From contig CAXHRJ010000002.1 of the NCBI GenBank assembly GCA_964018915.1, forward strand, positions 274,155-338,154: a DNA stretch of 64,000 bases, written 5' to 3'. The notes beneath the pieces are model-generated. The model was not told the DNA's origin. It did not search any database and saw only the letters and a program-made list of their open reading frames with translations. Numbering within the stretch: the stretch's first letter is position 1; the number at the start of each line of letters is the position of its first letter. Both the position numbers and the translations under genes were made by a program. Origin of the DNA: an uncultured Bacilli bacterium (GTDB lineage: Bacteria > Bacillota_I > Bacilli_A > RF39 > UBA660). Below, one piece after another: positions 1 through 64,000 of the stretch.

Positions 1-114
1 TGGTGTAAGAACCATAACAAGTAATCCTAATGCTATTGCAAGTGCTAAAAAAATAGTATTTAACACCTTTTCTGGCAGCCTTGGATAAACTAGGATTACT
101 ATTTGAATAAGCAA
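1..114 (-). CDS. Possible N-terminus of a hydrophobic (membrane) protein running off the window edge; partial, start uncertain
   Basis: Minus-strand reading frame is open from about position 132 to 1 and encodes ...ILLIQIVILVYPRLPEKVLNTIFLALAIALGLLVMVLTP, which is TM-like. No clear start codon or RBS. Confidence 0.2.
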   Translation of the reverse strand, partial: MLIQIVILVYPRLPEKVLNTIFLALAIALGLLVMVLTP

Positions 115-246
115 AATATAGAATGATTCCAACTAGCGGAACAAAAAAAAGACACAACACTTATCCAAAAATAATTATTATTTTGATTTTCCATACATCT
201 TACCTCCTACGTAAAAATTATATATACAAGCCCCTTTTGCAAAAGC

Positions 247-275
247 TTTACTTTTTTTTGTCAATATATTATAAT
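247..275 (+). promoter_or_regulatory. Putative sigma-A-like promoter: TTTACT, 17 nt spacer, TATAAT
   Basis: -35-like TTTACT at 247-252 and TATAAT at 270-275, about 30 nt upstream of the RBS (AAGAGG) and ATG at 306. Confidence 0.3.
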
Positions 276-305
276 AAACACTCAATTGAGGAAAAAGAGG
301 TTTTT

Positions 306-2285
306 ATGAGTAATTTAAGTCGTATTCAAATTGGAAATCAAATTTTATCAGGTCTCTATGACGTATATCAAAGTTTAAGTGATGAGGATTTAAGCACTTT
401 TTTTTACACATTTTTATCAACAGATATTAGTGATGATGCTTTAACAAAGACTGCTTGTTTTCATTCTAAAGTTACACCAGATGATTTAGTCATTCATAAA
501 AAAGACATTATATTAGAAGTGATAGCAAATGGTTATGGTTATTTATGTTATCTAAAAGCTTTTGCTGAAATCTCTGATGAAGAAAGTCAAATATTAACAG
601 ATTTAGATTCCATGCCTTTTTCCCTTCCTAATTTAATTGCGTACTTTAGAGATCCTGCTAATGAATTTAAAATGAAAATATTACTTATTGATTATTTTGT
701 GTATGAAACACAGAATACTGATTTTATAGAAATTTGTAGGGATTATCTCTATAATGAACCAACAGTTTTTTATGATAAAATATGTCGCGTAATTAAATAT
801 ATAGAAGTTGCTGACTCTCTTGCCCATTTATGTGAAGAGGTAGCAGTGAAATATGAAAGCATGGATGATGACGATATTTATGAATTGATGTCTCAAGAAG
901 AACAAGAGGATGAAGTCGAAGAAGAATATACAGAAGATGAGGAAGAAAATAATACTCGCTTAATGGAAGCAGAAAGTGATTTAGCTGAATTAGAAGATGA
1001 TGTAGATCCATATGAGTTAAAGAAAAACTTGCTTAAAGCAGAAATGGAGCAAAAAGAATTAGCTAATTGTGTTCTAGAGCATTTAGAAAACTGCTATCAA
1101 GATAAATTTGATGTAGATGATTTTATTGGTTATTTTATGAGTTATGTATATGCATTTCTATTAGAAGCAAGAAAGGATAATATTCTTACTTTAGAAGATG
1201 AGGAAATGTTAAGAATTTTAACACAGAAAGATATGTCTCTTGAACGAGTTGCAGAAACGTTTTATGCCTCTATGGAATATATTTTTAATAGTGTAGACTT
1301 ATTTACACAACATTATTTTAGTAGAAAAGGTGACATTTATTCTGTTAGGGAGGAATATAAAGGGGTTTTTGATACTGATTTATTTCAACTGTTAGATCCG
1401 TTTTATGAAAGACCTGAAATAGAGAATAATGCTACTTTAATAGCTAATCCAATTATGGTTTCTTTAGAACAAATTTTAAAAGAAATAAAACAAAAAAATC
1501 CTGACGATTATGTTGGTGAAATTTGGCAGTTATTAAGAGACCCAGAGGCTGATAAAAGTACTTTTGAGAAACATGGTTTGGAGGCAGATGGAATTTCTTA
1601 TTATCAGGATTTAATGATGAGACTATTTGCAAGAAAGTATGTAGAAACAGCATGTTCTAAGCCAATAGGGAAGTTTTCATCAGATGAAGTTCGTATCTAT
1701 TGTGATTTAGTTCACCCAGATGAGAACTCTAAGAATATAGCGTTTTTATTTGATATGGGATATTTTTATTTTATTCCTGCCTATTTTGAACAAAAGGAGA
1801 AAGAGTATGTTCAACAAAAAAATGCCATTCATGCGTTGAGAAAAAGAAATTTACTTTGTAATGTGGCGAAGATTGATCCGACTTGCGTTGGTGATCCTCT
1901 TTATGTAAAAACAGTAAATGAAAGCGAACTTTTTCATCTATTAGAGACAAATGGACCCAAAATAATGATTACCTTGCTAGAAAAATTAAGCAATATAGAG
2001 GTTGATACAGTAATTGACTTCTTAAAAGAAGTAGTCTTTTCAAATTATTATTATGCGAAAAGGGAACAACAGCCAGATACTTTAGGTCTTTCTATTATTC
2101 AAAAAGTAGAAGAAGATGTAGAGACATATGTATCAAGGGTAAGTTTAAATAAAGAGTTGTTGGAAGAATTGTTGCAAAGGTATTTAGATAGTGAATCAAA
2201 AGAAGAATTTTCTACTAGTTACCGCGAAAAATTAGAACAAACACCAAAGATAAAACAGATATTATATCCAAATGATATATATTGA
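306..2285 (+). CDS. Hypothetical protein, about 659 aa, with a strongly acidic central low-complexity segment (DDDD/EEQEDEVEEEYTEDEEENN)
   Basis: Long ORF. The AAGAGG RBS 5 nt upstream of ATG 306 favours this start over the track start at 123. I recognise no family motif. Confidence 0.6.
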   Translation: MSNLSRIQIGNQILSGLYDVYQSLSDEDLSTFFYTFLSTDISDDALTKTACFHSKVTPDDLVIHKKDIILEVIANGYGYLCYLKAFAEISDEESQILTDLDSMPFSLPNLIAYFRDPANEFKMKILLIDYFVYETQNTDFIEICRDYLYNEPTVFYDKICRVIKYIEVADSLAHLCEEVAVKYESMDDDDIYELMSQEEQEDEVEEEYTEDEEENNTRLMEAESDLAELEDDVDPYELKKNLLKAEMEQKELANCVLEHLENCYQDKFDVDDFIGYFMSYVYAFLLEARKDNILTLEDEEMLRILTQKDMSLERVAETFYASMEYIFNSVDLFTQHYFSRKGDIYSVREEYKGVFDTDLFQLLDPFYERPEIENNATLIANPIMVSLEQILKEIKQKNPDDYVGEIWQLLRDPEADKSTFEKHGLEADGISYYQDLMMRLFARKYVETACSKPIGKFSSDEVRIYCDLVHPDENSKNIAFLFDMGYFYFIPAYFEQKEKEYVQQKNAIHALRKRNLLCNVAKIDPTCVGDPLYVKTVNESELFHLLETNGPKIMITLLEKLSNIEVDTVIDFLKEVVFSNYYYAKREQQPDTLGLSIIQKVEEDVETYVSRVSLNKELLEELLQRYLDSESKEEFSTSYREKLEQTPKIKQILYPNDIY

Positions 2286-2393
2286 AAAAGATAGTCTATT
2301 TCTTTGGTGAAAAAAGATTATCTTTTTTTGATAGATTTATAGTATGAAATGTGATAAAATGGTAATGTGAAAGAATTAGAAAAAGGTGATAAA

Positions 2394-3179
2394 ATGGGAA
2401 AAGTAATCGCATTTGTCAATCAAAAAGGTGGTGTTGGTAAAACAACATCTAGTATTAATTTATCAGCTTCATTAGGATTGCTTGGTAAAAAAACTTTGCT
2501 AGTTGATTTGGATCCACAGGGAAATAGTACAACTGGTGTAGGTATTAACAAGAGTGAACTAAAGAAGAGTTTGTATGAATTATTAACGGACCGTGCAGAG
2601 ACAAAAGAAGTAATAGTAAAAACGAAATTTAAAAATTTATATACACTACCAGCCTCTATTAACTTAGCGGGTGTAGACATGGAATTAATGGAGATGTCTA
2701 AAGGAAATAAAGATTTTGTAGCTCAACTACAATTAAAGAAATATTTAAGTGAAGTGGCAGACTTGTTTGACTACATCATTTTAGATTGTCCACCATCTTT
2801 AGGACTTATTACAACAAATGCTTTAGCAGCAGCCGATTCTGTTATTATTCCAGTACAATGTGAGTTTTTTGCGTTGGAAGGTATTATGCAATTATTAAAC
2901 TCTATTATGATCGCAAAAAAGAAATTGAATCCAGAATTGGATATTGAAGGGGTATTGCTTACAATGCTAGATAATCGTACTAATTTAGGTCTAGAAGTAG
3001 TAGAAGATATTAAAAGCTATTTTAAAGAAAAAGTATATGATACTATCATTCCAAGGTTAGTAAGGCTTTCAGAAGCTCCAAGTCATGGGAAACCAATTCA
3101 TGCTTATGACCCAAAAAGTAGGGGAACAGAGGCTTACCTAAATTTAGCCAAAGAGGTGATTGAGAGAAATGGAAAGTAG
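2394..3179 (+). CDS. soj: Chromosome partitioning ATPase ParA/Soj
   Basis: Deviant Walker A NQKGGVGKTT at the N-terminus, ParA-family length, and immediately upstream of parB. An RBS AAAAGGTGA precedes ATG 2394; track start 2367 is a GTG. Confidence 0.9.
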   Translation: MGKVIAFVNQKGGVGKTTSSINLSASLGLLGKKTLLVDLDPQGNSTTGVGINKSELKKSLYELLTDRAETKEVIVKTKFKNLYTLPASINLAGVDMELMEMSKGNKDFVAQLQLKKYLSEVADLFDYIILDCPPSLGLITTNALAAADSVIIPVQCEFFALEGIMQLLNSIMIAKKKLNPELDIEGVLLTMLDNRTNLGLEVVEDIKSYFKEKVYDTIIPRLVRLSEAPSHGKPIHAYDPKSRGTEAYLNLAKEVIERNGK

Positions 3180-4044
3180 AAAAAGAGCTTTAGGAAAAGG
3201 CTTAGAACAGTTATTCAATAATGAAAATCTAGATTTAGATAGCTTTGAGAAAAGCGTTTATGAAACAGCTACAAAAGCGGAAATTATTGAAGTTCCTTTA
3301 GATGAATTACGTGCTAATCCTTATCAACCAAGAAAAGTGTTTGATGAAGAAGCATTACAAGAACTTGCTAGTTCTATTAAAGAACATGGTGTATTTCAAC
3401 CAATCATTGTAAAAAAGAGTATTAAAGGTTATGAGATTATTGCTGGTGAACGAAGAGTTCGTGCTAGTAAAGTAGCAGGTTTAGAAACAGTTCCTGCAAT
3501 TGTCCGTAATTTAGATGATACTCAAATGATGGAAATAGCTCTTTTAGAAAACTTGCAGAGAGAAAACTTAAGTGCTATTGAAGAAGCAATCGCTTATAAG
3601 ACAATGATAGAAAAATTAAATTTAACTCAAGAGGAATTAAGTAATAAAATAGGAAAAAGTAGAAGCCATATTACGAATATGCTAGGATTACTACGATTAC
3701 CACAGGAAGTGCAAAGTATGGTTAATAGTAATCAGCTTACTATGGGACATGCTAGAGCTTTATCTAAACTAGAAGATGATGAAAAAATAATTGATTTAGC
3801 TCATAATATTGTTGATAATAAAGTTTCTGTTAGAAAAGTAGAATATCAAACAGGAACAGAGGTTAAGAAAAATAAAATAGAGAAAAAACCGACAGAAAAA
3901 CAACTAGAATTTAAATATGCAGAAGAGTTATTGCGTGAGAAATTGGATACTAAAGTATGTATTAAAGAAAATAAGATTGAAATCAGTTTTACTAATGTAG
4001 CTGATTTGAACCGTATTTTAGATATGATACATATTAAAGGATAA
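3169..4044 (+). CDS. spo0J: Chromosome partitioning protein ParB/Spo0J
   Basis: ParB N-terminal box (GKGLEQLF, IVPNPYQPRK-like, GERR) and a central HTH region; overlaps the parA stop. ATG 3169 is preferred over TTG 3160. Confidence 0.9.
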   Translation: MESRKRALGKGLEQLFNNENLDLDSFEKSVYETATKAEIIEVPLDELRANPYQPRKVFDEEALQELASSIKEHGVFQPIIVKKSIKGYEIIAGERRVRASKVAGLETVPAIVRNLDDTQMMEIALLENLQRENLSAIEEAIAYKTMIEKLNLTQEELSNKIGKSRSHITNMLGLLRLPQEVQSMVNSNQLTMGHARALSKLEDDEKIIDLAHNIVDNKVSVRKVEYQTGTEVKKNKIEKKPTEKQLEFKYAEELLREKLDTKVCIKENKIEISFTNVADLNRILDMIHIKG

Positions 4045-4046
4045 TT

Positions 4047-4835
4047 ATGTTAGATAAAATATTAGTAAAAGAAATAGTCGCACCTGTAGTTATTATTGCT
4101 TCTAGTGTCCTTTTTTATATGATTGTAAGTCGGATTGTTAAAAAAGTTTTTCAAGTTAAGACAAAAAGAATAAATGAGAAAAGGCAAAAGACTTTTGTTT
4201 CTCTTGTAAATAATTGTATTCGCTATTTTATAATTGCGGTTGCACTTATGATGATATTAGAAGTTTATGGAATTGATACAAAGTCATTAGTAGCTTCTTT
4301 AGGAGTTTTAAGTTTAGTAGCAGGATTAGCATTACAAGATATTTTAAAAGATATTATAGTTGGATGTAGTATTATTTTAGAAGGCCAATTTTCAGTAGGA
4401 GATACTATTACAATAGCAGATTTTACTGGAACAGTAATGGATTTAGGGCTTAAAACAACGAGAATAAAGTCTTATACAGGCGATGTGAAAATTATAGCTA
4501 ATAGAAATATTACAGAGGTAATCAATCATACAATGGTAGAGAATAATGCTTTAGTAGATGTAATGGTAGATTATGGCACTAATTTGAAGCAAGCTAGAGA
4601 AGTATTAAATGAATTGTGTGAAAAATTCTCGAAAGAAAATAAACTTTCTAATCATGCTGAATGCTTAGGTGTAGAGAGCCTTGGAGATAGTGGAATTACA
4701 TTCCGTATTTCTATTCCGTCTCCTTACTCTGACAAATTTGCTTTAGCACGTAAGTTTAGAGAACAAGTGAAAGAAGAATTTGCACAACATGGAATTGTTA
4801 TTCCATATCCTCAGGTGGTGGTGCATAATGGATAA
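4047..4835 (+). CDS. Small-conductance mechanosensitive channel (MscS family)
   Basis: N-terminal TM helices followed by an MscS beta-domain-like segment (GDTITIADFTGTVMDLGLKTTRIKSYTGDVKIIANRNI). Confidence 0.65.
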   Translation: MLDKILVKEIVAPVVIIASSVLFYMIVSRIVKKVFQVKTKRINEKRQKTFVSLVNNCIRYFIIAVALMMILEVYGIDTKSLVASLGVLSLVAGLALQDILKDIIVGCSIILEGQFSVGDTITIADFTGTVMDLGLKTTRIKSYTGDVKIIANRNITEVINHTMVENNALVDVMVDYGTNLKQAREVLNELCEKFSKENKLSNHAECLGVESLGDSGITFRISIPSPYSDKFALARKFREQVKEEFAQHGIVIPYPQVVVHNG

Positions 4836-5013
4836 AGAATATAAAGTAGGCAGTGTTGTTGTAATGAAAAAAGAGCATCCTTGTGGAAGTAATGAATGGG
4901 TGATTACAAGAACAGGTGCCGATATTAAAATAAAATGTGAGAAATGTGGTAGGAGCATTATGCTACCTAGAATAGAATTTAATAAAAAACTAAAGAAAGT
5001 AATTAGTTTATAG
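4828..5013 (+). CDS. DUF951 family small protein (B. subtilis YyzM-like)
   Basis: 61-aa protein MDKEYKVGSVVVMKKEHPCGSNEWVITRTGADIKIKCEKCGRS... with CGS...CxxC. It sits downstream of spo0J as in Bacillus. The start ATG overlaps the MscS stop. Confidence 0.65.
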   Translation: MDKEYKVGSVVVMKKEHPCGSNEWVITRTGADIKIKCEKCGRSIMLPRIEFNKKLKKVISL

Positions 5014-5021
5014 GAGGAAAT

Positions 5022-6521
5022 ATGTTTAAGCGGAGCAAAAGCAAAATGAATTTTGGACCTATAACAGTTATGATTGGTATAGGGATTGTAATTGCATTAC
5101 TTAGTTTTCTTCTAAATAAATTGGGAGTACAGACTTATGTAACAGATCCTGATACTTTTGAAACGACGATTATAACCGTAAAAAATATTTTTAGTAGACA
5201 AGGAATCCGATTTATTTTTGGAGAATCAATTAGTAATTTTAGATTATTGGAACCTTTTGCAGTAGTTGTTGTTTCGTTAATTGCTGTTACTATATTAGAA
5301 GTAAGTGGACTTTTAAATTCACTTACTAATGGTCTAAAAAATGTAAAACCAAATGTAATTACCTTTTTTGTTTTATTAATTAGTGTTTTCTCAACAGTAA
5401 TTGGAGATTATAGTTATGCTATTTTATTTCCATTTGTAGCTTTGCTATATAAGAATATTGGTAGAGATCCAAAAGTTGGAGTTATGACAGCTTTTATAGG
5501 AATTACAATGGGCTATGGAGGCGGTTTCCTTTACACTTATCAAGATATGGTTCTTGGAAGAGTGGCGGAGCATGCTGCTATAGATGTTTTAGGAGAATAT
5601 TCTTTTGAGCCATGGTCTATGATTTTTATTGAAATAGTATCTGCTTTAACAATTACAATTTTAGGAACTATTTTGATAGAGAAGAAATTTCCTAAGAAGT
5701 ATAAAAAACCAGAAGAAAAGGAATATATTCATTCTCCAAAAGCATTAGCCATAACAATAGGAGTATTTGCTTTCTTTGCAACATTATTAATTTATGCAAT
5801 TGTACCAGGTTTACCATTATCAGGGTGGTTATTGGATATGAATGCAACAACCTATATGGAAAAATTGTTTGGGGAAAGTGCTCCATTTAGAGAAGGGATT
5901 TTAGTTATTTTTCTTGGTATTGCACTGATTTGTGGATATATTTATGGAAATATTTCAAGAAATATTAAAAGTAGCAAAGAATATAACAAAGCGATTTCCT
6001 TAACTTTCCAAAATACAGGTTTTATATTTGCAGGATTATTTTTCTTCTCTATTATGATGAGCATATTAGAGTGGACAAATTTAGGGGATTTAATTTCATT
6101 AAAATTAATTAATTCTATTAGTCAATCTCAAATGAGTGGAATATTTTTAATATTTCTTGTATTGATAGTTGGAGTAATCGTTACTATTGTGAATCCTACT
6201 ACAGTTCATAATTTTACGCTTATGTGCCCAACTTTAGTACCTTTATTAATCCGTGCAAATATATCTCCATCTTTTACCTTAATGATATTTAAAGCTGCAG
6301 ATTCTATTGGAAAATGTTTTACACCATTTTATGTTTTTTTCATTATTATGATAGGTTTCTTATATAAGTATGATACGCAAGATGAGGACATTACTTTCTT
6401 TGGAACTATGAAAAAGATGTTGCCAATTACTTTGTGGTTAGCACTTGCTTGGTTTGTAATCATTATAGGATGGAATTTATTGGGATTTAGAATTGGTATG
6501 GGAGTATCTTCGGTATTATAG
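5022..6521 (+). CDS. AbgT/MtrF family transporter
   Basis: Polytopic membrane protein whose N-terminal third resembles AbgT/MtrF (FAVVVVSLIAV..EVSGLLNSL ... GRDPKVGVMTAFIGITMGYGGGF). Confidence 0.55.
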   Translation: MFKRSKSKMNFGPITVMIGIGIVIALLSFLLNKLGVQTYVTDPDTFETTIITVKNIFSRQGIRFIFGESISNFRLLEPFAVVVVSLIAVTILEVSGLLNSLTNGLKNVKPNVITFFVLLISVFSTVIGDYSYAILFPFVALLYKNIGRDPKVGVMTAFIGITMGYGGGFLYTYQDMVLGRVAEHAAIDVLGEYSFEPWSMIFIEIVSALTITILGTILIEKKFPKKYKKPEEKEYIHSPKALAITIGVFAFFATLLIYAIVPGLPLSGWLLDMNATTYMEKLFGESAPFREGILVIFLGIALICGYIYGNISRNIKSSKEYNKAISLTFQNTGFIFAGLFFFSIMMSILEWTNLGDLISLKLINSISQSQMSGIFLIFLVLIVGVIVTIVNPTTVHNFTLMCPTLVPLLIRANISPSFTLMIFKAADSIGKCFTPFYVFFIIMIGFLYKYDTQDEDITFFGTMKKMLPITLWLALAWFVIIIGWNLLGFRIGMGVSSVL

Positions 6522-6550
6522 AAAAGTCATTTGCACTTTTCTTTTTTTTA
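6522..6550 (+). terminator. Rho-independent terminator
   Basis: Stem GAAAAGT/ACTTTTC with a 7-nt loop, followed by a T-run. Confidence 0.5.
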
Positions 6551-6598
6551 TGTTAGAATAGGAAACATTTGACAGGGGTGGTCAGAGTGAAACAGTGG

Positions 6599-8272
6599 AT
6601 GAAAAGGGTAAGAAATTTACAAATTTATTTAACGGCAATGAGTTTATTGTTAAGTGGATGTAGCTTAGATTTAAAAAGTGCTAATCTAGACAGCGAGGAT
6701 TCTACTTGTAAACAGGAAGAAACTAATTCTTTTGGCTTTAATAATTCTTCTAATAGTGTATATTTTAATCGTACTTATAATTCTTCAGCTGATTATGATG
6801 ACATGATTTTAACATTAGAAGAAAAAGGAGTAAGAGATTTATCAGATGAAGCAAAGAGCGCTGTGCAAAATGTATCGCTCTACAATGCCATTCCTTACGA
6901 TTTTTCATGGGTAGAATATTTTCGCATTGATGATTATTATCAATCAGCCTATACCCATCCTAATATTACTAGTCGTATAAGAAATCATCATAATACAGAA
7001 CTTTATAATAGAATTAGCAATTCTATTTATTGGGAGAAATTAGCAGATTATATTATTAATAATACAGAGGCTAGAATTCAAAAAGATGATACAAATGAAT
7101 TAGTGGCACTTAGTACCTCTGATGTAAAAACGATTGTTAAACAATTATCGGAGTTCGTAAATGATGTAAAAAGGGATTATCCTGATTATGATATGGAACA
7201 TTTGGCATGTCAGTTACAATTATTATCTCTTGCTTATAGAGTTGATGATAATGATTCACGTACTTTGGCAAGCACTTCTTATGCTAGTATTGAATGGTAT
7301 TTAAATGATGATGGAAAGTATCCGATTTTAAAAACTTCTCTCATGTTAAATAATCATGAATTTAAACATTTTTTATGCAGTTATTGTAGGGATGAAATTA
7401 CTACAGGTGAAAATGTTTATGTAACACCTTCTGGGCTTATATATGGTGCTAATACTGCTTTAAATTTCTCTTTTATAGAGGAAGCTACTGCTGAGGAGTA
7501 TTCTGCTAATAGAAACGGTCAAGAGGAAGTTACTTATTATGAAAAGATTGCTGCTTTGGATACCATAAGATTTGTTTTAAGTATGCAAGATGATTATGAA
7601 GATGATGCCTTTTTAAAGTATAGCTTTCTTCAAAATCCATTGGCAACTGTTCAGCAATTTCCAGTATTAAATAGTCAGACTTATTATTTTAAAAACAATT
7701 TGAAGATGTTAGCTGCGTATAATGCGTGTCTATCTTCTTTACCATATGTATTTGTTAGTTCAGTAGAGTCTGTTCCTGGCTATCAAGGATTCTATGAAAA
7801 TTTAGAACAAAGAAAAGAAGTGTTATCTTCTTTAGGGACTTATGCTAGTGTAGAATTATCTCGTTTATTTATGACAAATTTAGTAGTAATGAATGATACA
7901 AAAGATAGTATGACATTGGGGTATAACTTCTATTTAATACGTTTATTTGAGAAAAGAATGGATATTATGTTTTCTGCTATATCTGATTTTCAAAAGTTTA
8001 ATATGAGTTCAGCAAATTACAAACAAATTTACCAAGAGAGATTAGGTGCTTTGTTTCAGTATTTAGGCGCTAAATATAAAATAGATTTAGGAGCTATAAG
8101 GGAACTTTATGAGGAGTATTATTTAAATCAAGAGACTAGTTATCCAGCGTTTGTTGATGAAAGTAGGAAAGCTTTTTATCAAGAATTAGAGAAAACAGAA
8201 TATAACGGACAACAATTAAAAGAAGACTCTGAAACTCATATGCAGTATTATGTTCAATATTCTGGAAGATAA
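6599..8272 (+). CDS. Hypothetical lipoprotein
   Basis: Signal peptide with lipobox LLSGC (MKRVRNLQIYLTAMSLLLSGCS). The rest has no recognised domain. The start could lie upstream (track 6569). Confidence 0.55.
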   Translation: MKRVRNLQIYLTAMSLLLSGCSLDLKSANLDSEDSTCKQEETNSFGFNNSSNSVYFNRTYNSSADYDDMILTLEEKGVRDLSDEAKSAVQNVSLYNAIPYDFSWVEYFRIDDYYQSAYTHPNITSRIRNHHNTELYNRISNSIYWEKLADYIINNTEARIQKDDTNELVALSTSDVKTIVKQLSEFVNDVKRDYPDYDMEHLACQLQLLSLAYRVDDNDSRTLASTSYASIEWYLNDDGKYPILKTSLMLNNHEFKHFLCSYCRDEITTGENVYVTPSGLIYGANTALNFSFIEEATAEEYSANRNGQEEVTYYEKIAALDTIRFVLSMQDDYEDDAFLKYSFLQNPLATVQQFPVLNSQTYYFKNNLKMLAAYNACLSSLPYVFVSSVESVPGYQGFYENLEQRKEVLSSLGTYASVELSRLFMTNLVVMNDTKDSMTLGYNFYLIRLFEKRMDIMFSAISDFQKFNMSSANYKQIYQERLGALFQYLGAKYKIDLGAIRELYEEYYLNQETSYPAFVDESRKAFYQELEKTEYNGQQLKEDSETHMQYYVQYSGR

Positions 8273-8329
8273 AAACATTTCTTGATTTTTAAAAATGATT
8301 ATAGTACACTTGATATTAGAGGTGATAAA

Positions 8330-9430
8330 ATGAGTTTAACAGCAGGTATAGTGGGATTACCTAATGTTGGTAAATCTACTTTATTTAATGCAATTACAAA
8401 GAAAAATATATTAGCAGCTAACTACCCATTTGCGACAATTGATCCAAATGTTGGTGTGGTAGTTGTTCCAGATAGAAGATTAGAATTTTTAGAAAATTTA
8501 TATCATCCTGCTAGTTTAGTTCCAACAACTTTTGAATTTACAGATATAGCAGGATTAGTAAAAGGGGCATCTAATGGAGAAGGACTTGGAAATAAATTTC
8601 TTTCTCATATTAGAGAAGTAGATGCCATTGTAGAAGTAGTTAGATGCTTTGATGATAAAAATATCATTCATGTGGAGAATACTGTAGATCCTATTCGTGA
8701 TATTGAAATTATTGAACTAGAGCTTATTTTGGCAGATTTAGAGATTATTGAAAATAGAATTAATAAAATAGGAAAAAAAGCTGCTTTGTCAAAAGATAAA
8801 GAAGTAAAAAAAGAAGCAGAATTACTAACAAAATTAAAAGAAGCTTTAGAAACAAATAAATCTATTCGTAGTTTGGAATTAGATGAAGAAGAGTTAAAGA
8901 CAATTAAAGCGTTTAATTTATTAACTGCTAAACCAATTATTTATATGGCAAATGTGTCAGAGGATGACTTATTAGCAGGCACTAATGAATATGTAGAAAC
9001 AGTAAAAAAATATGCTGCAGATAATGCTTCAGAAGTGATTGTTGTATGCGCTAAAATAGAGTCTGATTTAAGTGAACTAGATAGTGAAGAAAAACAAACC
9101 TTCTTAGAAGAATTGGGAGTAAAAGAAAGTGGTTTAGATCAACTTATTAAAGCTACCTATTCTTTACTTGGACTAGAAACTTTCTTTACGTCTGGAACAG
9201 ACGAAGTGCGCGCTTGGACATTTAAAAAAGGAATGAAAGCTCCACAATGTGCAGGAATTATTCATACAGATTTTGAAAGAGGCTTTATTAAGGCTGAAGT
9301 TATGAGCTATGAAGACTTAGAGTCATGTGGTAATGAAAAAAGCGTAAAAGAAGCAGGAAAGATGCGTCTTGAAGGAAAAGATTATCTAATGCAAGATGGG
9401 GATATCTGTTATTTTAGATTTAATGTATAA
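8330..9430 (+). CDS. ychF: Ribosome-binding ATPase YchF (Obg family)
   Basis: G1 motif GIVGLPNVGKSTLFN, C-terminal TGS domain, and the position before rpsF as in Bacillus (yyaF). RBS AGAGGTGA precedes ATG 8330. Confidence 0.9.
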   Translation: MSLTAGIVGLPNVGKSTLFNAITKKNILAANYPFATIDPNVGVVVVPDRRLEFLENLYHPASLVPTTFEFTDIAGLVKGASNGEGLGNKFLSHIREVDAIVEVVRCFDDKNIIHVENTVDPIRDIEIIELELILADLEIIENRINKIGKKAALSKDKEVKKEAELLTKLKEALETNKSIRSLELDEEELKTIKAFNLLTAKPIIYMANVSEDDLLAGTNEYVETVKKYAADNASEVIVVCAKIESDLSELDSEEKQTFLEELGVKESGLDQLIKATYSLLGLETFFTSGTDEVRAWTFKKGMKAPQCAGIIHTDFERGFIKAEVMSYEDLESCGNEKSVKEAGKMRLEGKDYLMQDGDICYFRFNV

Positions 9431-9460
9431 AAAAGTTTCATCATTGATGAAACTTTTTAA
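9431..9460 (+). terminator. Rho-independent terminator
   Basis: AAAAGTTTCATCA-ttg-ATGAAACTTTT followed by T-rich sequence. Confidence 0.6.
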
Positions 9461-9641
9461 TATCTTCTTCTACGATATTTTTTACCATATTGCTTTTCTT
9501 TAGTAATACCACTAGAAAAATCGATTGTTTCTTCATTTCTTCTTCCTTTTACGATACTTTCTAATGTTAAAATAGATAGAAAGTGAGAGGTTTAATTTTT
9601 GTTTTTAAAAAAAGAGTGATATACTGTAGATGGTGAAGTAA

Positions 9642-10784
9642 ATGAGAAGTAAAAGAGTATTTGCAATTTTATTTATAATAATTTTAATTATATGCATTAT
9701 AATAGGATTCTGGTATTTTAAAAGTAATGAAAAACAAACTTTTTCAGCCTCTTTAAAATTTATGGAAAAGATTCCTTATGTAGAAAATATTGAAATCTCT
9801 TTGCGAGAGAATATACCAGAGTCTAAGGATTACAATAAAGATTTTAAAAACGATATTTTTTGGCTAGACCATAATGTACAAGATTTTACAAAAAAGATAG
9901 GGACTTATCATGGATTGATTATTTCGGGATATCAATTAAACTTTATTACATTGACAGTAGTGGATGAAAATCCTCCTATTATACAAGGCGTAAAAGATAT
10001 AACGATTACTGTGGGAGATAAAATAGACTTAGAAAAACAAGTAACTGTTATAGATGATTCTAATGAAGAAGTAAGTGTAATAGTAAAAGGGGAATATTCT
10101 TTAGAAAAAGAAGGCTCTTATCCTTTAACTTATGAGGCTAAAGATTCTTCTGGTAATGTATCAACTACTGATTTTAAGTTAATTGTTAAGAAGAAAGAAG
10201 TCCAAAATCCTAGTGGGGTACCAACTAGAACATCAAAAGGATACGATATTATACAAAAGAATGGAGCTTATTACATTAAAGGAATATTGATTGCTAATAA
10301 AACGTATGCACTTTCTAAAAGTTATGCACCTGGTAGTTTAACAAAAGAAACAAGCGATGCATTTGAAAGAATGAAAGCGGATGCTGCTAAAGAAGGAATT
10401 AGTTTAAAAATTATAAGTGGATATCGTTCGTATAGTCATCAAAATAATCTTTATAATAATTATGTAAAAAGAGATGGTAAAGTAGCTGCAGATAGATATT
10501 CTGCACGTCCAGGACATAGTGAACATCAAACTGGCTTAGCTTTTGATGTCAATAGCTTAGAACAATCATTTGGTAATACGAAGGTAGGAAAATGGTTAAG
10601 CGATAATTGTTATAAATATGGATTTATTTTAAGATATCCAAAAGGAAAAGAGTCTGTTACTGGGTATATGTATGAACCATGGCATTTTCGTTATATTGGT
10701 GAAGAAGCATCCAAACTATATAACAATGGTTCATGGATTACACTAGAGGAATATTTAGGAATAGATAGTAAATATTCTTCGTAG
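9642..10784 (+). CDS. Membrane-anchored D-Ala-D-Ala carboxypeptidase (VanY/M15B family) with a central Ig-like (DUF5011-type) domain
   Basis: N-terminal TM helix, an Ig-like segment (PPIIQGVKDITITVGDKIDL...SGNVSTTDFKLIV), and a C-terminal VanY motif region (SGYRSYSHQ..., GHSEHQTGLAFDV, EPWHFRY). Confidence 0.7.
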   Translation: MRSKRVFAILFIIILIICIIIGFWYFKSNEKQTFSASLKFMEKIPYVENIEISLRENIPESKDYNKDFKNDIFWLDHNVQDFTKKIGTYHGLIISGYQLNFITLTVVDENPPIIQGVKDITITVGDKIDLEKQVTVIDDSNEEVSVIVKGEYSLEKEGSYPLTYEAKDSSGNVSTTDFKLIVKKKEVQNPSGVPTRTSKGYDIIQKNGAYYIKGILIANKTYALSKSYAPGSLTKETSDAFERMKADAAKEGISLKIISGYRSYSHQNNLYNNYVKRDGKVAADRYSARPGHSEHQTGLAFDVNSLEQSFGNTKVGKWLSDNCYKYGFILRYPKGKESVTGYMYEPWHFRYIGEEASKLYNNGSWITLEEYLGIDSKYSS

Positions 10785-10821
10785 AAAAGAATTATAAATT
10801 TTGATTTGAAGGAGGAAATAT

Positions 10822-11091
10822 ATGTTTTTTCTAAAAGTGACAGTTTTTACTTGGTTGCTAATATGCATTTATTATAATAGAAAATTAGGTTTTCAAGGAA
10901 GAAAAAACAATCCTCTTATAGTAGGAACAATGCCTTATTTGTTTCTTGCAATTATGATTTATTCTGGAATTACTTTAAATGATTATAAAATGCTTAATGT
11001 AGCTATTTTAGGGGTGGAAGTGGTTATTATTTCAACTGTATACGCTATTTACAAAATAAAAAAGTTCTATTTTCCCGTTAATGGTTCATGA
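10822..11091 (+). CDS. Small hypothetical membrane protein
   Basis: Strong RBS GGAGGAAATAT; 89 aa with 3 predicted TM segments. Confidence 0.4.
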   Translation: MFFLKVTVFTWLLICIYYNRKLGFQGRKNNPLIVGTMPYLFLAIMIYSGITLNDYKMLNVAILGVEVVIISTVYAIYKIKKFYFPVNGS

Positions 11092-11173
11092 GATGCAGGA
11101 AAGTGGATAACTTTTCCAGGTCTTGTATTTTGTATTTATATGCTAGCATTTGCTTTTATGCTTGGTGTTTTTT

Positions 11174-11200
11174 AAAGTTCAATCTTTTTGAACTTTTTTG
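11174..11200 (+). terminator. Rho-independent terminator
   Basis: Perfect 9-bp stem AAAGTTCAA/TTGAACTTT with loop TCTTT, then TTTTG. Confidence 0.65.
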
Positions 11201-11229
11201 TTTACAAAACAACTTTTCTTTGATATAAT
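11201..11229 (+). promoter_or_regulatory. Sigma-A promoter of the rpsF-ssb-rpsR operon: TTTACA, 17 nt spacer, TATAAT
   Basis: Near-consensus hexamers at canonical spacing, about 65 nt upstream of rpsF. Confidence 0.55.
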
Positions 11230-11293
11230 TAACTGCGAGTATGAATTTACTCCTTGCCTGAAGAAGGCTATGAACCATAAGGAGGTGTAGAAA

Positions 11294-11596
11294 ATGAGAA
11301 ATTATGAAATTATGTTTATCGTTAAACCAACATTAGCAGAAGCTGAAATTACAAAAGTTTCAGATAATTTCAAAGCTACTTTAGAATCAAGAGGTAGTAA
11401 AGTAACTGGTGTTGATGCATGGGGACAAAGAGCTTTAGCATACGATATTAAAAAAGGATCAGAAGTATTCAAAAGCGGATATTATTTCGTATTCCAAGTA
11501 GAAGCTAATGATGATACTGGAATTAAAGAATTTGATCGTTTAGCAGGTATTAGTTCTGATATCGTTAGACACTTAATTATTAGAAAAGAAGATTAA
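11294..11596 (+). CDS. rpsF: 30S ribosomal protein S6
   Basis: MRNYEIMFIVKP..., typical of S6; rpsF-ssb-rpsR synteny. Confidence 0.9.
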   Translation: MRNYEIMFIVKPTLAEAEITKVSDNFKATLESRGSKVTGVDAWGQRALAYDIKKGSEVFKSGYYFVFQVEANDDTGIKEFDRLAGISSDIVRHLIIRKED

Positions 11597-11610
11597 GAAA
11601 GAAGGTTCCT

Positions 11611-12066
11611 ATGAATAAAGTATTATTAGTAGGTAGAATAACCGCTAAACCAGAACTAAGATATACCAATGCAAATACAGCATTCTTACGTTTTACAGTA
11701 GCAGTAAATAGAACATTTACAAATGCTGATGGTAAAAGAGAAGCTGACTTTATCAATGTAGTTGCTTGGAGAAAACAAGCAGAAACAATTTCTAGATTTT
11801 TTGATAAAGGAAATTTAATTGGTATTGAAGGTAGATTACAAACTGGAAGTTATGATGATAAAGATGGTAATAAGAGATATACGATGGATGTTGCTTTGGA
11901 TAATTTTGAATTCGTAGAAGGAAAAAATAAATCGCAAGGTGATTCTTCAATGGGATTCTCTGAACCAAGTCCATATGATTATCAAGATAATAGTGTTAGT
12001 GTTGAAAATGATCCTTTTGCAGAATATGGGGATTCTGTTTCAATAGACGATAACTTCCTAGACTAA
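11611..12066 (+). CDS. ssb: Single-stranded DNA-binding protein
   Basis: MNKVLLVGRIT..PELRYT, an OB fold, and a Gly/acidic C-terminal tail ending DDNFLD. Confidence 0.9.
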   Translation: MNKVLLVGRITAKPELRYTNANTAFLRFTVAVNRTFTNADGKREADFINVVAWRKQAETISRFFDKGNLIGIEGRLQTGSYDDKDGNKRYTMDVALDNFEFVEGKNKSQGDSSMGFSEPSPYDYQDNSVSVENDPFAEYGDSVSIDDNFLD

Positions 12067-12078
12067 GGAGGAAATGAA

Positions 12079-12297
12079 ATGGCAGAGTTTTATAGAAAAA
12101 AGAAAAAAGTTTGTCAAATGTGTACAGGAAAAGATGTAGACTATAAAAACGTAGAAGTTATTAAAAAGTATATCAGTGCAGATAAAGGTAAAATTTTACC
12201 AAGAAGAATTACTGGTAACTGTGCTAAACACCAAAGATATATTGCAACTCAAGTTAAATATGCTCGTTTTATGGCACTTATTCCATTTACAAAATAA
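12079..12297 (+). CDS. rpsR: 30S ribosomal protein S18
   Basis: Conserved S18 sequence ([33 protein letters not shown]). Confidence 0.9.
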
Positions 12298-12322
12298 AGA
12301 AGCAAAATTGCTTCTTTTTTTA
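12297..12322 (+). terminator. Rho-independent terminator
   Basis: AAGAAGCAA-aat-TTGCTTCTT followed by TTTTTTT. Confidence 0.6.
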
Positions 12323-12359
12323 CTTCTTCCTATGCTATAATGAAATAGGAGGTATTGGT

Positions 12360-12584
12360 ATGAAAGAATTAGATAGAAAGATAGATGATTCTCTACTACA
12401 AGTAGTGAAATATCTATTTTTAGATATTATATTTTCTATTTGCTTATTAAAAATACATAGAATAGAAGGAGTTGTTATATTTTTCCCTATATTGTTATGT
12501 ACAGTATTAGCAACTTATAGTTGGATGGATAAAGTTAGTTTTATGAAACAACAAAAAAAAGAATTACAAGAAGGAGAAGAGTAA
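12360..12584 (+). CDS. Small hypothetical membrane protein
   Basis: RBS GGAGGT; 74 aa with two hydrophobic helices. Confidence 0.35.
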   Translation: MKELDRKIDDSLLQVVKYLFLDIIFSICLLKIHRIEGVVIFFPILLCTVLATYSWMDKVSFMKQQKKELQEGEE

Positions 12585-12602
12585 AACTTAAGGGGTGGAA
12601 TT

Positions 12603-13226
12603 TTGAGATATTTAGAAAGATGCGAATTATGTCATGCAAATGATAAGTCTGATACTGTTTCTATTGGTAAACGAGTATTATATAGAGGAAAATATATTTA
12701 TGTTGCAGTTGATATAGCACCTTTATGTATTGGACATTTATTAATTATTACAAAGGAACATTACTTTAATTTTTATGAAACAGGAGAAGTAATAAAGGAA
12801 GAAACAGAGAAGATAAAAGGAATAATTAAGAATATCTTTCAAAAGATTTATCATAGTGAAACGCTTTTTTTTGAACATGGTTCTGCTATTCCAGGTGAAG
12901 CTGGCTCTAGTGTGGATCATGCTCATTTGCATGCTATTCCTTGTAAAATCGATTTAAAAAACATATTAGATAATTTATTAGGAAATTCTATAGAATGTGA
13001 TATTTTTTCTAAGAACTATCATAATGAGTTCTCTTATATTTATTTAGAGGATATTAACAAGAAAGTAATTTATAAAGTTGATAAATTGCCTAGTCAATAT
13101 TTAAGAAAAACAGTTGGTGAAAAGTTAAACAATAATAACTATGACTGGCGCATGTATTGTAAAAGCTTGGCTAGCTTACAAATGTTAGAACAGACTTATA
13201 TAGATTTAAAGGGAAAAATAAAATGA
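12603..13226 (+). CDS. HIT (histidine triad) family protein
   Basis: HIT motif DHAHLHAIP; TTG start at 12603 preceded by AGGGGTGG. Confidence 0.55.
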   Translation: MRYLERCELCHANDKSDTVSIGKRVLYRGKYIYVAVDIAPLCIGHLLIITKEHYFNFYETGEVIKEETEKIKGIIKNIFQKIYHSETLFFEHGSAIPGEAGSSVDHAHLHAIPCKIDLKNILDNLLGNSIECDIFSKNYHNEFSYIYLEDINKKVIYKVDKLPSQYLRKTVGEKLNNNNYDWRMYCKSLASLQMLEQTYIDLKGKIK

Positions 13227-13250
13227 GCAATTATTCGCTCATTTTTTTAT
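13221..13250. terminator. Bidirectional terminator between convergent genes
   Basis: AATGAGC-(aattattc)-GCTCATT hairpin flanked by an A-run and a T-run. Confidence 0.5.
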
Positions 13251-13847
13251 AACACAAAATTCCCATAATACTTTAGGTACATCATATTTTCCAACGTTTT
13301 TTTCTTCCATATGATAAAACTCAAATTTATGAAAGAATGATTTTATAGATTCTTCATTGAAGAATCTTTTATAAACGTTACCATTATAAAAGAAATTCTC
13401 TTCTATTTCTTCTGTGTTTGGTAAATAAAAGGTATCGTTAGTAGAATTCACTCTAGCAAGAAATATACCATTTCTTTTTAATACTCTATATATTTCATCA
13501 GTAAGAAATTTTGTAGTAGAAGAATCAAAATAATGGATACTTAAATCTGCTATTAAAATATTGATAGAATTATCTTTAAATGGCAGACCATCTTTCATAT
13601 CAAATTGTAGAGTTTTTAAATTGGGAACTTCTTTGTGGATAATACTTAGAACTTCTTTAGAAAAGTCACAAACGGTAATGTTTTTAAATCCTAATTCTAA
13701 TAAATATCTACTATCATAGGCTCTGCCACAACCTAGCTCTACAATGACGTCTTTTTTATGAAATAAATTTAGATAATCATTTAACCAACCATCATAAGAG
13801 GAGTTATATTTTAAATGGACTTCATCCCAATATTTATCTAAATTCAT
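13239..13847 (-). CDS. Class I SAM-dependent methyltransferase
   Basis: Motif I VELGCGRAYDS. Start MNLDKYW at 13847 has an AGGTGA RBS; the ORF extends to 13880 if an upstream ATG is used. Confidence 0.6.
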   Translation of the reverse strand: MNLDKYWDEVHLKYNSSYDGWLNDYLNLFHKKDVIVELGCGRAYDSRYLLELGFKNITVCDFSKEVLSIIHKEVPNLKTLQFDMKDGLPFKDNSINILIADLSIHYFDSSTTKFLTDEIYRVLKRNGIFLARVNSTNDTFYLPNTEEIEENFFYNGNVYKRFFNEESIKSFFHKFEFYHMEEKNVGKYDVPKVLWEFCVIKK

Positions 13848-13897
13848 AGTATCACCTATTTCAATCATATCATAAACCATATAAAAAGACTAGTTAT

Positions 13898-14872
13898 CTA
13901 GCCTTTTTCAATTAGGAAAGTAAGTAAATCCGATGGTTTTTTATCATGATAAATAATATCATAAATAAGATTTATAATTGGCATGTTTACCTTTTTATTT
14001 TCTAATAATTGATAAATGGATTTTAAAGTATATAATCCTTCAATAGTAGTAGTTTCTATATATCTATCAACTTCTTCTTTAGAAGCCCCTTTTCCAAGCA
14101 ACCTCCCAAAAGAGAAGTTTCTACTTTTGGTACTTGTGCAGGTTAGGAGTAAATCTCCAAATCCAGCAAAAGATAAAATAGTATTTTTATCTCCACCTAA
14201 AGCATCTATTAATTCTTTGATATCATTTAAAGATTCAGTAATCATCATAGCCTGCGTAGAAATCGGTAAATCCATGCCATCTAACATTCCGTTTGCAATA
14301 GCTATTACATTTTTGATAGAACCACAGATCTCAATGCCTAAAATATCACTTGTTTCTCTTAATTTAACATGACTATTTTGCAATGCTTTTTTTATAATAG
14401 AGATTGTTTCTTGGTTAGTGCTTGCAAGAGATAATCCTACTGGAACTTTATTAGCGACATCAATGGCAAATGTTGGACCAGAAATAACTCCTACTTTATC
14501 AGTATCAATATATTTTTTAAATACATCATAAACGAATAGGCAAGAATCGTTTTCAATTCCTTTAGAAGCAATACATACATGTTGATCTTTCTTTATGTAT
14601 TTATTTAATTCTTGTGATACATCATCTACAAATGCAGCAGGAATAGCTATTAATATTAAGTCAGCCTCTACTACTGTTTTTTCGAAATCTGTAGATATTT
14701 TAATATTTTCATCAATGATAATATTTTTTAGATTAGGACTTCGTCTTTGCTGATCTAGAAAATTTGCTTCTTCTTCAAACTTTGTCCACATAGAAACATC
14801 GTTTCCATTTTCATTTAGAATAAGAGCTAGGGAAACTCCGAATGCTCCTGTACCTAATACACCTATTTTCAT
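13898..14872 (-). CDS. gpsA: NAD(P)H-dependent glycerol-3-phosphate dehydrogenase
   Basis: MKIGVLGTGAFG Rossmann N-terminus with GpsA-like length and motifs. AGGTGA RBS before ATG at 14872. Confidence 0.85.
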   Translation of the reverse strand: MKIGVLGTGAFGVSLALILNENGNDVSMWTKFEEEANFLDQQRRSPNLKNIIIDENIKISTDFEKTVVEADLILIAIPAAFVDDVSQELNKYIKKDQHVCIASKGIENDSCLFVYDVFKKYIDTDKVGVISGPTFAIDVANKVPVGLSLASTNQETISIIKKALQNSHVKLRETSDILGIEICGSIKNVIAIANGMLDGMDLPISTQAMMITESLNDIKELIDALGGDKNTILSFAGFGDLLLTCTSTKSRNFSFGRLLGKGASKEEVDRYIETTTIEGLYTLKSIYQLLENKKVNMPIINLIYDIIYHDKKPSDLLTFLIEKG

Positions 14873-15014
14873 TTTATCACCTACTTTATTATAGCACATT
14901 TTATGAATTAAAATTATTAAGAATGATTAAATTCTTGATTTCTAAAATGGGATGTACTATAATGATTTTAGGAATAGAATAAGTAATATGAATGCTATAG
15001 AAAGGAAGCAAATT

Positions 15015-15818
15015 ATGGTAGGACATTATCGATTAAAAGAAGAAAGTATGGAAAAAATTGGCGTTCCGGTTAAAAATATAGAGGAAAATATTTATGATTT
15101 ATGTTGCCCTTTACTTGTAAATAATAAAGGAGAACTTCCAAAAGAATTGTTATATTTATATGAGACACTAGAGATACCTATTTTAACGGTAAATGAATTT
15201 CAATCTTTTGAGGAAGAAAAGTATAGCGATTTAGAAAGTTATTTACGAAAGTTTTCTTATTATCTTCAACTTAATATTGTGGTTGAATTAAGCGAAGAAG
15301 AAAAATTAGGACATTTGCTTCGTGTTGGAAAATATGCGAAAGAATTAGCAACAAGTGCACAATTATCAAAAAAAGAAATAGATAATATTTATATAGCTGC
15401 TTTATTTCATGATGTAGGGAAGTCTAAGATTCCTGTAGAAATTATTGGTAAGAAAAATAGATTATCAGATCAAGAATTTTCCATTATTAAAACACATAGT
15501 GACTTGGCACGTTCCGTTTTAAATAATTTCTTAGATGATTCTGTCTTAGAGATGATAGAGGGCCATCATGAGAGAATGGATGGAAGCGGATATGCGAAAG
15601 GGATTGTCCCAAACTTGGGAATTCAAGTAATTGGTATAGCAGATAGTTATGATGCTATGGTGTCTTCTCGTGTATATCATCAGGGGGAAAGTAAGGAAAA
15701 TGCTTTTGAAGAACTTCTGCGTTGTACAAAAGCAAAAGAAGATGGTGGAAAAGGGATTCTCTATAATCTTGATTTAGTAAATAGGTTTATTGCTATTCAA
15801 AAAGGGGAATTAGCGTAA
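15015..15818 (+). CDS. HD-GYP domain protein (variant HHERMDGSGYA)
   Basis: HD motif (AALFHDVGK) and HHE..DGSGY(A) signature. Start uncertain between 14952 and 15015. Confidence 0.6.
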   Translation: MVGHYRLKEESMEKIGVPVKNIEENIYDLCCPLLVNNKGELPKELLYLYETLEIPILTVNEFQSFEEEKYSDLESYLRKFSYYLQLNIVVELSEEEKLGHLLRVGKYAKELATSAQLSKKEIDNIYIAALFHDVGKSKIPVEIIGKKNRLSDQEFSIIKTHSDLARSVLNNFLDDSVLEMIEGHHERMDGSGYAKGIVPNLGIQVIGIADSYDAMVSSRVYHQGESKENAFEELLRCTKAKEDGGKGILYNLDLVNRFIAIQKGELA

Positions 15819-15850
15819 AAAGATCTATGATTATTCATAGATTTTTTTAT
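15819..15850. terminator. Bidirectional terminator
   Basis: ATCTATGA-ttat-TCATAGAT followed by TTTTTTT. Confidence 0.55.
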
Positions 15851-16140
15851 GGGTATTTATTTAGTTCTTCATTAATGGTATTCATGCTTCTTCTTAGTGG
15901 ATTGAATGGATTATCACTGCTATTAATGACATGATTTCCGTCATTATTGTCATTATTATTTCTGTTATTGATAACTTGTTGCTGAGCGGAGTTTGTACAT
16001 AAAACTTGCCCAACCATCATAAACCAGTTGCCAATTGAGTTTTGTTCAGCTGGGTCTAAATCATCAATTAATAAATATCCAATCAAGAAAGCACTGATAG
16101 TAAATGTTCCTGCATCTATATTTGGGGGTAAGCTTGCCAC
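15847..16140 (-). CDS. Hypothetical small protein with N/Q-rich C-terminal half
   Basis: ORF with a GTG start and a weak RBS. No family recognised. Could be non-coding. Confidence 0.3.
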   Translation of the reverse strand: MASLPPNIDAGTFTISAFLIGYLLIDDLDPAEQNSIGNWFMMVGQVLCTNSAQQQVINNRNNNDNNDGNHVINSSDNPFNPLRRSMNTINEELNKYP

Positions 16141-16212
16141 TATATCACCTTATTATAAAAATATGTTGCAATTTTTAAAATATCTGTTAAAATATAGACC
16201 CAGGTGGTTTTT

Positions 16213-16674
16213 GTGAGTAAAACTCTAAAATTATTAATTCGTAAATATGCAATAACAGAATTTGATTGGATGAATTTTAGAATCACAAAAGAGAACCCAC
16301 TTACATTTCATCATATTAAGAAAAAATCTGATGGTGGCACAGAGACATTGGATAATGGAGCACCTCTTACAAGGCGTGCACAGGAATATCTTCATTTAAT
16401 AGAGAACTATAATTTTAAAATGTATAGAAGATTAAATCGTATTTTAAATGAGATTAATGAACAGGGCTTTGCTCCAACTTTAAATCAGCAAAAGAAAATC
16501 GATCTTATCATGATGGATTTTGAATTGAGATATTATGATGCTTTAAAAGCGCGAAGAGGAAAAGGGAAATATGATAAATTTAATGCAACTTTGGAAAGAA
16601 AAAAGTGCCAAGAAGGGACTGTGCCAGTACAAAAAAAGAAACAAATGAAGAGAAAAAGTAAAAAGGGGAATTGA
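16213..16674 (+). CDS. HNH endonuclease-like small protein
   Basis: HNH-type motif TFHHIKKKSDGGTETLDNGAPL..H. GTG start at 16213 with an AGGTGG RBS. A TTGCAA(16)TAAAAT promoter-like sequence lies upstream. Confidence 0.45.
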   Translation: MSKTLKLLIRKYAITEFDWMNFRITKENPLTFHHIKKKSDGGTETLDNGAPLTRRAQEYLHLIENYNFKMYRRLNRILNEINEQGFAPTLNQQKKIDLIMMDFELRYYDALKARRGKGKYDKFNATLERKKCQEGTVPVQKKKQMKRKSKKGN

Positions 16675-16725
16675 AAAAAAGTAACTTTTGTAGTATGATA
16701 GTAGAAAGAAAAAGGTGGTTGTGAT

Positions 16726-17259
16726 ATGCAAATGGAAGATACTAATAATGCTTTTGACGTTGTAGAAGATAATAGCAGTGCAATTCCAACTCTTGGAAAT
16801 GGTATTGAAACTTCATTACAATTTTCAGAAGTGCAAGAGCCAGAACCTAAAGATGTTAATCAATATTTACAATATATGAGACAGAAAAGGGAAGCTCTTG
16901 AAAGAGCTGCTACATTTGAGACGACTCCAACAGAAGCAGAAGAAGTAACTGCATCAGTTGTAGCTGAACCAACTTCAGAGACTGTAGCAGAAGAGGCAAA
17001 AGAGCCTGTGAATGAAGAGGGAGAAGAAATGAAAAAGAAAGATGAAATGGAATCAGTTGATATTAAAGTAGAATCTGCTAGTGGTGAAGCATCTATTGAA
17101 GATATGGTTGCTCAAGCAATGCAAAAAGATGAAATTTTACTTTATCAACAAAAATACCTTGAAAGTTTAGAGGCAAGAAAAAATAAAGTAGATACTATTA
17201 TTTCTATGCTTCAAAAAGAAAAAGAGACAATTGATAGTCAAATTCAGGCAGTAAAGTAA
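16726..17259 (+). CDS. Hypothetical acidic protein (Glu-rich, predicted coiled-coil C-terminus)
   Basis: RBS AAAGGTGG; no recognised motif. Confidence 0.5.
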   Translation: MQMEDTNNAFDVVEDNSSAIPTLGNGIETSLQFSEVQEPEPKDVNQYLQYMRQKREALERAATFETTPTEAEEVTASVVAEPTSETVAEEAKEPVNEEGEEMKKKDEMESVDIKVESASGEASIEDMVAQAMQKDEILLYQQKYLESLEARKNKVDTIISMLQKEKETIDSQIQAVK

Positions 17260-17280
17260 AATAAAATGAAAAAAAGTAAA

Positions 17281-17310
17281 AAAAGTGTTGATTTTTCAAC
17301 ACTTTTTTAG
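17281..17310 (+). terminator. Rho-independent terminator
   Basis: AAGTGTTGA-tttt-TCAACACTT followed by TTTTTT. Confidence 0.6.
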
Positions 17311-17316
17311 TATACT
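17288..17316 (+). promoter_or_regulatory. Putative promoter of the S10 operon (TTGATT, 17 nt spacer, TATACT), its -35 embedded in the upstream terminator loop, followed by a leader of about 130 nt
   Basis: Hexamers at canonical spacing. The leader 17317..17449 precedes rpsJ. Confidence 0.35.
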
Positions 17317-17449
17317 TTTGTATGTGTGGCATGCAGAGATATGTAAGGTTGCTGATACGCCAGGTTAAGTTGTAAGAAAAATAAACTGGAAAATCAGGTT
17401 TTTACATGGAGCAAGTCTATACAAGATATAGGCGAAGGGAGGACACAAA

Positions 17450-17758
17450 ATGTCAAAAGTAAAGGTTCGTATCAAATTAAAAGCGTTTGAACATAAAAGT
17501 TTAGACCAAGCTTGTGCGAAAATCGTTGAAACTGTAAAAAGAAATGGTGGCGAAGTAAGTGGACCAATTCCACTACCAACAGAAGTTGAAAAAATCACTA
17601 TCTTAAGAGCAGTTCACAAATATAAAGATTCTCGTGAACAATTTGAAAAAAGAACACACAAAAGACTTATTGATATTATTAATCCATCAAAGGAAACTAT
17701 TGAGTCATTAGCTCATTTAGAAGTACCAAGTGGTGTAGATATCAAAATTATTAAATAG
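17450..17758 (+). CDS. rpsJ: 30S ribosomal protein S10
   Basis: Conserved S10 sequence; first gene of the S10 operon. Confidence 0.95.
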
Positions 17759-17771
17759 GAGGAAATAGTAT

Positions 17772-18545
17772 ATGAAAGGAATCTTAGGTCGTAAAATTGG
17801 AATGACTCAAGTATTTACAGAATCTGGTAAATTAATTCCTGTAACTGTTGTTGAAGTTGAGCCAAACATTGTAACTCAAATTAAAACAAAAGAAAATGAC
17901 GGTTATGAAGCAATTCAATTAGGATTCGATACAAAGAGAGAAAAGTTAGCGACAAAAGCTTCTGCTGGACATACAGCAAAAGCAAATACTACACCTAAGC
18001 GCTTCTTTAGAGAAATAAAAGGTGTAGATATCAATGAATATACTGTTGGACAAGAAGTCAAAGCTGACATCTTTACAGCAGGAGAAGTAGTTGATGTAAT
18101 AGGAACATCTAAAGGAAAAGGTTTCCAAGGTGTTATTAAAAGACATGGACAAAGTAGAGGTCCTATGGGACATGGTTCTCATTATCATAGAAGACCAGGT
18201 TCAATGGGAACAATGAGACCAATGCGTGTTTTCAAGGGTAAGAAATTACCAGGACATATGGGTAGCCTTACAGTAACTATTCAAAATCTTGAAGTAGTAG
18301 CTGTAGACTTAGCTAATAATGTAATATTAATTAAGGGAAATATTCCTGGACCTAAAAAAGGTTTAGTAGTAATTAAGACATCTGTTAAAACTCCTGGAAA
18401 GGTAAATGAAACAGAGAACTTAATCAGCTATTCAGAAGTTACAGAAACACCAGAGGTTGTAGAAACTGAAGTTACTGAAGAAGTAGTAGAAGAAACTGCT
18501 CAAGAAGAAGTTGCTTCAGAGGAAACTTCTACGGAAGAAAACTAG
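17772..18545 (+). CDS. rplC: 50S ribosomal protein L3 with a C-terminal acidic extension of about 45 aa
   Basis: L3 core ([11 protein letters not shown]...) plus the tail [36 protein letters not shown]. Confidence 0.95.
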
Positions 18546-18560
18546 TAGGAGGGAATACAT

Positions 18561-19187
18561 ATGGAAAAAATAGATGTATTAAACATTAAAGGTGAAAAAG
18601 TAAAAGATATTACATTAGCTAAAGAAGTTTTTGGAATTGAACCAAATGATGTTGTTATCTATGATGCTATTCGTTTAGCAAATAGTAATGCAAGACAAGG
18701 TACACACAGTGTTAAGTCACGTGCTGAAGTATCTGGTGGTGGAAGAAAACCATGGAGACAAAAAGGAACAGGACGTGCTCGTCAAGGTTCTACACGTGCA
18801 CCACATTGGTATCATGGTGGAGTAGCATTTGGTCCACAAACTGAAAGAAATTATACGTTAAAGATGAATCGTAAAGAAAGAAAGTTAGCTTTAAAATCAG
18901 CTTTAACTTATAAAGTGTTAGATAAAGAATTAATCGTTTTAGAGGAATTAAAATTAGCTTCTAACAAAACAAAAGATATGAAAGAGATTTTATCTAATTT
19001 AAAAGTTGACAGAAACATCTTAGTTGTTGTTAACGAATTAGATGATAATTTAGTTTTAGCTACTCGTAACTTAGATAATGTTTTATTACTAAGTGCAGAT
19101 GAAATTAATACTTTAGATGTTATTTCAGCTAACGTATTAATAGTAACAGAGGAAGCTATTAAATCAGTAGAGGAGGCGCTAGCATAA
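18561..19187 (+). CDS. rplD: 50S ribosomal protein L4
   Basis: Conserved L4; operon order. Confidence 0.95.
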
Positions 19188-19468
19188 TGAATAACTATAG
19201 AGATATTATTAAAGAGCCAATCGTTACTGAAAAAACTGCTGATTTAGCACAAAATCATAACACTATTGTATTTAGTGTTGATCCTAAAGCTAACAAAACT
19301 CAAATTAAACAAGCAGTTGAAAAGGTATTTGATGTAAAAGTTGAAAGTGTTAATACTGTAAATGCTACAACTAAGAAAAAAAGAGTAGGTCGTTACGCAG
19401 GAAGAACGAATAAAAGAAAAAAAGCTATTGTTAAATTAGCTGAAGGTAGTTCAATTGAACTAAACTAA
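19187..19468 (+). CDS. rplW: 50S ribosomal protein L23
   Basis: Conserved L23; its ATG overlaps the rplD stop. Confidence 0.95.
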
Positions 19469-19488
19469 TCTAAAGGAGGATTATACAT

Positions 19489-20322
19489 ATGGCAATCAAA
19501 GCTTATAAGTCAACAACTAATGGTAGACGTGGTATGACTACTTTAGATAATAGTGAATTAACTAAAGTAAAACCAGAAAAATCATTGTTAGTGACATTAA
19601 AGAAAAATGGTGGTCGTAATAATCAAGGTAGAATTACTGTTAGACACCAAGGTGGTGGAGAAAAGAGAAAATACCGTATTATCGATTTTAGAAGAGATAA
19701 AGATGGTGTTAAAGGAACAGTTGCTTCTATCGAATACGATCCAAATAGAAGTTCTAATATTGCTCTTATCCATTATATAGATGGAGAAAAGAGATATATT
19801 ATTGCTCCAAAAGGTTTAAAAGTTGGAGATAAAATTGAAAGTGGAGAAAACGCTGATATTAAAGTTGGAAATTCTTTACCACTTGCTAATATTCCAGAAG
19901 GTACAGTTGTACACAATGTTGAATTAAAAGCAGGAAAAGGTGGGCAACTTGCTCGTTCAGCTGGTTCTAGTGTTCAAATCTTAGGACGTGAAGGAAGATA
20001 CACATTACTTCGTTTAACTTCTGGAGAAGTTCGTAAAGTATTAAGTACTTGTCGTGCTACTATCGGAGAAGTTGGAAATGAAGATCATGAATTAGTAAAT
20101 TTAGGAAAAGCTGGTCGTAAAAGACATATGGGTATTAGACCAACCGTTCGTGGTTCTGTTATGAACCCTAATGACCACCCACATGGTGGTGGTGAAGGTC
20201 GTGCTCCAGTAGGACGTACTGGTCCAGTTACCCCATGGGGTAAACCTGCACTTGGTTATAAAACTCGTAAAGGCAAAAAACAATCAGATGACTTAATAGT
20301 TCGTCGCCGTAAAGCAAAATAG
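19489..20322 (+). CDS. rplB: 50S ribosomal protein L2
   Basis: Conserved L2 (HPHGGGEGR). Confidence 0.95.
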
Positions 20323-20338
20323 GGAAAGGATGGTTTAG

Positions 20339-20611
20339 ATGGCAAGAAGTCTTAAAAAGGGACCTTTCGTTGACGCTAGTTTAATGAATAAGGTTAAGAA
20401 AAATAATAGTGCTGAGAAAAAAGAAGTTATTAAAACTTGGTCACGCCGTTCAACAATATTCCCTGAATTTATTGGTAATACATTTGCTGTTCATAACGGA
20501 AAAGAATTTGTTCCAGTATATGTAACAGAAGATATGGTTGGTCATAAATTAGGTGAATTTGTTCCAACACGTAAATTCGGTGGTCATGGCGAAAACAAAA
20601 CAGATAAATAA
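20339..20611 (+). CDS. rpsS: 30S ribosomal protein S19
   Basis: [12 protein letters not shown]... Confidence 0.95.
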
Positions 20612-20636
20612 TTGAAGTTGAGGAAGGAGGACTAAA

Positions 20637-20972
20637 ATGGAAGCAAGAGCGATTGCAAAGGGAGTTAGAATCCCACCTCGTAAAGCCCGTTTAGTTATAG
20701 ATTTAATACGTGGTAAGAACGTAGTTGAAGCAGATAAAATTTTAAATAATTTAAATAAAGAAGCTGCAAGATTAATTCGTAAAGTCTTAACTTCAGCTGT
20801 AGCAAATGCAGAAAACAACATGGGTCTTAAAAAAGAAACATTAGTTGTAAAAGAAGCATTTGTTGACGAAGGTCAAACATTAAAGAGAATGAGATTTGGT
20901 TCACGTGGACACGTAGATCCAATTAAGAAAAGAACAAGCCACATTACTGTTGTAGTAAGTGAAAAAAACTAA
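20637..20972 (+). CDS. rplV: 50S ribosomal protein L22
   Basis: Conserved L22. Confidence 0.95.
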
Positions 20973-20990
20973 AGTAAAGGAGGAACACTT

Positions 20991-21668
20991 GTGGGTCAAA
21001 AGGTTAGTCCTATAGGACTTAGAGTTGGTGTCAACAAAACTTGGGAATCTAATTGGTATGCAGATAATAAGAATTTTGCAAAATTCTTAGCTAACGATAA
21101 TAAGATTCGTAAGTATTTGGCTAAAAAGTTAAAAGATGCATCAGTTTCAAGCGTTCTTATTGAAAGAAACGATAAGAGAACCGAAGTTGTTATCAACACT
21201 GCAAAACCAGGTGTTGTAATTGGACACGGTGGAGATGAAATTGAAAAATTAAAAGCAGAATTATCTAAATTAGTTGATGAAAATGTTCAAATTTCTATTA
21301 AAGAAGTTAAGAACCCTGATTTAGATGCAGCATTAGTTGCAGAAAACATTGCTCGTCAAATCGAAGGACGTGTGTCTTTCAGAATTGCACAAAAAAGAGC
21401 AGTTAGAAATACTATGAAAGCAGGAGCGAAAGGAATTAAAACTGCCGTTTCTGGACGTTTAGGCGGAGCTGATATGGCACGTACTGAAGGTTATATCGAA
21501 GGAATTATTCCACTACATACTTTAAGAGCAGATATCGATTATGCTCATAAAGAAGCAGATACTGCTTATGGAAAAATTGGTGTTAAAGTATGGATTTGTA
21601 ATGGTGAAATACTTCCTGAAAAAAATAAGGGAGGTAATGTAGATGGCCGTAATACCAAAAAGAACTAA
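20991..21668 (+). CDS. rpsC: 30S ribosomal protein S3
   Basis: GTG start; KH domain and S3 C-terminus. Confidence 0.95.
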
Positions 21669-22071
21669 ATATCGTAATCCACATAGACTTCCTTATGATG
21701 GAAAAGCAAAAGGAAATACGGAATTACATTTCGGTGAATATGGATTAATGGCAATGGAAGGTGCTTGGATTACAGATAGACAAATCGAAGCAGCCAGAGT
21801 TGCTATGACACGTTACATGAAACGTGGAGGAAAAGTATGGATTAATATTTTCCCTCATTTATCATTAACAAAGAAACCACTAGAAACTCGTCAAGGAAAA
21901 GGTAAAGGTTCTCATGATGCATGGGTAGCAGTAGTAAAAGAAGGAAAGATTATGTTTGAAATTGCAGAAGTTTCAGAAGAAATAGCACGTGAAGCATTAC
22001 GTCTTGCTTCTCATAAACTTCCAATCAAATGTAAATTTGTAAAGAAAGAAAGCGGTGAAAGTAATGACTAA
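21643..22071 (+). CDS. rplP: 50S ribosomal protein L16
   Basis: [11 protein letters not shown]...; overlaps the rpsC 3' end. Confidence 0.95.
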
Positions 22072-22261
22072 TAAGGAAATCAGAGAATTATCAGATCAAG
22101 AAATACTTTCAAAGATTGAAGAATACAAAGAAGAATTATTTAACTTACGTTTTTCACAAGCAACTGGTTCATTAGAGAAACCTTCAAGAATCAGAGAATT
22201 AAGAAAGTTAGTTGCACGTATGAAAACAATTTTACGTGAAAGAGAACTATCTGAGAAATAA
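22064..22261 (+). CDS. rpmC: 50S ribosomal protein L29
   Basis: [14 protein letters not shown]...; ATG 22064 preferred over the GTG at 22055. Confidence 0.9.
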
Positions 22262-22273
22262 TAGGAGGACAAT

Positions 22274-22534
22274 ATGGAAGAAAGAAATAAACGTGAATTA
22301 GTTGGAAAAGTAGTTAGCGATGTTAACGACAAGACTATTACTGTTTTAGTTGAAACATATAAAAATGATAAGTTGTATGGAAAAAGAGTTAAATCTTCTA
22401 AAAAATATACTGCACATGATGAAAAAAATGAAGCTAAGAAAGGCGATACTGTAAGAATCGCTGAGACGAGACCATTATCTAAAACAAAGCATTTCCGTTT
22501 AGTGGAAATAGTAGAAAAAGCAGTTATTCTATAA
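22274..22534 (+). CDS. rpsQ: 30S ribosomal protein S17
   Basis: Conserved S17. Confidence 0.95.
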
Positions 22535-22560
22535 TTGCATTGACGAAGGAGGATTAGATT

Positions 22561-22929
22561 ATGATTCAACAAGAAAGCCGTTTAAAAGTAGCAGACAACT
22601 CAGGTGCTAAAGAATTATCTGTAATTCGTGTACTTGGTGGGTCTAAAGTAAAAACTGGCAATATTGGAGATATAGTGGTTGCAACTGTTAAAAACGCAAC
22701 ACCTAACGGAACTGTTAAAAAAGGTAAAGTAGTTAAAGCAGTTATCGTTAGAAGCAAATTCGGTCTAAGAAGAGCTGATGGATCTTATATTAAATTTGAT
22801 GATAACGCAGCAGTTATTATTAAAGATGATAAGAGTCCAGTTGGAACTCGTGTATTTGGACCAGTAGCACGTGAATTACGTGACAAAGATTTTATGAGAA
22901 TTATATCACTTGCAAAAGAAGTGTTATAG
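22561..22929 (+). CDS. rplN: 50S ribosomal protein L14
   Basis: [17 protein letters not shown]... Confidence 0.95.
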
Positions 22930-22947
22930 GAGTTTGGAGGAATGAAA

Positions 22948-23256
22948 ATGAACTTTAAAACTGGAGATAAAGTAGTTGTCATTGCTGGTAAAGATAAAGG
23001 TAAAGAAGGAAAGATTTCACACGTTTTACGTGCTGAAAACAGAGTTGTTGTTGAGGGTGTTAATGTAGTTAAAAAACACATCAAAGCAAATGGTCAAACT
23101 GCTGGTAGCATCGTTGAAGTTGAAGCTCCAATTCATGCTTCAAACGTAATGATCGTTGATCCTAAAACCGGAAAAAGAACCAGAATAGGACATTCTACTG
23201 ATAAAAAGGGCAAGAAAATTAGAGTAGCAAAAAAATCTAATGAGAATCTTGATTAA
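22948..23256 (+). CDS. rplX: 50S ribosomal protein L24
   Basis: KOW motif ([16 protein letters not shown]); ATG 22948 has better SD spacing than 22942. Confidence 0.9.
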
Positions 23257-23273
23257 TTGGAAGGAGGGTATAT

Positions 23274-23813
23274 ATGAACCGCCTAAAGGAAAAATACAAT
23301 AAAGAGATTGTATCTAGTTTAATGGATAAATATAAATACAGTAATGTTATGGAAGTACCTAAGTTAGAGAAAATTGTAGTAAACATGGGTTGTGGAGATG
23401 CAACTACTAATTCAAAATTATTAGAAGCTGCCATGAAGGACTTAGAAATTATTACAGGTCAAAAACCAGTTGCTACAAAAGCAAAGAAGTCAATTGCGGG
23501 ATTTAAATTAAGAGAAGGTCAAGCAATTGGTTGCAAAGTTACACTACGTGGTGAGAATATGTATAACTTCTTAGATAAATTAATTAGTATTACATTACCA
23601 CGTGTAAGGGACTTTAGAGGTATATCTAATAAAGCATTTGATGGTAGAGGAAACTATACATTAGGTCTTACTGAGCAATTAATCTTCTCAGAAATTGAGT
23701 ATGATGATGTTGTAAAAGTACGTGGTATGGACATTGTTTTTGTAACAACTGCAAAGACAAATGATGAAGCATATGATCTATTAAAAGGTTTCGGTATGCC
23801 ATTTAAAAAATAG
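23274..23813 (+). CDS. rplE: 50S ribosomal protein L5
   Basis: Conserved L5. Confidence 0.95.
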
Positions 23814-23829
23814 GACTTAGGAGGAAATT

Positions 23830-24015
23830 ATGGCTAAGAAAAGTATGATTATAAAAGCTAGTCGTGATCCAAAATTCGAAGTACGTAGATATACACGTTG
23901 TTCTCGTTGTGGTAGACCACACGCAGTACTTAAAAAATACGGAATTTGTAGAATTTGTTTTCGTGAACTAGCATATAAAGGACAAATCCCAGGAATGAAA
24001 AAATCTAGTTGGTAG
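23830..24015 (+). CDS. rpsN: 30S ribosomal protein S14, type Z (zinc-binding, 61 aa)
   Basis: CxxC...CxxC ([23 protein letters not shown]). Confidence 0.95.
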
Positions 24016-24029
24016 AAGGAGGGAAGTAT

Positions 24030-24425
24030 ATGGTAACAGATCCAATCGCAGATATGCTTACGAGAATTCGTAACGCAAATCAAATGCGTAATAAGGAAGT
24101 AGAAATGCCTGCTTCAAAGATAAAAGTTGAAATAGCTAGAATATTAAAAGAAGAAGGTTTTATTGTTGACTATAAAACAAAAAAGAATAATATTCAAGAT
24201 GTCCTTGTTTTATCTTTAAAATATAGTGAAAACAAGGAGCGTGTAATTACTGGATTAAAGAGAATTTCTAAACCAGGATTACGTGCATATGTAAAAGCTG
24301 AAGATGTACCAAGAGTATTAAATGGTTTAGGTATCGCTATTATATCTACCTCAAAAGGTGTTATGACAGATAAGATGGCTAGACAACAATCACTTGGTGG
24401 CGAAGTTTTAGCTTACGTTTGGTAG
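24030..24425 (+). CDS. rpsH: 30S ribosomal protein S8
   Basis: [16 protein letters not shown]...; GGAGGG RBS before ATG 24030. Confidence 0.95.
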
Positions 24426-24438
24426 AAAGGATGATTTT

Positions 24439-24972
24439 ATGAGTCGTGTTGGAAATAGAATAATAACAATCCCAGCCGGTGTAACAGTATCTGTTGATGG
24501 AAATAATGTTACAGTAAAAGGTCCAAAAGGAGAACTTTCTACTAAGATTAATGAACATATTCATGTTGAAATCGCAGATTCTGAGTTAACAGTAACTAGA
24601 GATAATGATAATTATAAAAAATACCATGGAACAGCTAATGCTAATATCAATAACATGATTATTGGTGTTACTGAAGGTTTCGAAAAGAAATTAGAATGTG
24701 TTGGAGTTGGATACCGTTTCCAATTAAAAGGAAAAGAATTGGTAATCACTGCTGGGCATTCACACCCATGGACACCAGAAATTCCAGAAGGAATTACTAT
24801 AGAAGTACCAAGTAATACAGAGTTATTAATTAAAGGTATTGATAAACAATTAGTTGGAGAATTCGCAGCTGATATCAGAAAGATTAGAAAGCCAGAACCT
24901 TATAAAGGAAAAGGTATTCGTTATGCTGACGAAACTGTTCAACGTAAAGAAGGAAAGAAAGCTTCTAAATAA
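24439..24972 (+). CDS. rplF: 50S ribosomal protein L6
   Basis: Conserved L6. Confidence 0.95.
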   Translation: MSRVGNRIITIPAGVTVSVDGNNVTVKGPKGELSTKINEHIHVEIADSELTVTRDNDNYKKYHGTANANINNMIIGVTEGFEKKLECVGVGYRFQLKGKELVITAGHSHPWTPEIPEGITIEVPSNTELLIKGIDKQLVGEFAADIRKIRKPEPYKGKGIRYADETVQRKEGKKASK

Positions 24973-24990
24973 TAGTAAAGGAGAGAAACT

Positions 24991-25353
24991 ATGATAAAAA
25001 AAGTAGCTCGTAATGAAGCACGTCAAGCAAGACACACTCGTGTTAGAGCAAAAGTATCAGGTACAGCTAGTGTACCTAGATTAAATGTTTTTAGATCAAA
25101 TAGTAATATTTTTGCACAAATAATTGATGATGAAAAAGCCGTTACTTTAGTTAGTGCCTCTTCTATCGATAAAGAGTTAAAGCTTGAAAATGGTAGTAAC
25201 GTTGAAGCAGCAACTAAAGTAGGAGAGTTATTGGCTAAGAGAGCAAAAGAAGCAAAAATAACAAAAGTAGTTTTTGATAGAGGTGGATACCTATATCATG
25301 GACGTGTAAAAGCACTAGCAGATGCAGCACGTGAAAACGGATTAGAATTCTAA
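24991..25353 (+). CDS. rplR: 50S ribosomal protein L18
   Basis: Conserved L18. Confidence 0.95.
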
Positions 25354-25363
25354 AAGGAGGGTA

Positions 25364-25981
25364 ATGATGGAAGAGAAAATCGAAAAAGTAGAAGCAGTTG
25401 AAACTGAAGAAAATACAAATACTGAAAAAACTTCAAGACCTGCGAAAAGAGAACCTCGTAATAGAGGAGAAAAACGTCAAAGAGATTCAAGACAAAGACA
25501 ACCAAAACTTTATGAAGAAGCTACCATTGCTATCGGCCGTGTTACAAAAGTAACAAAAGGTGGACGCCATTTCCGTTTCTCAGCTGTTGTAGTAGTTGGA
25601 GATAGAAAGGGTAAAGTAGGTTTAGGAACTGGTAAAGCAAATGAAGTACCAGATGCTATTAAGAAAGCTAAAGAAGCTGCTGTTAAAAATATCGTTAGCG
25701 TTTCTTTAGTTGATAACCGTACTATCCCACATGAAGCAATTGGTGTTTGTAGCGCTAGTAAAGTTATGTTAAAACCAGCTGCTAAAGGTACTGGAATTAA
25801 AGCCGGTGGTGCTGTTCGTAAAGTACTTGAAATGGCAGGAGTTAAAGACATTTTATCTAAATCACAAGGATCTAAAACAAAGATTAATACTGCATATGCA
25901 ACTTTAAGAGCATTACAGTCACAAAAAAGCGTAGAGGAAGTAGCACGTCTACGTGGAAAGAAAGTAGAGGACTTGATATAA
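25364..25981 (+). CDS. rpsE: 30S ribosomal protein S5 with a Lys/Arg/Glu-rich N-terminal extension of about 45 aa
   Basis: S5 core ([14 protein letters not shown]) preceded by a charged extension. Confidence 0.95.
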
Positions 25982-25982
25982 T

Positions 25983-26426
25983 ATGAAATTACATACATTA
26001 TATCAGCCAGAAGGCGCTGTTAAAGAAAGAAAAAGAGTCGGACGTGGAGTTGCTACAGGAAACGGTAAGACTGCAGGAAAAGGACATAAAGGTCAAAATG
26101 CAAGAAGTGGTGGAGGAGTAAGACCTGGATTTGAAGGTGGACAATTACCTTTATTCAGACGTTTACCAAAGAGAGGATTCTCTAATGCACCATTCAAAAT
26201 TGAATATGCAACAATTAATGTTAGTGATTTAGACAAATTTGAAGATGGAGCAGTTGTTACTCCAGAATTATTAAAAGAAATGGGAATTTTGAAACAACAA
26301 TTAGATGGTGTTAAAGTATTAGGTAATGGAGAATTAACTAAGAAAATCACTGTTAAAGCTAATAGATTCTCAAAGACTGCTGTTGAAAAAATAGAGAAAA
26401 TAGGTGGAAAAGCAGAGGTGATTTAA
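25983..26426 (+). CDS. rplO: 50S ribosomal protein L15
   Basis: Conserved L15. It starts 2 nt after the rpsE stop, leaving no room for rpmD (L30). Confidence 0.95.
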
Positions 26427-26427
26427 T

Positions 26428-27687
26428 ATGTTTGCAACAGTTAAGCAAATATTTAATCCAAAGAATAGAGATATTCAAAAGAAAATCCTATTTACGTTTG
26501 CTGCCCTATTTATCTTTAAACTAGGAACTATTATTCAAGTACCAGGAGTAAATCTTGATACAAAAGGATTAGGTTTTCTAGAAATTGTAAATGCAATGAG
26601 TGGGGGGGCATTTGAGAAAGCCTCAATATTTGCACTAGGTGTAATGCCATATATTACTGCCTCAATTGCTATTCAATTGTTATCTATGGATATTATTCCA
26701 TATTTATCAGAACTTAGTAAGCAAGGTGGAGTTGGTAGAAATAAACTAAACCAAATAACGAGGATTGTAGGTATTGTACTTGCCTTTGTACAAGGTTATA
26801 TGTATTCATTCGCTTATATTAAGAATGGAGCAGCTATGGATTATATGTTATATTCCTTAGTATTAACAGCTGGTACAGCATTACTATTATGGATTGGTGA
26901 CCAAATTACTCAAAAGGGTATTGGAAACGGAACATCTATGATAATTATGGCAGGTATTATTACAACATTACCAACAATGTTCTCTAGTCTATGGACAGAG
27001 TTAATTACAAATGGTAATGGATTTATGGGAATATTAACATTTATCTTATTTGTTGTAGTATTCTTAGGAATTATTATTGGTGTTATTTTTGAGGAGTGCG
27101 CTGAGCGTAGAATTCCAATTCAATATGCTAATAAGTCAACAAGTATGTTAGGAAAACAAAATTATATTCCATTTAAATTAAATAGTGCTGGTGTAATGCC
27201 TGTTATCTTTGCATCAGCTATCATATCTATTCCACAGATAATCGCATCTTTTGTAAAGAACGCTGATTTTTCATTATTTATTACAAAGTATTTAAATTAT
27301 GAAACTTTAACAGGATTTGCATTATATGTAGTTTTAATTATCATATTTGCTTATATTTATACATTTATGCAATTAAAACCAAGTGAATTATCTGATAATT
27401 TAAATAAAAGTGGAGGATATATTCCAGGGGTAAGACCTGGTAAAGAAACAGAACAATACATTAAAAAGGTATTGAAAAGAATAACAATTGTTGGTGCTTG
27501 CTTTTTAGCACTACTTGCTTCACTTCCAATTCTATTTAGTAAGTTCTCAACATTACAAACAAGTATTACATTAAGTGGTACAGGGCTATTAATTGTAGTT
27601 GGAGTTGCACTTGAAACTTACAAACAATTAGAAAGTCAATTGGTTAGTAGAACCTATACAAAAGGAAGAAAAGGGAGAAGAAGATAA
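26428..27687 (+). CDS. secY: Preprotein translocase subunit SecY
   Basis: 10-TM SecY; operon position. Confidence 0.95.
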   Translation: MFATVKQIFNPKNRDIQKKILFTFAALFIFKLGTIIQVPGVNLDTKGLGFLEIVNAMSGGAFEKASIFALGVMPYITASIAIQLLSMDIIPYLSELSKQGGVGRNKLNQITRIVGIVLAFVQGYMYSFAYIKNGAAMDYMLYSLVLTAGTALLLWIGDQITQKGIGNGTSMIIMAGIITTLPTMFSSLWTELITNGNGFMGILTFILFVVVFLGIIIGVIFEECAERRIPIQYANKSTSMLGKQNYIPFKLNSAGVMPVIFASAIISIPQIIASFVKNADFSLFITKYLNYETLTGFALYVVLIIIFAYIYTFMQLKPSELSDNLNKSGGYIPGVRPGKETEQYIKKVLKRITIVGACFLALLASLPILFSKFSTLQTSITLSGTGLLIVVGVALETYKQLESQLVSRTYTKGRKGRRR

Positions 27688-28340
27688 TGAAGAGTATAAT
27701 ATTTATTGCGCCACCAGCAGCTGGCAAAGGAACACATTCAACTTTAGTTGAAGAGAAGTATGGAATTCCTCATATTTCTACAGGAGATTTACTTAGAAGC
27801 GCAAAGAATGCTAACGATGATCGTGCAAAATTGATTTCAGATTTAATTGAACAAGGACGTCTTGTTCCAGATGAAATAGTTTTAGAGTTATTGAAAGAGA
27901 GATTAGCTCAAGAGGATTGTAAAAATGGTTACATTTTAGATGGGTTTCCAAGAAATGTATCACAAGCAGATGCTTATGAGAGGATTCTTTCAGAAATCGG
28001 TATGCCTCTTGGAAATGTTATACTATTAGAGCTTGACAAAGAAATTGCAAAGAAAAGAATTACTGGACGTTTAACTTGTCCAAAGTGTAATGCAATTTAC
28101 AATAGTGAGGCAGAAGAGTTGAAGCCAAAAGTAGATGGTTATTGTGATAATTGCCATGTAGAATTACAACATCGCTCTGATGATAATGCAGAAACTTATG
28201 ATGTAAGATATGATACTTACATGAAAGAGACTGCTCCTTTAATCGATTATTATGATGCAAAAGGTGTATTATTTAGAATCGATAGTAGTGTAGGAAAAGT
28301 TCTTACATTTAAGGAAATTGAGAAAATCATAGGGGAATAA
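27687..28340 (+). CDS. adk: Adenylate kinase (zinc-lid type)
   Basis: P-loop GPPAAGKGT; lid CPKC...CDNC. Confidence 0.95.
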   Translation: MKSIIFIAPPAAGKGTHSTLVEEKYGIPHISTGDLLRSAKNANDDRAKLISDLIEQGRLVPDEIVLELLKERLAQEDCKNGYILDGFPRNVSQADAYERILSEIGMPLGNVILLELDKEIAKKRITGRLTCPKCNAIYNSEAEELKPKVDGYCDNCHVELQHRSDDNAETYDVRYDTYMKETAPLIDYYDAKGVLFRIDSSVGKVLTFKEIEKIIGE

Positions 28341-28342
28341 TC

Positions 28343-29089
28343 GTGATTAGTATAAAAACTGAACGTGAGATTGAACTTTTAAAAATAGCTGGAGAAATAG
28401 TAGGGGATACACATAAACATTTGATTCCCTACTTGAAACCTGGCATAACAACAAAAGAGATTGATACATTGGCTAGAGACTACATTATTAGTAGGGACGC
28501 AACTCCATCTTGCTATCATTACGATGGATATCCTGCCAACATCTGTATTTCTATTAATGAAGAAGTTGTGCATGGAATTGCTAGTAATCGAAAATTAAAA
28601 GATGGCGATATTGTCACACTCGATATCTGTGCTTGTTATAAAGGATATCATGGTGACTCTGCTTGGAGTTATGCAGTCGGCAATGTTAGTGAGGAAAAAA
28701 AATATCTTCTAGAACATACTGAAAAGGCTTTATATAAAGGTTTAGAAGTAATTAAAGAAGGTACCCATGTAGGGGACATCGGTTATGCAGTAGAGACTTA
28801 CGCTTTGGAACACAACTTAGGGGTTGTAAAAGAGCTGGTTGGGCATGGAGTTGGAAACGAGTTACATGAAGATCCAGAGGTTCCAAATTATGGTCATAAG
28901 AATACTGGCCCAGTATTAAAAGAAGGAATGGTAATTGCAGTAGAGCCTATGCTTAATTTGGGTACTGCAGACGTATACTTATTAGATGATGATTGGACAG
29001 TAGTTACTGCTGATGGGGAACCATCTGCTCACTTTGAACATACAGTATTAATCACAAAAGAAGGATATACGATATTGACGAAGAGGTGA
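28343..29089 (+). CDS. map: Methionine aminopeptidase type I
   Basis: GTG start; MAP metal-binding residues. Confidence 0.9.
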
Positions 29090-29093
29090 TAAA

Positions 29094-29309
29094 ATGGCGA
29101 AGCAAGATGTTATCGAAATGGAAGGTAAAGTGTTAGAAGTTTTACCTGGCTACAATTTTAAAGTAGAATTAACGAATAAACATGTTATTACGGCACATGT
29201 ATCAGGTAAAATGCGAATGAACATGATTCGTATTTTAGCTGGAGATACAGTAACGGTTGAACTTTCAACCTACGATTTATCACATGGTCGTATAATTTAT
29301 CGAAAGTAG
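29094..29309 (+). CDS. infA: Translation initiation factor IF-1
   Basis: [13 protein letters not shown]... Confidence 0.95.
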
Positions 29310-29319
29310 GAGGGATTAT

Positions 29320-29433
29320 ATGAAAGTTAGAGCATCAGTAAAACCAATGTGTGAAAAATGTAAAGTTATTAAACGTAAGGGTCGTGTTATGGTAGTTTGT
29401 ACAAACCCAAAACATAAACAAAGACAAGGTTAA
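29320..29433 (+). CDS. rpmJ: 50S ribosomal protein L36 (37 aa; absent from the ORF track)
   Basis: [37 protein letters not shown]; GGAGGG RBS. Confidence 0.9.
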
Positions 29434-29448
29434 TATAGGAGGTGTTTT

Positions 29449-29814
29449 ATGGCACGTATTAAAGGTGTAGATATACCAAATAATAAGAGAATCGAAATCG
29501 CATTAACTTACATCTATGGGATTGGTAGAAGTTTATCAAACCAAATCTTAAAAGATGCTAAAGTTGATATTAATAAAAGAGCTGGAGAATTATCTCTAGA
29601 TGAATTAAATGCTATTCGTGACGAAGTTAATAAATATACTACTGAAGGTGATTTACGTCGTGAAGTTAATATGAATATTAAAACTAAGATGGAAATCAAT
29701 TCTTACCAAGGAACTCGTCATAAAAGAGGTTTACCAGTAAGAGGACAAAGAACAAATAGAAATGCTCGTACTCGTAAAGGTAAAGGAAAAGTAGTTGCTA
29801 ATAAGAAGAAATAG
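29449..29814 (+). CDS. rpsM: 30S ribosomal protein S13
   Basis: [10 protein letters not shown]... Confidence 0.95.
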
Positions 29815-29838
29815 TGGTAACTAAAAGGAGGTTATAAA

Positions 29839-30222
29839 ATGGCGTATAAAGCAAGAAAAAGAAAAGTTAAAAAGTCTGTACCAGAAGGTAGAGCTTATAT
29901 CCATTCAACATTCAACAATACAATTGTAACCATCACTGATAATGAAGGTAATGCAATTAGTTGGGCTTCTGCAGGAACTTTAGGATTTAAAGGATCTAAG
30001 AAGTCAACTCCATTCGCTGCTGGTATGTCAGCTGAAGCAACTGGTAAAGCAGCTTATGATATGGGAATGAGAAAAGTTGAAGTATTTGTTAAAGGGTTAG
30101 GATCAGGAAGAGAAACAGCAATTCGTTCACTTCAAACAGCAGGGTTAGAGATTACATCTATAACTGATGTTACACCTATACCACATAACGGATGTCGTCC
30201 ACCAAAACGTCCACGTGGATAA
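29839..30222 (+). CDS. rpsK: 30S ribosomal protein S11
   Basis: Conserved S11. Confidence 0.95.
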
Positions 30223-30242
30223 TAAAGAAAAGGAGTGGGGAA

Positions 30243-31193
30243 ATGTTAAATTTTGAGAAACCAACATATAAAATTACTGAGTATGTTGAAAACAAAAATT
30301 ATGGTAAATTTGAATTAGAACCTTTAGAGAGAGGTTTTGGAACAACTTTAGGTAATGCTCTTAGAAGAATTATGCTATCTAGCATGCCTGGAAGTGCTAT
30401 TGTAGCTGTTAAAATTGATGGCGTAATGCATGAGTTCCAAACAATAGATGGAATCGTAGAAGATGTTACTACAATTATTTTAAATTTAAAAAATGTTGTT
30501 GTAAAAAATAATTCATCAGAAGTACAAATCATTAAATTATTCTCAGATAAAGAGGGTACAGTAACTGCTGCTGATATTGAAACAAATAGTGATGTAGAAG
30601 TTATTTCTAAAGATCAAGAAATTGCAACTATTGCAAAAGGTGGTAAACTTGATATGGAATTAATGATTGCTAATGGAAGAGGATATGTTCCATCAACTGA
30701 TAACAAATCATTTGTTGATAATGAGAAAAAAGGTTTTATTCCAATTGATGCGCTTTACTCACCTATTGAAAGAGTTAGTTATGAAACAGAGAGTGCTCGT
30801 GTAGGACAAGATGCTAACTATGATAAATTAATCATGGAAGTATTTACAAATGGTTCTATTCGTCCTGAAGAGGCAATGGCACTTGCTGCTAAAATCATGA
30901 TTGAACATTTAAACATCGTCACTAATTTAAGTGAAATTGCAGATATTACAGGAATCATGAATGCTAAACAAGAAGATAGCAAATTAAAGAAATTAGAAAC
31001 ATCAATCGATGATTTAGATTTCTCTGTAAGAGCTTACAATTGCTTAAAAAGAGCTGGAGTTAATACATTAGGAGATTTAACTTCTAAATCAGAATTAGAA
31101 ATGATGAAAATTCGTAATCTAGGTAAAAAGTCTTTAAAAGAAGTAATCGATAAGATTAAAGAAATGGGACTTAAATTCCGTGAAGACGATTAG
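30243..31193 (+). CDS. rpoA: DNA-directed RNA polymerase subunit alpha
   Basis: MLNFEKPTYKI... NTD, and CTD (LDFSVRAYNCLKRAG). ATG 30243 follows an AAAGGAGTGGGG RBS; the track's upstream extension is unlikely. Confidence 0.95.
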   Translation: MLNFEKPTYKITEYVENKNYGKFELEPLERGFGTTLGNALRRIMLSSMPGSAIVAVKIDGVMHEFQTIDGIVEDVTTIILNLKNVVVKNNSSEVQIIKLFSDKEGTVTAADIETNSDVEVISKDQEIATIAKGGKLDMELMIANGRGYVPSTDNKSFVDNEKKGFIPIDALYSPIERVSYETESARVGQDANYDKLIMEVFTNGSIRPEEAMALAAKIMIEHLNIVTNLSEIADITGIMNAKQEDSKLKKLETSIDDLDFSVRAYNCLKRAGVNTLGDLTSKSELEMMKIRNLGKKSLKEVIDKIKEMGLKFREDD

Positions 31194-31209
31194 TAGTTAG
31201 GAGGATATT

Positions 31210-31566
31210 ATGGCTTATAGAAAATTAGGACGTACAAATAAACACAGAAGAAGTATGCTTGCTAACCTAACTAGAGACGTTATCATGAAAGAAAGAATCG
31301 AGACAACAGAAACAAGAGCTAAAGAAGTTCGTAAGTTTGTTGATAAGATGATTACTTATGGTAAAGATGGTTCTTTAGTAGCAAGAAGAAAAGCATTAGC
31401 TTTCTTACATAATGATACAGAGGCTGTTAAGAAAGTATTTGATGATTTAGCACCACGTTTTGCAAAACGTAATGGTGGATATACAAGAATTTTAAAATTA
31501 ACTGAACGTCGCGGAGATGACGCTTTAGAGGTTATTTTAGAGTTAGTAGAAGGAGATGCTGCATAA
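31210..31566 (+). CDS. rplQ: 50S ribosomal protein L17
   Basis: [14 protein letters not shown]... Confidence 0.95.
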
Positions 31567-31636
31567 GCGTCTTTTTTTGTATTTATTTTTGATAATATAT
31601 GATATAATTGGAATATGAAAATATGGGGAGGTATTT

Positions 31637-32230
31637 ATGAGTATGTTAATGGATCCAAAAACAACCTATATCGATGATACAGTTATATTGGGTGAAAACT
31701 GTACTATATATCCTAATGTTATGATTAAAGGAAATAGTGTTATTGGAAAAAATACTGTCATCTATATGGGTTCTTATATTGAAGACTCTATAATTGGAGA
31801 AAATAACATTATTTATACATCTTATATTATGAATAGTGCAATAGGCGATGATAATGTGATTGGGCCTTATGCACATATTCGTGCAGGGAATCATATTGCT
31901 AATAAAAATAAAATAGGTTCTTTTGTGGAACTTAAAAACAGTGACATAAAAAACAATGTTAAAATACCTCATTTAAGCTATGTTGGTGATACTTCTGTTG
32001 GTAATCATGTAAATATAGGCGCTGGTGTAAAAGTTGCAAATTATGACGGAAAAGAGAAGTATAGGACGGTTATTCATGATAAAGTTTTTGTGGGGTGTAA
32101 TTCGGTACTCGTTGCTCCAGTAACTTTGTCAAAGGAAAGTTATATAGCAGCTGGATCCATTATAACAGAAAATGTTCCTGAACATTCATTAGCAATCGCA
32201 AGAGAGAGGCAAATTAATAAGAACTTATAA
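31637..32230 (+). CDS. Hexapeptide-repeat (LbH) acetyltransferase homologous to the C-terminal GlcN-1-P acetyltransferase domain of GlmU; stand-alone, no uridylyltransferase domain
   Basis: Left-handed beta-helix repeats ending in a GlmU-like tail (NYDGKEKYRTVIHDKVFVGCNSVLVAPVTL...IAAGSIITENVPEHSLAIAR.RQ). No pyrophosphorylase domain upstream. Confidence 0.6.
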   Translation: MSMLMDPKTTYIDDTVILGENCTIYPNVMIKGNSVIGKNTVIYMGSYIEDSIIGENNIIYTSYIMNSAIGDDNVIGPYAHIRAGNHIANKNKIGSFVELKNSDIKNNVKIPHLSYVGDTSVGNHVNIGAGVKVANYDGKEKYRTVIHDKVFVGCNSVLVAPVTLSKESYIAAGSIITENVPEHSLAIARERQINKNL

Positions 32231-32262
32231 TTTGTCTTTTTGTTTGAGTAAGGAGGATAAGT

Positions 32263-32964
32263 GTGATAGAAACAATAATTTGTGATGATGACAAAAGTTG
32301 TAGAAATGCAGTAGCTAGTGTAGTAAAAGAATTTTTTAATGAAAAGAAAATATCTCATAAAATAGTGAAGTATGCAGATTATAATGAAAAGTTTATTCAA
32401 GATATTACACCAGGTGGTAAAAAGATTTATATCTTAGATATCGAAACTCCTAGTCGTTCAGGAATAGATATTGCTAGAATTATTAGAAAAAGAGATGTAG
32501 AAAGTATTATTATCTTTGTAACTGGTTATGAAGAATTTAGTAAATTAGTTTTAAAGAAAAATATTATGTGTTTATCATTTATTAATAAATTCGATCACTT
32601 AAATGAAAATTTAAAAGAATCATTGGAAGAATCTCTTCATTTCTTTGAAACTAATAAAGTGTTGAGAATTACAGACAATGGAATAACTTATAATATTCGT
32701 TTAAATACAATTCTATATTTTACCAGAGATAGTCTAGATAGAAGAACAATAATCAAATGTGATAAAACAGAATATAAATTAAAAATGACTTTGGCTGAAG
32801 TAAAAGAAATATTCGGAGATAAGTTTATTCAAACACATAGAAGTTGTTTTGTAAATGAACAAAGAATAGATACAATAGACCATAAGAATAAAATTATTAC
32901 ATTTGACAATGGTGTAACTATTGATTTATTATCTGATACTTATAGAAAGGAGTTGATGAGATGA
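32263..32964 (+). CDS. agrA: LytTR-family response regulator (AgrA-like)
   Basis: N-terminal receiver (acidic pocket CDDD; LDIETP Asp) plus a C-terminal LytTR domain (FIQTHRSCFVN). GTG start with an AGGAGG RBS. Overlaps the downstream kinase (ATGA). Confidence 0.8.
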   Translation: MIETIICDDDKSCRNAVASVVKEFFNEKKISHKIVKYADYNEKFIQDITPGGKKIYILDIETPSRSGIDIARIIRKRDVESIIIFVTGYEEFSKLVLKKNIMCLSFINKFDHLNENLKESLEESLHFFETNKVLRITDNGITYNIRLNTILYFTRDSLDRRTIIKCDKTEYKLKMTLAEVKEIFGDKFIQTHRSCFVNEQRIDTIDHKNKIITFDNGVTIDLLSDTYRKELMR

Positions 32965-34256
32965 AGTATGCTGTATCGTTTTTAATCATTCATTTGTGTT
33001 TTACTATTTCAATGGGATTATTAGCAAACGAAAAGATTAATCTAAAAAATAAACGGTTTTTACTGTCCTTTTTTGTCACATGGATTTTATTAGTTCTAAA
33101 CTTTGAATATTCTATATCTTCTATAAGAGTAATCCTTAATATAGGTATTTATATGTTATTGGCAAAATTATTATTTGACAAGAATTTTAAAGAGTCAATA
33201 ATATTGGGGATGTTAGTAACAATATTGGGAATATGTGCAGAGTTTGCATATGTTATAATAACATATCCAATTTTTCATTATAATTCAGTTTTAGAAGAAA
33301 AAATAAATATGGTGTTTGTTAATAATTTGGGAACAGGTATATTGATGATTCTTTTCTGTGTTTTAAAAAAAATTAGGAATCTATATGATATGGTTCTTTC
33401 ATCAACAAACAAAATTAGTGAAAAACACATAGCGCTTTTTTCTTTATTTATTGTTGCGATATTTAATTTTGTTAGCTTGATTTCATATTATATATCTAAA
33501 GATTTAATAGACAAGTTTTATTTTACTTTGATAGGGTCATTTTTATATGTTTTTAGTGCTATTCTAATTTTTCTCTATTTTAAGACACAAAGTAAATATT
33601 TAACTTTTTATGAGAAATATAATGTATCATTAGAAAGTATTAGAGAATTTGAAATGACGATAGAAAGATATAGGATCAATACTCATGAGAATAAAAATCA
33701 ATTTCGCACTATTAGAAATATGAGTAAGAATAAAAAGATTGTATCTTATATTGATGCACTGTTAACAGATAATATTAGTGATGATGAGAAGTTACTAATA
33801 GAAACTCAACGAATCCCAGCTGGTGGCTTAAGAGGAATAATTTATTCCAAGTTGTTATTGATGCAACAGGAAAATATTCCATTTGAATTGGTTATAGATA
33901 AAAAAATTACTATAGAAAAAACTAATAAAATAGATGATTATACTTTAACATCTGTTTGTAGAATTTTAGGAGTATTATTAGATAATGCTATTGAAGAGGT
34001 CAAAAAGTTGGATAATAAATATATAATGGTTGAATTATATGAAGAAGATAAAGATATAGTAATTTCTATTACAAATAATTATGAAGGGTATGTAGATATT
34101 GAAGCTATCAATAATCCTGGTATATCATCAAAAGGTAAGAATCATGGATATGGTCTATCTTTAGTTCAAAAATTAGTCAGAAAAAATAAAAAAATCCAAC
34201 AGAGTAGTGAATTTTTTGAGGATAATTTTATGCAAAAGTTAATAATAAAAGTGTAG
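32961..34256 (+). CDS. agrC: AgrC-like (HPK10 family) sensor histidine kinase
   Basis: Six or seven N-terminal TM helices. C-terminal GHKL ATPase region (LLDNAIEE N-box; GYGLSLV G-box). Confidence 0.8.
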   Translation: MKYAVSFLIIHLCFTISMGLLANEKINLKNKRFLLSFFVTWILLVLNFEYSISSIRVILNIGIYMLLAKLLFDKNFKESIILGMLVTILGICAEFAYVIITYPIFHYNSVLEEKINMVFVNNLGTGILMILFCVLKKIRNLYDMVLSSTNKISEKHIALFSLFIVAIFNFVSLISYYISKDLIDKFYFTLIGSFLYVFSAILIFLYFKTQSKYLTFYEKYNVSLESIREFEMTIERYRINTHENKNQFRTIRNMSKNKKIVSYIDALLTDNISDDEKLLIETQRIPAGGLRGIIYSKLLLMQQENIPFELVIDKKITIEKTNKIDDYTLTSVCRILGVLLDNAIEEVKKLDNKYIMVELYEEDKDIVISITNNYEGYVDIEAINNPGISSKGKNHGYGLSLVQKLVRKNKKIQQSSEFFEDNFMQKLIIKV

Positions 34257-34278
34257 AATTTCTACACTTTTTATTTGA
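34248..34278. terminator. Bidirectional terminator shared by convergent agrC and agrD
   Basis: GTGTAGA-att-TCTACAC hairpin with an A-run before and a T-run after. Confidence 0.5.
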
Positions 34279-34396
34279 TTAATGATTTAGGGCATTCTGG
34301 TTCGTCAACTGTAAAGAAAATTAAACAACCTACTTCACATGTACTTGCTACAAAAGCCCCAATGTGTGAAAGTATCCCAGCTAAAAATCCTAACAT
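34271..34396 (-). CDS. agrD: AgrD-like autoinducing-peptide precursor (41 aa; absent from the ORF track)
   Basis: MLGFLAGILSHIGAFVASTCEVGCLIFFTVDEPECPKSLIK. Amphipathic leader, Cys-containing core (CLIFF) and conserved C-terminal recognition motif (DEPECPKSL; compare C. perfringens ...CLWFTHQPEEPKSL). AGGAG RBS 7 nt before the ATG. Start overlaps the agrB stop. Confidence 0.8.
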   Translation of the reverse strand: MLGFLAGILSHIGAFVASTCEVGCLIFFTVDEPECPKSLIK

Positions 34397-35013
34397 ACTG
34401 CAACTCCTTCCTCTTTTTTGAGATAGTTCAAATAATTGTTATAAGGGAGTTTGAATATGCGATATGTTATAGGGGAAATCATGATATCTATTAATAGCAT
34501 GCTCATAAAAAAGCAATTTGATAAAAAGTTATTTGTTATAGAAATAGAGATGATTACGTATATGATTGCTGTCAGTGTTGCTAGTAATTTATGACGTAAT
34601 CTTTTTTGCTTATCTATAATTGGCCTTTTCTTCGTATCTGCAGGGCTGTTCTTGAAGATGAGAATGCTTGCTACTATTCCCAGTACATATTTTATCAGAA
34701 ATGGAACTCTCAAGTTCATTGCAACAAGTGGTATTCCCAGAAAAGCTACAGAAGATGTGATTAGACACACCCAGCTCTTCGTTGCATGTATACCATACGC
34801 ATTGTTTCTCAGAATTGCAAATATTATTAGGAAACACGCACATTCTCTTTGAATTTCTAGCAAATACGCTATTATTATGATAATAATTAGTTTTGTTATT
34901 GATAAATATACACCTGCTAATCCATATTCAATTTGTTCTAATTCCACATTTGTTAAATGTGGTTTTTCTTTTTTTATAAGTTTCATACAATTTCCTACAA
35001 AAACATTTCTCAT
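34390..35013 (-). CDS. agrB: AgrB-like membrane peptidase (AIP processing and export)
   Basis: Polytopic membrane protein of AgrB size with a basic cytoplasmic loop. Start MRNVF at 35013 has an AAAGGAG RBS. Directly upstream of agrD. Confidence 0.75.
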   Translation of the reverse strand: MRNVFVGNCMKLIKKEKPHLTNVELEQIEYGLAGVYLSITKLIIIIIIAYLLEIQRECACFLIIFAILRNNAYGIHATKSWVCLITSSVAFLGIPLVAMNLRVPFLIKYVLGIVASILIFKNSPADTKKRPIIDKQKRLRHKLLATLTAIIYVIISISITNNFLSNCFFMSMLLIDIMISPITYRIFKLPYNNYLNYLKKEEGVAVC

Positions 35014-35059
35014 ACTGCCTACTCCTTTATACGATTGAAATTGTAACATGAATGAATTT

Positions 35060-35150
35060 GTTTTAAAATAGAAAATGTTCCAAATACCTAAAATCGTGTT
35101 CGAAATGGTAGAAAGAGGATTTCAGACACGATTTTTTCCATTTCGAGCAC
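35060..35150. promoter_or_regulatory. agrBD promoter region with repeated AACA(CG)TTTT-type motifs and two crossing inverted repeats (candidate LytTR binding sites)
   Basis: A TACAAT -10 (minus strand, about 35040-35045) lacks a good -35. Upstream lie motifs AAAATGTTCC (35072-81) and AAAATCGTGTTCG (35090-102). The inverted repeats are AAAATCGTGT/ACACGATTTT and TCGAAATGG/CCATTTCGA. Confidence 0.35.
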
Positions 35151-35293
35151 AAAGTATTCCCATGGAGTTTAATTTATGATACGATGGTTGTGTTCTGCTA
35201 AAAATGTTGAAATTTGTAGTTTAGATTTTATGTTTTGAGCAGAAGATGTATGCTATAATTTATTTGTATTCAAAAAAGAAGGGAGATGTTAGT

Positions 35294-35509
35294 GTGATAA
35301 CAGGTAAGGTAAAATGGTTCAATAACGAAAAAGGTTATGGATTTATTGAGTACAAAGACATGGAAGATATTTTTGTACATTATTCAGCAATTTTATCAGA
35401 AGGATATAAAACATTAGTTGAAGGTCAATATGTCACTTTTGAATTAGTTAGAACTGATAAAGGTTTACAAGCTAAGAATGTAGTAGAAAATAAAACTGCG
35501 GTAGTTTAG
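35294..35509 (+). CDS. csp: Cold-shock protein (CspA family)
   Basis: [17 protein letters not shown] motifs. GTG start 35294 with an AGAAGGGAG RBS; the track's upstream extension is unlikely. Confidence 0.85.
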
Positions 35510-35568
35510 TAGTTTTTTTTTATTATCTAAATTGGAAAAGATGATATAATTAGAAATGAGGTGTTCCT

Positions 35569-36804
35569 ATGAAGAAAAAAGCTATAATTACAATGCTTAT
35601 CATTCCTGTTTTCGTAATAGTAATTTTTTTAGGAATTCATATTAAGAAAAAGATGGATATAAAAAGGGAAGAGGAGCGTATTAAGAACGCTAGAGTAGAG
35701 GTAACTCTTACTGAAGAATTGATAATTCCGTTTTTAGAGAAAAAGAAAGTATCTGATTTTATTATTAGTATTAATGGGGACATCATAGAAGATTATGAAA
35801 TAGATACTACTTCTTTAGGGAAGAAATCTATTTCGTTTGAATTTATTAATGATGAAGGAATAAAGATTCCTTATAACTTTGAAATAGAAGTTAAGGACGT
35901 AACTCCTCCTACTGTTTTATTAGGCGGTTCTTATAGGGTGAAAAAGGGCTCTACTTCCAAGTTTATGAATAATATTTTGTGTGGAGATGATTATGATAGT
36001 GATCCAAAATGTGAGGTAGTTGGAGATTATGATTTAAATAAAGAGGGAACTTATCCAGTTACTTTTAAAGCAACAGATAAAAGTGGGAATGTAACCGAAA
36101 AAAAATTTAATTTAATCGTTTATGTTCCAAAAAATGGTGGTGGAACTAGTACTACCAAACCTAAGAGAACAAATTTTTCAGATGTTGTAAAAGTGCATAA
36201 AAATGAGAATACTCGTATTGGAATAGATGTTTCTAAATGGCAAGGAGATATTGATTTTGATAAATTAAAGGATGCAGGAGTTGAGTTTGTTATCATTCGT
36301 ATAGGGACAACAGCTGGTATGGATGGAGAATATGTGATAGATCCTAAGTTCATTCAAAATATGGAAGGTGCTACTCGTGTAGGCATGGATGTAGGTCTTT
36401 ATTTTTATTCTTATGCTTATTCTAAAGAAAGTGCTTTAAAAGATGCGGAATGGGTAATAGAGCAGATAAAAGATTATGATATTTCATTACCAATTGCTTT
36501 TGATTGGGAAGAGTGGAATGATTTTAATAGTTTTCATATTAGCTTTTTTGAGCTTACAAATGCAGCTGATACCTTTTTAACTCGTTTAGAAGAAGAGGGG
36601 TATAAAGGTTATGTGTATAGTAGTAAATACTATTTAGAGAATGTTTGGTTAGAACATCGGCATGATATTTGGTTAGCCCATTATACAACAAATACAAATT
36701 ATAAAGGAAAGTATAGTATGTGGCAGCTTTGTAGCAATGGAAAAGTAGACGGTATTAAAGGCAATGTTGATATAGATGTATTATATTTAAATCAAAATAA
36801 TTAA
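35569..36804 (+). CDS. Membrane-anchored GH25 muramidase (lysozyme) with an Ig-like (DUF5011-type) domain
   Basis: N-terminal TM helix, an Ig-like segment (TPPTVLLGG...SGNVTEKKFNLIVY), then a GH25 signature (GIDVSKWQGDIDF, GLYFYSYA). Confidence 0.7.
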   Translation: MKKKAIITMLIIPVFVIVIFLGIHIKKKMDIKREEERIKNARVEVTLTEELIIPFLEKKKVSDFIISINGDIIEDYEIDTTSLGKKSISFEFINDEGIKIPYNFEIEVKDVTPPTVLLGGSYRVKKGSTSKFMNNILCGDDYDSDPKCEVVGDYDLNKEGTYPVTFKATDKSGNVTEKKFNLIVYVPKNGGGTSTTKPKRTNFSDVVKVHKNENTRIGIDVSKWQGDIDFDKLKDAGVEFVIIRIGTTAGMDGEYVIDPKFIQNMEGATRVGMDVGLYFYSYAYSKESALKDAEWVIEQIKDYDISLPIAFDWEEWNDFNSFHISFFELTNAADTFLTRLEEEGYKGYVYSSKYYLENVWLEHRHDIWLAHYTTNTNYKGKYSMWQLCSNGKVDGIKGNVDIDVLYLNQNN

Positions 36805-36830
36805 GAAGATTTCTTAATTATTTTTAATTT
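36800..36830 (+). terminator. Rho-independent terminator
   Basis: TTAAGAA-gat-TTCTTAA followed by a T-rich run. Confidence 0.5.
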
Positions 36831-36877
36831 GTAAATGCCAAGTTTTATGATATAATGGAGTTAGAAAGGATGATATT

Positions 36878-37408
36878 ATGAAATTTAATATTCATGGAAA
36901 GAAAGTTGAGGTTACAGAGCCAATCAAAAAATATATTGAGGAAAAGATTGGTAGACTAGACAAGTATTTCGAAAATCCAAGTGACGTTACAGCTACTGTG
37001 GTGGTAAGAATAAGGGGTATAGAACAAATTGTAGAGGTTACAATTCCTATCCAAAAAATGATATTGCGTGCGGAAGAAAGCCATAGTGATTTATATGCAG
37101 CGATTGATATTGTTTCTGATAAAGTGGAAAGACAAATCAGAAAGAATAAAACTCGTATGAATAAGAGAACTTCAAAAGGGGAAGAGTTAGGTTTTAACTT
37201 ATCTTTTGAAGATGTAAAAGATAATGAAGAATCTAGTGTTGTAAAGAGAAAAGAGATTGAGATGAAACCTATGAGTGAAGAAGAAGCGATTCTTCAAATG
37301 GAACTTTTAGGACATGAATTCTTTGTATTTAGAAATGTAGAATCTGGTGAAATTGACATTCTTTATATGAGAAAAGATGGCAATTACGGAATTATTGAAA
37401 CAAAATAG
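36878..37408 (+). CDS. hpf: Ribosome hibernation-promoting factor (long HPF)
   Basis: MKFNIHGKKVEVTEPIKKYIEEKIGRLDKYF... plus the C-terminal dimerisation domain. Confidence 0.85.
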   Translation: MKFNIHGKKVEVTEPIKKYIEEKIGRLDKYFENPSDVTATVVVRIRGIEQIVEVTIPIQKMILRAEESHSDLYAAIDIVSDKVERQIRKNKTRMNKRTSKGEELGFNLSFEDVKDNEESSVVKRKEIEMKPMSEEEAILQMELLGHEFFVFRNVESGEIDILYMRKDGNYGIIETK

Positions 37409-37432
37409 GCTTAAATGCCTATTTTTAATTGT
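37409..37432 (+). terminator. Rho-independent terminator (weak)
   Basis: TAGGC-ttaaa-GCCTA followed by TTTTTAA. Confidence 0.35.
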
Positions 37433-37519
37433 GAAAAATTCTTAAAAGTTAGGGGATATGCTATGATTTCTAAAGAATATTTGATAAAATAGATATGGAT
37501 ACAAAAAGGAGAATGGGAC

Positions 37520-40006
37520 ATGAAGTTTTTAAAGAAAATATTTGATCATGAATATAAACAATTAGAGAGATTTCGCAAGATTGCTGACCAAGTAATAGCA
37601 CTTGAAGATGAATATGCGAAATTATCTGATAAAAAATTAAAAGCAAAGACAGAGGAATTCAAAAAACGTTTAGAAGACGGAGAAACATTAGAAGATATTA
37701 AGGTAGAAGCATTTGCAACTGCAAGAGAGGCTGCTTTCCGTGTTATTGGAGAAAGAGCTTACTACGTTCAGATTTTAGGTGGTCTTGCTATTCACTATGG
37801 TAATATTGCAGAAATGAAGACTGGTGAAGGTAAAACTTTAACAGCTACTATGCCAGCCTATTTAAATGCGTTAACTGGTGAAGGTGTTCATATTATTACA
37901 GTTAATGAATATCTTGCTGGACGTGATGCAGAATGGATGGGGGAAGTATATCGCTTTTTAGGACTTACAGTAGGCGTTAACTATAGGGAATTAACTCCTA
38001 GTGAAAAGAAAGAGGCTTACAATTGCGATATTCTTTATTCAACAAATAATGAAATTGGATTTGATTATTTAAGGGATAATATGGTTATTAAAGCTTCTGA
38101 TAGAGTTGCTAGGCCATTTAATTTTGTTATTATTGATGAGGTTGACTCTGTATTAATTGATGAGGCAAGAACTCCACTTATTATTTCTGGTGGACATATG
38201 CAGTCTGCTAATTTATATATCCAAACAGATAAGTTTGTAAAAGGATTAAAAGAAAATGAGGGGTATATCTATGATGAGCAAACAAAGGCTACTATTTTAG
38301 ATCAAACTGGTATTGAAAAAGCAGAAAAAGCATTTAAGGTTAATAACTTATATGATATTGAAAATACTAATTTAGTTCATTTTATTAATCAAGCATTAAA
38401 AGCTAATTTTTCAATGAAGAAAGATTTTGATTATGTAGTGGAAGATGACAAAGTAATTATTGTAGATCCTTTTACTGGTCGTTTAATGCAAGGAAGATCT
38501 TATTCTGATGGTTTACATCAAGCAATTGAAGCTAAAGAGGGAGTTACTATTAATGAAGAAACTAAGACTTTAGCAACTATTACGTTCCAAAATTTATTCC
38601 GCATGTATAAAAAACTTGCTGGTATGACAGGTACTGCTAAAACAGAAGAAGAAGAGTTTAGAGATATTTATAATATGTATGTTATCTGTATTCCAACAAA
38701 TAAGCCAGTTTCTCGTAAAGATTATGGAGATTTGCTATTTGCAACACAAGAGGGAAAATTTAATGCGATTGTAAAAGAGATTAAAGAACGTCATGCAGCA
38801 GGACAACCAGTATTAGTTGGTACTGTTGCTGTAGAAACGAGTGAGCTTATTAGTGAAAAGTTAAAAAAGGCAAAAGTTCCTCATGAAGTATTAAATGCTA
38901 AAAATAATGCTCGTGAAGCTGAAATTATTGCTAAAGCTGGTGAAAAAGGCGCTGTAACAATAGCTACTAATATGGCAGGACGTGGAACAGATATTAAGAT
39001 TAATGATGAAGTTAAAGAATTAGGTGGTCTTTGCGTTATTGGTACAGAACGCCATGAATCACGCCGTATCGATAATCAGTTGCGTGGACGTTCTGGTCGT
39101 CAAGGAGATCCAGGATTCTCTCAATTCTGTGTATCTTTTGAAGATGATTTAATGGTTCGATTTGGTACTGATAAAGCAAAAGGATTACTTGCTAGAATGG
39201 GATTTGATGGGGAAGCTGCTATTCGTAATAAAATGCTTTCTAATTCTATTGAAGCAGCACAGAAACGTGTAGAAGGTAATAACTTTGATGTTCGTAAAAC
39301 ATTGCTAGAATATGATAATGTTATTAATGAACAAAGAGAAGTTATTTATGAAAAAAGAAATGAAATATTGGATTCTGAGTCTATTCATGAAACGATATTA
39401 GATAGTTTCCATAACTTTGTTGAAGATGTGTTCTATGAACATATGGAAGATGGAGATTTAAGTCAAGAAGATAGAGAAGAAATGGCTACTTATTTTACAG
39501 AAATGTTAGGAACAGAAATTTCAGCTGCTGAATATGAAGAAAAAGATTTAGATGCTGAAATTGAATATATTTATGGAAGATTAGTAGAAAACTATGAAAA
39601 TAAAATTGAAGAGGTTCCAACTGAAATAGTTAATGAGTTTGAGAAAGCTATTACGCTAAGGGTAATTGATACTTATTGGATGGAACATATCAATACAATG
39701 GCTCATTTAAGAGAAGGTATTTATTTACGTGGATATGCGCAAGAAAATCCATTACGTGCTTATAAGAGTGAAGGATATGAATTGTTTGATAATTTATTAG
39801 CACGTATTGACAGACAAGCTTCCATTTATTTATTAAAGGCTGAAGTAAGACAAAACGTAGAACGTAAGAAAGTAGCAGAAGGTGTTGCTAATAACGATTC
39901 CAATAAAGTAAAAAAGCAATCTCCAAAAAGAGTTGCGAAAGTAGGAAGAAATGACAAATGCCCTTGTGGCTCAGGTAAGAAATATAAGCAATGTTGTGGA
40001 AAATAA
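37520..40006 (+). CDS. secA: Preprotein translocase ATPase SecA
   Basis: DEAD-like motor motifs (MKTGEGKT; DEVDSVLIDEARTPLIIS) and a C-terminal zinc-binding tail (KCPCGSGKKYKQCCG). Confidence 0.95.
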   Translation: MKFLKKIFDHEYKQLERFRKIADQVIALEDEYAKLSDKKLKAKTEEFKKRLEDGETLEDIKVEAFATAREAAFRVIGERAYYVQILGGLAIHYGNIAEMKTGEGKTLTATMPAYLNALTGEGVHIITVNEYLAGRDAEWMGEVYRFLGLTVGVNYRELTPSEKKEAYNCDILYSTNNEIGFDYLRDNMVIKASDRVARPFNFVIIDEVDSVLIDEARTPLIISGGHMQSANLYIQTDKFVKGLKENEGYIYDEQTKATILDQTGIEKAEKAFKVNNLYDIENTNLVHFINQALKANFSMKKDFDYVVEDDKVIIVDPFTGRLMQGRSYSDGLHQAIEAKEGVTINEETKTLATITFQNLFRMYKKLAGMTGTAKTEEEEFRDIYNMYVICIPTNKPVSRKDYGDLLFATQEGKFNAIVKEIKERHAAGQPVLVGTVAVETSELISEKLKKAKVPHEVLNAKNNAREAEIIAKAGEKGAVTIATNMAGRGTDIKINDEVKELGGLCVIGTERHESRRIDNQLRGRSGRQGDPGFSQFCVSFEDDLMVRFGTDKAKGLLARMGFDGEAAIRNKMLSNSIEAAQKRVEGNNFDVRKTLLEYDNVINEQREVIYEKRNEILDSESIHETILDSFHNFVEDVFYEHMEDGDLSQEDREEMATYFTEMLGTEISAAEYEEKDLDAEIEYIYGRLVENYENKIEEVPTEIVNEFEKAITLRVIDTYWMEHINTMAHLREGIYLRGYAQENPLRAYKSEGYELFDNLLARIDRQASIYLLKAEVRQNVERKKVAEGVANNDSNKVKKQSPKRVAKVGRNDKCPCGSGKKYKQCCGK

Positions 40007-40029
40007 ATAGGTGACAGTGTGAAAGAACT

Positions 40030-40458
40030 ATGGATATGGATGGTAATGTAACTTACTTTGGTGAGTGGACAGAACAAATTGATAAACATAATCGTCGTCA
40101 AGTTCATGATTATAGTTTTGAAGATGATGTACTATCTAAAGACACATTTCGAAGATTAAATTTGAAATACGATAGAGAAATGGGATTCTTTGGAAAAGCC
40201 ATAGCCTTCGCTTTACAAGGCATGGTAGTTATGCAAAATAGGACGAGTCAGGGGATTAGTAGTTTTATAATGTATGCTTCAGAACAATTAACAGAGAAAC
40301 AAAAAGATAAATTTGTTGAACTGTATCCCCTTTTATCATCTTTTGCAGAAGTTAATGTTGTAATTCCTAAATCTGTATGTATTACAGATGAGGATACAAT
40401 CGATAGCGTAGATGATTATTATGAAATGTATGGTATTTTCCCTTCAAAAGTAAGATAG
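40030..40458 (+). CDS. Hypothetical protein (142 aa)
   Basis: ORF only; weak RBS; no motif recognised. Confidence 0.35.
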   Translation: MDMDGNVTYFGEWTEQIDKHNRRQVHDYSFEDDVLSKDTFRRLNLKYDREMGFFGKAIAFALQGMVVMQNRTSQGISSFIMYASEQLTEKQKDKFVELYPLLSSFAEVNVVIPKSVCITDEDTIDSVDDYYEMYGIFPSKVR

Positions 40459-40474
40459 TTTATGGGGAGCAAAT

Positions 40475-41188
40475 ATGGATGAATATATAAGAGATAATAT
40501 TTTTAAAGAATATCAAAGTCGTTATCAAGATTTAGTAACATTAAATCAAAAAATAGAGGATATTAAGATAAATAGAAAACCTATTCTCATTGAATTCTTA
40601 GGATCGGCTAGAAGTGGCAAATCTACTTCAATCGAATTAATTTCAGATGTTTTAAGAAAGCATGGATTAAAAGTTTTTGTAGTAGATGAGGAAAAAGTAA
40701 AATTAACAAAAGTGATTAATGAAAGCCGAAGTAAAAAAATGCAAGTAGACAGTTTAGATTATACGAATCAAGTGATTGATGAGAAGGTTTTGCTGTTTGA
40801 TAGTTTTTATCAAAATGATGAGGATGTTATTATTTTTGACAGAGGTATTAATGACGAATTTATTTGGTTAGATACTTTTGGTGCTACGAATTCTAAAATA
40901 GAAGAATATGACAAAAAGTTACAGGATAGGAAAGTAGATATTTTGATTATTCAAACATGTGATGTAGAGGTAAGTTTAAAAAGAAAATATTTTAATTCAT
41001 TATCTATAATGCCCAATAAATGGACAAACTTTGAAACATTATCTAAGTATTTAGGTGGGTTAGAGAAGGTATCTAAATATTTTAATAATCATGCAAAAGT
41101 AATTCATTATATAGATAGTTCTAAAATAGATAAAGTAGAGGTTGCAATGGAGATTTGTAATCAAATAATAGATGATATAAATCAGTAA
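40475..41188 (+). CDS. P-loop NTPase, nucleoside/nucleotide kinase-like
   Basis: Walker A FLGSARSGKST and a DR motif (IFDRGINDE) reminiscent of the dNK/TMPK fold. Confidence 0.4.
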   Translation: MDEYIRDNIFKEYQSRYQDLVTLNQKIEDIKINRKPILIEFLGSARSGKSTSIELISDVLRKHGLKVFVVDEEKVKLTKVINESRSKKMQVDSLDYTNQVIDEKVLLFDSFYQNDEDVIIFDRGINDEFIWLDTFGATNSKIEEYDKKLQDRKVDILIIQTCDVEVSLKRKYFNSLSIMPNKWTNFETLSKYLGGLEKVSKYFNNHAKVIHYIDSSKIDKVEVAMEICNQIIDDINQ

Positions 41189-41213
41189 AATGAGGCTTAG
41201 AAAGAGGGATATT

Positions 41214-42281
41214 ATGGCAAATAAAAAGAAAAATACAGAAGAAGAAACAGTAAAAAATAAAAAAAATAATGTAAAAAAGAATGATTCAAAGAAAAATGAA
41301 GTAAAAAAAGAACCAGTAAAGAAAGATGAAAAAGTAGAAATTGAAAGCCCTATAAAAAGTGGAATGAGTGAAACAACTAGAGGTATGATTATTGGAATGA
41401 TTATTATGGGGCTTATTTCGATTATTATTATTTTATTAATTTTAGGAAAAAATGATAATGCTAATAAACCTAGTGGTTCTGGAAGTAATTCTTCAAATAT
41501 TACTGCCAGTGCAGATTATGCAAAATTATCAGCAGCAGATAAGAAAAAAGGTAGCGAGGAAATGCAAAAATTTTATCAATATTTTGATAAAGATAAGCCA
41601 ACGTTAATTGTGTTTGCAAGTACAAGTTGTGGATGGTGTGAGTTACAGAAACCAATTGTAGAAAGAATTGGAAAAATGTATGATTTAGATTATCTATTTA
41701 TGGATGCAACAAAATTAGAAGGTAGTGAAGTATATGATGTCATTTCTTATTTAGGGATTGAAGGAACTACACCTACTTCTCTTGTAGTACAAGATGGAAA
41801 AGTTTTAAGCTCATTAAATGGAATGCGAGAAGGTAAAGATTTTGTTGAATTTTTAGTAGATGGTGGAGTTTTATCAAAAGGTTCTACCTATAAAGATGAA
41901 GAAAACTTAATTGTTGTAACTTATGAAAAATTTGAAGAACTATTAAAAGGAAAAGATACAAGTGTTGTTTTATTTGATTTCTATGCAGTTTCAAGTTCTG
42001 TTTGTGGAGAAAGATGTTTAGATCAAAGAATTGTTATTAATGAAATTGCTAAAGAAAATAATATTCCAGTATACCATTTACCTTTAGCGAATACGACAGA
42101 TGATTTTATTGATAAATTAGGAGAATGGGGATATTCAACTGACGATTACAAAGAAAATAAATCTGTAGGAATTCCGTTATTAATGTTTGTACGTGATGGA
42201 AAATTAGTATGGTATCAAAATGGTAATATGACAGAAGATGATATTCGTACAGAAATGAAGAATCATAAAATAATTAAATAA
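41214..42281 (+). CDS. Membrane-anchored protein with two thioredoxin-fold domains (CGWC and CGERC)
   Basis: Lys-rich N-terminus, one TM helix, a Ser/Gly linker, then two Trx-like modules each with a CxxC-type motif and a cis-Pro TPT/IP motif. AGAAAGAGGGA RBS before ATG 41214. Confidence 0.6.
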   Translation: MANKKKNTEEETVKNKKNNVKKNDSKKNEVKKEPVKKDEKVEIESPIKSGMSETTRGMIIGMIIMGLISIIIILLILGKNDNANKPSGSGSNSSNITASADYAKLSAADKKKGSEEMQKFYQYFDKDKPTLIVFASTSCGWCELQKPIVERIGKMYDLDYLFMDATKLEGSEVYDVISYLGIEGTTPTSLVVQDGKVLSSLNGMREGKDFVEFLVDGGVLSKGSTYKDEENLIVVTYEKFEELLKGKDTSVVLFDFYAVSSSVCGERCLDQRIVINEIAKENNIPVYHLPLANTTDDFIDKLGEWGYSTDDYKENKSVGIPLLMFVRDGKLVWYQNGNMTEDDIRTEMKNHKIIK

Positions 42282-42302
42282 ATGATTTAGGAAGTGGTTT
42301 AT

Positions 42303-43166
42303 ATGAGTAAAGATAAGAAAAAAGAAAATCTTATTAAGAATAAAACTTTAATGGTTGGTCTTATTTCTGTTATGATTATTGTTTTAGTATCGTTATTAGG
42401 ATATGTGATTTTTACTAAGATATCTAAATACCAAGACGAGAAAAAAACAATGCAAGAATTTCGTGAAAAGATGGAAAGTAAAGAGTTATCCATTATTTAT
42501 TACATGCATACTGATTGTCATTTTTGTGAAATGGAAAAACCTATTTTAGAACAAATTGCTAAGGACTATGATTTTGAGTATTTAACAATTGATTCTAATA
42601 AATTGACAAAAAAAGAAAATAATGAAGTAAAAGATGCTTTAAAAATCGAAGGAAGAACGCCAACTATCGCAATTGTAAAAGATGGTGAAGTGCAGGCTAC
42701 TCATGTAGGATATCTTGAAGGTTATAAATTAGTAGAGTTTTTTGTGAAAGCTGAATTTTTAGATGAGGGTTCAACTTATAAACCTGAAGCCAATTTAACT
42801 TTTATAGAATTTTCTGAGTTTGAAGAATTAAAAGAAGAAGAAAAAACATCTGTTTTGGTGTTAGGCTCAGCAACTTGTGACTATTGTAAAGCTGTACGTC
42901 CTATTTTAAGTAATCTTAGCAAAGCTTATAATATTCCAATCTATTATTTAGGATTAAATTATATTGGAAGTTCTAATGGTGACAAGTTTGAAAGTTATTT
43001 GAAAGATATGGGATATGATGAAGAGACTTTTGTAAACTCTGGTAAGTATAGTACACCAGCAGTATTAGTTATTAAAAACGGAAAAATAGTTTCTCATATA
43101 GAAGGTTACCAAGATACAGCTGATTATATCAAATATTTTAAAGAGCAAAAAGTGATTGAAGAATAA
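42303..43166 (+). CDS. Membrane-anchored double thioredoxin-fold protein (CHFC and CDYC); paralog of 41214..42281
   Basis: Same architecture, with a conserved inter-domain linker (GSTYK.E.NL....EFEEL). GGAAGTGG RBS. Confidence 0.6.
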   Translation: MSKDKKKENLIKNKTLMVGLISVMIIVLVSLLGYVIFTKISKYQDEKKTMQEFREKMESKELSIIYYMHTDCHFCEMEKPILEQIAKDYDFEYLTIDSNKLTKKENNEVKDALKIEGRTPTIAIVKDGEVQATHVGYLEGYKLVEFFVKAEFLDEGSTYKPEANLTFIEFSEFEELKEEEKTSVLVLGSATCDYCKAVRPILSNLSKAYNIPIYYLGLNYIGSSNGDKFESYLKDMGYDEETFVNSGKYSTPAVLVIKNGKIVSHIEGYQDTADYIKYFKEQKVIEE

Positions 43167-43187
43167 AGGGAAAAGGGAGTGCTATAA

Positions 43188-44474
43188 ATGAAATGTGAGA
43201 GTTGTGGACATGTTAATAGTTCTTACTCTATTGTTTGCGAAAAATGTGGGACTCCTTTAAAAATAGAAGAAAATGAATTGCTACAAAAAAAGTATCATGA
43301 TAAAGGTAAGCATATTGATATAGAAGAAATAGAAGAGATACATGATGAACCTGATTTCAATAAAATAAGAAAACAGGTTAGAAGAATGATTGTATTCATA
43401 ATTGTCTTTGTTCTTGCTTACCTTCTTTATTTTTTAGCAATTTATCTATTAGATGAAGGATCAAAAGAGGTTTTAAATACTTATTCAGATTATATGGAGA
43501 ATTCTTCATTAGCGTTATTTTATTTTGGCGATGAAAGGGAATTAGATTCTCTTTGTGAAGACTATTCTAAAAATTATGGATTTGATTATTTAAATATTCA
43601 AACTAATAAAATTAGTAAAAAAAATAGAAAAAAAATTCAAAAAGAATTAAATGTTTACAATGTTACTGCGGCCTTAGTGATTGTAAAAAATGGTGTTCCT
43701 GTAGCCTCTTTTACACAGATAGATGAGGAAGAAAAGATATTGGAGTTTTTACAGATTAATGAAGTAATTCCCCAATATTTAGGGGATACAGAAGCAGAAT
43801 TAGCATCCTTTAAAAATGCTTTTGAATCTGAAAATCCAGTTTTATTATATTTCCCCACTAGCTATCATAACAATATAGAAAATAGTGAAGAGTCTATTAA
43901 GTCTATAGCAGAGCAGTACGATTTAGAGTATCATGAAGTAAAAGGATATTTACTAAGCAAAAGACAATTATTAAAAATAATGTCACAGTTAGGTTATACA
44001 GAAATACAGGAAGATTTGATTTTATATATTGTTGATGGAAAAGTAGAAAAAGCAGTAACGGATACAGAGAAAAAGTCTTATTTTAAATTATTGTCATCTT
44101 ATGGTATAATTGATACATCAAGTGCAGATTACTTGGTTCACATTTCTGAAGAGCAATTTTTCGAATTGATGAAAGATGAAAAATCAAAACATGTTATTTT
44201 GATTGGCTCTGATGATTGTAATTATTGTGATAGGGTAAAACCAGTTTTGGGACAAATTGCTAATCAAAAACAGATTGTTATCTACTATTTGAATGTTTCA
44301 AATAAGGGGGATGCAATTTCAGAAAAAGTAAAGGAAATGGGATTGGAGACTGGGATTACTAATACACCATTTATGATGATTGTAGAAAAAAATACAATAT
44401 TGGGACATATAGTTGGCCCAGCTAAAAAAGATTTATATTTAGAAACATTAACAGAGATGGGTGTAATACGATAG
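43188..44474 (+). CDS. Zinc-ribbon + TM + double thioredoxin-fold protein (first domain lacks CxxC, second CNYC); third paralog
   Basis: N-terminal CxxC-x11-CxxC (CESCGH...CEKCG), a TM helix, and two Trx-like modules with cis-Pro (NTPF). Confidence 0.55.
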   Translation: MKCESCGHVNSSYSIVCEKCGTPLKIEENELLQKKYHDKGKHIDIEEIEEIHDEPDFNKIRKQVRRMIVFIIVFVLAYLLYFLAIYLLDEGSKEVLNTYSDYMENSSLALFYFGDERELDSLCEDYSKNYGFDYLNIQTNKISKKNRKKIQKELNVYNVTAALVIVKNGVPVASFTQIDEEEKILEFLQINEVIPQYLGDTEAELASFKNAFESENPVLLYFPTSYHNNIENSEESIKSIAEQYDLEYHEVKGYLLSKRQLLKIMSQLGYTEIQEDLILYIVDGKVEKAVTDTEKKSYFKLLSSYGIIDTSSADYLVHISEEQFFELMKDEKSKHVILIGSDDCNYCDRVKPVLGQIANQKQIVIYYLNVSNKGDAISEKVKEMGLETGITNTPFMMIVEKNTILGHIVGPAKKDLYLETLTEMGVIR

Positions 44475-44484
44475 GAGGTATATC

Positions 44485-44934
44485 ATGAATGATAGTGTTT
44501 ATGACAAGATAATGGAACACACAAAAAAATATCCAGGTACAGTAGCTTGGAGAAAAAAAGCACATGCAAAGGTAATAGAGAAGCATTTAAATGAAGGAGA
44601 AGTAGTATTGTATGCTTTTTGTTGTCAAAAAGGATTTTCTTCTTTAGAAATGTTTAATACTTATGCTGTAGTTATTACCAATAAAAGAATTTTAATGGCA
44701 CAGAAACGTGTTCTATTCGGTTATTTATTGTTATCTATTACACCAGATATGTTTAATGATTTAACAATTAAGACTGGGATTATATGGGGAAAAGCATGCA
44801 TAGATACAGTAAAAGAGGTTGTAGTTTTATCTAATTTATCAAAAAGCTCTGTTGATGCGATAGAGACGGCTATTACAGAATATATGATGTCAGAAAAAAA
44901 GAAGTATGTGAAAATCGCAAAGGAAAGTGTATAA
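44485..44934 (+). CDS. Hypothetical protein, possibly a bacterial PH-like domain
   Basis: AVVITNKRILMAQK segment resembles bPH domains. Weak call. Confidence 0.3.
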   Translation: MNDSVYDKIMEHTKKYPGTVAWRKKAHAKVIEKHLNEGEVVLYAFCCQKGFSSLEMFNTYAVVITNKRILMAQKRVLFGYLLLSITPDMFNDLTIKTGIIWGKACIDTVKEVVVLSNLSKSSVDAIETAITEYMMSEKKKYVKIAKESV

Positions 44935-44981
44935 CTTTTCTTTTTTTCAAAAAAAGGATATAATGAAATTAGTGGTGGTAT

Positions 44982-46244
44982 ATGAAGAAAAAATATAAAA
45001 TAAAATATAAATCAGTTATTATTTTTGCGTTTTTAATATTAACAATTTTTTGTTGTATTCGTTTTTATTCTAAGGGGTATACAATTCATTATAAATTGCA
45101 AGAGGGAAAATATGAAGTAACAGAAATTTATACAAAAAATGCTAAAAAGGAAATTGATAATTATTATATAGAAGTAAAGGATAATGATATTACTTACGGG
45201 TTTGAATTTTATCATAGATTTTCTAAAAAAAGAAAAGTTGTTAGTGATATTATCAGTTATCAAGGGGACTATTCGTGTGTTTTACCAATAATTGATGGAA
45301 AAGCGCAAACAGATTTATTATGTTATAAGAATTATCGTTATTATTTTTATAATTCTATTATTGGCGAAGATTCTGCGTTGGATAAGTTTGTAGAGGAAAT
45401 AGATTTTGATTTATATGATAGGCATGATTGGCAAGATCAAATTACTGATGGGAAAAAAGAAGAAAATATTATTTTATATTCTAAAAATTTAGTAGCTGAT
45501 CATTCTTTCATGGTTACTAATTTAAAGGGTGTTTATCAAGCAAAAGAAAATGTATTAGATGTTTCGATTTTTGCAAAGGATATTTATCAAAGAGATTTAA
45601 GTGCATTTGTTGGGAATTATTATGTGACTGCTGATTATTCTGAAAGTCAACAGTTTAGAACTTTTTACTTTGTTGATATGATAACTGGTAAAAAAGAGGA
45701 ATCCAAAGCACCAAATTATATTTCTTTTGATTCCTATATTCAAGGAATAGTAGATGATAAACTTTATATTTATGATCGGGATAATGAAAAGCAATATAGT
45801 ATTTCTCCTAAGAAGAAGGTAATAGAGGAAATCGGAAATAGTAAAAAGAAAATAAAATATTATAGTAATGGAGACTGGGATAAGATTACTACAACGAAAG
45901 CTAATAAAACGCTTTTGTTTGAAGATGTAACTATAGATTTAGATTTCCAAAAATATAGTGCAGTTTATCATATTGGAGGAGAAGTTTCAGGTTATTACTA
46001 TTTATTAGAAGAGTCAAAAGATGGGTACATTCTTTATAGGACGCCATCTCAAAATAAAAAGTTGATTACTTATATAACAACTGTTTCTGATAAAAAGGAT
46101 ATTTTCTTTTTAGATGATTATGTATATTTCCAAGAAGGCGGCAAGATAAAATATTATCATGATGAGACAGGAGTTCGCACCTTATTAGAATATAGTGAAT
46201 TAGAATTTAATAAAAACCTAATATTTGGGGTATGCAAAAAATAG
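44982..46244 (+). CDS. Hypothetical membrane-anchored Tyr/Lys-rich protein
   Basis: N-terminal TM helix. The beta-rich remainder has no motif I recognise. Confidence 0.4.
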   Translation: MKKKYKIKYKSVIIFAFLILTIFCCIRFYSKGYTIHYKLQEGKYEVTEIYTKNAKKEIDNYYIEVKDNDITYGFEFYHRFSKKRKVVSDIISYQGDYSCVLPIIDGKAQTDLLCYKNYRYYFYNSIIGEDSALDKFVEEIDFDLYDRHDWQDQITDGKKEENIILYSKNLVADHSFMVTNLKGVYQAKENVLDVSIFAKDIYQRDLSAFVGNYYVTADYSESQQFRTFYFVDMITGKKEESKAPNYISFDSYIQGIVDDKLYIYDRDNEKQYSISPKKKVIEEIGNSKKKIKYYSNGDWDKITTTKANKTLLFEDVTIDLDFQKYSAVYHIGGEVSGYYYLLEESKDGYILYRTPSQNKKLITYITTVSDKKDIFFLDDYVYFQEGGKIKYYHDETGVRTLLEYSELEFNKNLIFGVCKK

Positions 46245-46268
46245 AGGAATTTATTCCTCTTTTTTCTT
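46243..46268 (+). terminator. Rho-independent terminator
   Basis: AGAGGAAT-ttat-TCCTCT followed by TTTTTC. Confidence 0.5.
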
Positions 46269-46274
46269 AAAAAT

Positions 46275-46303
46275 TTGGTTAATTGCATAGGTTATGATAT
46301 AAT
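46275..46303 (+). promoter_or_regulatory. Putative trpS promoter: TTGGTT, 17 nt spacer, TATAAT
   Basis: Hexamers at canonical spacing. The leader is about 75 nt; no T-box specifier or AGGGTGG antiterminator core is seen. Confidence 0.4.
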
Positions 46304-46381
46304 GAATAAAGGTGATGTCTATGACAAAACGATGGTGCCTTTTATAGAAATAATTATTTTTTATAAAGGGAGGATGAAAAT

Positions 46382-47389
46382 ATGAAAACAATTATTACAG
46401 GAGATAGACCAACAGGAAGGATGCATTTAGGTCATTATTTTGGCTCTATTCAAAATAGAGTAAAAATGCAGTATGATTATGACACTTATATTTTGATAGC
46501 CGATGTTCAGGCGTTAACGGATAATTTTGATAATCCAGATAAAGTTAGAAAGAATGTTTATGAATTAGCGCTTGATTATTTAGCGTCAGGAATTGATCCA
46601 AAGCATACACATATTTATATTCAGTCTTATATTCCTGAAGTGGCAGAATTAACAGTTTATTATTCTAATTTAGTAACGGTATCTAGACTATATAGGAATC
46701 CCACAACAAAACATGAAGTAGGACAAAAGACAGAAAAGTTTGGTGAGAGTGGAGAGTCTATTACTTATGGGTTCTTAGGATACCCAGTTAGTCAAGCTGC
46801 TGATATTACAGCACTTGATGGGGATGTTGTTCCAGTAGGAGAAGATCAAGTTCCTCACATTGAACAAACTCGCGAAATTGTTAGAAAATTCAATTCTATT
46901 TATGGAGAAACATTAAAAGAGCCAGAGGCTTGCTTAAGTGAAAACCCTAGAATTAAAGGCTTAGATGGCAATGAAAAAATGGGAAAAAGTCTAGGAAATG
47001 CTATCTATTTAGCAGACGATGAAGAAACAATTACAAAAAAAGTAATGGGGGCAGTAACAGATCCAAGTAAGATTAAAAAGGATGATCCAGCCAATCCAGA
47101 AATCTGTATGGTTTATTATTACCATAAACTACTTAAAAATCCTAATTTAGAGACAGTATGTTCTGAATGTAAGTCAGGATGTAGAGGCTGTGTTGCTTGC
47201 AAAAAAGAACTTATTAAAGTAATGATGGAGTTTTTAAAACCACTTCAGGAGAGAAGAAAATATTATGAGGAACATCCTGAAGAAGTAGAACAAATCTTAA
47301 AAGAAGGAACAGAAGCAGCTCGTATTAGAGCAAAAGAAGTAATGAAGCGTGTACGTAAGAGTATGAAGCTTGACTATTTTGAAGAATAA
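46382..47389 (+). CDS. trpS: Tryptophan--tRNA ligase with a Cys-rich insertion (possible Fe-S site)
   Basis: HIGH (HLGHY) and KMSKS (KMGKS) motifs. Cluster C-x19-CxxC-x3-C-x2-C-x2-C at about nt 47103-47200. Confidence 0.9.
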   Translation: MKTIITGDRPTGRMHLGHYFGSIQNRVKMQYDYDTYILIADVQALTDNFDNPDKVRKNVYELALDYLASGIDPKHTHIYIQSYIPEVAELTVYYSNLVTVSRLYRNPTTKHEVGQKTEKFGESGESITYGFLGYPVSQAADITALDGDVVPVGEDQVPHIEQTREIVRKFNSIYGETLKEPEACLSENPRIKGLDGNEKMGKSLGNAIYLADDEETITKKVMGAVTDPSKIKKDDPANPEICMVYYYHKLLKNPNLETVCSECKSGCRGCVACKKELIKVMMEFLKPLQERRKYYEEHPEEVEQILKEGTEAARIRAKEVMKRVRKSMKLDYFEE

Positions 47390-47395
47390 TCATAG

Positions 47396-47425
47396 AAAAG
47401 TCAATAAATTTGTTGACTTTTTTAC
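47396..47425 (+). terminator. Rho-independent terminator
   Basis: AAAAGTCAA-(taaatttg)-TTGACTTTT followed by TTAC. Confidence 0.5.
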
Positions 47426-47427
47426 TT

Positions 47428-47520
47428 ATTTATAGTACCATTTTAAATGGTACATTTATTAATCCCACATTGAATAAGTTCTGGGAAAACTTATTTTATG
47501 TAAAGGAGAAAGGAAAATTG
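47428..47520 (+). promoter_or_regulatory. Structured leader upstream of rplM-rpsI (candidate L13-leader-type autoregulatory element)
   Basis: Palindrome GTACCATTT-T-AAATGGTAC and a second hairpin AATAAGTT-(ctgggaaa)-AACTTATT before the RBS. Confidence 0.3.
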
Positions 47521-47522
47521 TT

Positions 47523-47960
47523 ATGATGAAGAATTCATACATGCAAAAGAAAGAAGAGGTAGTTCGTAACTGGTATGTTATTGATGCTGAGGGAATTTCT
47601 CTTGGACGTTTAGCTGCTAAAGTTGCTAATGTACTTCGTGGGAAGCATAAACCAACTTATACTCCACATGTTGATTGCGGAGACTTCGTAGTTGTAGTAA
47701 ATGCTTCAAAAGTTAATCTAACAGGAAATAAATTAACAGATAAAATTTATTATGACCACAGTGGTTATACTGGAGGATTAAGAGAAAGAACTGCAAAAGA
47801 GATGATTGAAAAATATCCAGTTGAGATGGTAGAAAGAGCTGTTAAAGGTATGCTACCAAAAACAAGATTAGGACGTCAAATGTATAAAAAATTATTTGTT
47901 TACGAAGGTTCAGAACATCCACATATGGCTCAAAAGCCAGAAAAGATGGAAGTTAAATAG
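47523..47960 (+). CDS. rplM: 50S ribosomal protein L13
   Basis: [16 protein letters not shown]... conserved L13. Confidence 0.9.
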
Positions 47961-47971
47961 GGAGGGTTTAC

Positions 47972-48382
47972 ATGGCAAAAATATTTACAGGTACAGGTAG
48001 AAGAAAATCTTCAGTAGCTCAAGTTAAAATGACCGCTGGAAGTGGAAAAATTACTGTTAATGGTAAAGATGTTCATGAGTTCATGCCTTATGAAACTTAC
48101 GTAATGGATTTAATGCAACCATTAGTTGCAACAAATAATGAAAAGACATTTGATATTGAAGTAAAAGTTACTGGTGGTGGAGCTAGTGGGCAAACTGGAG
48201 CAATCCGTTTAGGTATCACAAGAGCTTTACTAGAGTATGATGAAGCGAATGAAGGTAATGAAGATAGCTATAGAAAAATCTTAAAAAGAGCAGGATTTGT
48301 TACAAGAGATTCAAGAGCTAAAGAACGTAAAAAACCAGGTCTTAAAGCAGCACGTCGTGCACCACAATTCTCAAAGAGATAA
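47972..48382 (+). CDS. rpsI: 30S ribosomal protein S9
   Basis: [12 protein letters not shown]... and C-terminal [17 protein letters not shown]. Confidence 0.9.
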
Positions 48383-48399
48383 AATCAATACAGTTCATA

Positions 48400-48432
48400 T
48401 ACCTTGGAAACTTTGTTTTCAAGGTTTTTTCT
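48400..48432 (+). terminator. Rho-independent terminator
   Basis: CCTTGGAAAC-(tttg)-TTTTCAAGG followed by TTTTTT. Confidence 0.55.
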
Positions 48433-48572
48433 TGTTTTAAAATATTCTTATCATGATTAGAAAATTGATAATAAGGAAAATTTTTATATGTGGTAATAAT
48501 TTTAGCAAAAAATGTAGAAAAAAAACGAAACATATGTTAAAATGTGATTAGATAGAATAATAAGATAGAGCC

Positions 48573-50171
48573 ATGGGGTGGAAGTATATGTTAAAATATG
48601 AACGATTAGGATTAGAGAATACGATAGAAAAGTTTTTATCAATTAAGCAGAAAGAGAATGCTAAAAATATTCGTAAAGCAGTAAGAAGAAAGAAGAGAAA
48701 AGATTTAAAGCTAGGAGAAAGGCTTGCTTCTATTTTTGACTTGCATTTTCGTAAATCTTTTGCTATTGATTTAGCTGATTTAATAAAATCCTTTAAAGAA
48801 TTCAATACTACTGCAACGATTTATACATTACCAGCCGATTTAAAAAAGGATTTAGAATGTATAGGAGCTCACACAACAAGTTCTACTTTTTCTGAATTAT
48901 CTACTGCGATTAATTCTGCTTTATCAGAATCGCATGCTTCCTCTAGGCTTTCTTTAGCACATAAGAATAATAGATTATTAAGGGCATTAAAAAAGTCTAA
49001 ATTAGAATCAAAATATATTACCTATTGGGAAGATGGTAAGGCAATTAATTCGTCATTAGAGGCAGGTATTATTCATTTAGGTAATAAAAAACTTTCTGCT
49101 TTAAGCTTAGCTGAAAGAAAAGGTCTAGTGCTATTTGATACTACTAATGCAGATACAATAGAGCCACCACTTTCTGATGAAGAGGCTTGTTTGACGGAAT
49201 TAGAAGATATGGTTAGAAAAGGAGAAATAGCAGAAAGTGAAATTACTAAGAATGTAAGTGAAATTCGAATCATATTTAGAAAGCGACATGTTTTAGATGA
49301 GTTAAATGCTAAAATTTGGAAGCTTATATGCAACCTTCAAAAAGAAAAAAGTAATAGTGGTGTAGATTTTTCGGCCGCTAATAAAATATTACAAACTATT
49401 TATGATAGAAATAGAAGAGAAATTTCTAGATGTGATAATTATCTAGGCAGATTCGATTTTGCTACTCTAGTGGAAAAAGTAGCATGGGTTAATAATAAAA
49501 GGGAACAAGAGGCATGGACTCGTGCTCATTTAGAAGCTTTAGATAAAGTTGGAGAAGTAACTCCTAGAAGTCCACAAGTAATAGAACAAATTAAAAGGAG
49601 TAATAGAATTACAATGGAGGCTAAGAAAGATTTGCGTCATATAGCAATTCAAGAGCTTCAATTGAATGGAGAATTGGTGGAAACACATCAACATGTAGGA
49701 AGTGTGGTTGTTCCAGATTCTGTTGATGAGGACACTCATGAATCCATGATTCGTAAGAAAATAGATGAAATGATAGCGATTGCTATCCAAACTCCAGAAG
49801 AAAGAGCAGTATCTTATTTGAGGGATATGGGAATTAATACAACGAAAACCGCTGTAGATGAGATGCCACAAGAATCTGCTGAAAGTTATCGTGAAATATT
49901 TAAGGATGAATCTTATAGCTTTGATATTGAAAGAATTAGAAAGATTAAAGAATTAATCGATGCACAGAGAAGAGATAAAGCAAATTCTATTTGCAAAGAA
50001 TATATTCGTTATCGTGCTGCTTTAGGTGATAAACGTTCTGCTTTAACTTTCTCAGAATATGCGAGAGCTCTATATTTACAAGAAAACATGGATATATCTA
50101 TGATTGATGAAAAAATCATGACAGATGATGTAGCACTAGTAGCTGATGAGGTTGGCGAAAGAGTTCGTTAA
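48573..50171 (+). CDS. Hypothetical protein (about 530 aa), no recognised domain
   Basis: Long ORF; start is either 48573 or 48588. Its C-terminal ~35 aa (CKEYIRYRAALGDKRSALTFSEYARALYLQEN) are paralogous to the small ORF 50315..50545. Confidence 0.5.
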   Translation: MGWKYMLKYERLGLENTIEKFLSIKQKENAKNIRKAVRRKKRKDLKLGERLASIFDLHFRKSFAIDLADLIKSFKEFNTTATIYTLPADLKKDLECIGAHTTSSTFSELSTAINSALSESHASSRLSLAHKNNRLLRALKKSKLESKYITYWEDGKAINSSLEAGIIHLGNKKLSALSLAERKGLVLFDTTNADTIEPPLSDEEACLTELEDMVRKGEIAESEITKNVSEIRIIFRKRHVLDELNAKIWKLICNLQKEKSNSGVDFSAANKILQTIYDRNRREISRCDNYLGRFDFATLVEKVAWVNNKREQEAWTRAHLEALDKVGEVTPRSPQVIEQIKRSNRITMEAKKDLRHIAIQELQLNGELVETHQHVGSVVVPDSVDEDTHESMIRKKIDEMIAIAIQTPEERAVSYLRDMGINTTKTAVDEMPQESAESYREIFKDESYSFDIERIRKIKELIDAQRRDKANSICKEYIRYRAALGDKRSALTFSEYARALYLQENMDISMIDEKIMTDDVALVADEVGERVR

Positions 50172-50182
50172 TAATGAAGATA

Positions 50183-50216
50183 GCCTTGAAAGGATTCCTT
50201 TCAAGGCTTTTTCTTT
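50183..50216 (+). terminator. Rho-independent terminator
   Basis: Perfect 12-bp stem AGCCTTGAAAGG/CCTTTCAAGGCT followed by TTTTC. Confidence 0.6.
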
Positions 50217-50314
50217 ACACTAGAAAATAACTTATTTGTTAAAATAGTAGAAAAATAGAATTGATTATGTTAGAATAAAAGTATAAAAAGTAGACTAAAG
50301 TTAGAGGGGGATTC

Positions 50315-50545
50315 TTGATGACAAATGAAGAACAAATGAAATTAAATGATTTAGAAAATAATGGTGCCCAAAAAGGTTTTAGTGAACAAAAATCTAATAC
50401 TATCTATGCACAGTATCTTAGATATCGCATATCATTAGAAGATAAGAAAAGTGCACTTAAATTTTCAGAATTTTGCAATTTTATGTATTCACAACAAAGT
50501 ATCAATAATTCTAGTGTAGAAGAAGTAAAGGGGAGACGTATGTAA
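50315..50545 (+). CDS. Small hypothetical protein (76 aa), paralogous to the C-terminus of the 532-aa protein
   Basis: YAQYLRYRISLEDKKSALKFSEFCNFMY matches YIRYRAALGDKRSALTFSEYARALY. RBS AGAGGGGGA. Confidence 0.45.
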   Translation: MMTNEEQMKLNDLENNGAQKGFSEQKSNTIYAQYLRYRISLEDKKSALKFSEFCNFMYSQQSINNSSVEEVKGRRM

Positions 50546-50745
50546 TGAAAGATGTAGAGGAACAGAAAAAAACTTTAAATTTAGAGACGAGAGAGTTGCT
50601 AGCTATTATGGATATGATAGATGGAAATACGAGAGAATATGAAAATTATGTTGAAAATACATTAAATGAAAGCGAGTTTTTAGATTTACAAATTAAATTA
50701 GTTTCAGAAGTTAAACATCGGCTAATTGATATATTTAGAGATTAA
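50545..50745 (+). CDS. Small hypothetical acidic helical protein (66 aa), translationally coupled
   Basis: TAATG overlap with the upstream ORF; no motif recognised. Confidence 0.4.
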   Translation: MKDVEEQKKTLNLETRELLAIMDMIDGNTREYENYVENTLNESEFLDLQIKLVSEVKHRLIDIFRD

Positions 50746-50747
50746 AT

Positions 50748-50780
50748 AAGTCTTGAAAATGCATTCAAGACTTTTCTTCT
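50748..50780 (+). terminator. Rho-independent terminator
   Basis: AAGTCTTGAA-(aatgca)-TTCAAGACTT followed by TTCTTCT. Confidence 0.5.
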
Positions 50781-50803
50781 ATTGTATATAAGGGGGGAAA
50801 TTT

Positions 50804-52300
50804 ATGTTTTTAAAAAAATGTAAAAATTGCGGTATAAAAATTCCAAGAAAAGCAAATTTCTGCCCAGGATGTGGACATCAAAAAAAGAAGAATATTGCTT
50901 TTTTCTTTTTAAAAATGTTAATCCTATTTTTATTCGTTCAAGTAATTACTACTTCTATACCAGCTATTCTTACTGGTTCTATTCTTCATTATAAATATGG
51001 GATAAATTTTGTTATAGAAGCAATTTGGGGAATGACAATTTTAATTGTTATGTTATTAAGTGGTAATTCGTATGTATTTACACAAAAAAGGGAAAAATTC
51101 TTTCAATCTTTAAAATTAGGTGCAGCTTTTTTAGGTATGACCTTTCTTATTCTGCCAGGATCTATTTCTTCTTTACAAGGAACGAGCATCTGGGTATGTA
51201 TTAATTTAATCTTGTATTGTGCAGCCATAGGAATTACAGAAGAATTTTTATGTAGGGGCTGGGTTCAAAATGAGTTCTTAGAGAGATTTGGTAAAAATAG
51301 AAAACAAGTTATTTTATCAATTGTGTTATCTTCTTTTATATTTGGTGGAATGCATATTAGTAATATTTGGAATGCTAATCAAGGAGTTTTTGAAACCTTT
51401 TTGCAAGTAATTCAAGCAACTGCTTCAGGAGCTCTCTTAGGTAGTATCTATTATCGTACAAAGAATATTTGGACAGTAGCTTTTTTACATGGTTTCTATG
51501 ATTTCGCTATTATGCTTGGAGACGTTAGTGTTATTAAATCTTGTACAACAGGAGAACCAACTCCTTCTATTGCTATGTATCATATATTTACTTCTCTTTT
51601 GGTAATTGCATTTTATGTTATTAGTTCTATGATATTACTTAGAAAGAGTACAATGAATAAAATGTTAGATGCTAATTATGAACAAAATGTAGAAGAATAT
51701 TTAGCAGAGTCTAAATTTACTAAAAACTTAAAAATGGCCTTGATTATAGTAGTGATTATCTTCTTTTTACCATTTGGAAGTAATTTAGAAGGATATGAAG
51801 ATTACTATATTTGTTATAGTTATGATGAGTTAGAAATTGGTGATTTTGATGAGCACTATTTCAATCGTCTTACTTATACTATCACATATGATACAACAGA
51901 TATTATAACAGATTTACCACTCCATTATGAATTTGAGGTTTTCTATGATGATAAAATAGGTATTCAAAATAAAATAACAAAAGAAGTTATTTATTTAAAT
52001 TATGAAAATATATATGGTTTTGAAGTAATTGATAATGAGGATACTTTTATTATTCTGATTTATGATTATGATGATGATTCAATCATCTATTATATGAAGA
52101 TGTATAAAGAACTCCTTTCTAATGATTGGCAAACTTTACAGGCAATGAAAACATCATTTCAATCTTATAGTATGCCTAATTTAGGTAAATTGGGATATTT
52201 AACAGTAGAGGAAACTAATTATAAATATCCACTTATGATATCTAGTATGGGTGATTATTTTATCATTGATGAAGAAGATGATTTATATTTATTAAGATAG
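50804..52300 (+). CDS. CPBP-family (CAAX/Abi) intramembrane metalloprotease with an N-terminal zinc ribbon and a large C-terminal soluble domain
   Basis: CKNCG...CPGCG ribbon. Multi-TM region with CPBP motifs EEFLCRGW (EExxxR), FGGMHISN (FxxxH) and HGFYDF. About 200-aa C-terminal extension. Confidence 0.65.
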   Translation: MFLKKCKNCGIKIPRKANFCPGCGHQKKKNIAFFFLKMLILFLFVQVITTSIPAILTGSILHYKYGINFVIEAIWGMTILIVMLLSGNSYVFTQKREKFFQSLKLGAAFLGMTFLILPGSISSLQGTSIWVCINLILYCAAIGITEEFLCRGWVQNEFLERFGKNRKQVILSIVLSSFIFGGMHISNIWNANQGVFETFLQVIQATASGALLGSIYYRTKNIWTVAFLHGFYDFAIMLGDVSVIKSCTTGEPTPSIAMYHIFTSLLVIAFYVISSMILLRKSTMNKMLDANYEQNVEEYLAESKFTKNLKMALIIVVIIFFLPFGSNLEGYEDYYICYSYDELEIGDFDEHYFNRLTYTITYDTTDIITDLPLHYEFEVFYDDKIGIQNKITKEVIYLNYENIYGFEVIDNEDTFIILIYDYDDDSIIYYMKMYKELLSNDWQTLQAMKTSFQSYSMPNLGKLGYLTVEETNYKYPLMISSMGDYFIIDEEDDLYLLR

Positions 52301-52418
52301 TATTATTACTACCTTTTTTGTACACAATTATGTGCATAAATTTGTAAAGAGAAAATAATCAGAAAAGATAATTGAAGTAAAAGAAGAGCAGTCATGATAT
52401 AATATAGATGGTGATGGT

Positions 52419-54008
52419 ATGAGTTTAGCTGATTTTTTAAAACCAAAAGACTTATTTTATCCTAATGTATTTTATGAGGGAGAATGGATTTTAGGGGGAG
52501 AATTTAATCCTGCTAATGTATATGAAGATTATTTATTATTAAATGCAAAAGTAGAGAATGGTGTTAATTGTTACCAAAGTTTTTTAGAAAAAAATTATTA
52601 TAGGCCTTTAACTGATATTTTAAATTCTAATAGCTTATCCCATACCTTTTTTCCTAAAATAGTATTAACAGTTAATGATCAAGAAGGAAATAGGACTGCT
52701 AATTTTGCTATGAGCGTATTTGTCTATCAACAAATATTAGGCTTACTTTTTGCTGGAGATGCTCAAAATAGGTTTCAAGAATTTATAGGAACAGTAAATA
52801 CTATCGAGGAGTGGATTCCGTTTTTAAAGCAATTATTAAAAGAAGATAGAAGAGTATACTTCGATGTTCAACAAAATCGAACAAAGTCTGCAAATTATGG
52901 AAATGTTTATCAATTATATTTAGATTATGTAAGACAATCTCAAAGCATGATGTCTTTTGATGAATTTCTAGATGGAAAAATAAGTGCTAGTACGAAACTT
53001 TTAGTATCTGCTAGATATTATCCAGAACTATTTAAAAAAGAAATTCCAAGCGAAGAATTAGTGAGTGCTTTTGATTATGATACTTTTTGTTTGGTAGCAG
53101 CTAAAAGTGCTTTAGATAGTTGTAGGACTACAGAAACGATTTCGAATTTAGTAGATAACTCTGCTGGTTATGTAAAGCTTTATTTAGATGCAGTAGAAAG
53201 AGTAAGACAAGAGAATCCTAATTATGATTGTGCTATGAAACAGCTTGATGAGAATGGCAATGTACATAAAATCAGAATACAAGATATTCAAAGAGAGTAT
53301 GAGGCACTACTTGCTAGGCATCCAGAATTTTCTTTCATTATTATAAGTGAAAATGAGGCTTCTGCTTTATTACGTAAAGAAGGAGTAGAAAAAGCAGGTA
53401 TAGATTGTTTTGATTTTAGTAAGAAAGATAATTCTGCAACTTTGGAAGCTATTTTAAAGAGATTAAAAGAGGATAGGGAATTAGCTGCTGAATGGGAGTT
53501 TATTAGAAAAGGTTCTGATGAATCAACAACTAGTATTCATCATTCCTCAGCCCTGTATCCTACGCAAGCTTTACCTGAAGATGAGAAGATAAGGCGGATG
53601 ATTGTTGGTCGTGAATATTTAGAAAATAGTGATTATGTTTATAAAATTTATGGTATTCATAAGTTTGAAGGATATATAGGTTATATTTATCCAAACGGTA
53701 CTGTTATTTTTGAAAAATATTACGAAAATATAAAAACTAAAAAGGTTGCATCTTCATCTGCTACCTATGTTATGCGTTTAGATAATTTTATGGAAATGTC
53801 AAAATTAAGTAAAACAGAAATTATTAGAATTATTCATAGGGATAGTGGAGCAAATGTAAAAAGAATCTTTCATAGAGAAAATATGGAAAGGTGGAAAAGC
53901 GATATTTTTAGAGTAATATCAGGAAGTGAGTATACAGAAGAAGTAATGAATTATATTAATGCGCTAATTTCCCGTAATGATTTGAAAAAAAGTGAGGTGA
54001 AGTCATGA
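52419..54008 (+). CDS. Hypothetical protein (529 aa)
   Basis: GGTGA RBS; an extended -10 TGaTATAAT lies upstream. No recognised motif. Confidence 0.45.
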   Translation: MSLADFLKPKDLFYPNVFYEGEWILGGEFNPANVYEDYLLLNAKVENGVNCYQSFLEKNYYRPLTDILNSNSLSHTFFPKIVLTVNDQEGNRTANFAMSVFVYQQILGLLFAGDAQNRFQEFIGTVNTIEEWIPFLKQLLKEDRRVYFDVQQNRTKSANYGNVYQLYLDYVRQSQSMMSFDEFLDGKISASTKLLVSARYYPELFKKEIPSEELVSAFDYDTFCLVAAKSALDSCRTTETISNLVDNSAGYVKLYLDAVERVRQENPNYDCAMKQLDENGNVHKIRIQDIQREYEALLARHPEFSFIIISENEASALLRKEGVEKAGIDCFDFSKKDNSATLEAILKRLKEDRELAAEWEFIRKGSDESTTSIHHSSALYPTQALPEDEKIRRMIVGREYLENSDYVYKIYGIHKFEGYIGYIYPNGTVIFEKYYENIKTKKVASSSATYVMRLDNFMEMSKLSKTEIIRIIHRDSGANVKRIFHRENMERWKSDIFRVISGSEYTEEVMNYINALISRNDLKKSEVKS

Positions 54009-54469
54009 CTTTAGAAAACTACCTATTAGGGCATATCATAGAAGAGAAACCAATAATTGAAGAGTTATTAAAAATTGATAATGCTGTTCAAAAAACAAAT
54101 TATACATATGCTACTTTTCTAAACAGAATAAGAAATGTCAAAAAATTAAATCTTTCTTTACCAGAACTTTGTAATTTTGTAACAGATGGAGATCCAGATA
54201 CTGTATATAATATTTTAATTACTTCCTCTTTTGTTAAGGGGATTCATATTGATAATTCTTTTGTTGCTCTTAATAAGTGGTTAGTAGAAAGAACGAAGGA
54301 ATATTATCAGGATAATAATAGAGAATTTAGTCTTTCTTTAGATATAGAAAAGGATTATAATAAATATATAGAAGAAGATACCAGTATTATTCTTTATGGG
54401 TTTGCCGAATTTGTAGAGGGAATGGAAGAAGTATTTCAAGATAAAAATATTGCTGTTATCAAAAAATAG
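54005..54469 (+). CDS. Hypothetical protein (154 aa), translationally coupled (ATGA overlap)
   Basis: Overlapping start and stop; no motif. Confidence 0.4.
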   Translation: MTLENYLLGHIIEEKPIIEELLKIDNAVQKTNYTYATFLNRIRNVKKLNLSLPELCNFVTDGDPDTVYNILITSSFVKGIHIDNSFVALNKWLVERTKEYYQDNNREFSLSLDIEKDYNKYIEEDTSIILYGFAEFVEGMEEVFQDKNIAVIKK

Positions 54470-54483
54470 AAAGAAGGAAATGT

Positions 54484-55227
54484 ATGCTAGAAAATAAAGT
54501 TGCTATTATAACAGGCGGAACAAGGGGAATTGGTTATGCAATCGCTAAAGTGTATGCACAAAATAAGGCTACCGTTGTTATTCTTGGCTCTAGAGAAGAA
54601 AGTGTGTCAAAAGCTTTAGAAAAGATGAGTGTAGATGTTCCAAGTGCTCAAGTTACAGGATATTATCCAAATTTATGTAATGATGCTGAAATAGAAGAAA
54701 CTTTTAGAAAAGTGAAAGAACAATATGGACATATTGACATTTTGGTAAATAATGCAGGAGTTTCTGCAAGAGATAAAATCTATGATTATAAAGTAGAAGA
54801 TTTTGAAAAGACAATGGATTTAAATGTTAATGCAGTCTTTGTCTGCTCAAAAGTAGCAGCTAAGTATATGAAAGAACAAGGTGGGGGAGTTATTTTAAAT
54901 ACAAGCTCTATGGTAAGTATTTATGGACAACCATCAGGTTCTGCTTATCCTACTAGCAAATTTGCAGTGAATGGTCTTACAAAATCTTTAGCTCGTGAAT
55001 TAGGACGCGATAATATTCGTGTAAATGCAGTAGCACCTGGTGTAACAAATACAGATATGGTTTCTGTATTACCAAAAGAAGTAATTGAACCAATTATTAA
55101 AACGATTCCACTTGGTAGGGTTGGGGAACCAGAGGATGTTGCGAATGCATTCTTATTCTTAGCCAGTGATTTAGCGTCTTATATAACTGGTGTAGTATTA
55201 TCCGTAGATGGGGCAGCTATGAGTTAA
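54484..55227 (+). CDS. SDR-family oxidoreductase (FabG-like 3-oxoacyl-ACP reductase)
   Basis: TGGTRGIG Rossmann motif, NNAG, and the catalytic S...Y..SK triad (YPTSK). Confidence 0.75.
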   Translation: MLENKVAIITGGTRGIGYAIAKVYAQNKATVVILGSREESVSKALEKMSVDVPSAQVTGYYPNLCNDAEIEETFRKVKEQYGHIDILVNNAGVSARDKIYDYKVEDFEKTMDLNVNAVFVCSKVAAKYMKEQGGGVILNTSSMVSIYGQPSGSAYPTSKFAVNGLTKSLARELGRDNIRVNAVAPGVTNTDMVSVLPKEVIEPIIKTIPLGRVGEPEDVANAFLFLASDLASYITGVVLSVDGAAMS

Positions 55228-55258
55228 GAGATACTTAGTATCTCTTTTCTTTTTTTTA
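55226..55258 (+). terminator. Rho-independent terminator
   Basis: AGAGATA-(cttag)-TATCTCT followed by a long T-run. Confidence 0.5.
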
Positions 55259-55289
55259 TGGTATACTAATAGACGAAAGAAGGTTTTCT

Positions 55290-56162
55290 ATGCTTAGAGT
55301 AAGTAATGAATGGATTGACTATGAATGTTTAGATGCAGGCAATGGAGAAAAATTAGAACGTTGGAAAGATGTTATTTTAAGACGTCCTGATCCACAAGCT
55401 ATGTGGCCACTTCTAGAGCGTGATAATAAATGGAAGAGTGCAGATGGTCACTACTTTAGAAGCAATCAAGGCGGAGGCCATTGGGAGTTTTCGAAGCAGT
55501 TACCAGAGTACTGGACAGTTAATTATAAGAACTTAACTTTTAAAGTAAGTCCTACTAATTTTAAACATACAGGATTATTTCCAGAACAAGCTACCAATTG
55601 GGATTTTATGATGGATAAAATAAAGAATAGTAATCGTCCTATTACTGTTTTGAATTTATTTGCTTATACTGGTGGTGCAACAATGGCATGTGCTAGTGCA
55701 GGTGCGATAGAAGTAGTCCATGTAGATGCTTCTAAAGGTATGACAGAATGGGCAAAAGAGAATCAAAGACTAAGTGGTTTAGAAGACTGCAAAATACGTT
55801 TTATTGTTGATGATTGTTTAAAATTTGTAGAAAGAGAAGCACGCCGTGGTAGAAAATATGATGTTATTATTATGGATCCTCCAAGTTATGGAAGAGGACC
55901 TAATGGAGAAGTATGGAAATTTGAACACAATATTCATAATCTAATTATGGCTTGTATGAAGATATTAAGTGATAAACCATTATTCTTTTTGATTAATTCT
56001 TATACAACAGGTATCTCTAGTACTGTTCTATATAATATTTTAAAAACAACTATGGAACCTAAGTATAAAGGAGTAGTGGATGCTGGAGAAGTAGGTCTTT
56101 CTATTACTAAGAATAATATGGTATTACCATGTGGAATCTATGGAAGATGGCAAGATGAATAA
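55290..56162 (+). CDS. Class I SAM-dependent methyltransferase (rRNA methyltransferase-like, RlmI/RlmK-type)
   Basis: LNLFAYTGGAT motif I-like and a DPPSY motif IV. Confidence 0.5.
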   Translation: MLRVSNEWIDYECLDAGNGEKLERWKDVILRRPDPQAMWPLLERDNKWKSADGHYFRSNQGGGHWEFSKQLPEYWTVNYKNLTFKVSPTNFKHTGLFPEQATNWDFMMDKIKNSNRPITVLNLFAYTGGATMACASAGAIEVVHVDASKGMTEWAKENQRLSGLEDCKIRFIVDDCLKFVEREARRGRKYDVIIMDPPSYGRGPNGEVWKFEHNIHNLIMACMKILSDKPLFFLINSYTTGISSTVLYNILKTTMEPKYKGVVDAGEVGLSITKNNMVLPCGIYGRWQDE

Positions 56163-56808
56163 TATTTTATATGAAGATAATCACATTATTGTAGTAGAAA
56201 AAAAAATCAATATTCCAGTACAGGAAGATGAAAGTAGAGATTCAGATTTATTAACTATCATTAAAGAATATTTAAAAGAAAAATATAAAAAACCAGGAAA
56301 TGTTTATTTAGGTCTTATCCATAGGTTAGATAGACCAGTAGGTGGGATAATGGTATTTGCTAAAACTAGTAAAGCTGCTTCTCGTTTAAGTGAACAAATG
56401 CGTACTCATCAGATAAAGAAGAGATACTATGCAGTAGTAGAAGGTATTCCTAAAGAAAAAGATACTTATATTGATAAACTATATAAAGATACTAAACTAA
56501 ATAAAGTAACTGTCGACAATAGGGGAAAAGAAGCTATTCTAAACTATGAAAGAGTAAAAACGTATAAAGGATATAGTCTAGTTGCTATTACGCTTAAAAC
56601 AGGCCGTAGTCATCAAATACGGGTACAATTTAGTAGTAGAGGAACTCCGCTATATGGGGATCAAAAATATAACAAGAATGCAAAAGTAGGAGAACAGATA
56701 GCGTTATATTCCTATTATTTATCTTTTAATCATCCTACTACAAAGGAAAAGATGGAGTTTAGCTTACCATTACCAGATAGAAAACCATTTATTTATTTTA
56801 AAGATTGA
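56155..56808 (+). CDS. RluA-family pseudouridine synthase
   Basis: HRLDRPVGG catalytic motif, about 218 aa. Start MNNILYEDNHIIVV overlaps the upstream methyltransferase by 8 nt. Confidence 0.75.
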   Translation: MNNILYEDNHIIVVEKKINIPVQEDESRDSDLLTIIKEYLKEKYKKPGNVYLGLIHRLDRPVGGIMVFAKTSKAASRLSEQMRTHQIKKRYYAVVEGIPKEKDTYIDKLYKDTKLNKVTVDNRGKEAILNYERVKTYKGYSLVAITLKTGRSHQIRVQFSSRGTPLYGDQKYNKNAKVGEQIALYSYYLSFNHPTTKEKMEFSLPLPDRKPFIYFKD

Positions 56809-56823
56809 TTTATTAGGAGCATT

Positions 56824-57415
56824 ATGAAAAAGGTGTTTGTAGTAGTTATCATATTATTTTTGTTTCCAATAGGAGTAGAAGCTTCTAGGGGATGTTGTTC
56901 TCACCATGGTGTGTAGTGCAGATGGTAGGCAAGTGTGTAAAGATGGTACTTTAAGTCCTTCTTGTACTTGTACTCCTCCAACTGTTTATGAATGTATGGA
57001 TAGTAGTGCGAAAAATTATAATCCTAAAGCCAATAAAAGTAATGGAAAATGTACTTATTATGTAAAAGGATGCACAGACGAAAATTCTATCAATTATAAT
57101 TCTAAAGCAGAAAAAGATGACGGAAGCTGTGTAAAAAAGGTTTCTGGTTGCACTGATGAAAATGCACTTAATTATAATAGTAAGGCAAATGTAGACGATG
57201 GAAACTGTGAGTATAGACAAGTAGAAATAAAAGATAATGTGGAAGAAAAAGATTCAAATTCTAATCAATTGCAAAGTACTAATGAAAATCGTTTGGATGA
57301 TATAAAGGAAGAAAAAGTAGCAGATTCAGAAGATAGCGGTTCAGCTGCTATAAGTTTGGGAATTCTAGGAGTTGCAGGATATTTTATTGGAAAAAGCAGA
57401 AAAAATAAAAAATAA
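56824..57415 (+). pseudogene. Secreted/anchored Cys-rich repeat protein interrupted by a +1 frame discontinuity (signal-peptide ORF 56824..56916, body 56906..57415)
   Basis: AGGAG RBS before ATG 56824, which encodes MKKVFVVVIILFLFPIGVEASRGCCSHHGV then stop. The body has three C-(T/M)-D-x-N/S-x-x-NYN-x-KA-x-x-DDG-x-C repeats and a C-terminal TM anchor (AAISLGILGVAGYFIGKSRKNKK). The body's own ATG has no RBS. Confidence 0.5.
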
Positions 57416-57416
57416 A

Positions 57417-57443
57417 ATGAACATTTATATGTTCTTTTTTTAT
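57417..57443 (+). terminator. Rho-independent terminator
   Basis: GAACAT-ttat-ATGTTC followed by TTTTTTT. Confidence 0.55.
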
Positions 57444-57495
57444 ACCTAAAAGTTCTTTCTAAAATTTCTTTTCATATAGTAAAATAGGTGATTTT

Positions 57496-58143
57496 ATGCG
57501 TCATAGATTTCATATGCTATTCTTATTGATATTAATGATTTGTACATTTTCCTTTTTAAAAGTAAGAGGGAATGAAATGCCATTAGCAGGAAAAATAATT
57601 TACTTAGATGCAGGACATGGAGGAGTAGATAGTGGTGCTAATTACAAAGCCATTTTAGAAAAAGATATTAATTTATCTATTGTAAAAATATTAGCACTCA
57701 AACTAGAATCTTTAGGAGCAACCGTTTATCTTACTCGTTATGGAGATTATGATTTAAGCAATATTGGGGTATACTATAGAAAGCAAAGTGATTTATATAA
57801 TCGTGCAAAGATAATCAATGAAAGCGAAGCAGATATTTATCTATCCATTCATTTAAATTCCACTACTTCTTCTACTTGGTCTGGTGCTCAAGTGTTTTAT
57901 GATGATATTCATTCTGAAAATATGAAAATAGCTGAAATTATGACAGAGGCATTGGGAACAAAAAGAGAAGTATCAGAGATAGAAACAATGTATTTTAATA
58001 GAAGAGTGAAAGTACCTGGAGTATTGATTGAAGCAGGCTTTTTATCAAATAGTAGTGATCGAGCAAAACTTGTAAAAGAAGAATATCAAGAGGAATTAGC
58101 AGATAAAATTGTTGCTGGCGTAATGAAATATTTCATCACATAA
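57496..58143 (+). CDS. N-acetylmuramoyl-L-alanine amidase (Amidase_3 family, CwlD-like) with an N-terminal TM/signal segment
   Basis: IYLDAGHGGVDSGA... and ADIYLSIHLNS motifs. Confidence 0.65.
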   Translation: MRHRFHMLFLLILMICTFSFLKVRGNEMPLAGKIIYLDAGHGGVDSGANYKAILEKDINLSIVKILALKLESLGATVYLTRYGDYDLSNIGVYYRKQSDLYNRAKIINESEADIYLSIHLNSTTSSTWSGAQVFYDDIHSENMKIAEIMTEALGTKREVSEIETMYFNRRVKVPGVLIEAGFLSNSSDRAKLVKEEYQEELADKIVAGVMKYFIT

Positions 58144-58205
58144 ATTACACATAAAAGACATATTTTTTTCAAGTGTTTTGTGATATAATGTGATAAGGTG
58201 ATAGT

Positions 58206-59144
58206 ATGAGAAGTAATAAGGTATTTAAAACATTAGATGAACAAATAGATATTCTTCGTTCTAAAGGCCTTACGATAAATGATGAGGAGAAAGCAAAAGA
58301 TATTCTGCTTAAGGAAAATTATTTCTTTATTAGTGGTTATAGACATCTATTTATGAAGTCTTATAATGATGGAAAATTTTTGCAAGGAACAACATTTGAT
58401 GAATTATATGCTGTATTTCAATTTGATCGCCAAGTTCGTAATATTATGTTTAAACATATCTTGGTGGTAGAAAATAACCTTAAATCTCTCATAAGCTATG
58501 TAATGTCTAAAAAGTATGGATTTCATGAAAAAGATTATTTAAATATGAATAACTTTACACAAGATCCAATGCGTATAAGGCAAGTACATGATGTCATTGA
58601 TAAGATGAAGAGACAAATAAGAGTCAATGGTAAGCAACACAGTGCAACTAACCATTATCTTAGCAATTATGGATATATTCCTCTTTGGATTTCTGTAAAA
58701 GTGTTATCTTTTGGTATAGTATCAGAACTTTATTCCATATTAAAGGAAGAGGAACAAGAAGAAATTTCAGATATTTATAAAGTAGATATTGCATCATTAA
58801 GTATTTATTTGTCTATTTTATCAAATTATCGAAATCTTTGTGCACATGAAGATATTTTGTATGATCATCGTACCCAGAGATCTATTCCAGATACGAAGTA
58901 TCATTATCAATTAGATATCGAAAGAAATGAAGAGGGAGAATATATTTATGGGAAGAATGATTTATTCTCAGTGATTATTATTTTAAGGCAGATGTTAACG
59001 GAGGAAGAATTCAGAAATTTAGTTTATGAAGTTGGTTATGAAATTGACATATTAGATGGCAAATTAAATGTATTACCATTAAATCAGTTACTTAATAAAA
59101 TAAGTTTTCCAAATACTTGGCGGAATATTTTAGATATTCATTAG
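58206..59144 (+). CDS. Abortive-infection protein of the AbiD/AbiF (Abi_2) family
   Basis: Abi_2-like conserved C-terminal region (VLSFGIVSELYS ... YRNLCAHEDILYD). An extended -10 TGtgaTATAAT lies upstream. Confidence 0.6.
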   Translation: MRSNKVFKTLDEQIDILRSKGLTINDEEKAKDILLKENYFFISGYRHLFMKSYNDGKFLQGTTFDELYAVFQFDRQVRNIMFKHILVVENNLKSLISYVMSKKYGFHEKDYLNMNNFTQDPMRIRQVHDVIDKMKRQIRVNGKQHSATNHYLSNYGYIPLWISVKVLSFGIVSELYSILKEEEQEEISDIYKVDIASLSIYLSILSNYRNLCAHEDILYDHRTQRSIPDTKYHYQLDIERNEEGEYIYGKNDLFSVIIILRQMLTEEEFRNLVYEVGYEIDILDGKLNVLPLNQLLNKISFPNTWRNILDIH

Positions 59145-59152
59145 GAGGTAAT

Positions 59153-60226
59153 ATGATAAAAAAATATGGTAGTTATGTACTAACAGTAATTCTATCGATG
59201 GCTGTTGGAGTTACTGGTACATATTTTATACTAAAGGATAAAGCGATAGGAAAAGAAATTACAAAAACAGTATCGGAAGTAAATATCACAGAAACAAATA
59301 CGATTAAATCTTCTATTAAAAAGATTTATAAAGCATCTGTTTTAATAGAGGCTTATAAAAATGGAAGACTTGGTAGTAGTGGCTCAGGCTTTGTTTATAA
59401 ACAAGATGATCAATATGGGTATGTTCTTACTAATAATCATGTAGTTGAAAATACTACTAGTGTGAAAGTGATTAATGTAGAAGGCGTTGAAGTAGATGCG
59501 ATAGTACTTGGGACTGATGTCTATATGGATATTGCTGTTTTAAGAATTCCAAAAGATGCCATTTTACAGGTAGCAACAATTGGTGATAGTAGCAATTCTG
59601 AACTTGGGGATACAGTCTTTACAGTAGGCTCTCCAGAGGGAAGAGAGTATATGGGAACTGTTACCAAAGGTATTCTTTCTGGAAAAGATAGAGAAGTAAC
59701 TGTTAAACTATCAAACGGTAGCTATATCATGTCGGTATTACAGACCGATGCGGCTATTAATCCAGGTAATAGTGGTGGACCACTTGTTAATATCAACGGT
59801 GAAGTAATTGGAATTAATTCTTTAAAACTTGTGGAAGATGAAATAGAAGGAATGGGATTCGCTTTACCAATTGAAGAAGTAATGTTATATGTAGATAGAT
59901 TAGAGAAAGGTGAACAAATTACTAGACCAACAGTTGGTTTAGAGTTAATCGATGCTACTAATAGTTATTTACTTGGATATTATCAGATGAATGTGAATAC
60001 AGATGTTACAGAAGGTGCTATTATTTATCGGGTAGTAGATAATTCTCCAGCTGCTCTAGCAGGACTTAAATCTGGAGATGTTATCATGGCAGTAGATGGC
60101 AATAAAGTAACAGATGTAACCCATTTTAGATATCTTTTATATAAGCATAGTATAGGGGAAGAAATGAAAGTTACTTATATTAGAGATGGTAAAGAAGCCA
60201 CTCTTGTTGTAAAACTTACACAATAG
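59153..60226 (+). CDS. htrA: HtrA/DegP-family serine protease with PDZ domain
   Basis: N-terminal TM helix, catalytic triad context (NNHVV; GNSGGPLVN) and a C-terminal PDZ domain. GGAGG RBS. Confidence 0.8.
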   Translation: MIKKYGSYVLTVILSMAVGVTGTYFILKDKAIGKEITKTVSEVNITETNTIKSSIKKIYKASVLIEAYKNGRLGSSGSGFVYKQDDQYGYVLTNNHVVENTTSVKVINVEGVEVDAIVLGTDVYMDIAVLRIPKDAILQVATIGDSSNSELGDTVFTVGSPEGREYMGTVTKGILSGKDREVTVKLSNGSYIMSVLQTDAAINPGNSGGPLVNINGEVIGINSLKLVEDEIEGMGFALPIEEVMLYVDRLEKGEQITRPTVGLELIDATNSYLLGYYQMNVNTDVTEGAIIYRVVDNSPAALAGLKSGDVIMAVDGNKVTDVTHFRYLLYKHSIGEEMKVTYIRDGKEATLVVKLTQ

Positions 60227-60251
60227 ATAGCGTATGCTATCTATTTTTTGC
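60224..60251 (+). terminator. Rho-independent terminator
   Basis: ATAGATAGC-gtat-GCTATCTAT followed by TTTTTTG. Confidence 0.6.
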
Positions 60252-60301
60252 GTAAATACTACATTTCTGTTATAATATAGGCGATGTGGGAGGAATGTTT
60301 T

Positions 60302-61018
60302 TTGAAAGTATTAATAATTATTCCTGCTTATAATGAAGAAAAGAGTATTGTAAGTACTGTAGCTTCTTTAAAAAAAGCAAAAATAAAAAACGGAACTTTA
60401 GACTATATTATTGTTAATGATGGATCAACAGATAATACAAGAGAAGTGTGTGAAAAAGAAAATTTAAACTATATTAATTTACCAATGAATTTAGGAATAG
60501 GCGGAGCTGTCCAAACTGGATATAAATATGCTTTTGAAAATAACTATGATATTGCGATTCAATTTGATGGTGATGGGCAACATGATGCTAGTTATATTGG
60601 GAATTTAGTAGAAGAAATTGAAAAAGGAAATGATATTGTAATTGGTTCTAGATATGTAGCAGATTTAAGCAAATTTCGTTCTACTGCACTAAGACGTTTT
60701 GGGAGTAGTCTATTATCTTTTTTAATTAAGTTATGTACAGGTAAAAAGATATATGATCCAACTAGTGGATTTCGTGCTTCTAATAGAGAGGTTATTGAAT
60801 TATTTGCTAATGATTACCCAACAGATTACCCAGAACCAGATACGATTGTAACAGTTATTAAAGGTGGTTATAAGGTATCAGAAATTCCTGTTAAAATGAA
60901 TGAGAGAACTAGTGGAAAAAGTTCATTAAGTAGTCCTTTTAAAGCATCTTTTTATATGATTAAAGTAAGTGTTGCGATTATTGTATCTGGACTATCTCAT
61001 AAGAGGAGGAAAAAATAA
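60302..61018 (+). CDS. GT2 polyprenyl-phosphate glycosyltransferase (CsbB/GtrB-like)
   Basis: IIIPAYNEE ... VNDGSTDNT ... DGDGQHD motifs. TTG start 60302 lies 8 nt after a GGGAGG RBS. Confidence 0.7.
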   Translation: MKVLIIIPAYNEEKSIVSTVASLKKAKIKNGTLDYIIVNDGSTDNTREVCEKENLNYINLPMNLGIGGAVQTGYKYAFENNYDIAIQFDGDGQHDASYIGNLVEEIEKGNDIVIGSRYVADLSKFRSTALRRFGSSLLSFLIKLCTGKKIYDPTSGFRASNREVIELFANDYPTDYPEPDTIVTVIKGGYKVSEIPVKMNERTSGKSSLSSPFKASFYMIKVSVAIIVSGLSHKRRKK

Positions 61019-61386
61019 TGCCACAAGAACTAATTATATTTTTGTTAATACTTTGCTCATTCTTCTTATTTAATATTTGGAGATTAGTAAGTAAAAAGAA
61101 AATTTTATTAAAACATGCTATTTCTTGGACTTTTCTAACCATAGCAGTAATGATAGCAACTTTAACTACAGACTATTTAAAGGTGATTTCTGATTTTGTT
61201 GGAATTCAAGAAGTATCTAATATGATATTCTTATTTGGGTTCTTAGTGTTACTTGTGGTAGCATTTAGCTTAACAACAACTGTATCTAAGCAAAAGATGG
61301 CTATTGTACAGTTAACTCAGGAGCTAGCTCTTACTAATAAAAGAATAGGGGAGTTGAACAATGATAAATCTAATAAAAAAGTATAG
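61018..61386 (+). CDS. DUF2304-type small membrane protein
   Basis: Three TM helices plus a coiled-coil tail; typical partner of GT2/GtrA genes. Confidence 0.45.
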   Translation: MPQELIIFLLILCSFFLFNIWRLVSKKKILLKHAISWTFLTIAVMIATLTTDYLKVISDFVGIQEVSNMIFLFGFLVLLVVAFSLTTTVSKQKMAIVQLTQELALTNKRIGELNNDKSNKKV

Positions 61387-61774
61387 CACTTTTATAAAGT
61401 ATATCTTTTCAGCTGGTACATCTTTTATTTTAGATCAAGGATTATTTCGTTTATTTTTACTATTTTTAAAGAAATCAATAGGAGATGCTAGTATCTTTGT
61501 AGCAACTGTATTAGCTCGTATTATTTCTTCTTTTTATAACTATTTAGTAAATAGAAATGCGGTATTTAAAACAGACAAAAAAGGAATAGATTCTACTACA
61601 TTTGTAAAATATTTTTTATTAGTAGTAATTCAAATGGGAGTATCTTCATGCCTAGTATTTGTTGGTTATAAGATATTAGGAATAGATGAAACCTTTATTA
61701 AAATTCCAGTAGATATTTTTCTATTTGTAATAAACTATTTCGTTCAGAAGAAATTTATCTTCATTGAAAATTAG
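61361..61774 (+). CDS. GtrA-family membrane protein (putative lipid-linked sugar translocase)
   Basis: About 135 aa with 4 TM helices and GtrA-like N- and C-terminal regions. Confidence 0.55.
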   Translation: MINLIKKYSTFIKYIFSAGTSFILDQGLFRLFLLFLKKSIGDASIFVATVLARIISSFYNYLVNRNAVFKTDKKGIDSTTFVKYFLLVVIQMGVSSCLVFVGYKILGIDETFIKIPVDIFLFVINYFVQKKFIFIEN

Positions 61775-61784
61775 AGGGGATTAT

Positions 61785-63608
61785 ATGAAAAAAAATTGGT
61801 ATCATATAAAATGTTTTCTACTCGCTATACTAACATCATTTGGTCTACTTGTAGAATTCAGTTTAAAAAAAGGAATGTTAACGCCAAGAATTAATAATGA
61901 CAATTTCACTTTATTTATTATTGGATTATTTTTCTTTTGGTTTTATGAGAAATTCTTGAAAGAAAATAAAAAGAATCGAGTGTTTCAATTTTTAGCGCTT
62001 CTTTTTAGTTTCTTTATGGTATTTGGATATAGTTATGATGTGGTAGGGAATGCCTCTTTAGTGAATTCTAGTCTACAATTTATTATTATTTCTATCATTA
62101 AGTATATAGCGTTTTATTATATGTTCAAAACCACTTTACATTTGGTATACCAAACAATTATTACTTATAAGTGGAAAGAAAAAGTAACAAATTCAAAAAT
62201 TAGTAAAATGTTTATGGAACATCCATTACTATTTTCATTTGCATTTATCTTTATTTGTTATATACCCTATTTAATTATATTTGCTCCAGCTGTTATGTGT
62301 TATGATCCAGCGAATCAAATAAAAGAAGTAATGGGAATTCATACTCGCTATATGGACAGTGTCATATTATTAGACCCAAATATGACTCTTACAAACTTTA
62401 ATCCTATTATTCATACGTTATTAATTGGTGGATGTTTTAAATTAGGCTATGTTTTAGGAAGTGTAAATTTAGGATTAATGCTATATACTCTTATTCAAAC
62501 CAGTATTTTAGTATTCGCATTATCTTACTCTATTTCTTATATGAAAAAAGAGGACGTTCCAACTAAACTACTTTGGTTAACACTTCTTATTTACGCACTT
62601 GTACCAGTATTTCCATTTTACGCTGTAGCAACTGTAAAAGATACCTTATTTAGTGCATTTATTCTACTTTACGTTATTCAACTATATGATATTATTAAGT
62701 ATGATGGAACTAAGAAAAAATATATATTACTATTTATTACTTCGTTATTAGTAATATTTTTCAGAAATAATGGTATCTATACAGTACTTCTTAGTATGCC
62801 ATTTTTATTAATTGCAGAAAAACAAAAGAGAAAGCCAATAACAGCTATTCTAGTTTTGTTATTAGTAATTCACATTGGATATGGTAAAGTTTTATTACCA
62901 AGTCTTAAAATTAGTAATACAAGTATTAGGGAAGTATTATCTATTCCATTTCAACAGACTGCTAGAGTAGTGAAATATCATAAAGAGAAAATCCCAGAAG
63001 AGGAAGCAAAAGTAATTGATTATCTATTAAACTTTGAAACATTAGGAGATCGATATGAATCCTATATTTCTGACCCAGTAAAGAATGAATATAATAAAGA
63101 AGCAACGAATGAGGATTTAATGAATTACTTTAAAGTATGGTTTAATCAATTCTTTAGATATCCAGTAGATTATATAGACGCTACGATTAGTAATGTATAT
63201 GGATATTTTTATCCTAATACCTCAAAATGGTATATTTATTCAGATGTAGACGAAAATGAAAAACTGCCAGAAGCTGGTTTTGATTATCACTTTGTTTCGC
63301 CAAGATGGATGAGACAAATATTAAGTAATTATGGTAATCATTTTCCTTATTATCCAGTAGTTGGTATGTTTGTAAATATTGGATTTGTAGTATGGATTTA
63401 TTTCACAATGGTAGGATTTTTGCTTGTTAATAAAAAGAAAAAGTATTTACCAGTATTACTTCCTGCACTTTCGTTAATATTAGTTTGTGTAGCAAGTCCA
63501 GTAAATACATACTTTAGATATGCCCAACCATATGTGTTTGCCTTACCAGTTACTATGTTTTTGCTATATCAGATTCTTACGAAAGAAAAGAAGAAGTATA
63601 CAAAATAG
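61785..63608 (+). CDS. Large polytopic membrane protein, putative GT-C-type glycosyltransferase (YfhO-like role)
   Basis: More than 10 TM helices. Sits in the GT2/GtrA module. GAGGGG RBS before ATG 61785. Confidence 0.4.
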   Translation: MKKNWYHIKCFLLAILTSFGLLVEFSLKKGMLTPRINNDNFTLFIIGLFFFWFYEKFLKENKKNRVFQFLALLFSFFMVFGYSYDVVGNASLVNSSLQFIIISIIKYIAFYYMFKTTLHLVYQTIITYKWKEKVTNSKISKMFMEHPLLFSFAFIFICYIPYLIIFAPAVMCYDPANQIKEVMGIHTRYMDSVILLDPNMTLTNFNPIIHTLLIGGCFKLGYVLGSVNLGLMLYTLIQTSILVFALSYSISYMKKEDVPTKLLWLTLLIYALVPVFPFYAVATVKDTLFSAFILLYVIQLYDIIKYDGTKKKYILLFITSLLVIFFRNNGIYTVLLSMPFLLIAEKQKRKPITAILVLLLVIHIGYGKVLLPSLKISNTSIREVLSIPFQQTARVVKYHKEKIPEEEAKVIDYLLNFETLGDRYESYISDPVKNEYNKEATNEDLMNYFKVWFNQFFRYPVDYIDATISNVYGYFYPNTSKWYIYSDVDENEKLPEAGFDYHFVSPRWMRQILSNYGNHFPYYPVVGMFVNIGFVVWIYFTMVGFLLVNKKKKYLPVLLPALSLILVCVASPVNTYFRYAQPYVFALPVTMFLLYQILTKEKKKYTK

Positions 63609-63620
63609 GTAATAATTTCA

Positions 63621-63656
63621 AAAGAAGAAGAAATATACAATAATATTTCTTCTTTT
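63621..63656 (+). terminator. Rho-independent terminator
   Basis: AAGAAGAAATAT-(acaata)-ATATTTCTTCTT followed by TTTG. Confidence 0.6.
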
Positions 63657-63681
63657 TGTATATATTTATAGTGGTGATAAA

Positions 63682-64000
63682 ATGAGTAAATATGTAATTA
63701 TTAATCCAACTCATGGGGGGACTGACTCAGGAAAAGTAAGCGAAAGTGTAAAAGAAAGTGACTATACTTTAAAGATGGCAAATGAAATTAGTAGATTATT
63801 AAATAATGGTGGGATTGCAAATAAATTGCTTCGAACAGGAAATCAGACGATTTCAAGGGAAGAAAGAATTAATCAAATTGTAACGACTAGTCCAGATTCT
63901 AAAGATACGATTGTACTTTCTCTTGGGATGGATAGTGCAGATAGCGGAATTGAAGTTATCTATGCTTTAAGGAATACAGATAAATTAGCATCTACTCTTG
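63682..64000 (+). CDS. N-acetylmuramoyl-L-alanine amidase (Amidase_3), N-terminal part; runs off the window
   Basis: MSKYVIINPTHGGTDSGK... Amidase_3 N-terminal motif. Confidence 0.55.
   Translation, partial: MSKYVIINPTHGGTDSGKVSESVKESDYTLKMANEISRLLNNGGIANKLLRTGNQTISREERINQIVTTSPDSKDTIVLSLGMDSADSGIEVIYALRNTDKLASTL

What the first reader, a model, noticed from the sequence alone, without database searches (positions are those of the whole stretch)
48573..50745. Large unknown protein followed by a small ORF paralogous to its own C-terminus and a translationally coupled second small ORF
The 532-aa product has no recognisable domain. Its last ~35 residues (CKEYIRYRAALGDKRSALTFSEYARALYLQEN) recur in the downstream 76-aa ORF (YAQYLRYRISLEDKKSALKFSEFCNFMYSQQS) behind a strong terminator and a separate promoter region. 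The 76-aa ORF overlaps a 66-aa acidic helical ORF by TAATG. A detached copy of a C-terminal module plus a coupled small partner resembles modular or swappable-domain arrangements seen in toxin-immunity and polymorphic-toxin loci and some defence systems. That analogy is speculative.
Basis: partly seen in the sequence, partly recalled or inferred. Interest (0 to 1): 0.55.

Follow-up and report, generated by a model that had tools for sequence, protein, structure and literature searches.

The report
Truncated paralog kept with its partner
The small ORF that copies the big protein's C-terminus is the surviving tail of a second, ~620-residue paralog that lost its middle by an in-frame deletion. 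It is still conserved and still translationally coupled to a tiny acidic partner protein, in an uncharacterised gene family of uncultured gut Bacilli, and nothing points to a toxin or defence system.

Summary
The large ORF (A, probably 527 aa starting at 48588) has no known domain. Its residues 469-513 match the 75/76-aa ORF (44% identity, E 4e-12). A terminator and an extended -10 promoter lie between the two, and the small ORF overlaps a 66-aa acidic ORF by TAATG.

Relatives explain the layout. The ancestral unit is a 500-620-aa helical protein (B) ending in a ~45-aa module, followed by a stop/start-overlapping 63-70-aa partner. This pairing was seen in all 36 partner-containing loci examined. 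In this clade B duplicated to give A. B then lost ~545 internal codons, leaving "mini-B" with B's promoter, SD, start, module and coupling.

Mini-B is not decaying: its module core has dN/dS 0.10-0.14 across three lineages, and the partner has 0.08-0.22. The module-plus-partner pair also follows two unrelated N-terminal bodies.

Pfam, NCBIfam, PADLOC, PHROGs, PDB sequence and fold searches, and phage and plasmid searches found nothing. Contexts are housekeeping chromosome.

My best reading is that the module docks the co-translated partner. Binding is inferred, not shown. The toxin-immunity and defence analogy is not supported. This is a moderately interesting, undescribed family.

The parts
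48401..48425 (+). Terminator-like hairpin ending the rplM-rpsI unit, upstream of gene A
48515..48543 (+). Promoter-like site of gene A (TAGAAA-N17-TG-T-TAAAAT, extended -10). It is followed by a leader that is conserved in 7 orthologous loci.
48588..50171 (+). Gene A: a 527-aa all-helical protein (532 aa if it starts at 48573). It is a tandem paralog of the B family and has no partner gene of its own.
49977..50111 (+). C-terminal module of A (residues 469-513 in the 532-aa numbering), the stretch shared with mini-B
50182..50208 (+). Intrinsic-terminator-like hairpin after A (12-bp stem followed by a T run)
50248..50276 (+). Promoter-like site of mini-B (TAGAAA-N17-TG-T-TAGAAT). It is homologous to the promoter region of full-length B in related genomes.
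50304..50311 (+). Shine-Dalgarno sequence GAGGGGGA of mini-B, 6 nt before the ATG at 50318
50318..50545 (+). Mini-B: a 75-aa ORF (76 aa from the TTG at 50315). It is the remnant of a ~620-aa B paralog after an in-frame internal deletion, and it is under purifying selection.
50399..50497 (+). Module core of mini-B (TIYAQYLRYRISLEDKKSALKFSEFCNFMYSQQ), dN/dS 0.10-0.14
50527..50547 (+). Coupling junction: SD AAAGGGGAG lies inside the last codons of mini-B, and TAATG is the stop/start overlap
50545..50745 (+). Partner: a 66-aa acidic helical-hairpin protein. It is the most conserved component, and its family has 398 clusters.
50748..50773 (+). Terminator-like hairpin ending the mini-B/partner transcription unit

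Best explanation
The locus holds two tandem paralogs of an undescribed, cytoplasmic, all-helical protein family from uncultured low-GC gut Bacilli, plus that family's obligate small partner.

History, shown by comparison:
1. The ancestral unit was one gene, B (500-620 aa), ending in a ~45-residue, mildly basic two-helix module. It was followed by a 63-70-aa acidic helical-hairpin partner whose ATG overlaps B's stop codon.
2. In the ancestor of this narrow clade, B duplicated in tandem and gave A, which has no partner gene of its own.
3. B then lost about 545 internal codons in frame. What remains is mini-B. It keeps B's terminator-proximal promoter, SD, start codon, module, the SD for the partner and the TAATG overlap.

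Mechanism, inferred:
- The module is the docking site for the partner.
- Coupling makes the two proteins in fixed proportion on the same mRNA.
- Mini-B survives because the partner still needs a cognate module, for folding, stability or control.
- A has taken over whatever the long helical body does.
- Mini-B is therefore a natural minimal version of the interaction domain, comparable to a microProtein. It could also compete with A for the partner or for the module's other ligand.
For: Shown:
- A and B are paralogs over their full length (E 2e-23 and 3e-10).
- Related genomes L004, L005 and L016 carry A, then a full B of 616-620 aa, then a 66-aa partner in the same position.
- Mini-B groups with the B C-termini (TIY, ALKFSE...VKG[KR]xx end), not with A.
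- The DNA upstream of mini-B is homologous to the A-B intergenic region of full-B genomes, z 4-9 against shuffles.
- In the NJ tree, A (94% bootstrap) is sister to the co-resident B clade, full-B genomes branch basally, and mini-B genomes are derived.
- Mini-B is intact in three lineages whose A proteins are only 62-88% identical. Its module core has dN/dS 0.10-0.14 (Fisher p <= 3e-4) at dS 0.8-2.7. The partner has dN/dS 0.08-0.22.
- Every partner gene examined, in 36 partner-containing loci, lies directly behind an ORF ending in the module. In L029 and L030 that module is degenerate.
- The stop/start overlap is TAATG in 14 of 17 representative loci tabulated, adjacent TAA-ATG in 2, and ATGA in 1.
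- The pair also follows unrelated bodies: P0076 shares only the 46-aa module (hhalign E 4e-9), and the L042 protein shares only its last 58 aa.
- Mini-B and the partner are lost together in L009 and L001.

Inferred only: physical binding. The charges are complementary, with the partner at pI 4.6 and the module core at about pI 8.9.
Against: - There is no direct evidence that the module and partner bind.
- A keeps a well-conserved module in genomes that lack the partner locally (L001, L009). The module must therefore have a role beyond holding the partner, or a partner is encoded elsewhere in those genomes.
- Two lineages lost mini-B and the partner, so the pair is dispensable there.
- The monophyly of the mini-B/loss group has only 41% bootstrap support.
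- No expression data were available.
- The biological role of the whole family is unknown. Fold searches returned only generic helical bundles.
Confidence: 0.6

Rival explanations
1. Mini-B is kept only as a translated leader. Its translation delivers ribosomes to the partner's start (TAATG, with the SD inside its last codons), and the peptide itself has no function.
For: The partner's SD and start are embedded in the mini-B 3' end in all loci. The first ~25 residues of mini-B are poorly conserved and carry indels.
Against: The 33-residue module core is constrained at the amino-acid level (dN/dS 0.10-0.14) while synonymous sites are near saturation (dS 0.8-2.7). This would not be expected if only the act of translation mattered. 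A much shorter leader would be enough for coupling.
Confidence: 0.12
2. This is a toxin-immunity, polymorphic-toxin or anti-phage defence locus. A would be a toxin or effector, mini-B an orphan C-terminal cassette, and the 66-aa protein an immunity factor or antitoxin.
For: There is a superficial similarity: a large protein, a detached C-terminal copy and a small acidic coupled ORF. The module-plus-partner pair occurs behind different bodies, and in one case it lies next to serine recombinases (L042).
Against: PADLOC, Pfam, NCBIfam and PHROGs give no hit for any component. The C-terminus and the small protein are the most conserved parts rather than the variable ones. The pair sits next to rpsI, nusG/sigH, uvrA or lepA, not in islands. 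Phage and plasmid collections give no matches. A can exist without the 'immunity' gene (L001, L009). Mini-B has its own promoter, SD and start, unlike orphan toxin cassettes.
Confidence: 0.05
3. Mini-B is a non-functional pseudogene remnant that has not yet decayed, and only the partner is a real gene.
For: It arose by a large deletion, and two related lineages have lost it entirely.
Against: The reading frame is open in three lineages separated by dS 0.6-1.6, while both alternative frames carry 4-11 stops. The module core shows significant purifying selection. The promoter, SD and start are all conserved.
Confidence: 0.05
4. The module plus partner is a portable targeting or assembly cassette: a C-terminal signal with its cognate small chaperone or adaptor. 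It would deliver different N-terminal bodies to a common destination such as a secretion machine, the division site or the spore surface. Mini-B would be an empty cassette or a regulator.
For: The same module-plus-partner pair sits behind at least three unrelated bodies and behind no body at all. The partner is far more conserved than the bodies, as expected if it contacts a conserved machine. The partner is a helical hairpin with a conserved loop.
Against: No secretion genes are conserved in the neighbourhoods. The proteins have no signal peptide or transmembrane segment. No structural match to known chaperones or WXG-type proteins was found. The L042 fusion may simply be a B gene disrupted by a mobile element.
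Confidence: 0.15

Closest known systems
MicroProteins: small truncated paralogs that keep only the interaction domain of a multidomain protein. This concept comes from plant transcription-factor biology and is cited from my own knowledge.
   Same: Mini-B is a 75-aa single-module protein derived from a ~620-aa ancestor by loss of everything except a conserved interaction-type module. It coexists with a full-length paralog (A) that carries the same module.
   Different: The origin here is an in-frame internal deletion in a bacterial operon. The module's ligand appears to be a separately encoded, coupled small protein. No dominant-negative activity has been shown.
Polymorphic-toxin loci with orphan C-terminal cassettes and immunity genes (CDI, Rhs, LXG).
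   Same: There is a large protein, then a detached copy of its C-terminal region, then a small coupled ORF.
   Different: The polarity is reversed: here the C-terminus and the small protein are constant. There is no toxin or trafficking domain and no secretion-system neighbours. The remnant has its own promoter, SD and start. The context is housekeeping chromosome.
Small acidic helical chaperones that bind a C-terminal helical segment of a larger helical client, such as FliS with flagellin or the type III secretion chaperones. Cited from my own knowledge.
   Same: The partner is a small acidic all-helical protein encoded next to a helical client, and the client's conserved C-terminal helices are the likely binding site. 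Co-synthesis is enforced by coupling.
   Different: There is no sequence or fold match to FliS, FliT or T3S chaperones. No flagellar or secretion genes are nearby. The partner is a two-helix hairpin of 66 aa.
WXG100/Esx-type helical-hairpin pairs of type VII secretion. Cited from my own knowledge.
   Same: The partner is a ~70-aa helical hairpin with a conserved motif in the loop, encoded in an operon with a helical protein.
   Different: There is no WXG motif, no Pfam WXG100 hit, no EssC-type ATPase in the flanks, and the large protein is not LXG-like.

Membership tests
Polymorphic toxin system (CDI/Rhs/LXG type) | An N-terminal trafficking or secretion domain, conserved among variants | tested here: not met
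   A, B and mini-B have no Pfam or NCBIfam domain. The N-terminal bodies are the variable part.
Polymorphic toxin system (CDI/Rhs/LXG type) | A variable C-terminal toxin domain paired with a fast-evolving cognate immunity protein | tested here: not met
   The C-terminal module is the best-conserved region. The downstream small protein has 70% mean column identity and dN/dS 0.08-0.22.
Polymorphic toxin system (CDI/Rhs/LXG type) | Linkage to a secretion system (T5/T6/T7SS) or to mobile islands | tested here: not met
   The 3.5-8-kb flanks of about 35 loci show housekeeping genes: rpsI, nusG, sigH-like, uvrA, lepA. There are no phage or plasmid matches.
Known anti-phage defence systems | A match to a PADLOC-DB protein model | tested here: not met
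   No hits at E <= 0.1 for A, mini-B, the partner, two B proteins and two neighbours.
Type II toxin-antitoxin module | A recognisable toxin or antitoxin fold or family, with growth inhibition that the partner neutralises | tested here: not met
   Family membership was tested and not met. Toxicity itself cannot be tested with these tools.
MicroProtein-like truncated paralog (a concept, not a sequence family) | A small single-domain protein derived from a larger multidomain ancestor | tested here: met
   Mini-B (75 aa) is orthologous to the last ~55 residues of the 616-620-aa B protein and keeps B's upstream region.
MicroProtein-like truncated paralog (a concept, not a sequence family) | The retained domain is maintained by selection | tested here: met
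   dN/dS of the module core is 0.10-0.14, p <= 3e-4.
MicroProtein-like truncated paralog (a concept, not a sequence family) | It acts by binding or titrating the partners of the full-length relative | not testable with these tools
   This needs interaction assays or multimer modelling.
WXG100/Esx family | A ~100-aa helical hairpin with a WXG loop motif that matches PF06013 | tested here: not met
   The partner is a hairpin, but it has no WXG motif and no Pfam hit.

The most novel reading that the evidence does not exclude
The ~45-aa module and the 63-70-aa partner form a previously undescribed portable two-part cassette: a C-terminal docking signal plus a cognate small adaptor or chaperone. 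Evolution has attached it to several unrelated N-terminal bodies in gut Bacilli. Mini-B would be a bacterial microProtein, a body-less cassette that is retained to regulate or buffer the partner and the full-length paralog A.
Probability: 0.2. Interest if true: 0.6.

Novelty: new variant of a known kind. Interest (0 to 1): 0.4.

Why it matters
- **An undescribed family.** The locus defines a protein family and a discrete module-plus-partner pair with no entry in Pfam or NCBIfam. The pair is nonetheless common in human and animal gut metagenomes: 398 partner clusters, one of them seen in about 300 assembly blocks.
- **A natural deletion experiment.** Evolution removed about 545 codons and kept only the module and its coupling to the partner, under purifying selection. 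This points directly at the functional interaction surface. It also gives experimenters a minimal 75 + 66-aa pair to test.
- **A caution for genome scans.** A "detached C-terminal copy plus small coupled ORF" can be a truncated paralog rather than a toxin cassette.

Tried and rejected
1. Pfam, NCBIfam, PADLOC and PHROGs scans of all components and of distant family members gave no credible hit.
2. PDB profile searches with the family and partner alignments gave nothing.
5. A 30-sequence family alignment was too divergent for the genome scan. A 12-sequence B-type alignment worked.
6. P0058 (73 aa) looked like a second, independent mini-B. I rejected it because its contig has a run of Ns inside a full-length B gene.
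7. B appeared by eye to have an extra LRxxAIxxLE...KMxEL unit relative to A. Self-BLAST found no significant internal repeat.
9. A full-text literature search returned nothing relevant.
10. An Rfam scan of 48300-50900 found no real RNA family.
11. A sporulation link was considered because cwlD, spoIIP-like and yqxA-like genes lie nearby in some loci. I did not adopt it: the contexts differ between clades, and the promoters look like sigma-A extended -10 sites.
Full report
**1. What is in the window**

Region 48.4-50.8 kb lies directly after trpS-rplM-rpsI, on the leading strand of a ~30% GC chromosome. In order it contains:
- a terminator-like hairpin at 48401-48425;
- a promoter-like extended -10 site at 48515-48543;
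- the large ORF A, 48573-50171;
- a 12-bp-stem terminator at 50182-50208;
- a second extended -10 site, TAGAAA-N17-TGTTAGAAT, at 50248-50276;
- the SD GAGGGGGA;
- a 75-aa ORF from the ATG at 50318 (76 aa from the TTG at 50315) to 50545;
- a 66-aa ORF, 50545-50745, whose ATG overlaps the previous TAA as TAATG and is preceded by AAAGGGGAG;
- another terminator at 50748-50773.

A's real start is probably the ATG at 48588 (MLKYERL, 527 aa). Orthologs start there behind GGGG[TA]GG, and the database copy P0001 is 527 aa.

**2.

A residues 469-513 align with residues 26-70 of the small ORF at 44% identity over 45 residues, E 4e-12. A family HMM and a module-only HMM hit the small ORF at 1e-15 and 5e-17. 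No Pfam, NCBIfam, PADLOC or PHROGs family matches any of the three proteins.

**3. What the small ORF is**

A has only nine close homologs among 5.8 billion clustered proteins. Their contigs show a graded series:

| Locus | A identity to window | Layout after A |
|---|---|---|
| L005, L004 | 50-55% | 617-620-aa protein B, then 66-aa ortholog of the window's 66-aa ORF with TAATG overlap |
| L016 | not computed | 616-aa protein B, then the same 66-aa ortholog |
| L006 | 88% | 72-aa ORF, 66-aa ORF, CPBP protease (same as the window) |
| L010 | 62% | 72-aa ORF, 66-aa ORF, CPBP protease (same as the window) |
| L009 | 70% | neither small ORF |
| L001 | 57% | neither small ORF |

- B is a full-length paralog of A (E 2e-23 over the C-terminal 176 residues and 3e-10 over the N-terminal 250).
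- B ends ...ANTIYKQY[IV]RYLA[ST]VE[DN]K..ALKFSEY....Y.....[DI]ISMVDEE.KGKSI. That is the sequence of the window's small ORF, not of A's C-terminus. The shared diagnostic residues are TIY, ALKFSE and the ...VKG[KR]xx end that carries the partner's SD.
- The DNA between A and the small ORF is homologous to the A-B intergenic region of genomes with full-length B. This covers the terminator, the TAGAAAAA...TGTTAnAAT promoter box and the SD, with z 4-9 against shuffles for most pairs.

The small ORF is therefore "mini-B". It is B after an in-frame internal deletion of about 545 codons that spared the promoter, SD, start, the last ~55 codons and the junction with the partner.

**4. Direction of events**

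In an NJ tree the A proteins form a clade (94% bootstrap). That clade is sister to the B proteins of the same genomes (100%), and both sit inside the wider B-type family. A is therefore a tandem duplicate of B. Genomes with full-length B branch basally among the A sequences. The mini-B genomes and the two genomes lacking the pair are derived. L009 is sister to window+L006 (100%) and L001 is sister to L010 (64%). This implies one truncation followed by two independent joint losses of mini-B and the partner. The node uniting the derived group has only 41% support.

**5. Mini-B is a maintained gene, not debris**

It is open in three lineages, while the other two frames carry 4-11 stops. Whole-ORF dN/dS is 0.25-0.40. 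The 33-residue module core has dN/dS 0.10-0.14 at dS 0.8-2.7 (Fisher p 3e-4 to 4e-5). The first ~25 residues are free to vary and carry indels. The partner has dN/dS 0.08-0.22.

**6. The conserved unit is the module plus the partner**

- An exhaustive profile search of 1.84 billion representatives found 70 family members, mostly 510-620 aa.
- In 11 species-representative genomes, all uncultured Bacilli, Erysipelotrichaceae or Bacillota gut MAGs, a B-type gene is always followed by a 66-69-aa partner with overlapping or abutting stop and start.
- The partner family has 398 clusters, all 63-70 aa. It is far better conserved (mean column identity 70%) than the large proteins (about 25-33% identity to the alignment reference).
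- A partner-seeded metagenome scan gave 19 loci. All 19 partners sit directly behind a module-bearing ORF. In L029 and L030 the module is degenerate.
- Across 17 representative loci tabulated, the junction is TAATG in 14, TAA-ATG in 2 and ATGA in 1, always with an SD inside the last codons of the upstream ORF.
- The pair also follows unrelated bodies. P0076 (590 aa, two tandem modules) shares only the 46-aa module with the A/B family (hhalign E 4e-9), and a 63-aa partner homolog (E 4e-17) overlaps its stop. The L042 protein joins an unrelated 416-aa body to the last 58 residues of an L017-like B (88% identical), followed by the partner.
- A is the only module-bearing type without an adjacent partner.

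**7. Structure and physical character**

**8. Context**

The neighbours differ between clades and are housekeeping: rplM-rpsI here; rlmB, a sigH-like gene, secE and nusG; uvrA; spoIIP-like and yqxA-like genes with lepA. Promoter-like sites upstream of A, B and mini-B are sigma-A-type extended -10 boxes. These are consensus matches only. There are no phage or plasmid matches for A, the partner, B+partner DNA or the L042 body.

**9. Interpretation**

Shown:
- the homology relationships;
- the deletion origin of mini-B;
- purifying selection on its module and on the partner;
- the invariant, coupled module-then-partner order, independent of the body;
- the chromosomal housekeeping context;
- the absence of any toxin, defence or secretion signature.

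Inferred: the module is the partner's docking site, and coupling ensures stoichiometric co-synthesis. Mini-B persists because the partner still needs a cognate module, while A supplies the function of the long body. Mini-B may also act like a microProtein towards A.

Against a purely partner-centred view, A's module stays conserved in genomes that lack the partner locally. The module therefore probably has another ligand, or self-associates.

The toxin-immunity and defence analogy fails each membership test that could be run.

**10. Verdict**

This is an undescribed, lineage-restricted family with a neat natural truncation. It is moderately interesting and not extraordinary.

Noticed in passing
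L042:2062-3692, flanked by L042:1-~1000 (- strand) and L042:3918-5621 (+ strand): A 474-aa protein joins an unrelated 416-aa body to the last 58 residues of an L017-type B (88% aa identity; 84% nt identity over 384 nt that include the partner). Two large serine-recombinase genes flank it. It is either a B gene disrupted or fused by a mobile-element insertion, or a genuinely body-swapped module protein. The body has no Pfam hit and no phage match.
   Followed up: partly
L026:5739-7961 (also L027): A 590-aa protein (P0076) has a different body and two tandem copies of the module. A 63-aa partner homolog overlaps its stop as ATGA. An 86-aa acidic ORF precedes it and ends 1 nt before its start. 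Related tandem-module proteins are P0066, P0070, P0071, P0073 and L047.
   Followed up: partly
window 50804-52300: A 498-aa CPBP/Rce1-like intramembrane protease has an N-terminal zinc ribbon and a ~200-residue C-terminal extension with no known domain. It is present only in the mini-B genomes and L009. It is absent from the full-B genomes L005 and L016, and L004 has a 330-aa membrane protein in its place. This intergenic slot is therefore an indel hot spot.
   Followed up: partly
window 52419-54469: A 529-aa gene and a 154-aa gene overlap by 4 nt. Neither has a Pfam, NCBIfam, PADLOC or PHROGs match. The pair is conserved downstream of A in this narrow clade (window, L001, L004, L005, L006, L016; the 529-aa gene also in L009 and L010, cut by the contig end) but is not next to B+partner in more distant genomes.
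   Followed up: partly
window 48505-48572: The promoter and leader upstream of A (AAAAATGTAGAAAAAAAA-N7-ATATGTTAAAATGTGATTAGATAGAATAATAAGATAGA) is nearly invariant across 6-7 orthologous loci whose coding regions have dS around 1. This suggests a conserved regulatory element in the 5' UTR.
   Followed up: partly
L029:1594-3692 (also L030): A 616-aa B-like protein has a degenerate module in which the tyrosines are lost (...QQIKRCVEARRNGEPIPQFSDLI...). It is still followed by a partner, and that partner carries a 12-residue N-terminal extension.
   Followed up: no
L028:349-711: Database protein P0058 (73 aa) looks like a second, independent mini-B but is an assembly artefact. A run of Ns interrupts a full-length B gene in a 996-nt scaffold.
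   Followed up: yes
window 41190-44474: Three consecutive paralogous genes (363, 290 and 428 aa) carry weak PedC-like/thioredoxin-like hits. A bPH_3-domain gene and a 420-aa membrane-anchored protein of unknown function follow them. The whole set is conserved in L001.
   Followed up: no
L016 (CAZRIC010000014.1): The record is labelled 'uncultured Muribaculaceae bacterium', yet the contig carries the rplM-rpsI-A-B-partner locus typical of the Bacilli. The contig is probably mis-binned.
   Followed up: no

Follow-up and report, generated by a model that had tools for sequence, protein, structure and literature searches.

Organization of the disrupted locus

The stretch of DNA analysed in this work (the window, 64,000 nucleotides from an uncultured Bacilli bacterium) contains, between positions 56824 and 57415 of its forward strand, two overlapping reading frames that together carry the parts of a secreted, membrane-anchored, Cys-rich repeat protein. 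The upstream frame, ORF1, has a well-placed ribosome-binding site and start codon, encodes a signal peptide and reaches its stop after 30 codons, giving the product MKKVFVVVIILFLFPIGVEASRGCCSHHGV. A TAGGAG occupies the place equivalent to the window's AGGAG in both positional orthologues described below, and the signal peptide columns M1, P15 and A20 are conserved at 89–97% in the family alignment. The downstream frame, ORF2, lies at +1 and opens at an ATG located 8 nt upstream of the ORF1 stop. It runs through three repeats, an acidic linker, a putative membrane anchor and a basic tail, and contains no additional stop or frameshift. The elements recognized in a preliminary description of the locus were all confirmed here, at the positions given there. 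Its count of three repeats also stands, whereas its unit of about 22 aa does not, each repeat measuring 20 aa from Cys to Cys within a 26-aa period. The features of the locus are as follows.

56815–56819, forward strand: AGGAG, Shine-Dalgarno-like, read from the sequence, 4 nt 5' of the ATG at 56824
56824–56916, forward strand: ORF1, 5' part of the disrupted gene, ATG at 56824, 30 codons, TAG at 56914–56916
56824–56883, forward strand: part coding for the signal peptide MKKVFVVVIILFLFPIGVEA, predicted cleavage after VEA, judged by eye
56884–56980, forward strand: remains of an N-terminal Cys-rich domain (SRGCCSHHG and CSADGRQVCKDGTLSPSCTCTPP), Dis2/YdcA-like by profile and hhalign matches
56906–57415, forward strand: ORF2, 3' part of the disrupted gene, +1 frame, 169 aa
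56909–56914, forward strand: (GT)3 run, GGTGTGTAG, made by the junction (…GGTG joined to TGT…) with no prior tract
56910–56912, forward strand: deletion junction, 11 nt missing between …CATGGTG and TGTAGT…, the leftover G at 56911 shifting the frame
56990–56992, forward strand: GAA codon, giving Glu at a position that is always Gly in 111 homologues (G60E)
56990–57053, 57068–57131 and 57146–57209, forward strand: direct DNA repeats, 78-nt (26-aa) period, 63–73% DNA identity
56993–57052, forward strand: repeat 1, Cys-to-Cys core CMDSSAKNYNPKANKSNGKC, 20 aa, unit profile A3
57071–57130, forward strand: repeat 2, Cys-to-Cys core CTDENSINYNSKAEKDDGSC, 20 aa, unit profile A3
57149–57208, forward strand: repeat 3, Cys-to-Cys core CTDENALNYNSKANVDDGNC, 20 aa, unit profile A3
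57209–57343, forward strand: acidic low-complexity linker, 45 aa with 14 D/E and 6 K/R
57344–57391, forward strand: hydrophobic segment AAISLGILGVAGYFIG, putative membrane anchor
57392–57412, forward strand: basic tail KSRKNKK, with the stop codon at 57413–57415

The C-terminal arrangement of hydrophobic segment and basic tail does not include an LPXTG motif before the hydrophobic segment, where the window reads …SEDSGSAAISLG… and the orthologues …DETGST… or …NDGGAA…. On the orthologue, Pfam Gram_pos_anchor matches only below threshold, scoring 18.1 bits where the cut-off is 20. The linker is poorly conserved in the family alignment, and its counterpart in the orthologue model has a pLDDT below 50. 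A promoter and terminator scan gave no signal above shuffled expectation and no terminator. Rfam, searched over the whole window, gave no match near the locus, its only hit being an S10 leader at 17328–17435, and no paralogue of the gene was found within the window. The neighbouring genes encode SDR, methyltransferase, RluA, Amidase_3, Abi_2, HtrA and GT2 proteins.

Homologues and genomic context

A search with the protein obtained by joining the two frames returned 213 homologues, mostly of 170–280 aa, from hosts labelled as uncultured Bacilli, Firmicutes or Tenericutes bacteria; the family comes mostly from metagenome-assembled genomes of gut ‘Bacilli’. A signal peptide followed by the N-terminal motif, always with the spacing CC-x8-C, is present in 119 of the best 120 of these homologues. 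The single N-terminally truncated entry among them, P0001, is identical to ORF2 and is the window's own protein. The family consensus consists of a signal peptide, RGCCSHHGGV[AS]GCxSxG[RK]QxCxDGTLSPSCTCTP, three to five GCTDxxAxNYNxxAxxDDGSCxYY units, an acidic linker that varies, a hydrophobic helix and KKKK. Among the best homologues, 68 proteins carry three repeats, 44 carry four and seven carry five, and the three repeats of the window are thus normal. The repeat unit was found 385 times across 111 homologues and is evidently not a chance occurrence.

Positional orthologues were identified on two Logan contigs, L002 and L003, where the gene is intact, its two products measuring 223 and 224 aa. 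Nucleotide identity with the window is about 82% for both. The order on L003 is SDR, methyltransferase, RluA, the gene, an extra ORF of 460 aa and Amidase_3, while the 1.8-kb contig L002 carries RluA, the gene and Amidase_3. Neighbour proteins on both contigs are 85–98% identical to those of the window. Beyond these two closest relatives synteny is not conserved, and the neighbourhood therefore gives no hint of function.

Since the homologues are single ORFs that include the signal peptide, ORF2 does not appear to be an independent gene, and 56824–57415 is best read as one gene whose normal state is a single ORF, in agreement with the preliminary description of one frame-disrupted gene. Comparison with orthologues for an intact single ORF, the check proposed there, found the gene intact with its signal peptide on L002, on L003 and in 119 of the best 120 homologues, none of which starts at the internal ATG. 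That ATG is built from the His-Gly codons of the N-terminal motif and is fortuitous. In the tblastn alignment, homology of ORF2 to the orthologue begins at 56912 and not at the ORF2 ATG, and no AGGAG lies within 5–10 nt of it.

An 11-nt deletion splits the N-terminal domain

Alignment of the DNA placed CACCATGGTG / TGTAGTGCAGATGG of the window against CATCATGGTG (GAGTAGCAGGA) TGTAATGCAAATGG of L003 and CATCATGGAG (GAGTATCAGGT) TGTACT of L002, where the parentheses enclose the bases missing from the window. In a longer rendering the junction reads CACCATGGTG·TGTAGTGCAGATGGTAGG in the window, CATCATGGTG (GAGTAGCAGGA) TGTAATGCAAATGGTAGA in L003 and CATCATGGAG (GAGTATCAGGT) TGTACTTCTAATGGAAAA in L002. 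The missing bases correspond to GAGTAGCAGGA of L003 and to the codons for G-V-A-G. A tblastn search with the orthologue P0003 agreed with this placement, residues 1–29 matching frame 1 at 56824–56910 with 79% identity and residues 34–224 matching frame 2 at 56912–57409, while residues 30–33 (G-V-A-G) were absent. The affected columns are among the most constant of the family, with G30 conserved at 100%, V31 at 95% and G33 at 98%, and the adjoining C34 at 99%. The lesion is a clean 11-nt deletion in which the codons for GV[AS]G, located after the CC pair and before the third Cys, were removed.

A smaller repair was considered. Any deletion of one nucleotide between 56895 and 56916 gives an ORF of 196 aa, yet none restores the family motif, and single-nucleotide repair was dropped in favour of the 11-nt deletion for that reason. 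The preliminary description had joined the frames by skipping one nucleotide, which holds as arithmetic but not as the origin of the gene; the join it proposed, …HHGV-SADG…, drops the Cys conserved at 99%. Its suggestion that an indel or slippage of one nucleotide within a GT repeat caused the break likewise gives way to the deletion, of which the (GT)3 run is a by-product. At the position of this run the orthologues read GGAGGAGTATCAGGTTGT or GGTGGAGTAGCAGGATGT, with the GT tract absent, and all 14 of the representative genomes have intact GCCSxHGGVxGC codons and no GT tract.

The region 56824–57415 is thus very probably one gene that a deletion of 11 nt put out of action recently, an ordinary young pseudogene, and of the three causes offered in the preliminary description recent pseudogenization is the one that fits. 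Loss of the G-V-[AS]-G codons shifts the frame by +1, and translation from the true start halts after 30 codons, leaving the signal peptide and 10 residues. The body encoded by ORF2 is deprived of both signal peptide and ribosome-binding site and, if made by reinitiation, would stay in the reducing cytoplasm and could not be displayed. The comparisons establish the deletion, its recurrence in independent assemblies, the intact state of all relatives and the domain relationships. Loss of function in this copy is inferred, and so are the membrane topology, the way in which the disulfides pair and a role of the intact protein at the surface or in adhesion.

Alternative explanations for the frame disruption

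The same junction was found in three assemblies, namely the window and those of SRR12959821 and SRR12959766, a comparison of assemblies, in which intact or (GT)4 alleles present at low frequency in the population would not show. A 1562-nt Logan contig from SRR12959821 (L001) matches 56119–57680 and carries the junction, with a single mismatch at 57613 in the amidase gene, and a 6.8-kb contig from SRR12959766 (L086) is 100% identical over 53655–57209, junction included. The three assemblies belong to one SRA series (SRR129597xx–98xx), are nearly identical and may sample one circulating strain rather than the species as a whole. An assembly or sequencing artefact, in which the true gene is intact and 11 nt were dropped during assembly, would draw on the repeat-rich nature of the locus, as the gene is hard to assemble and the per-run Logan contigs end within the repeat region (57209/57214 and 57322). 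The lesion, however, is found in unique sequence, some 80 nt upstream of where the first repeat begins, and a clean loss of 11 nt is atypical of short-read or homopolymer error. The next-best protein match is 58% identical, no near-identical intact allele exists among 5.8 billion protein clusters, and a variable-gap DNA pattern for intact or alternative alleles (0–14 nt spacer) had no matches in JGI metagenomes. Because the identical lesion is present in the per-run assemblies of two other runs, the error suggested in the preliminary description was ruled against, and an artefact is considered very unlikely. Regulated expression, by programmed +1 frameshifting at GTG-TAG or by phase variation through slippage of the GT run, is given an equally slight chance. 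Phase variation commonly targets surface proteins, the gene body is otherwise well preserved, and a change from (GT)3 to (GT)4 restores the frame as …HHGVCSADG… with the third Cys kept. A minimal switch of this kind, in which one added GT reunites signal peptide and body as …GCCSHHGVCSADGRQVC… with a head loop three residues shorter, would mean that the strain toggles display of a surface protein and that the preserved ORF2 reflects intermittent continued use, but it is considered highly improbable. The tract has three units, far below known contingency tracts, and exists only through the deletion junction; the restored product would still be without three or four near-invariant residues, and the invariant CC-x8-C spacing would be broken; no length polymorphism was seen among the three assemblies. 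Against programmed frameshifting, the site occurs in no orthologue (119 other best homologues and 14 representative genomes are in-frame), and the context GGU GUG UAG U is not prfB-like, as the tRNA-Val on GUG cannot re-pair on UGU under the established rules of prfB- and antizyme-type frameshifting. No Shine-Dalgarno-like stimulator lies near the stop, the nearest purine-rich AGGGG being over 20 nt upstream, and the predicted fold of the 96 nt downstream does not surpass that of shuffled sequences (z = −0.96). The programmed or phase-variable expression raised in the preliminary description is not supported.

A further alternative keeps both pieces in use, with ORF1 supplying a short secreted Cys peptide (SRGCCSHHGV after cleavage) and ORF2 a reinitiated or translationally coupled, tail-anchored cytoplasmic protein. 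ORF1 does retain ribosome-binding site, start codon and an intact signal peptide, ORF2 is uninterrupted, and the overlap of the ORF2 ATG (56906) with the end of ORF1 is a geometry that permits coupling or reinitiation. Neither piece, however, is a separate gene in any of the best 120 of the 213 homologues, and the ORF2 ATG is a chance product of the His-Gly codons. Cytoplasmic folding is unlikely for disulfide modules of extracellular type, whose solved relatives are the periplasmic Dis2, with five disulfides (PMC8486379), and the lumenal MPEG1. The positive tail after the transmembrane segment implies an N-out topology, which requires the lost signal peptide. Continued use of both pieces is therefore thought improbable, if slightly less so than either an artefact or regulated expression.

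Age and significance of the break

Outside the deletion, the product of the window agrees with its homologues at 53 of the 56 columns conserved at 85% or more, the only departures being G60E, T62M and A92S, and Met62 and Ser92 are each seen in intact family members. Pairwise dN/dS is 0.22–0.24 between the window and its orthologues, 0.19 between the orthologues and 0.02–0.08 for the flanking genes. Such low decay is in keeping with a surface protein that evolves fast and was inactivated very recently, although alone it would be no proof of lost function, and the near-intact remainder with its marginally raised dN/dS would also fit continued use. Evolving faster than the neighbouring genes and, as it appears, being lost in this lineage is how exposed surface proteins usually behave when hosts or phages exert pressure on them.

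Read as a young pseudogene, the locus resembles ordinary bacterial pseudogenes caused by a short out-of-frame deletion, in that one short deletion truncates the product and an intact orthologue in a sister species occupies the same position. There is no mechanistic distinction from such cases, and the only oddity is that the junction chances to yield a short GT run and an ATG in frame, and so mimics a recoding site. As a frameshift it would be one more strain- or species-specific gene loss, of little weight. It does serve as a warning that a deletion junction can imitate a slippery site together with an internal start codon.

Architecture of the intact family

The intact protein is predicted to be a type-I membrane-anchored surface protein with a Sec signal peptide, a head, a series of modules, a linker, a transmembrane helix and a cytoplasmic tail rich in Lys. 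The head would be a small six-Cys Dis2/YdcA-like domain (GCCSxHGGVxGC-x3-G-x-Q-x-C-x-DGTxSPSCTC), and the stalk would consist of three to five tandem 26-aa modules with two conserved Cys each (GCTDxxAxNYNxxAxxDDGSC). In this arrangement the repeats, stapled by disulfides, may act as a stiff stalk on which the Dis2-like head is presented, and the disordered acidic linker would span the cell wall. It is plausible that the intact protein serves in binding or adhesion. An AlphaFold2 model of the orthologue P0003, built with 111 sequences, had a pLDDT of 86–98 at residues 21–160, with the head residues 21–60 at 86–92.

Comparison of the family profile with the PDB identified Legionella Dis2 (7MUC and 7MUD, chain AN; E = 7e-12), with matches to both lobes (32 bits for lobe 1 and 21 bits for lobe 2). 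Foldseek against the PDB also ranked 7MUD first, with a probability of 0.97 and weak E-values (0.26 or worse), which is attributed to the elongated shape of the model, made up of a string of very small modules. Matches of sequence profiles to 7MUC/7MUD and to the MPEG1 entries described below were more informative than Foldseek. An hhalign comparison with E. coli YdcA, using a manually entered YdcA sequence, gave 96% probability and E = 4e-9. Weak matches were obtained to NCBIfam PRK10040 (E = 0.0016 with the joined protein, sub-threshold) and to phrog_6000. A Pfam scan of the joined protein at E up to 10 returned only the sub-threshold PF25721 (T4_Y03C), at E = 0.03, the range for this match being E = 0.006–0.03 across the scans made. 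Judging by titles, none of the papers listed by a literature search on E. coli YdcA is a study of the protein.

Dis2 (Lpg0823), YdcA (PRK10040) and phrog_6000 share with the family a signal peptide followed by GCCSxxGG-x2-C-x3-G-x2-VCxDG-x-S-x2-C-C. In Gram-negative bacteria, Dis2 and YdcA are periplasmic and small, made of two lobes or one and nothing more, whereas the family described here, from low-GC gut ‘Bacilli’, places a single lobe as the distal head of a longer, membrane-anchored repeat protein. In the window's copy, unlike Dis2, the domain is split by the deletion, with four residues gone. Dis2 of Legionella pneumophila is a component of the outer-membrane cap in Dot/Icm, a type IV secretion system, and its lobes are pinned by the five disulfides, its function being not known (PMC8486379). 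It is dispensable for assembly of the secretion system and for stability of the complex (PMC12716638). Neither Dot/Icm genes nor those of another secretion system were found in the neighbourhood of the locus.

The repeat profile A3, 26 columns built from 56 units, matched a single region of the PDB, residues 332–353 of the solved perforin-2/MPEG1 chains, with E = 2.3e-7 for the human and 3.3e-5 for the mouse protein (6U2J, 6U23, 6SB1 and 6SB3). The preliminary description had likened the repeat to Ca-binding loops, for which there is no Pfam match (EF-hand, Excalibur, thrombospondin type 3 and others), the only solved relative being this MPEG1 module. Its statement that the repeat could not be placed in a family still holds for Pfam, but a relative is now available in the PDB. 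The MPEG1 module has the same length and two-Cys framing as the family unit, and fits the 22-aa pattern G-C-T-D-x4-N-[FY]-N-x2-A-x2-D-D-G-S-C with significant profile similarity. It is present as one copy inside a eukaryotic pore-forming protein, whereas the family has three to five tandem copies in the stalk of a bacterial surface protein. In Ni et al. 2020, a ‘truncated EGF-like’ link connects the MACPF domain with the P2 domain, the MACPF-EGF region comprising residues 31–371 (PMC6989145). The 332–353 stretch comes after the MACPF-EGF region, opens the isolated P2 crystal construct 6SB1 and appears, judging by its position, to be the link named in that paper. The likeness between the family unit and the MPEG1 module may reflect common descent or transfer.

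The intact family may represent an undescribed class of surface proteins of gut Bacilli that combines a disulfide knot of Dis2/YdcA type with tandem perforin-2 modules, a reading that is more likely than the (GT)3 switch. As a modest by-product of this work, a widespread family (more than 200 clusters, with no above-threshold Pfam match) can now be described by its head, modules, linker and transmembrane anchor. The module itself extends further. A genome scan returned hundreds of Flavobacteriales and other Bacteroidota loci that match the repeat part only (query residues ~56–160), and Foldseek against BFVD, with E-values down to 1e-14, returned proteins of Virus NIOZ-UU157, a secretion system C-terminal sorting domain protein, a crassvirus muzzle-protein C-terminal-domain protein and cyanophage PA14-domain proteins, among others. 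These marine Flavobacteriales and marine phage proteins have tandem copies of the module in common with the family, but are much larger, multi-domain proteins without the Dis2/YdcA-like head and the C-terminal transmembrane anchor.

Relatives of the head and repeat domains

The surface-protein family to which the split gene belongs couples a six-Cys head to two-Cys repeats and a membrane anchor, and these parts were located in the window as follows.

56884–56980, + strand: N-terminal six-Cys domain (equivalent to residues 21–55 of the orthologous protein P0003)
56993–57208, + strand: repeat region, 22-aa unit GCTDxxAxNYNxxAxxDDGSC (repeat-unit profile A3)
57320–57412, + strand: C-terminus (family alignment A1)

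In a profile search of the PDB, the N-terminal six-Cys domain of the family matched Legionella Dis2/Lpg0823 in both of its lobes. This component of the Dot/Icm cap is reported to lack structural neighbours. Further matches of this domain were to E. coli YdcA and to the phage family phrog_6000. In contrast to Dis2 itself, the family presents this orphan fold in a Gram-positive, membrane-anchored setting.

The 22-aa repeat unit, searched as profile A3 against the PDB, matched a single module of perforin-2/MPEG1 (residues 332–353, E = 2.3e-7), with no other kind of solved relative recovered. Judged by its position, this module appears to be the ‘truncated EGF-like’ link described in the structure papers (PMC6989145). 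Tandem copies of the unit were found by genome scan in proteins of marine Flavobacteriales, and likewise in marine phage proteins by a Foldseek search of BFVD.

At the C-terminus, the family alignment shows a short conserved segment resembling [DE]-x-[ST/G]-G-[SA] upstream of the hydrophobic anchor. The LPXTG motif is absent from this region despite a sub-threshold match to the Pfam LPXTG-anchor profile. This arrangement might represent a sorting or processing signal of another type, or no more than a transmembrane anchor.

Full-length members, possessing both the head domain and the repeats, were present on three contigs (L004, L008 and L016) binned as Muribaculaceae or Bacteroides helcogenes, while the remaining full-length members all derive from Bacilli, Firmicutes or Tenericutes MAGs. 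These placements may reflect either mis-binning or lateral transfer.

Assembly and gene calling at the locus

Three per-run Logan contigs of the same species (L086, L084 and L085) end inside the gene, at window positions 57209–57214 and 57322, the breaks falling in the linker or directly behind the third repeat. Assembly has a weak point in the repeat region. The 11-nt deletion that splits the gene lies upstream of the repeats, in unique sequence.

On the Logan contig L001, a 265-aa product was called at 1–798 (window 56119–56916), in which RluA is fused to ORF1, the 5’ fragment of the split gene, by reading through a TGA at window 56806–56808. For this contig of 30% GC, the gene caller seems to have worked with genetic code 4. 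The TGA is a genuine stop, because the RluA orthologue on the sister-species contig L003 ends with TAG one codon further on and long ORFs throughout the window stay intact under code 11.

Neighbouring genes and other features of the window

The following features lie elsewhere in the window.

52419–54469: pair of neighbouring ORFs of 529 aa and 154 aa with a 4-nt overlap, upstream of the SDR gene
58206–59144: Abi_2 (abortive-infection-like) gene, Pfam E = 3.5e-40
17328–17435: S10-Clostridia ribosomal-protein leader (RF03136), Rfam 36.2 bits, slightly over the gathering score

The 529-aa and 154-aa ORFs have no Pfam match on record, and their counterparts on L003 share 79% and 60% protein identity, respectively. 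On L003, an additional 460-aa ORF (4064–5446) with no Pfam match separates the surface-protein gene from the Amidase_3 gene; this ORF is lacking from both the window and the second sister-species contig, L002. The Abi_2 gene of the window is flanked by the Amidase_3 gene and an HtrA-like protease gene; the L002 and L003 contigs reach only into the amidase gene, short of the Abi_2 position. The S10-Clostridia leader was the only match in an Rfam scan of the whole window, which has a GC content of ~30% and a GC skew that is positive throughout on the + strand.
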